Shown here piece by piece: positions 1 through 15,147 of a stretch of 15,147 nucleotides of DNA. Position 1 is the stretch's first letter; each line of letters begins with the position of its first letter. Under the pieces are notes generated by a model. The model worked only from the letters and a program-made list of their open reading frames with translations, was not told the DNA's origin and searched no databases. The position numbers were made by a program, and so were the translations under genes. Origin of the DNA: Candidatus Zixiibacteriota bacterium (GTDB lineage Bacteria > Zixibacteria > MSB-5A5 > GN15 > FEB-12); NCBI GenBank assembly GCA_041742355.1, contig JBGSIV010000172.1, forward strand, positions 1 through 15,147, read 5' to 3'.

Positions 1-360
1 CCCCGAGCGGTCGCAAATAAACTCCGTAGGTGCGCGGCCGATGTCCACATCGGCCGCGTATCAAACGAACCCAATCTCCTGTGCCCTCTCCTGTGGCCCA
101 CCATTCATGGTGGGTTCCTCTCGGCTACCGAGCCAGAGGGGAAATCGAATGCGAAGGAGAACACGCCAAATCGAACCCAAACGTAGGTCGGTGTTCCGAG
201 GGGCGTAAGCCCCGAGAAACCCGACTGAAAATGCTGAAACGAACCCATTCCCGCCCCCCGCAAAGGGGCGGGGCTTGTCTCCACCCCGGAGGTCCCCCGT
301 TCCGCAGGGTCTTGCGCGACCCCGAGCGTAGCGTGGGAGAGCGCAAGACCCTGCGGCAAC
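1..360. repeat. Cluster of heterogeneous REP-like palindromes (several GTAG/GTGG-tagged)
   Basis: GTAG(26-29)+CGCGGCCGATGT-CC-ACATCGGCCGCG (33-58); GTGG+CCCACCAT-TC-ATGGTGGG (93-114); GTAG-GTCGG...GGGGC-GTAA-GCCCC...CCGAC (183-225); CCCGCCCC-N7-GGGGCGGG (250-272); perfect 16-bp stem CCGCAGGGTCTTGCGC/GCGCAAGACCCTGCGG (302-356). Bases 1-14 may be the right half of a further hairpin cut by the window edge. Confidence 0.75.
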
Positions 361-361
361 C

Positions 362-385
362 AAAAAGGCCCGTGCCCCACAGGGC
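362..385 (-). terminator. Probable intrinsic terminator of the OmpA-family gene
   Basis: Minus strand directly after the TGA stop: GCCC(T)GTG-GGG-CACGGGC followed by CTTTTT. Confidence 0.5.
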
Positions 386-1630
386 TCAGAGCTTGACCAG
401 TTCCACGCGGCGGTTGTTGGCCTTGCCCTCGGCCGAATCGTTGGTGTCGACCGGCTTCGCCTCGCCCCAGCCATTGGACTCGAGGCGGCCGGAATCGACC
501 TTGTACGTGGTGATCAGCCAGGTCCGCACCGCCTCGGCCCGCCGCTTCGAGAGATCCTGGTTGGCGTCATCCGCGCCATCGGAATCGGTGTGCCCCTCGA
601 TAGAGACCCGCAGCGCGGGACTATCCGTCAGGAGCTGGCCGATGTCCGCGAGAGTCTTGTACGATTCGCCCTTGATGATGTCGGATCCGGAGTCGAAGTA
701 GATGCCGTGGGTGATGATCTTGCCGGTTTCATCGAGCTGCTCTTTCATGGTCTTGCCCCCCTCGGCGAGGCGGAAGTTGCGGATGAACATCTTCTGCTTG
801 ATCCAGTCGTCGTCGCTGGCATGGAACTGGACGCGGAGGCTTGACGGGTTGAAGTAATCGGGCCTGGGCGAATTGACGACACGCTGTTCATCGACATACA
901 TTTTGATCGACTTCGCCGTGACCATGACGCGGATGTTGTGAATGTCCTTCGCGAACGGCCTGGAGAGGGAGATGTCGGCGACATTGGGGAAGCCCCCCTG
1001 GGCATCTCTCAGGTAGAAATACGCCCTATCATTGAAAGTCAGGTTCAGGGCCGCCGACTTTTCGCCGGTCGAGTCGAGGAACTGCAGTTCGGTCGTGAAG
1101 TACAGATTGTGGGGCATCTCGTTCCGGTTGACGAACTCATACTCAATAGTGTACCGGTCGGGCAGTTCGGAGAGGTTGAGTTTCGGCCCTATGGTGCCGT
1201 TGGTGGAAGCCATGATCCAGGGGGAATCGCCGAGTCGAGCGATTTCGAACACGCCCTCGTGGAGATCCCACCGGGACGGGAACTCGGCCATTTCCTCGCC
1301 GGCGAGATCGTCGTAGTACAGCACCTTGTTGCCGGGCACAAAATCGAACTTGGTGTAGAGCGAGAAATCGTCCTTGCGGGCGGCCGTGTCTTCGGCAGGG
1401 GCATTCTCCCCGTTTTCGGCCGCCGGCTGGGCCTCGGCGGATTCTGCCTCGGTGTTCTCGGAAGACTTCTCGCCGGAAAGCGCCTTGTCGGCTTCCTTCT
1501 CGGCCTTTTTCTCGAGTTCCTTCTTGGCTTTGTCTTTGAGCTTGCCGAACTGCGCCAACGAAGGTGACGGCGTGAACATGAGGGCGGCGCCGAGCAACAG
1601 CGCCAGTGAAATAGTGGTGAGGCGTTTCAT
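386..1630 (-). CDS. OmpA family protein: signal peptide, Lys/Glu/Ala-rich linker, probable beta-sandwich domain, C-terminal OmpA_C peptidoglycan-binding domain
   Basis: 414-aa ORF. Signal peptide MKRLTTISLALLLGAALMFTPSPSLA. C-terminal motifs GIYFDSGS, IEGHTDSDG, NQDLSKRRAEAV, GWGEAKPV, NNRRVE. GGAG SD upstream of ATG. Confidence 0.93.
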   Translation of the reverse strand: MKRLTTISLALLLGAALMFTPSPSLAQFGKLKDKAKKELEKKAEKEADKALSGEKSSENTEAESAEAQPAAENGENAPAEDTAARKDDFSLYTKFDFVPGNKVLYYDDLAGEEMAEFPSRWDLHEGVFEIARLGDSPWIMASTNGTIGPKLNLSELPDRYTIEYEFVNRNEMPHNLYFTTELQFLDSTGEKSAALNLTFNDRAYFYLRDAQGGFPNVADISLSRPFAKDIHNIRVMVTAKSIKMYVDEQRVVNSPRPDYFNPSSLRVQFHASDDDWIKQKMFIRNFRLAEGGKTMKEQLDETGKIITHGIYFDSGSDIIKGESYKTLADIGQLLTDSPALRVSIEGHTDSDGADDANQDLSKRRAEAVRTWLITTYKVDSGRLESNGWGEAKPVDTNDSAEGKANNRRVELVKL

Positions 1631-1703
1631 ACAGACTCCGGACTATAGCTGTTAAGGCGTAAAATCTGTCTCTGGCAGACCGCAACATGCGGCCGCGCAG
1701 CAA

Positions 1704-1732
1704 ATGGTAATAAGGCGGCCGAGGGGATTCAA
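1704..1732 (-). promoter_or_regulatory. Putative sigma70 promoter of the OmpA-family gene
   Basis: Minus strand TTGAAT-N17-TACCAT, about 70 nt upstream of the ATG at 1630. Confidence 0.5.
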
Positions 1733-1767
1733 GCGGATTCTTGTGCGGGACAGGGGGCCGATACGGG

Positions 1768-1799
1768 ACAACGCCGGTCGCGATCGCAACCGGCGTCGT
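1768..1799 (-). terminator. Hairpin downstream of phhB (possible terminator or stability element)
   Basis: Minus-strand 14-bp stem ACGACGCCGGTTGC-GATC-GCGACCGGCGTTGT. Its two G.U pairs form only on the minus strand. The U-tract is poor. Confidence 0.45.
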
Positions 1800-1819
1800 T
1801 CATCTGGCTCGACTGAGGG

Positions 1820-2158
1820 CTATAGCTGGATGCGGTCGACCCGCGTGGCGACGATGAAGTCGTTGATCGACAGACCGCCGATCGCATGGGTCCAGAGGGT
1901 AATGCGGACCTTATTCCATCCGTGGATGTAGATGTCCGGATGGTGGCCCTCCTCCTCGGCGATCTCAGCGCACTTGTTGACGAACTTCATCGCCTCGACG
2001 AAATCCTTGAACTGGAAATCGCGTTCGAGTTTCGTGTCGTTCTCGATGATGCGCCACTTGTCGACCTGTTCGAGGTAGACTTCGAAATCAGCACGGGTCA
2101 TCGGGTCGATGCCCCCTTCGCAGGGGACGCAGTGTTTGGACGAGAGATTTTCAGCCAT
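1820..2158 (-). CDS. phhB: Pterin-4-alpha-carbinolamine dehydratase (4a-hydroxytetrahydrobiopterin dehydratase)
   Basis: 112 aa. CVPCEGG N-terminus, FQFKDFVEAMKFVN, signature AEEEGHHPDI, LWTHAIGGLSINDFIVA. Starts 9 nt after the hydroxylase stop. Confidence 0.96.
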   Translation of the reverse strand: MAENLSSKHCVPCEGGIDPMTRADFEVYLEQVDKWRIIENDTKLERDFQFKDFVEAMKFVNKCAEIAEEEGHHPDIYIHGWNKVRITLWTHAIGGLSINDFIVATRVDRIQL

Positions 2159-2167
2159 GGTTCATAC

Positions 2168-3991
2168 TCAATTCTTCTTGTCGGCCGACGGCAGGAGGGC
2201 GAGGCCATCGCGGATCAGCTTGGTCAACGCCGCGTCGGACTGTGCCTTTTTCTCCAGGTAACTGCGGATCTCGGGTTGCAGTTCCGGGCAAACCCCGCGG
2301 GTCAGCGATAGCTCGAGGATCTCCAGCGGCAGAAGCCACTCGTGCGGGTAATCGGCCTTGACATGGGACCAGATGTTGCGCAGGGCGCTGGAATCGGCGC
2401 GCCCCTCGCGGATATCACGGACTTTGCGGTAGAGGTCGAACAGGCGCCGGGTCTGATCGCTGTACGCGGCTTTCACCGTCCGCTCGCGGGGAACGAGCGA
2501 AGGCTGCTGGTAGGCGGATTTGTCGGCCGCGCCGGCAAACACCGAAGTGATCGCTTCGCCGACAGCCATGTCGTACAGCCCCCACTCGGGACGGAACAGG
2601 GTTTCGCCGCCGCGGGCAACGGTGCAGTCGGCGAAGGTCATGAGGACCAGGGCGCCGTTGTGGCGCAGGGTGCGCTCGAGGCGGCCAGTTACGGTCACGC
2701 CGCTGTCGAAAGTCAGGGTGACCGTCTTGCCCCGGTTGATACCGCGGTCCGAAAAGTCGCCGTCGGACATCTTCTCAAGAGGGGTAGTCTCGCCTCTGAG
2801 CTTGCCGACCGGAGATCCGAAACCGTCGGCATGGTAATCGGGACCATGGCCGAGGAGCTGCTTATCGTCGATCGCGAGAGCGCTGCGGCCGGAGGTCTTG
2901 AGATAGTAGGGCTGGCGGGCGTCTGAGAGGGCGTGGCAGGCGGTGAAAACGCCCGACACCTGGAGGCCGGAGCTGTACTGGACAGTCGAGACGTTTTCGC
3001 ACTCGATAGCTTTGGCGAGGCCCTCGACGCCGCCGATCCGGAAAGCCATCTCCTCGGCAAACTGCTCGAGCACGGTGTTCAGATGGGCGAAGTCGGGAGT
3101 GACGAAGAGGTGGGGCTGCTTGGTCGTGATATCGAACGCGTAGTTCTGCGTGTCGAGGTTGTACGGGATCTTTTTGACTGCCGCGGTCAGGCAGGAGGCT
3201 GACTCGCCGATCGAAGAAAGCAGGCCGGCGCCGTAGATTTTCGGATCATCCAGAGTCCCGATGAGCCCGTACTCGACTGTCCACCAATGGAGACGGGAAA
3301 GGCGGGCCATTTCGGACGGTTCGCCGAGGTTGGCCTGCTTGTATTCGACATCTCTTTCGGACTCCGCAACTTCGGCCGGGTCGGCGTCGTCCATCTCCTT
3401 GAGGATGGAGAGGTGGCGGATGGCCTCGTACAGCTCGAAGTCCTTCTTGGAGGACATGGCCTTACTGCCGACATAGCCGATGCGACGGAGGTACTCGGCG
3501 TATTCGGGGTCGGCGATAATTGGGGCGTGGCCGGCCGCCTCGTGGATGATGTCGGGGGCCGGGGTATATTCAATGTGGTTAATCTGACGCATGTCGGCGG
3601 CGATCACGAGCACGCGGTAGGCCTGGAATTCCATGAAAGCGGCCGGGGGAATGAAGCCGTCGACCGGGACGGCGGCCCAGCCGATGGTCCCGAGAATCTC
3701 GTTCATCTCCTCGATGCTGGGGATCTTTTCGATGCTGATGCCGGTGCGGCGGAGGCCGTCGACATACGCGCTGTGGGCATTATTCTTGAGGAAAGCGAAG
3801 TTCTGACGCATGACATAGCGCCAGACCGCGTGGTTGACCGGCGTGTAGGCGGGGTAGTTCTGGTCGACAATGAACTGCTTGAGGTGGTCCGGGAGGCCGG
3901 CAATGATGGGGTTGTCCAGGTACGCGACCGTGGTGTGGCCGGCGCCGGTCGCCGTTGGGGCGGAGAGCCCGGATTTTCCGTCCTGCGACAT
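2168..3991 (-). CDS. phhA: Pterin-dependent aromatic amino acid hydroxylase (phenylalanine 4-monooxygenase), long form with C-terminal extension
   Basis: 607 aa. YTPAPDIIHEAAGHAP (two Fe-ligand His), WWTVEYGLIG, IYGAGLLSSIGE (Fe-ligand Glu), GFIPP. AAAGGA SD. Adjacent to phhB. Confidence 0.94.
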   Translation of the reverse strand: MSQDGKSGLSAPTATGAGHTTVAYLDNPIIAGLPDHLKQFIVDQNYPAYTPVNHAVWRYVMRQNFAFLKNNAHSAYVDGLRRTGISIEKIPSIEEMNEILGTIGWAAVPVDGFIPPAAFMEFQAYRVLVIAADMRQINHIEYTPAPDIIHEAAGHAPIIADPEYAEYLRRIGYVGSKAMSSKKDFELYEAIRHLSILKEMDDADPAEVAESERDVEYKQANLGEPSEMARLSRLHWWTVEYGLIGTLDDPKIYGAGLLSSIGESASCLTAAVKKIPYNLDTQNYAFDITTKQPHLFVTPDFAHLNTVLEQFAEEMAFRIGGVEGLAKAIECENVSTVQYSSGLQVSGVFTACHALSDARQPYYLKTSGRSALAIDDKQLLGHGPDYHADGFGSPVGKLRGETTPLEKMSDGDFSDRGINRGKTVTLTFDSGVTVTGRLERTLRHNGALVLMTFADCTVARGGETLFRPEWGLYDMAVGEAITSVFAGAADKSAYQQPSLVPRERTVKAAYSDQTRRLFDLYRKVRDIREGRADSSALRNIWSHVKADYPHEWLLPLEILELSLTRGVCPELQPEIRSYLEKKAQSDAALTKLIRDGLALLPSADKKN

Positions 3992-4104
3992 GGTCAGAAG
4001 TCCTTTCGTTTCGCGCGCGAATTTGCGTTATGTACTAAATCTACCCAGTAAGTCCATATCTCATATATACAGCGGCGGGCCGCCGGGCGCAAGAGGAACC
4101 GGCG

Positions 4105-6171
4105 TCAGGCCTCCCGAAGTTCGGCCAGATCCCGGAACGGGTCGAGGGCCGACGGGTCCGCCAGGGCGTCGCGGTTGGGCACGTCCTTGCCGTGGATCAC
4201 CCGGGTGACGGCCAGCTCCACCTTCTTGCCGTTGATCGTGTGCGGGATGCGGTCGACCGCAATGATCTTGGCCGGGACATGGCGGGGAGTCTGCCGGCTG
4301 CGGATGGCGGCGCGGATCTTCTCCTTCAGGCTGTCGGTGAGCGTGAGGCCCGGGGCGAGCTGGACGAACAGGATGATCCGGACGTCGTTTCGCCACTGCT
4401 GGCCGACGACGATGGAATCGACAATCTCGGGGAGAGCCTCGACCGGGGTGTAGATTTCAGCCGTACCGATCCTGACGCCGCCGGGGTTAAGGGTGGCATC
4501 GGAGCGGCCGTAGACAATGATCCCGCCAGTTTCGGTAATCTCAATGTAATCGCCGTGCCGCCAGACCCCGGGATAGTGGTCGAAATAGGCGTCGTGGTAT
4601 TTGCGGCCGTCGGGATCGTTCCAGAAGAAAACCGGGCGGGAGGGGAAGCGTTCGGTGCAGACCAGTTCGCCGACCTGACCGGTCACGGAGCGGCCGGAGT
4701 CATCAAAAGTGGCGACTTTCATCCCCAGGCCGCGGCACTGGATCTCGCCGGGGTAAACGGGGAGAATGGGGCAGCCGAGCATGAAGCAGGAGATGATGTC
4801 GGTGCCGCCGGAGATGGAGGCGAGTTGGAGGTCGGCTCCGATGTTCTGGTAGACCCAGGCGAAATTCTTCTCGGAGAGCGGGGAGCCGGTCGAAAGAATG
4901 GTGCGCAGGGACGACAGGTCGAATTTGGTCCTCGGGGTCAGGCCGGGTGTCTCACAAGCGCTGAGGAACTTGGGACTGGTGCCGAAGACAGTGATTTTGT
5001 GCCGCTCGACAGCTCTCCACAGACGGTCGAGCGTGGGGTGCGACGGCGAGCCGTCGTAAATGTACATGGTGGCGCCGATTTGCAGGGCGCTGACGAGCCA
5101 GTTCCACATCATCCAGCCGCAGGTCGTGTAGTAGGTGATGACGTCGTCGCGACGAAGGTCGGTGTGGAGGGCGTGCTCCTTGTAGTGCTGGAGGAGTGTG
5201 CCGCCCGCGCCGTGGACCATGCATTTCGGGACGCCGGTGGTGCCGGAGGAGTACATGATGTAGACGGGGTGGTCAAAGGGAAGCTGGGCGAATTCGATTT
5301 CGGTGGCGGTATTGTTCAGCAGAGAGGCCCAGGGCAGGGTGGATGCATCGCCCGTCATCCTGAGCGTAGTCGAAGGCTGACGGTCGGGGAACTCGGCTTG
5401 AAGGGAGTCAGGCTCCAGGGAGCCTAACTGGCCTGTTTTGTTGTCGGCTCTCCCGGAGGTTCGCTCCTCGGAATCCGACCTACTGACTACAACAATGTGT
5501 TCGATCGCGGGGATACTCCTGGCGATGTGGGCGACTTTATCGAGGCAGTCGATACGATGGCCGTTGTAATGGTAGCTGTCAGCGGTGAAAAGGACCTTGG
5601 GTTCTATTTGGCCGAAGCGGTCCAGGACACCCTGCAGGCCGAAGTCGGGGGAGCACGACGACCAGATCGCGCCGAGGCTGGTGGTGGCAAGCATGGCGAT
5701 CACGGCCTCGGGGATGTTCGGGATGAAGGCGGCAACGCGGTCCCCCTCGCGGACGCCGAGGGCGCGCAGCCCATGGGCGCAGCGGGCCACCTGGTCGTGG
5801 AGTTCGGCGTAGGTCGGGGAGGCGATGACGCCGGTTTCGGCTTCGGCGATGATGGCGGTGTGGTTGTCGCGGAATCGCAGGAGGTTCTCGGCGAAATTCA
5901 AGCGGGCGCCGGGAAACCAGGTGGTTCTGTGGATCTCAGCGCCTTCCACAACGCAGTCATATGGCTGCGAGTGGATAATCCCCGAGGCATCCCAGACGGC
6001 GCGCCAAAAGTCCTCGATATGATCGACCGAGTACTGCCAGAGATCATCGTAGGAGCCGAAGCGCTGCCCGGCGCTTTCGCCGAAGCGGCCCATGAAGCGC
6101 GTGAGGTTGCTCTGGGCAACGCGCTCAGGGGAGGGTGTCCAGAGGGGTGACTTGATGGAGATATCCGTCAT
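4105..6171 (-). CDS. Acetoacetate--CoA ligase (acetoacetyl-CoA synthetase) carrying an in-frame insertion
   Basis: PLWTPSPER N-terminus, WFPGARLNFAENLL, WSSCSPDFG, DRFGQIEPK, AMP-binding YIMYSSGTTGVPKCMVHG, YYTTCGWMMWNWL, SISGGTDIISCF, WRHGD, GRSDATLNPGGVRIGTAEIY, NGKKVELAV. ATG 6171 preferred over TTG 6192; start uncertain. Confidence 0.95.
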   Translation of the reverse strand: MTDISIKSPLWTPSPERVAQSNLTRFMGRFGESAGQRFGSYDDLWQYSVDHIEDFWRAVWDASGIIHSQPYDCVVEGAEIHRTTWFPGARLNFAENLLRFRDNHTAIIAEAETGVIASPTYAELHDQVARCAHGLRALGVREGDRVAAFIPNIPEAVIAMLATTSLGAIWSSCSPDFGLQGVLDRFGQIEPKVLFTADSYHYNGHRIDCLDKVAHIARSIPAIEHIVVVSRSDSEERTSGRADNKTGQLGSLEPDSLQAEFPDRQPSTTLRMTGDASTLPWASLLNNTATEIEFAQLPFDHPVYIMYSSGTTGVPKCMVHGAGGTLLQHYKEHALHTDLRRDDVITYYTTCGWMMWNWLVSALQIGATMYIYDGSPSHPTLDRLWRAVERHKITVFGTSPKFLSACETPGLTPRTKFDLSSLRTILSTGSPLSEKNFAWVYQNIGADLQLASISGGTDIISCFMLGCPILPVYPGEIQCRGLGMKVATFDDSGRSVTGQVGELVCTERFPSRPVFFWNDPDGRKYHDAYFDHYPGVWRHGDYIEITETGGIIVYGRSDATLNPGGVRIGTAEIYTPVEALPEIVDSIVVGQQWRNDVRIILFVQLAPGLTLTDSLKEKIRAAIRSRQTPRHVPAKIIAVDRIPHTINGKKVELAVTRVIHGKDVPNRDALADPSALDPFRDLAELREA
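5352..5483. repeat. Intragenic block of three REP-like palindromes
   Basis: (+) CCGTCATCCTGAGCGTAGTCGAAGGCTGACGG 5352-5383; GTCAGGCTCC-AG-GGAGCCTAAC 5407-5428; (-) GTAGGTCGGATTCCGAGGAGCGAACCTCCGGGAGAGCCGAC 5483-5443, similar to 183-225. Confidence 0.8.
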
Positions 6172-6349
6172 TAGGAATAACAACAGCGTCAAGAGGGGTT
6201 TGGTTTCGTGGAAGGGAACGGAATCCAGAGGTTGGTACGCCTTTGGCCGGGACTCCCTCCTAATATCGATACCCTGGGAGAAGAGGCGCCTGCGGGGTTT
6301 GGCCGCTTGCAGGAAGGAGCGGGGCGACCGAGAGGCTCATGGAATCGGA

Positions 6350-6378
6350 TTGACAGAATCAGATGGGCGGGTTATTAT
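6350..6378 (+). promoter_or_regulatory. Near-consensus sigma70 promoter for the 813-aa gene
   Basis: TTGACA(6350-6355)-N17-TATTAT(6373-6378). Confidence 0.7.
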
Positions 6379-6567
6379 GTAATAGTATGTCCACGGCCCG
6401 GCGGGGTATCTCAATGATCGGGTCGGATGTGGGGCGGACAATCGGGCTGCGCAGCCGCCTCCGGACGACGTTCTCCACCCTCTGACATGTCGGTGCAAAT
6501 GAGTCCAATGTTCCCGCGATAGAACTGACCGACAAACAAGACTCTACTCATCGCAACGGAGGGCTCG

Positions 6568-9009
6568 ATGCGAACCGCCGCCACGTATTGTATTCTCATC
6601 GTACTGGCAGTCAGCGGGATTGGGACACGGGTCAAGGGGCAAAGCTGCCAATCAATCCCATGGAGCAATGATCAGATCGGAATCCAGAGCCTGAGCGGAT
6701 TGCCGGGAGACACTGTCTGGGCCCCGGTGTGGGTGATTACGGATTCCACGTTGCTGGCGTTTATCCTGACAATCCGGTTTGACACCACGATCCTCGCACC
6801 GATCGCGCTGAACGACGGGAGCGGGCGCCTGGTGGTCGAGGCCGCCGGGCGGTTCGCGGGTTCGGAGTTCCTGTGGGCGCAACGGTCGGCGGAGCCTGAG
6901 GACTCGGGGGCGCTGCGGGTGGCGTTCCTGCCGCAGGGGCCGGCCGACGACACGATCCCCGCCGGGAGCGGGGTGATTCTCCGGATACCTCTCGTGGTGC
7001 AGCCGGCCGCCTGGTCCCTCAGCTACCCCACACTGCTCACGTTTCCCCGGCGCACGTTCTATGTCGTGGACTCAACGAGCAATCGGCCCGACTCGACAGC
7101 GCATTGCCAAGGGACGCAGTTCATGGAGCGTTCCGACGGTGTGACGGGAACAAACGAGGGATTTCCGCGCCCGGATGTGTCGAGGTTCCATCCCGACGAA
7201 TGCCGTGGATCGGAACCGCTGATCACCGATCTGCAATTTTATCCGAGGTCGGTCCGACAGGGGGATTCGATCTCGGTCTTCTGGAATACGTGCAGTACGG
7301 ACAGCATCGTAATCACCCCCGGAATCGGCATGCATCCGAGCACGAGTCACGCCGGCAAATTCGCCATGGTGTACGATACTCCGACAGTCTTTACCTTCGC
7401 CGCCTTTGGCGGCGGCACGAGCGTTTCCCGGGAAGTGCGATTGCTGGCGGTTCCGCCTGGAGCAAATCGCTACCCGTACTGGCAGGATGGTCCCATTGTG
7501 TCGGCAAGGGTGTGGGAAGGAAACCCGCTGCAGGGTACCCTGCCCTTTGTAGATCCCGAGGGAACCACGCCAACGGTGTCGGTAACGCCGACGTCTGCAT
7601 CGGCGACGGTGGGTACGCCGCCGTCCAGTTCGGTGTACTTCTCTTGGCAGCCGGAAGTCGGGGATACGGGAGTCCACGACTTTGTCTTGGTGTTGACCGA
7701 TGGCGAGGATTCGACGCTGACCGACACGTTGCTGCTGCGGGTGGATGTGCTCGATGCCAATCAGCTTCCGACGTGGACACTGGACACGACGACAGCGACA
7801 ATCGCGGAGGCGGATACGCTGACCGTCCCGATTTCCACCGCGGATCAGGACGGCACGGTGACCACGGTCGAAGCGCACTTGTACGGGCGGGATACGCTGG
7901 CCACCAACATGCGGTATATCGACCACGGTGACGGAACCGGCGCCCTGCTCTTCGCCCCGGATTACACGCAGGGAAATACCCACCCGACATGGTACGTGGT
8001 TAGCTTTACCATCCGTGACGGGGCGGATCCCGCGGTGGTCCGAGAATCAAATCGGAAGACAATCAAAGTGCTGAACCACAACAGCGGAACCGAGGTGCCG
8101 GCGATAGCCCTGTCGAACGGGCCGGGGCCATTTGCCCTGTATGAACTGGACACCGTCGTATTCGAAGTGCGGGCAACGACCCAGATAGGGGACCGTCCGG
8201 AGTTGAGCACGACGCCGCTGCCGCCGGGAGCCACCTTTGAGCCAGTTCCCGGGACGACCCTCAGCGATCGGATGACGTTCCGGTATCGCCCGCCGGAAGG
8301 TTCGGTCGGCGATTATTCGGTCACGTTCACGGCCACGAACGGAGATCTGCACCGGCAGGTCACAGTTGACTTCTCGGTTGCGAAGCTCAACCGGTCGCCG
8401 TGGGTGGTGGTGTTGCCGGGTGACAATACGATCAACGAAGAAGACACCGCCATCGTGAAGATCTATGCGATTGATCCGGACTCAACGGTGCCGATCCTCT
8501 CGGCGGCGCTCGACGGCACGGATTCGCTGGCGAGAAACATGAGGTTCGTAGATTCGGGCAACGGGATAGGCGTGCTTACGTTTGTGCCGAACCGGCTCCA
8601 GTCGGGCGACTGTGGTGATCCGGGGTTTTACTACCTGCGATTCCGGGCCGCCGACAGATTCCCGCCATATCCGGTGGCAGTGAGTATTGTGCGCACCATC
8701 ATCGTCTACGATTCGGGCCTGCCGTGCTGCGTGGACAGGACCGGGGATGTGAACTACGATGGAAACGGCTACGGTACGCCGAACATCTCCGACTTGGTCG
8801 ATCTGGTGCGGTACTTCACTTCGGAATCAAGGACCTTGCCATGCTACGCCGAAGCGGATCTCGACGGATCAGGAACGTTCACGATAGCCGATGTTGTGGT
8901 GATGGTGGGGCATTTATACCGGGGGACGGGGCCGTTGCTGTCGTGCCCGGTGCAGCCGGAAGAGGTACGACTTCCCCCCGAGAAGACGTCAGCCCCGCTT
9001 TCGCCGTGA
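6568..9009 (+). CDS. Secreted multidomain surface protein: cohesin-like domain, Ig/cadherin-like repeats, C-terminal dockerin-type domain
   Basis: 813 aa, GGAGGG SD, signal peptide. Cohesin-like pattern (PGDTVWAPVWV...FILTIRFDTTIL...GALRVAF...IPAGSGVILRIPLVV). Repeats with NxxP/E.DT/DPD motifs (LATNMRYIDHGDGTGALLFAP vs LARNMRFVDSGNGIGVLTFVP). Duplicated Ca-loop GDVNYDG...NISDLVDLVRYF / ADLDGSGTFTIADVVVMVGHLY. Confidence 0.8.
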   Translation: MRTAATYCILIVLAVSGIGTRVKGQSCQSIPWSNDQIGIQSLSGLPGDTVWAPVWVITDSTLLAFILTIRFDTTILAPIALNDGSGRLVVEAAGRFAGSEFLWAQRSAEPEDSGALRVAFLPQGPADDTIPAGSGVILRIPLVVQPAAWSLSYPTLLTFPRRTFYVVDSTSNRPDSTAHCQGTQFMERSDGVTGTNEGFPRPDVSRFHPDECRGSEPLITDLQFYPRSVRQGDSISVFWNTCSTDSIVITPGIGMHPSTSHAGKFAMVYDTPTVFTFAAFGGGTSVSREVRLLAVPPGANRYPYWQDGPIVSARVWEGNPLQGTLPFVDPEGTTPTVSVTPTSASATVGTPPSSSVYFSWQPEVGDTGVHDFVLVLTDGEDSTLTDTLLLRVDVLDANQLPTWTLDTTTATIAEADTLTVPISTADQDGTVTTVEAHLYGRDTLATNMRYIDHGDGTGALLFAPDYTQGNTHPTWYVVSFTIRDGADPAVVRESNRKTIKVLNHNSGTEVPAIALSNGPGPFALYELDTVVFEVRATTQIGDRPELSTTPLPPGATFEPVPGTTLSDRMTFRYRPPEGSVGDYSVTFTATNGDLHRQVTVDFSVAKLNRSPWVVVLPGDNTINEEDTAIVKIYAIDPDSTVPILSAALDGTDSLARNMRFVDSGNGIGVLTFVPNRLQSGDCGDPGFYYLRFRAADRFPPYPVAVSIVRTIIVYDSGLPCCVDRTGDVNYDGNGYGTPNISDLVDLVRYFTSESRTLPCYAEADLDGSGTFTIADVVVMVGHLYRGTGPLLSCPVQPEEVRLPPEKTSAPLSP

Positions 9010-9198
9010 TGAGGTTGTCTGCGCCGCAATCTGAGCCATTATCGAGGCCGCACGTCTGAAAGCAAGGAGAGAAGACCATCCGGCCCTCCCCGGCGAATTC
9101 CAGGCTGTCGCTCGCACCCCTATCAGCGTTTCCCCTGTTCAGGGTCGAAGTTGAATCAGCCCTCCCTCGTTCGCCCTGTCTGATGACAGGCCGAGCGG

Positions 9199-9227
9199 TT
9201 GTGCGGCGGGGGCAGGGGAAGTATATT
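9199..9227 (+). promoter_or_regulatory. Putative sigma70 promoter for the DUF885 gene
   Basis: TTGTGC-N17-TATATT about 60 nt upstream of ATG 9288. Confidence 0.4.
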
Positions 9228-9287
9228 GCCGCCAATGAGAAATACTCCACGCCGCGGGCGTGAAAGACGACGAGAGGATGAACGGAC

Positions 9288-11033
9288 ATGACGTACGAAG
9301 AACTGGAACGGCAGTGTCAGAGCATAATCGAAAGCGCGGGGATAGAGGATGAGGCGGCGCGGCTGGGACGCTTGATCAAGGCGCAGTGGGGCTGGTCGAT
9401 GGCGGATCGTCCGGAAGGAGCAACGGCAAGCGGCTATCCGCGGCACCACGACCGGTGGACAGATCTGTCGGAAGGGGCGGTCGCGAAGCGCCGGAAAGCG
9501 CCGGGGCGAATCAAGGACGTCCTCGATACGATCCGGCGGGAGGGTCTGGGTGAGAATGATCGCCTGAGCTACGATCTCCTCGGGTGGAACCAGGATCAGG
9601 AGGAGCGGGCGAACCGCTTCAAGGGCGAACTGCTGCAGGTAAGCCAGATGCACGGCGTGCAGCAGGAAGCGGCGCAGATTGTCGGGCTCATGCCGGTCCG
9701 GACTTCGGGGCAGCGGGACGACGTCCTGGCGAGATTGGAAAGCCTGCCGGCGCTGGTCGAACAAACGATCGCGCTCCTGGAGCGGGGCCTTCGGGAAAAG
9801 GTAGTGCAGCCCCGGGTCACGATGACCGAAGTGCCGCAGCAGGTGAAAAACCAGATGCCCGATGATCCCATGGCGGCGCCCCTGCTGGCGTGGCTGGAGC
9901 AGTTACCGCGGGGGCTGGGGACGCAGGAGCGGGAGGCGGTCACCAGACAGGCGATCGCGCTGTACCGGGAGCGGGTGTGCCCGGCGTTCGGGCAGTTGCA
10001 TCGATTCATGGTGGAAAGCTACTTGCCGGGCTGCCGCGAAGGCGTGTCCTGGAAGGAATTGCCGGACGGGGAGGAGTGGTACAAGTACCACGTGGCGTAC
10101 AACACGACGACCGATCTGACGCCGGACCAGGTGTTCGAGATCGGCATGAGCGAGGTGAAGCGAATTCGGGGGGAAATGGATCGAGTCATCAAGGAGAGCG
10201 GGTTCACGGGGGATTTCGCGGCATTCTGCGAATTCCTACGGACCGACGAGCGGTTCTTCTGCACGACGGCGAGTGAACTGCTGATCACCTACCGGGATAT
10301 CGCGAAGCGGGTTGATCCGGAGCTGGCGCGGCTGTTCGGGCGGCTGCCGCAGACGCCGTACGGGGTGATACCGATTCCGTCGTACGCCGAGAAATCTCAG
10401 ACGACGGCGTACTACCAGCCCGGGTCGTTCGTGGCGGGGCGGCCGGGGTATTTCTACGCGAACACCTACAACCTCAAAGCGCGGCCGAAGTGGGAGATGG
10501 AGGCGCTGACGCTGCATGAGGCGGTGCCGGGGCACCACCTGCATATCGGCCTGATGCAGGAGCTGACGGACCTTCCCGATTTCCGGCGGCAGGGGTGGAT
10601 TACGGCCTACGGCGAGGGATGGGCGCTCTACGCCGAGAGCCTCGGGGAGGAAATGGGGTTCTACGCCGACCCGTACAGCAAATTCGGCCAGCTGACCTAC
10701 GAGATGTGGCGGGCGATCCGATTGGTCGTGGATCCGGGAATTCACTCGAAGGGGTGGACGCGGCGCCAGGCAATCGATTTCTTCATGCAGAACTCGAGCA
10801 AGACGGAACACGATGTCACGGTGGAGATCGACCGGTACATCGTCTGGCCGGGGCAGGCGCTTTCGTACAAGATCGGGGAACTGAAAATCAAGGAGCTGCG
10901 GAAGCTCGCCGAGCAGGCGCTGGCCGACCGGTTTGATATCCGGGCCTTCCACGATGAGATCCTCGCGTACGGGTGCGTGCCGCTGTCGACCCTGGAGAGC
11001 CGGATGAGAGCCTGGGTGAACCGTCAGCGATAG
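9288..11033 (+). CDS. DUF885 family protein (putative zinc metallopeptidase-like)
   Basis: 581 aa. LPDGEEWY, TTDLTPDQVFEIGMSEV, AYYQPGS, LTLHEAVPGHHL, TAYGEGWALYAESL, MWRAIRLVVDPGIH, EIDRYIVWPGQALSYKIG, FDIRAFHD. GAGAGG SD. Confidence 0.93.
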   Translation: MTYEELERQCQSIIESAGIEDEAARLGRLIKAQWGWSMADRPEGATASGYPRHHDRWTDLSEGAVAKRRKAPGRIKDVLDTIRREGLGENDRLSYDLLGWNQDQEERANRFKGELLQVSQMHGVQQEAAQIVGLMPVRTSGQRDDVLARLESLPALVEQTIALLERGLREKVVQPRVTMTEVPQQVKNQMPDDPMAAPLLAWLEQLPRGLGTQEREAVTRQAIALYRERVCPAFGQLHRFMVESYLPGCREGVSWKELPDGEEWYKYHVAYNTTTDLTPDQVFEIGMSEVKRIRGEMDRVIKESGFTGDFAAFCEFLRTDERFFCTTASELLITYRDIAKRVDPELARLFGRLPQTPYGVIPIPSYAEKSQTTAYYQPGSFVAGRPGYFYANTYNLKARPKWEMEALTLHEAVPGHHLHIGLMQELTDLPDFRRQGWITAYGEGWALYAESLGEEMGFYADPYSKFGQLTYEMWRAIRLVVDPGIHSKGWTRRQAIDFFMQNSSKTEHDVTVEIDRYIVWPGQALSYKIGELKIKELRKLAEQALADRFDIRAFHDEILAYGCVPLSTLESRMRAWVNRQR

Positions 11034-11191
11034 CCGGAAGAGCAGAGATAGCGGCAAGCGAAAGAAATCTGACGGCGTGAGAAGAATTCCATGAGATTTT
11101 AGCACGCGGCTAACAGCCCGGCGGTTGTTATGGGTAGGAGATGTGCCGATAGTCGGTACAGAGGAAAGCTAGCAGCCAAAGGGTGTGAAAG

Positions 11192-11587
11192 ATGGATGGC
11201 GATCGGTTCGAAAGCAGCCGGGCCGCGATGGCCCGCCGGCAGGCGAGGGATGAAGAGATTGTCCGGTGCACGCTGCAGTTGCGGGAACGTCCGAAAGACG
11301 CCGCGTTGTACTACTGTCGCGGGAACGCGCACCGTCAGAACGGCGAGTTGATGGCGGCGGTGTGCGATTTCAACCGGGCGGTTGAGCTGAATCCGGCGTA
11401 CGCAGAGGCGTACTTCTACAAAGCGATAACATGTGCCGCGCTGGGCTACCGGCTGGAAGAGGCGCGGGCGTACCGGCTGTTTCTGCAGTACGCGGGTCGT
11501 CAGGCAGCGTCGTTCGCAGCCCGGATCAAACGTCGCCTCGTGCAGATCGAGCCGCGCCGAATCCACGGGAGAATGGCCGCATTGTAG
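11192..11587 (+). CDS. Small tetratricopeptide-repeat protein
   Basis: 131 aa. TPR consensus in PKDAALYYCRGNAHRQNGELMAAVCDFNRAVELNPAYAEAYFYKA. Followed by a terminator. Confidence 0.8.
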   Translation: MDGDRFESSRAAMARRQARDEEIVRCTLQLRERPKDAALYYCRGNAHRQNGELMAAVCDFNRAVELNPAYAEAYFYKAITCAALGYRLEEARAYRLFLQYAGRQAASFAARIKRRLVQIEPRRIHGRMAAL

Positions 11588-11621
11588 TCGATGGGCGGCA
11601 GCGTCCGAAGCGGGTTACAGG

Positions 11622-11656
11622 GAGCCCCCGGTTGGAAAACCGGGGGCTCTCTTTTT
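11622..11656 (+). terminator. Rho-independent terminator after the TPR gene
   Basis: Perfect 12-bp stem GAGCCCCCGGTT-GGAA-AACCGGGGGCTC followed by TCTTTTT. Confidence 0.88.
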
Positions 11657-11709
11657 GGAGTGATTCTATCCAGGTTCCCCACAGGAGCTTGCGGGAAATA
11701 GGAGCAAGG

Positions 11710-11731
11710 ATGGTGATTTTTTTCACTTTTC
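11710..11731. promoter_or_regulatory. Distal CRP/Rex-type operator candidate
   Basis: GGTGA-TTTTTT-TCACT. Matches the reverse complement of 12024-12045 at 19 of 22 positions. Confidence 0.5.
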
Positions 11732-11985
11732 CACGTACTTGTTATGCGAAGGGGGCTTGGTATTAGGAGGGTGAATTTGTTCTGTTTTGTGCCGATAATA
11801 AACCCAAAAGCCAGGCCGATTACGGTGCCGGAATTGTTCGAATATTGGTACTATATTGAATAGCAATCAGTTGTCCCTGCCTTGCGCGACGTGTCCCGGA
11901 GGCGCAGGGATAACCGGATAAAAATAGGGGCGATCAATGCTGACCAAATACTCTTTTTTCGGATCCCGGTAGGGCCATTTTTCCC

Positions 11986-12013
11986 TTGACAGATACCGAT
12001 CCTGTCATACATT
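11986..12013 (+). promoter_or_regulatory. Putative sigma70 promoter of the hydrogenase operon
   Basis: TTGACA(11986-11991)-N16-TACATT(12008-12013), or N18-CATTAT. Confidence 0.55.
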
Positions 12014-12023
12014 ATCGACGTAT

Positions 12024-12045
12024 AAAATGTGAAAAAAATCACAAT
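12024..12045. promoter_or_regulatory. Proximal CRP/Rex-type operator
   Basis: AAAA-TGTGA-AAAAAA-TCACA-AT: perfect TGTGA-N6-TCACA with an all-A spacer, between the predicted promoter and the start codon. Confidence 0.7.
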
Positions 12046-13195
12046 GTTGACAAAGATGGAAAAAACTTATCAGCCGCGCGTCATCGAGCGGGACAACCTC
12101 CAGGCTCTTTTCGATGCGCTTTCGAAGTCGGGACACCAGTTGCTGGGTCCGACCGTCCGGAACAACGCGGTCGTCCTCGATGAAATCGGGACGGTCGAGG
12201 ATTTACCGATCGGCGTCGTCGACCAGCAGGACGGCGGCAACTACCGCCTGACCGATGCGGGTGCTCCGACCTGTTTCGGGCACGTGGTGGGGCCGCAGTC
12301 GTGGAAGAAGTATTTTCACCTGCCGAAAGTCACCCTGTGGACGGCGACCAGGGACGGCAAGAGCTTTGCAGTCGAAGAGTCAGCCGAGCACGGGCAGAAG
12401 CGGGCGCTGATCGGCGTCCGGGCCTGCGACCTGGCCGCGCTCGACATTCACGACAAGGTGCTGACCGCCGGGCCGTACGAGGACTCGATTTACCGCCGGA
12501 TGCGGCAGAACGTGTTCGTCGTCGCGGTGAACTGCACCCGGGCGGGCGGAACCTGTTTCTGCTCGTCGATGGGCACCGGGCCGAAAGCCGCGAGCGGGTA
12601 CGACCTGGTATTGACAGAGCTGGTCGGCAATGGCCGGCACATATTTATCGCCGAGCCAGGGTCGAAGGCGGGCGCGAAGCTGCTGGAGCAGTTGCCGACG
12701 CAAAGCTGCAGCGGCGACGATCTGGCGACAGCGACGGCGGCGATCGACCGCGTAACCGGCCAGATGGGCCGTGAGCTTAACACCGACGGGCTCAAGGATC
12801 GAATGTACAAAGTCGTGGAGCACCCGCATTGGGAGGAGATCGCGGCGCGGTGTCTGACCTGCGGCAACTGCACGTTGGTATGCCCGACCTGTTTCTGCAC
12901 GACGGTCGAGGATTGGACCTCGCTGGGCGGAGCGACCGCCGAACGTGTCCGCCGGTGGGACTCGTGTTTCACGGTCGATTTCTCCTATATCCATGGCGGG
13001 AGCATCCGGCCCTCGGCGGCGGCGCGGTACCGCCAGTGGATGATGCACAAGCTGGCGTCTTGGCAGGACCAGTTCGGAATGTCGGGGTGTGTCGGGTGCG
13101 GGCGCTGCATTACGTGGTGCCCGGTCGGTATCGATATAACGGCGGAAGCCGCGACCTTTGCGGGCAAAACTCAGATCGCCCGAGTGGAAGCGTAG
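12044..13195 (+). CDS. hydB: Group 3b [NiFe]-hydrogenase (sulfhydrogenase) beta subunit, 4Fe-4S dicluster protein
   Basis: GPQSWKKY, GVRACDL, NCTRAGGTCFCSSMGTGP, CLTCGNCTLVCPTCFC, RYRQWMMHKLASWQDQFGMSGCVGCGRCITWCPVGIDI. Start ATG 12044 or 12056 more likely than GTG 12029. Confidence 0.9.
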   Translation: MLTKMEKTYQPRVIERDNLQALFDALSKSGHQLLGPTVRNNAVVLDEIGTVEDLPIGVVDQQDGGNYRLTDAGAPTCFGHVVGPQSWKKYFHLPKVTLWTATRDGKSFAVEESAEHGQKRALIGVRACDLAALDIHDKVLTAGPYEDSIYRRMRQNVFVVAVNCTRAGGTCFCSSMGTGPKAASGYDLVLTELVGNGRHIFIAEPGSKAGAKLLEQLPTQSCSGDDLATATAAIDRVTGQMGRELNTDGLKDRMYKVVEHPHWEEIAARCLTCGNCTLVCPTCFCTTVEDWTSLGGATAERVRRWDSCFTVDFSYIHGGSIRPSAAARYRQWMMHKLASWQDQFGMSGCVGCGRCITWCPVGIDITAEAATFAGKTQIARVEA

Positions 13196-13210
13196 TCAGC
13201 GGAGGAAAGA

Positions 13211-13669
13211 ATGGAAAACCTGGAACGCATTATCACCGACCATCCCTTTGTGAAGGGCCTGCCGCCGGAACATATCCGGCTGATAGTCGGGTGCGCGGCA
13301 AATGTCGTGTGCAAGGAAGGGGAGTTCCTGTTTCGCGAAGGGGAGCCGGCCGACAAGTTCTACCTGATCCGCCAGGGCCGCCTCATGATCGAGTCGCACA
13401 TCCCGCACCGCGGGGCGATCAGCATTCAGACGCTCGGCGAGGGTGATCTGGTGGGCTGGTCGTGGCTCCTGCCGCCGTACCGGTTCCACTTCGATGCGCG
13501 GATTTGCGAGACGACTCGGCTGATCGGGTTCGATGGCAAGTGCCTGCGCGAGAAATTCGACAAGGACCCCGTGCTGGGATATGAAATTATGAAGAAGTTC
13601 GCGTCGGTTATGGCCGATTGCCTCGATGCGACGCGGCTTCAAATGCTGGAAGTATATGGCGACCACTAA
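13211..13669 (+). CDS. Stand-alone cyclic nucleotide-binding (Crp effector-like) domain protein, no HTH
   Basis: 152 aa, [46 protein letters not shown]. Ends after the C-helix. Confidence 0.9.
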
Positions 13670-14525
13670 GACAAAAGCAGCGGCGGAGCATACGTGCACG
13701 TGCGACGCGATGGCCGTGCGCCCGTACCGGATACAGCGGGTGCTCACGGAAACGTACGACACGTTTTCAGTAGAACTGACGCCGGAAGACCCGCACGCCG
13801 GGTTCCATTTCCTGCCCGGTCAGTTCAACATGCTGTACGTGTACGGCGTGGGCGAGGTGCCGATTTCGATATCCGGCGATCCGGCCAAGCCGAAGACGCT
13901 GGTTCACACGACGCGGGCGGTTGGGACGGTAACGAAGCGGATGCAGAAGCTCAAGACCGGAGACGCGGTCGGCGTGCGCGGGCCGTATGGAACGGCCTGG
14001 CCGGTGGCGGAAGGAGTCGGCAAGGATGTGGTGGTGGTGTGCGGCGGTATCGGCCTCGCGCCGCTGCGGCCGGTAATCTACCACCTGCTGAACAACCGGG
14101 CGCAGTACGGAAAAGTCGTCCTGCTCTACGGGGCGCGGACGCCCATGGATATCCTCTACTGGAAGATGCTGGAGAAGTGGCGGAGCCGTTTTGATATCGA
14201 GGTGCACATCACGGTCGACCGAGGCGCGGGAGACTGGATGGGAAATGTCGGGGTGGTGACAAACCTGATCCCGAAGGCCCCGTTCGACCCGGTGAACACG
14301 GTGGCGATGGTGTGCGGCCCGGAGATCATGATGCGCTTTACGGCGCTGGCGCTGGCCAAGCGCGGCGTCCAGGACGAGCAGATATACGTGTCGATGGAGC
14401 GGAACATGAAGTGCGGAATCGGCCTGTGCGGCCACTGCCAGATGGGCCCGCTGTTCGTGTGCAAGGACGGCCCGGTGTTCCGCCTCGACCTGATCAAACC
14501 GCTCTTCACGAAGCGGGAGATATAA
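13656..14525 (+). CDS. hydG: Group 3b hydrogenase gamma subunit (FAD/NAD(P)-binding, 2Fe-2S)
   Basis: [69 protein letters not shown] 13656 overlaps the upstream gene by 14 nt. Confidence 0.92.
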
Positions 14526-14526
14526 G

Positions 14527-15147
14527 ATGGCGAAGATACGCAAACCGAAACTGGCGGTATGGAAGTTTGCCTCGTGCGACGGGTGCCAGTTGAGTCTCCT
14601 CGACTGCGAGGACGAGCTGCTGGCGGTAACCGACGCGGTGGAGATCGCGAACTTCCCGGAAGCCTCGCGGGCGATCGTGGCGGGGCCGTACGACCTTTCG
14701 CTGGTGGAGGGTTCAATCACGACGCCGCACGATGCCGAGCGGATTCACAAGGTGCGCCGGGCGTCTAAGTACCTGATGACGATCGGGGCGTGCGCGACGG
14801 CCGGCGGGATCCAGGCGCTGCGGAATTTCGGCGATGTCAAGCAGTACGTCAACACCGTTTACGCCCACCCGGAGTACATTGAGACGCTGGGGAAATCGAC
14901 GCCGATCGCGGACCACGTGTTCGTGGATTTCGAGCTGCGCGGGTGCCCGATCAACAAGTACCAGCTGCTCGAGGTGGTGAACGCGCTCCTGGCGGGGCGC
15001 AAGCCGAATGTCCCGCCCTACTCGGTCTGCATGGAGTGCAAACGCCGCGGCAACGTGTGCGTGATGGTGGCCGACGGCACGCCGTGCCTCGGGCCGGTGA
15101 CGCAGGCTGGGTGCAATGCGCTCTGTCCGGCGTACAGCCGCGGCTGC
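14527..15147 (+). CDS. hydD: Group 3b hydrogenase delta (small) subunit, 3'-truncated by the window end
   Basis: Absent from the ORF track (no stop in window). Hand translation: [32 protein letters not shown]...VEGSITT...[14 protein letters not shown]...LRGCPINK...[12 protein letters not shown]...[21 protein letters not shown]. Starts 1 nt after the gamma stop. Confidence 0.93.

Follow-up and report, generated by a model that had tools for sequence, protein, structure and literature searches.

Three palindromic repeat units stacked in frame within an acetoacetate--CoA ligase gene of a Zixibacteria genome

Results

Genomic setting and identity of the ligase

The window (the whole stretch of DNA analysed, 15,147 nucleotides) comes from a Candidatus Zixiibacteriota assembly that is fragmented into 310 contigs and 93.8% complete. 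On its minus strand lies an acetoacetate--CoA ligase gene (4105..6192), whose open frame encodes 695 aa from a TTG start and contains no stops; the database version of the same gene starts at the ATG at 6171 and encodes 688 aa. The ligase precedes an aromatic amino-acid hydroxylase of 607 aa and a 112-aa protein on the same strand (window 1820-6192). The 112-aa protein presumably resembles a pterin dehydratase, and the three genes may form a cluster for the breakdown of Phe/Tyr.

In profile searches, the ligase ORF scored 954.6 bits against NF002937 (cut-off 639) and 904 against TIGR01217 (cut-off 520.9), and each profile matched the protein as two stretches, with the break at the expanded loop described below. 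The structural model, obtained by alignment-based prediction, has a mean pLDDT of 86.8. Its closest solved structure, as the top Foldseek match, is 4WD1 (TM 0.84), and the alignment with this structure covers what we take to be the ATP-binding motif and the C-terminal lysine motif. The identity of the protein as an acetoacetate--CoA ligase is thus given by scores above the curated cut-offs and by the fold shared with the solved enzyme. According to the model, the predicted ligase fold is intact despite the insert.

A loop expanded by 35 residues

The expanded loop (5332..5484, minus strand) comprises codons 237-287 and spans 51 aa, compared with 16 aa in orthologues of the genus, a net gain of 105 nt. 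An earlier note on this DNA had picked out the 51-residue segment between HIVVV and PWASLL, and we find it at residues 237-287 of the 695-aa ORF; the count includes the P of PWASLL, and 50 residues lie strictly between the anchors. The reading frame is open across the segment without stops, as had been claimed. All three same-genus orthologues have loops of 16 aa, so that the ligase carries 35 additional residues, at the top of the 30-35 that had been estimated.

Comparison with wider sets of homologues gave the same picture. The loop measures 6-20 aa in 23/23 relatives, with exactly 16 in 15 of them, and 118 of 119 database homologues fall within 14-25 aa. The anchored span is 106 in the ligase vs 69-71 in 29/29 parsed family loci. 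The gap anticipated by the earlier note is therefore present in the orthologue alignment, and a loop of equal length was not seen there. No intermediate insertion state was found among the 119 proteins, the 29 parsed family loci or 75 metagenome loci (75/80 parsed). Over the loop region, no relative exceeded 67% in the protein search or 59% in metagenome contigs. The congener G002 shares its exact loop sequence with a protein labelled candidate division Zixibacteria, which makes a host of that phylum probable. The remaining database homologue, a distant one (P0065), has a loop of 48 residues at the matching site, unrelated in sequence.

The insert is modelled as a low-confidence coil linking two strands, with pLDDT < 50 at model residues 240-268 (ORF 247-275); such low values are expected in any insert that lacks alignment depth and are no proof of disorder. 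At the insert site, 4WD1 has a 9-residue linker. The segment therefore shows the features of a coding insertion: it lies in frame within a conserved ORF, is absent from orthologues and falls in a loop that the fold can accommodate, as judged from the coil between strands in the model and the linker in 4WD1.

Codon usage also sets the segment apart. Seven atypical codons (AGT, AGG, CGA, AGA, TTA, CAA and ACA), to which the earlier note had drawn attention, account for 8/51 loop codons vs 16/644 elsewhere in the gene, and the codon score of the loop is lower than that of every one of 551 other 45-codon windows in the ligase gene.

The insert was also recovered from sequencing runs. In run X1, one contig covers 5097-5900, insert included, with zero differences, and in run X2 two pieces (5164-5420 and 5416-5632) likewise show zero differences. 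Two runs in which the window has a small share, X3 and X4, leave the insert uncovered, and the run search found no RNA data sets carrying the window sequence. The identity of X1 and X2 argues against an assembly slip; it does not amount to independent occurrence, since both runs belong to one study and X1 is possibly the source sample.

The insert consists of three repeat units

The minimum-energy structure of the insert DNA holds the three consecutive hairpins that had been described (z = -2.28; 3/200 shuffles were as good). In the direction of the gene, we refer to them as h3, h2 and h1.

The first unit, h3 (5443..5483, minus strand), is a GTAG-tagged REP with an intact tag, an outer stem and a variable inner hairpin, and differs from its closest copies at 5/39 bases. 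Its family comprises 115 copies on 51 contigs, with one copy within a called gene. The unit has the hallmarks of GTAG REPs, namely an unpaired 5' GTAG followed by a stem of 5-13 bp, in many mostly extragenic copies. The inner stem is paired in 41/43 copies that fit the exact pattern, with six different stem ends. A second GTAG (5487..5490, minus strand) lies within Val-Val codons just ahead of h3.

The second unit, h2 (5407..5428, minus strand), is the body of another GTAG-family REP and matches the family consensus at 20/22 bases. It is separated from h3 by a spacer (5429..5442, minus strand) that spans the place of its lost GTAG tag. The family has 66 copies on 40 contigs, a few of which represent a sister variant; its consensus is a GTAG tag followed by a stem, in many copies, as expected of a GTAG REP. 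Lacking the GTAG, the copy in the insert is a degenerate member.

The third unit, h1 (5353..5382, plus strand), follows after a second spacer (5383..5406, minus strand) and is a CGTC-type REP, inverted relative to the ligase gene. It differs from its closest copies at 2/30 bases, and its family comprises 101 copies on 51 contigs. A terminal CGTC/TGTC, a stem of 8-9 bp and the multiple copies agree with CGTC repeats; the loop, at 12 nt rather than 4-5, and the pairing of CGTC with the terminal GACG depart from CGTC families 1-4. The unit is therefore CGTC-like and is not placed in these families.

Copy numbers were obtained with HMMs trained without the insert's own copies. Raw hits to h1, h2 and h3 numbered 104, 112 and 116, with none in the reversed genome; as raw hits count palindromes twice, the corrected numbers are the 101, 66 and 115 given above. 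Every hairpin thus has further copies in the genome, which agrees with the reading in the earlier note, and all three originate from genome-wide repeat families. Its description of the tags proved right in part: both lie at the quoted positions (GTAG, 5483, minus strand; CGTC, 5353, plus strand), but the CGTC is not free. The mixed make-up likewise holds in that the families differ, and is amended to two GTAG families, the middle unit being tagless, and one CGTC-type family. BLASTN with word size 7 gave only chance-level matches to either spacer elsewhere in the genome. With no second copy of the spacers, a donor cluster was not found.

From its sequence, the segment is new predicted protein sequence made from repeat DNA, 35 aa in net length. 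The central proposal of the earlier note, that palindromes of different families gathered in a tolerant loop and created new protein sequence, is supported by the orthologue loops, the copy counts and the structural model.

Repeat units form mixed clusters across the genome

We surveyed the genome de novo with 28 repeat models, some of them overlapping or composite, from which coding repeats and likely IS ends were excluded. The survey returned 1253 units in 466 clusters, about 1% of the genome. Families are mixed in 259/283 multi-unit clusters, 157 clusters contain at least three families, and GTAG-type and CGTC-type units occur together in 121 (by our own type assignment). One such mixed cluster lies in the window itself: the intergenic stretch 1-355 holds six units, one of which is an intact h3-family copy (182..225, plus strand; E 3.4e-12).

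The order of units in the insert recurs in part. The arrangement of h3 followed head-to-tail by h2 has 15 further occurrences vs 1.8 expected (0/2000 shuffles), several of which are related copies, whereas h2 followed by inverted h1 occurs three times elsewhere vs 1.7 expected (462/2000 shuffles) and is not enriched. The full h3-h2-h1 trio is found once elsewhere (C179:3728-3930; 81/2000 shuffles), with longer, unrelated spacers. The recurrence of h3-h2 indicates that the insert obeys the cluster grammar of the genome, and the repeat load of the genome accounts for the mixed make-up of the insert.

Only 16 of the 1253 units lie wholly within called genes, while genes cover 77% of the genome, which points to strong filtering; the gene calls are our own and may miss inserts that lie close to the end of a gene or within a broken one, as happened with the dnaE2 stack described below. 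Across clusters of 2-4 units, 481/1284 frames are free of stops.

Two other repeats were seen in the same survey. The spacers of REP clusters often contain an A-rich motif that is not palindromic (F3, 55 copies). A 29-nt repeat (repeat family 21) has nine copies on one contig of the source genome, G000, and in our estimation resembles a CRISPR repeat.

In-frame units in other genes

Six genes carry in-frame units, the ligase included; four of the six hold mixed stacks, and all are longer than their relatives (3-5 per gene, 23 for the ligase). An MnmA-family tRNA enzyme (G000:C301:1205-1333; L036) has gained 43 aa from TGTC-type, GTAG-family and h1 units, and a protein with a weak M50 peptidase match (G000:C265:3160-3301) has gained 47 to 49 aa from two h1 units and a GTAG unit. 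In a Dus-family enzyme (G000:C67:4739-4943), h1 and four units of another family correspond to 84 additional residues, or 76 vs G002. The Dus loop of G002 has 8 additional residues, like half an h1 unit. The other two genes encode an EamA transporter (G000:C182:555-579; +7 to 8 aa) and a methyltransferase (G000:C214:45395-45423; +29 aa). Weaker candidates for in-frame units lie at G000:C185:825-2012 and C197:5562-6590.

Five genomes, G000, G002, G097, G098 and G012 (L036, L204, L205, L206 and L208), have an expansion in one and the same loop of MnmA, in a survey of the best 30 family loci, 29 of them parsed, whose ranking favours long loops. Repeat units are recognised in this loop in G097 and G098 and are weak or eroded in G002. 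G000 and G002 are sisters in the species tree (support 99); the MnmA of G000 is 77.5% identical to that of G002, below the values for G003 (84.7%) and G001 (83.3%). A shared and an independent origin of the two inserts are both compatible with these data.

A further stack lies at G000:C8:318-1922 (L173, L241), where 16 units of 11 repeat models form about 290 stop-free codons leading into the C-terminal third of what we take to be a DnaE2-family gene. Its frame is that of the last 237 model positions, and the other five frames contain 5-18 stops; at the stop rate of the clusters, a given frame would be stop-free with a probability of 4e-4. The first 810 DnaE2 model positions were not found in the G000 assembly, and three congeners have whole dnaE2 genes. 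The truncated remnant is possibly the product of a deletion through the repeats or of a misassembly.

Distribution and decay of the units

The source genome has 45 matches to the strict h2 pattern and 45 to the strict h3 pattern, and the three congeners have none; among 108 family genomes, the two patterns are present in 3 and 17, respectively. This absence from the congeners fits an insertion private to the source lineage. The strict h1 pattern is more widespread, with 76 occurrences in the source genome, 1, 15 and 4 in the three congeners, and presence in 48 of the 108 family genomes.

The units in the insert rank low within their families. Counted from the bottom by HMM score, h1 stands at 21/101, h2 at 3/66 and h3 at 7/115. 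Compared with their closest copies, the three carry eight non-synonymous changes and one synonymous change, one of the h1 changes being perhaps a natural variant, and they bear private changes absent from every other copy. Pairing is below the family median in all three, although all three still fold. The units are decaying, and the pattern fits drift, on few sites; nine substitutions do not suffice to establish neutrality.

One property stands apart. In its likeness to the native loop, the peptide encoded by h2 surpasses 99.4% of repeat-encoded peptides, its score being reached by 41/6836 unit-frames. This likeness is not predicted by pure neutrality; at about a 2% chance after allowing for three units, it is suggestive.

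Transposases and a model for the insertion

The genome contains five Y1_Tnp genes, one of them with an internal stop, and each is flanked by its own hairpin family (L031-L035); a Y1_Tnp fragment adjoins a sixth hairpin family (G000:C262:4101-4524). In the 93.8%-complete assembly, no Y1_Tnp gene is flanked by h1, h2 or h3, so that h2 and h3 lack the neighbouring cognate Y1/HUH transposase gene that is characteristic of REP-RAYT systems. Across 24 loci, no Y1_Tnp gene was found near such repeats. Given this, we infer rather than observe delivery by such enzymes.

Published work provides a basis for such delivery. In the portions of PMC8266576 available, TnpA-REP is reported to bind single-stranded GTAG hairpins and to cut nearby, and GTAG to direct the choice of cleavage site in vitro; the pathway by which REPs spread is described there as unresolved. 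The available text of PMC3733652 ties transposase genes to GTAG repeats and not to CGTC repeats, for which no transposase is known in the literature examined. The transposase association put forward in the earlier note thus stands for GTAG repeats in general, but not for CGTC repeats, and no transposase gene flanks h1, h2 or h3.

We consider it probable that the insert is a small REP mosaic, in which the ordinary process of REP-cluster building hit a tolerant loop and survived through an open frame. The lineage would have experienced a burst of short palindromic repeats that gathered as mixed clusters. Cluster building would then have hit the variable segment that links two beta-strands in the ligase N-terminal domain, leaving behind the GTAG unit h3, the second GTAG unit h2 head-to-tail with it, and the inverted CGTC-type h1, with the units taking the place of the 16 native codons or interspersed among them. 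HUH/Y1 transposases (RAYTs) may have acted in trans on single-stranded hairpins, or the units may have come by recombination with existing clusters. Length and sequence would preserve the frame, the loop would tolerate the bulk, and the peptide would be a near-neutral passenger. The proportion of stop-free frames across clusters (481/1284) suggests that in-frame landing is tolerated in a loop whose native length is itself variable, at 14 to 25 residues. Arrival as a block and arrival step by step appear about equally plausible.

A bolder and distinctly more tentative proposal is that the first in-frame hairpin serves as a landing pad for other families, including CGTC-type units that have no transposase of their own. 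Loops would then grow by ordered, frame-preserving steps, as might be the case for the 35 aa of the ligase, the MnmA loop of five genomes from three genera and the roughly 290 codons before DnaE2. In the ligase, one unit would have replaced the native loop and been kept for its peptide.

Alternative explanations

A related explanation, which we regard as unlikely, is replacement with selection. In this reading, the REP in the middle would have displaced the native loop and been retained as a peptide mimic, and h3 and h1 would have followed as separate flanking in-frame insertions of 17 and 18 codons. The 11 middle residues align in register with the start of the native loop, and its end is matched by the final 5 residues, 16 in all; the h2-peptide score reported above is rarely reached; and a Ser-to-Leu change yields a hydrophobic residue at a position where such a residue is found in many orthologues. 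However, a register match is expected by chance at about 2% with three units, and any split totals 35. The native loop is also variable across the family, and the surveyed proteins, family loci and metagenome loci contain no intermediate.

Loss of function before the arrival of the repeats, with the ligase a dying gene copy, is improbable. Codon usage is somewhat less biased immediately upstream of the insert, and the same assembly holds the dnaE2 remnant behind a REP stack. Against this, the gene has no stops, and its identity to congeners is 74-77% downstream of the insert, compared with 62-65% upstream. The alignment with 4WD1 includes both the ATP-binding and the C-terminal lysine motif, the gene is the sole close ligase copy in the assembly, and mnmA bears a similar stack.

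Retention of the hairpins for an RNA or DNA role, such as mRNA stability, translational pausing or gyrase sites, appears slightly less credible still. Such roles have been proposed for REPs in the available part of PMC3733652, and the three hairpins still fold; yet pairing is sub-median in all units and the h2 tag is lost, while intergenic h3 copies keep compensatory inner stems. Finally, fusion of repeat reads into the ligase gene during assembly is very hard to credit even in a 310-contig assembly rich in these repeats, since the X1 contig and the two X2 pieces agree without difference (within one study, X1 being possibly the source) and the private changes of the units match no other copy.

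Relation to known repeat systems

The insert most closely resembles the intragenic GTAG/CGTC REPs of Di Nocera, De Gregorio and Rocco (2013, PMC3733652), which in the available text are likewise short tagged palindromes placed in frame within known proteins. Grouped inserts there add 43-82 aa, and their targets include dnaE2 and tRNA-modifying genes. Supplement 3 lists for Oter_1797 a GTAG-19 unit at 606-612 and a GTAG-18 dimer at 628-651, and for RC1226 a CGTC-1 unit at 541-549 and a CGTC-4 unit at 557-566. In-frame REP insertion, including neighbours from two families, is therefore already published. The earlier expectation that a mixed coding stack would be unusual is not borne out, given these neighbours, the 259/283 mixed clusters and the four mixed genes out of six.

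The ligase insert also departs from these precedents. No row in supplement 3 pairs GTAG with CGTC in one insert, unlike the ligase. The CGTC repeats described in the available text have loops of 4-5 nt and unpaired tags, in contrast to the 12-nt loop and paired tag of h1, and CGTC clusters are called rare there but are common in the source genome. The phyla named in that text do not include Zixibacteria. In the literature searched, which leaves most subscription journals outside, we found neither a coding stack that combines GTAG and CGTC units nor any account of REPs from Zixibacteria.

Rickettsia palindromic elements likewise consist of palindromic DNA that has joined unrelated genes in frame, and are proposed to be fold-compatible in the available parts of PMC3733652 and PMC10969869. 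RPE-1-type elements are single units of ~150 bp that share a conserved peptide, and just under half of them are intragenic (PMC10969869, available part). The ligase insert differs from them in its units of 22-41 bp from several families, with 16/1253 units intragenic. REP/BIME mosaics and the REPtrons with TnpA-REP/RAYT, as covered in the available portion of PMC8266576, share GTAG hairpins and Y1_Tnp genes flanked by their own family; unlike REPtrons, the three families of the insert are not flanked by a transposase gene in the assembly.

What the source genome adds is the stacking of GTAG and CGTC-type units in frame in several genes, a recurring unit order and an MnmA loop that is repeatedly hit. 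It offers a clean case of protein sequence from non-coding mobile DNA, with an empty site in close relatives and donor families that can be counted in the same genome. The case is relevant to the spread of REPs and to the question of what mobilises CGTC repeats.

Other features of the window

Two further features were noted in the window. An 813-aa protein (6568-9009) looks secreted, has only a weak tandem-95 match and, by eye, a dockerin-like end; a coding repeat of dockerin-like kind has 160 matches in the genome. A 21-nt inverted pair (11710-11730 and 12025-12045) heads a sulfhydrogenase-like operon that, by eye, apparently includes a cyclic-nucleotide-binding protein (13211-13669). The right arm of the pair reads TGTGA-N6-TCACA, which we take to be a CRP/FNR-type box.
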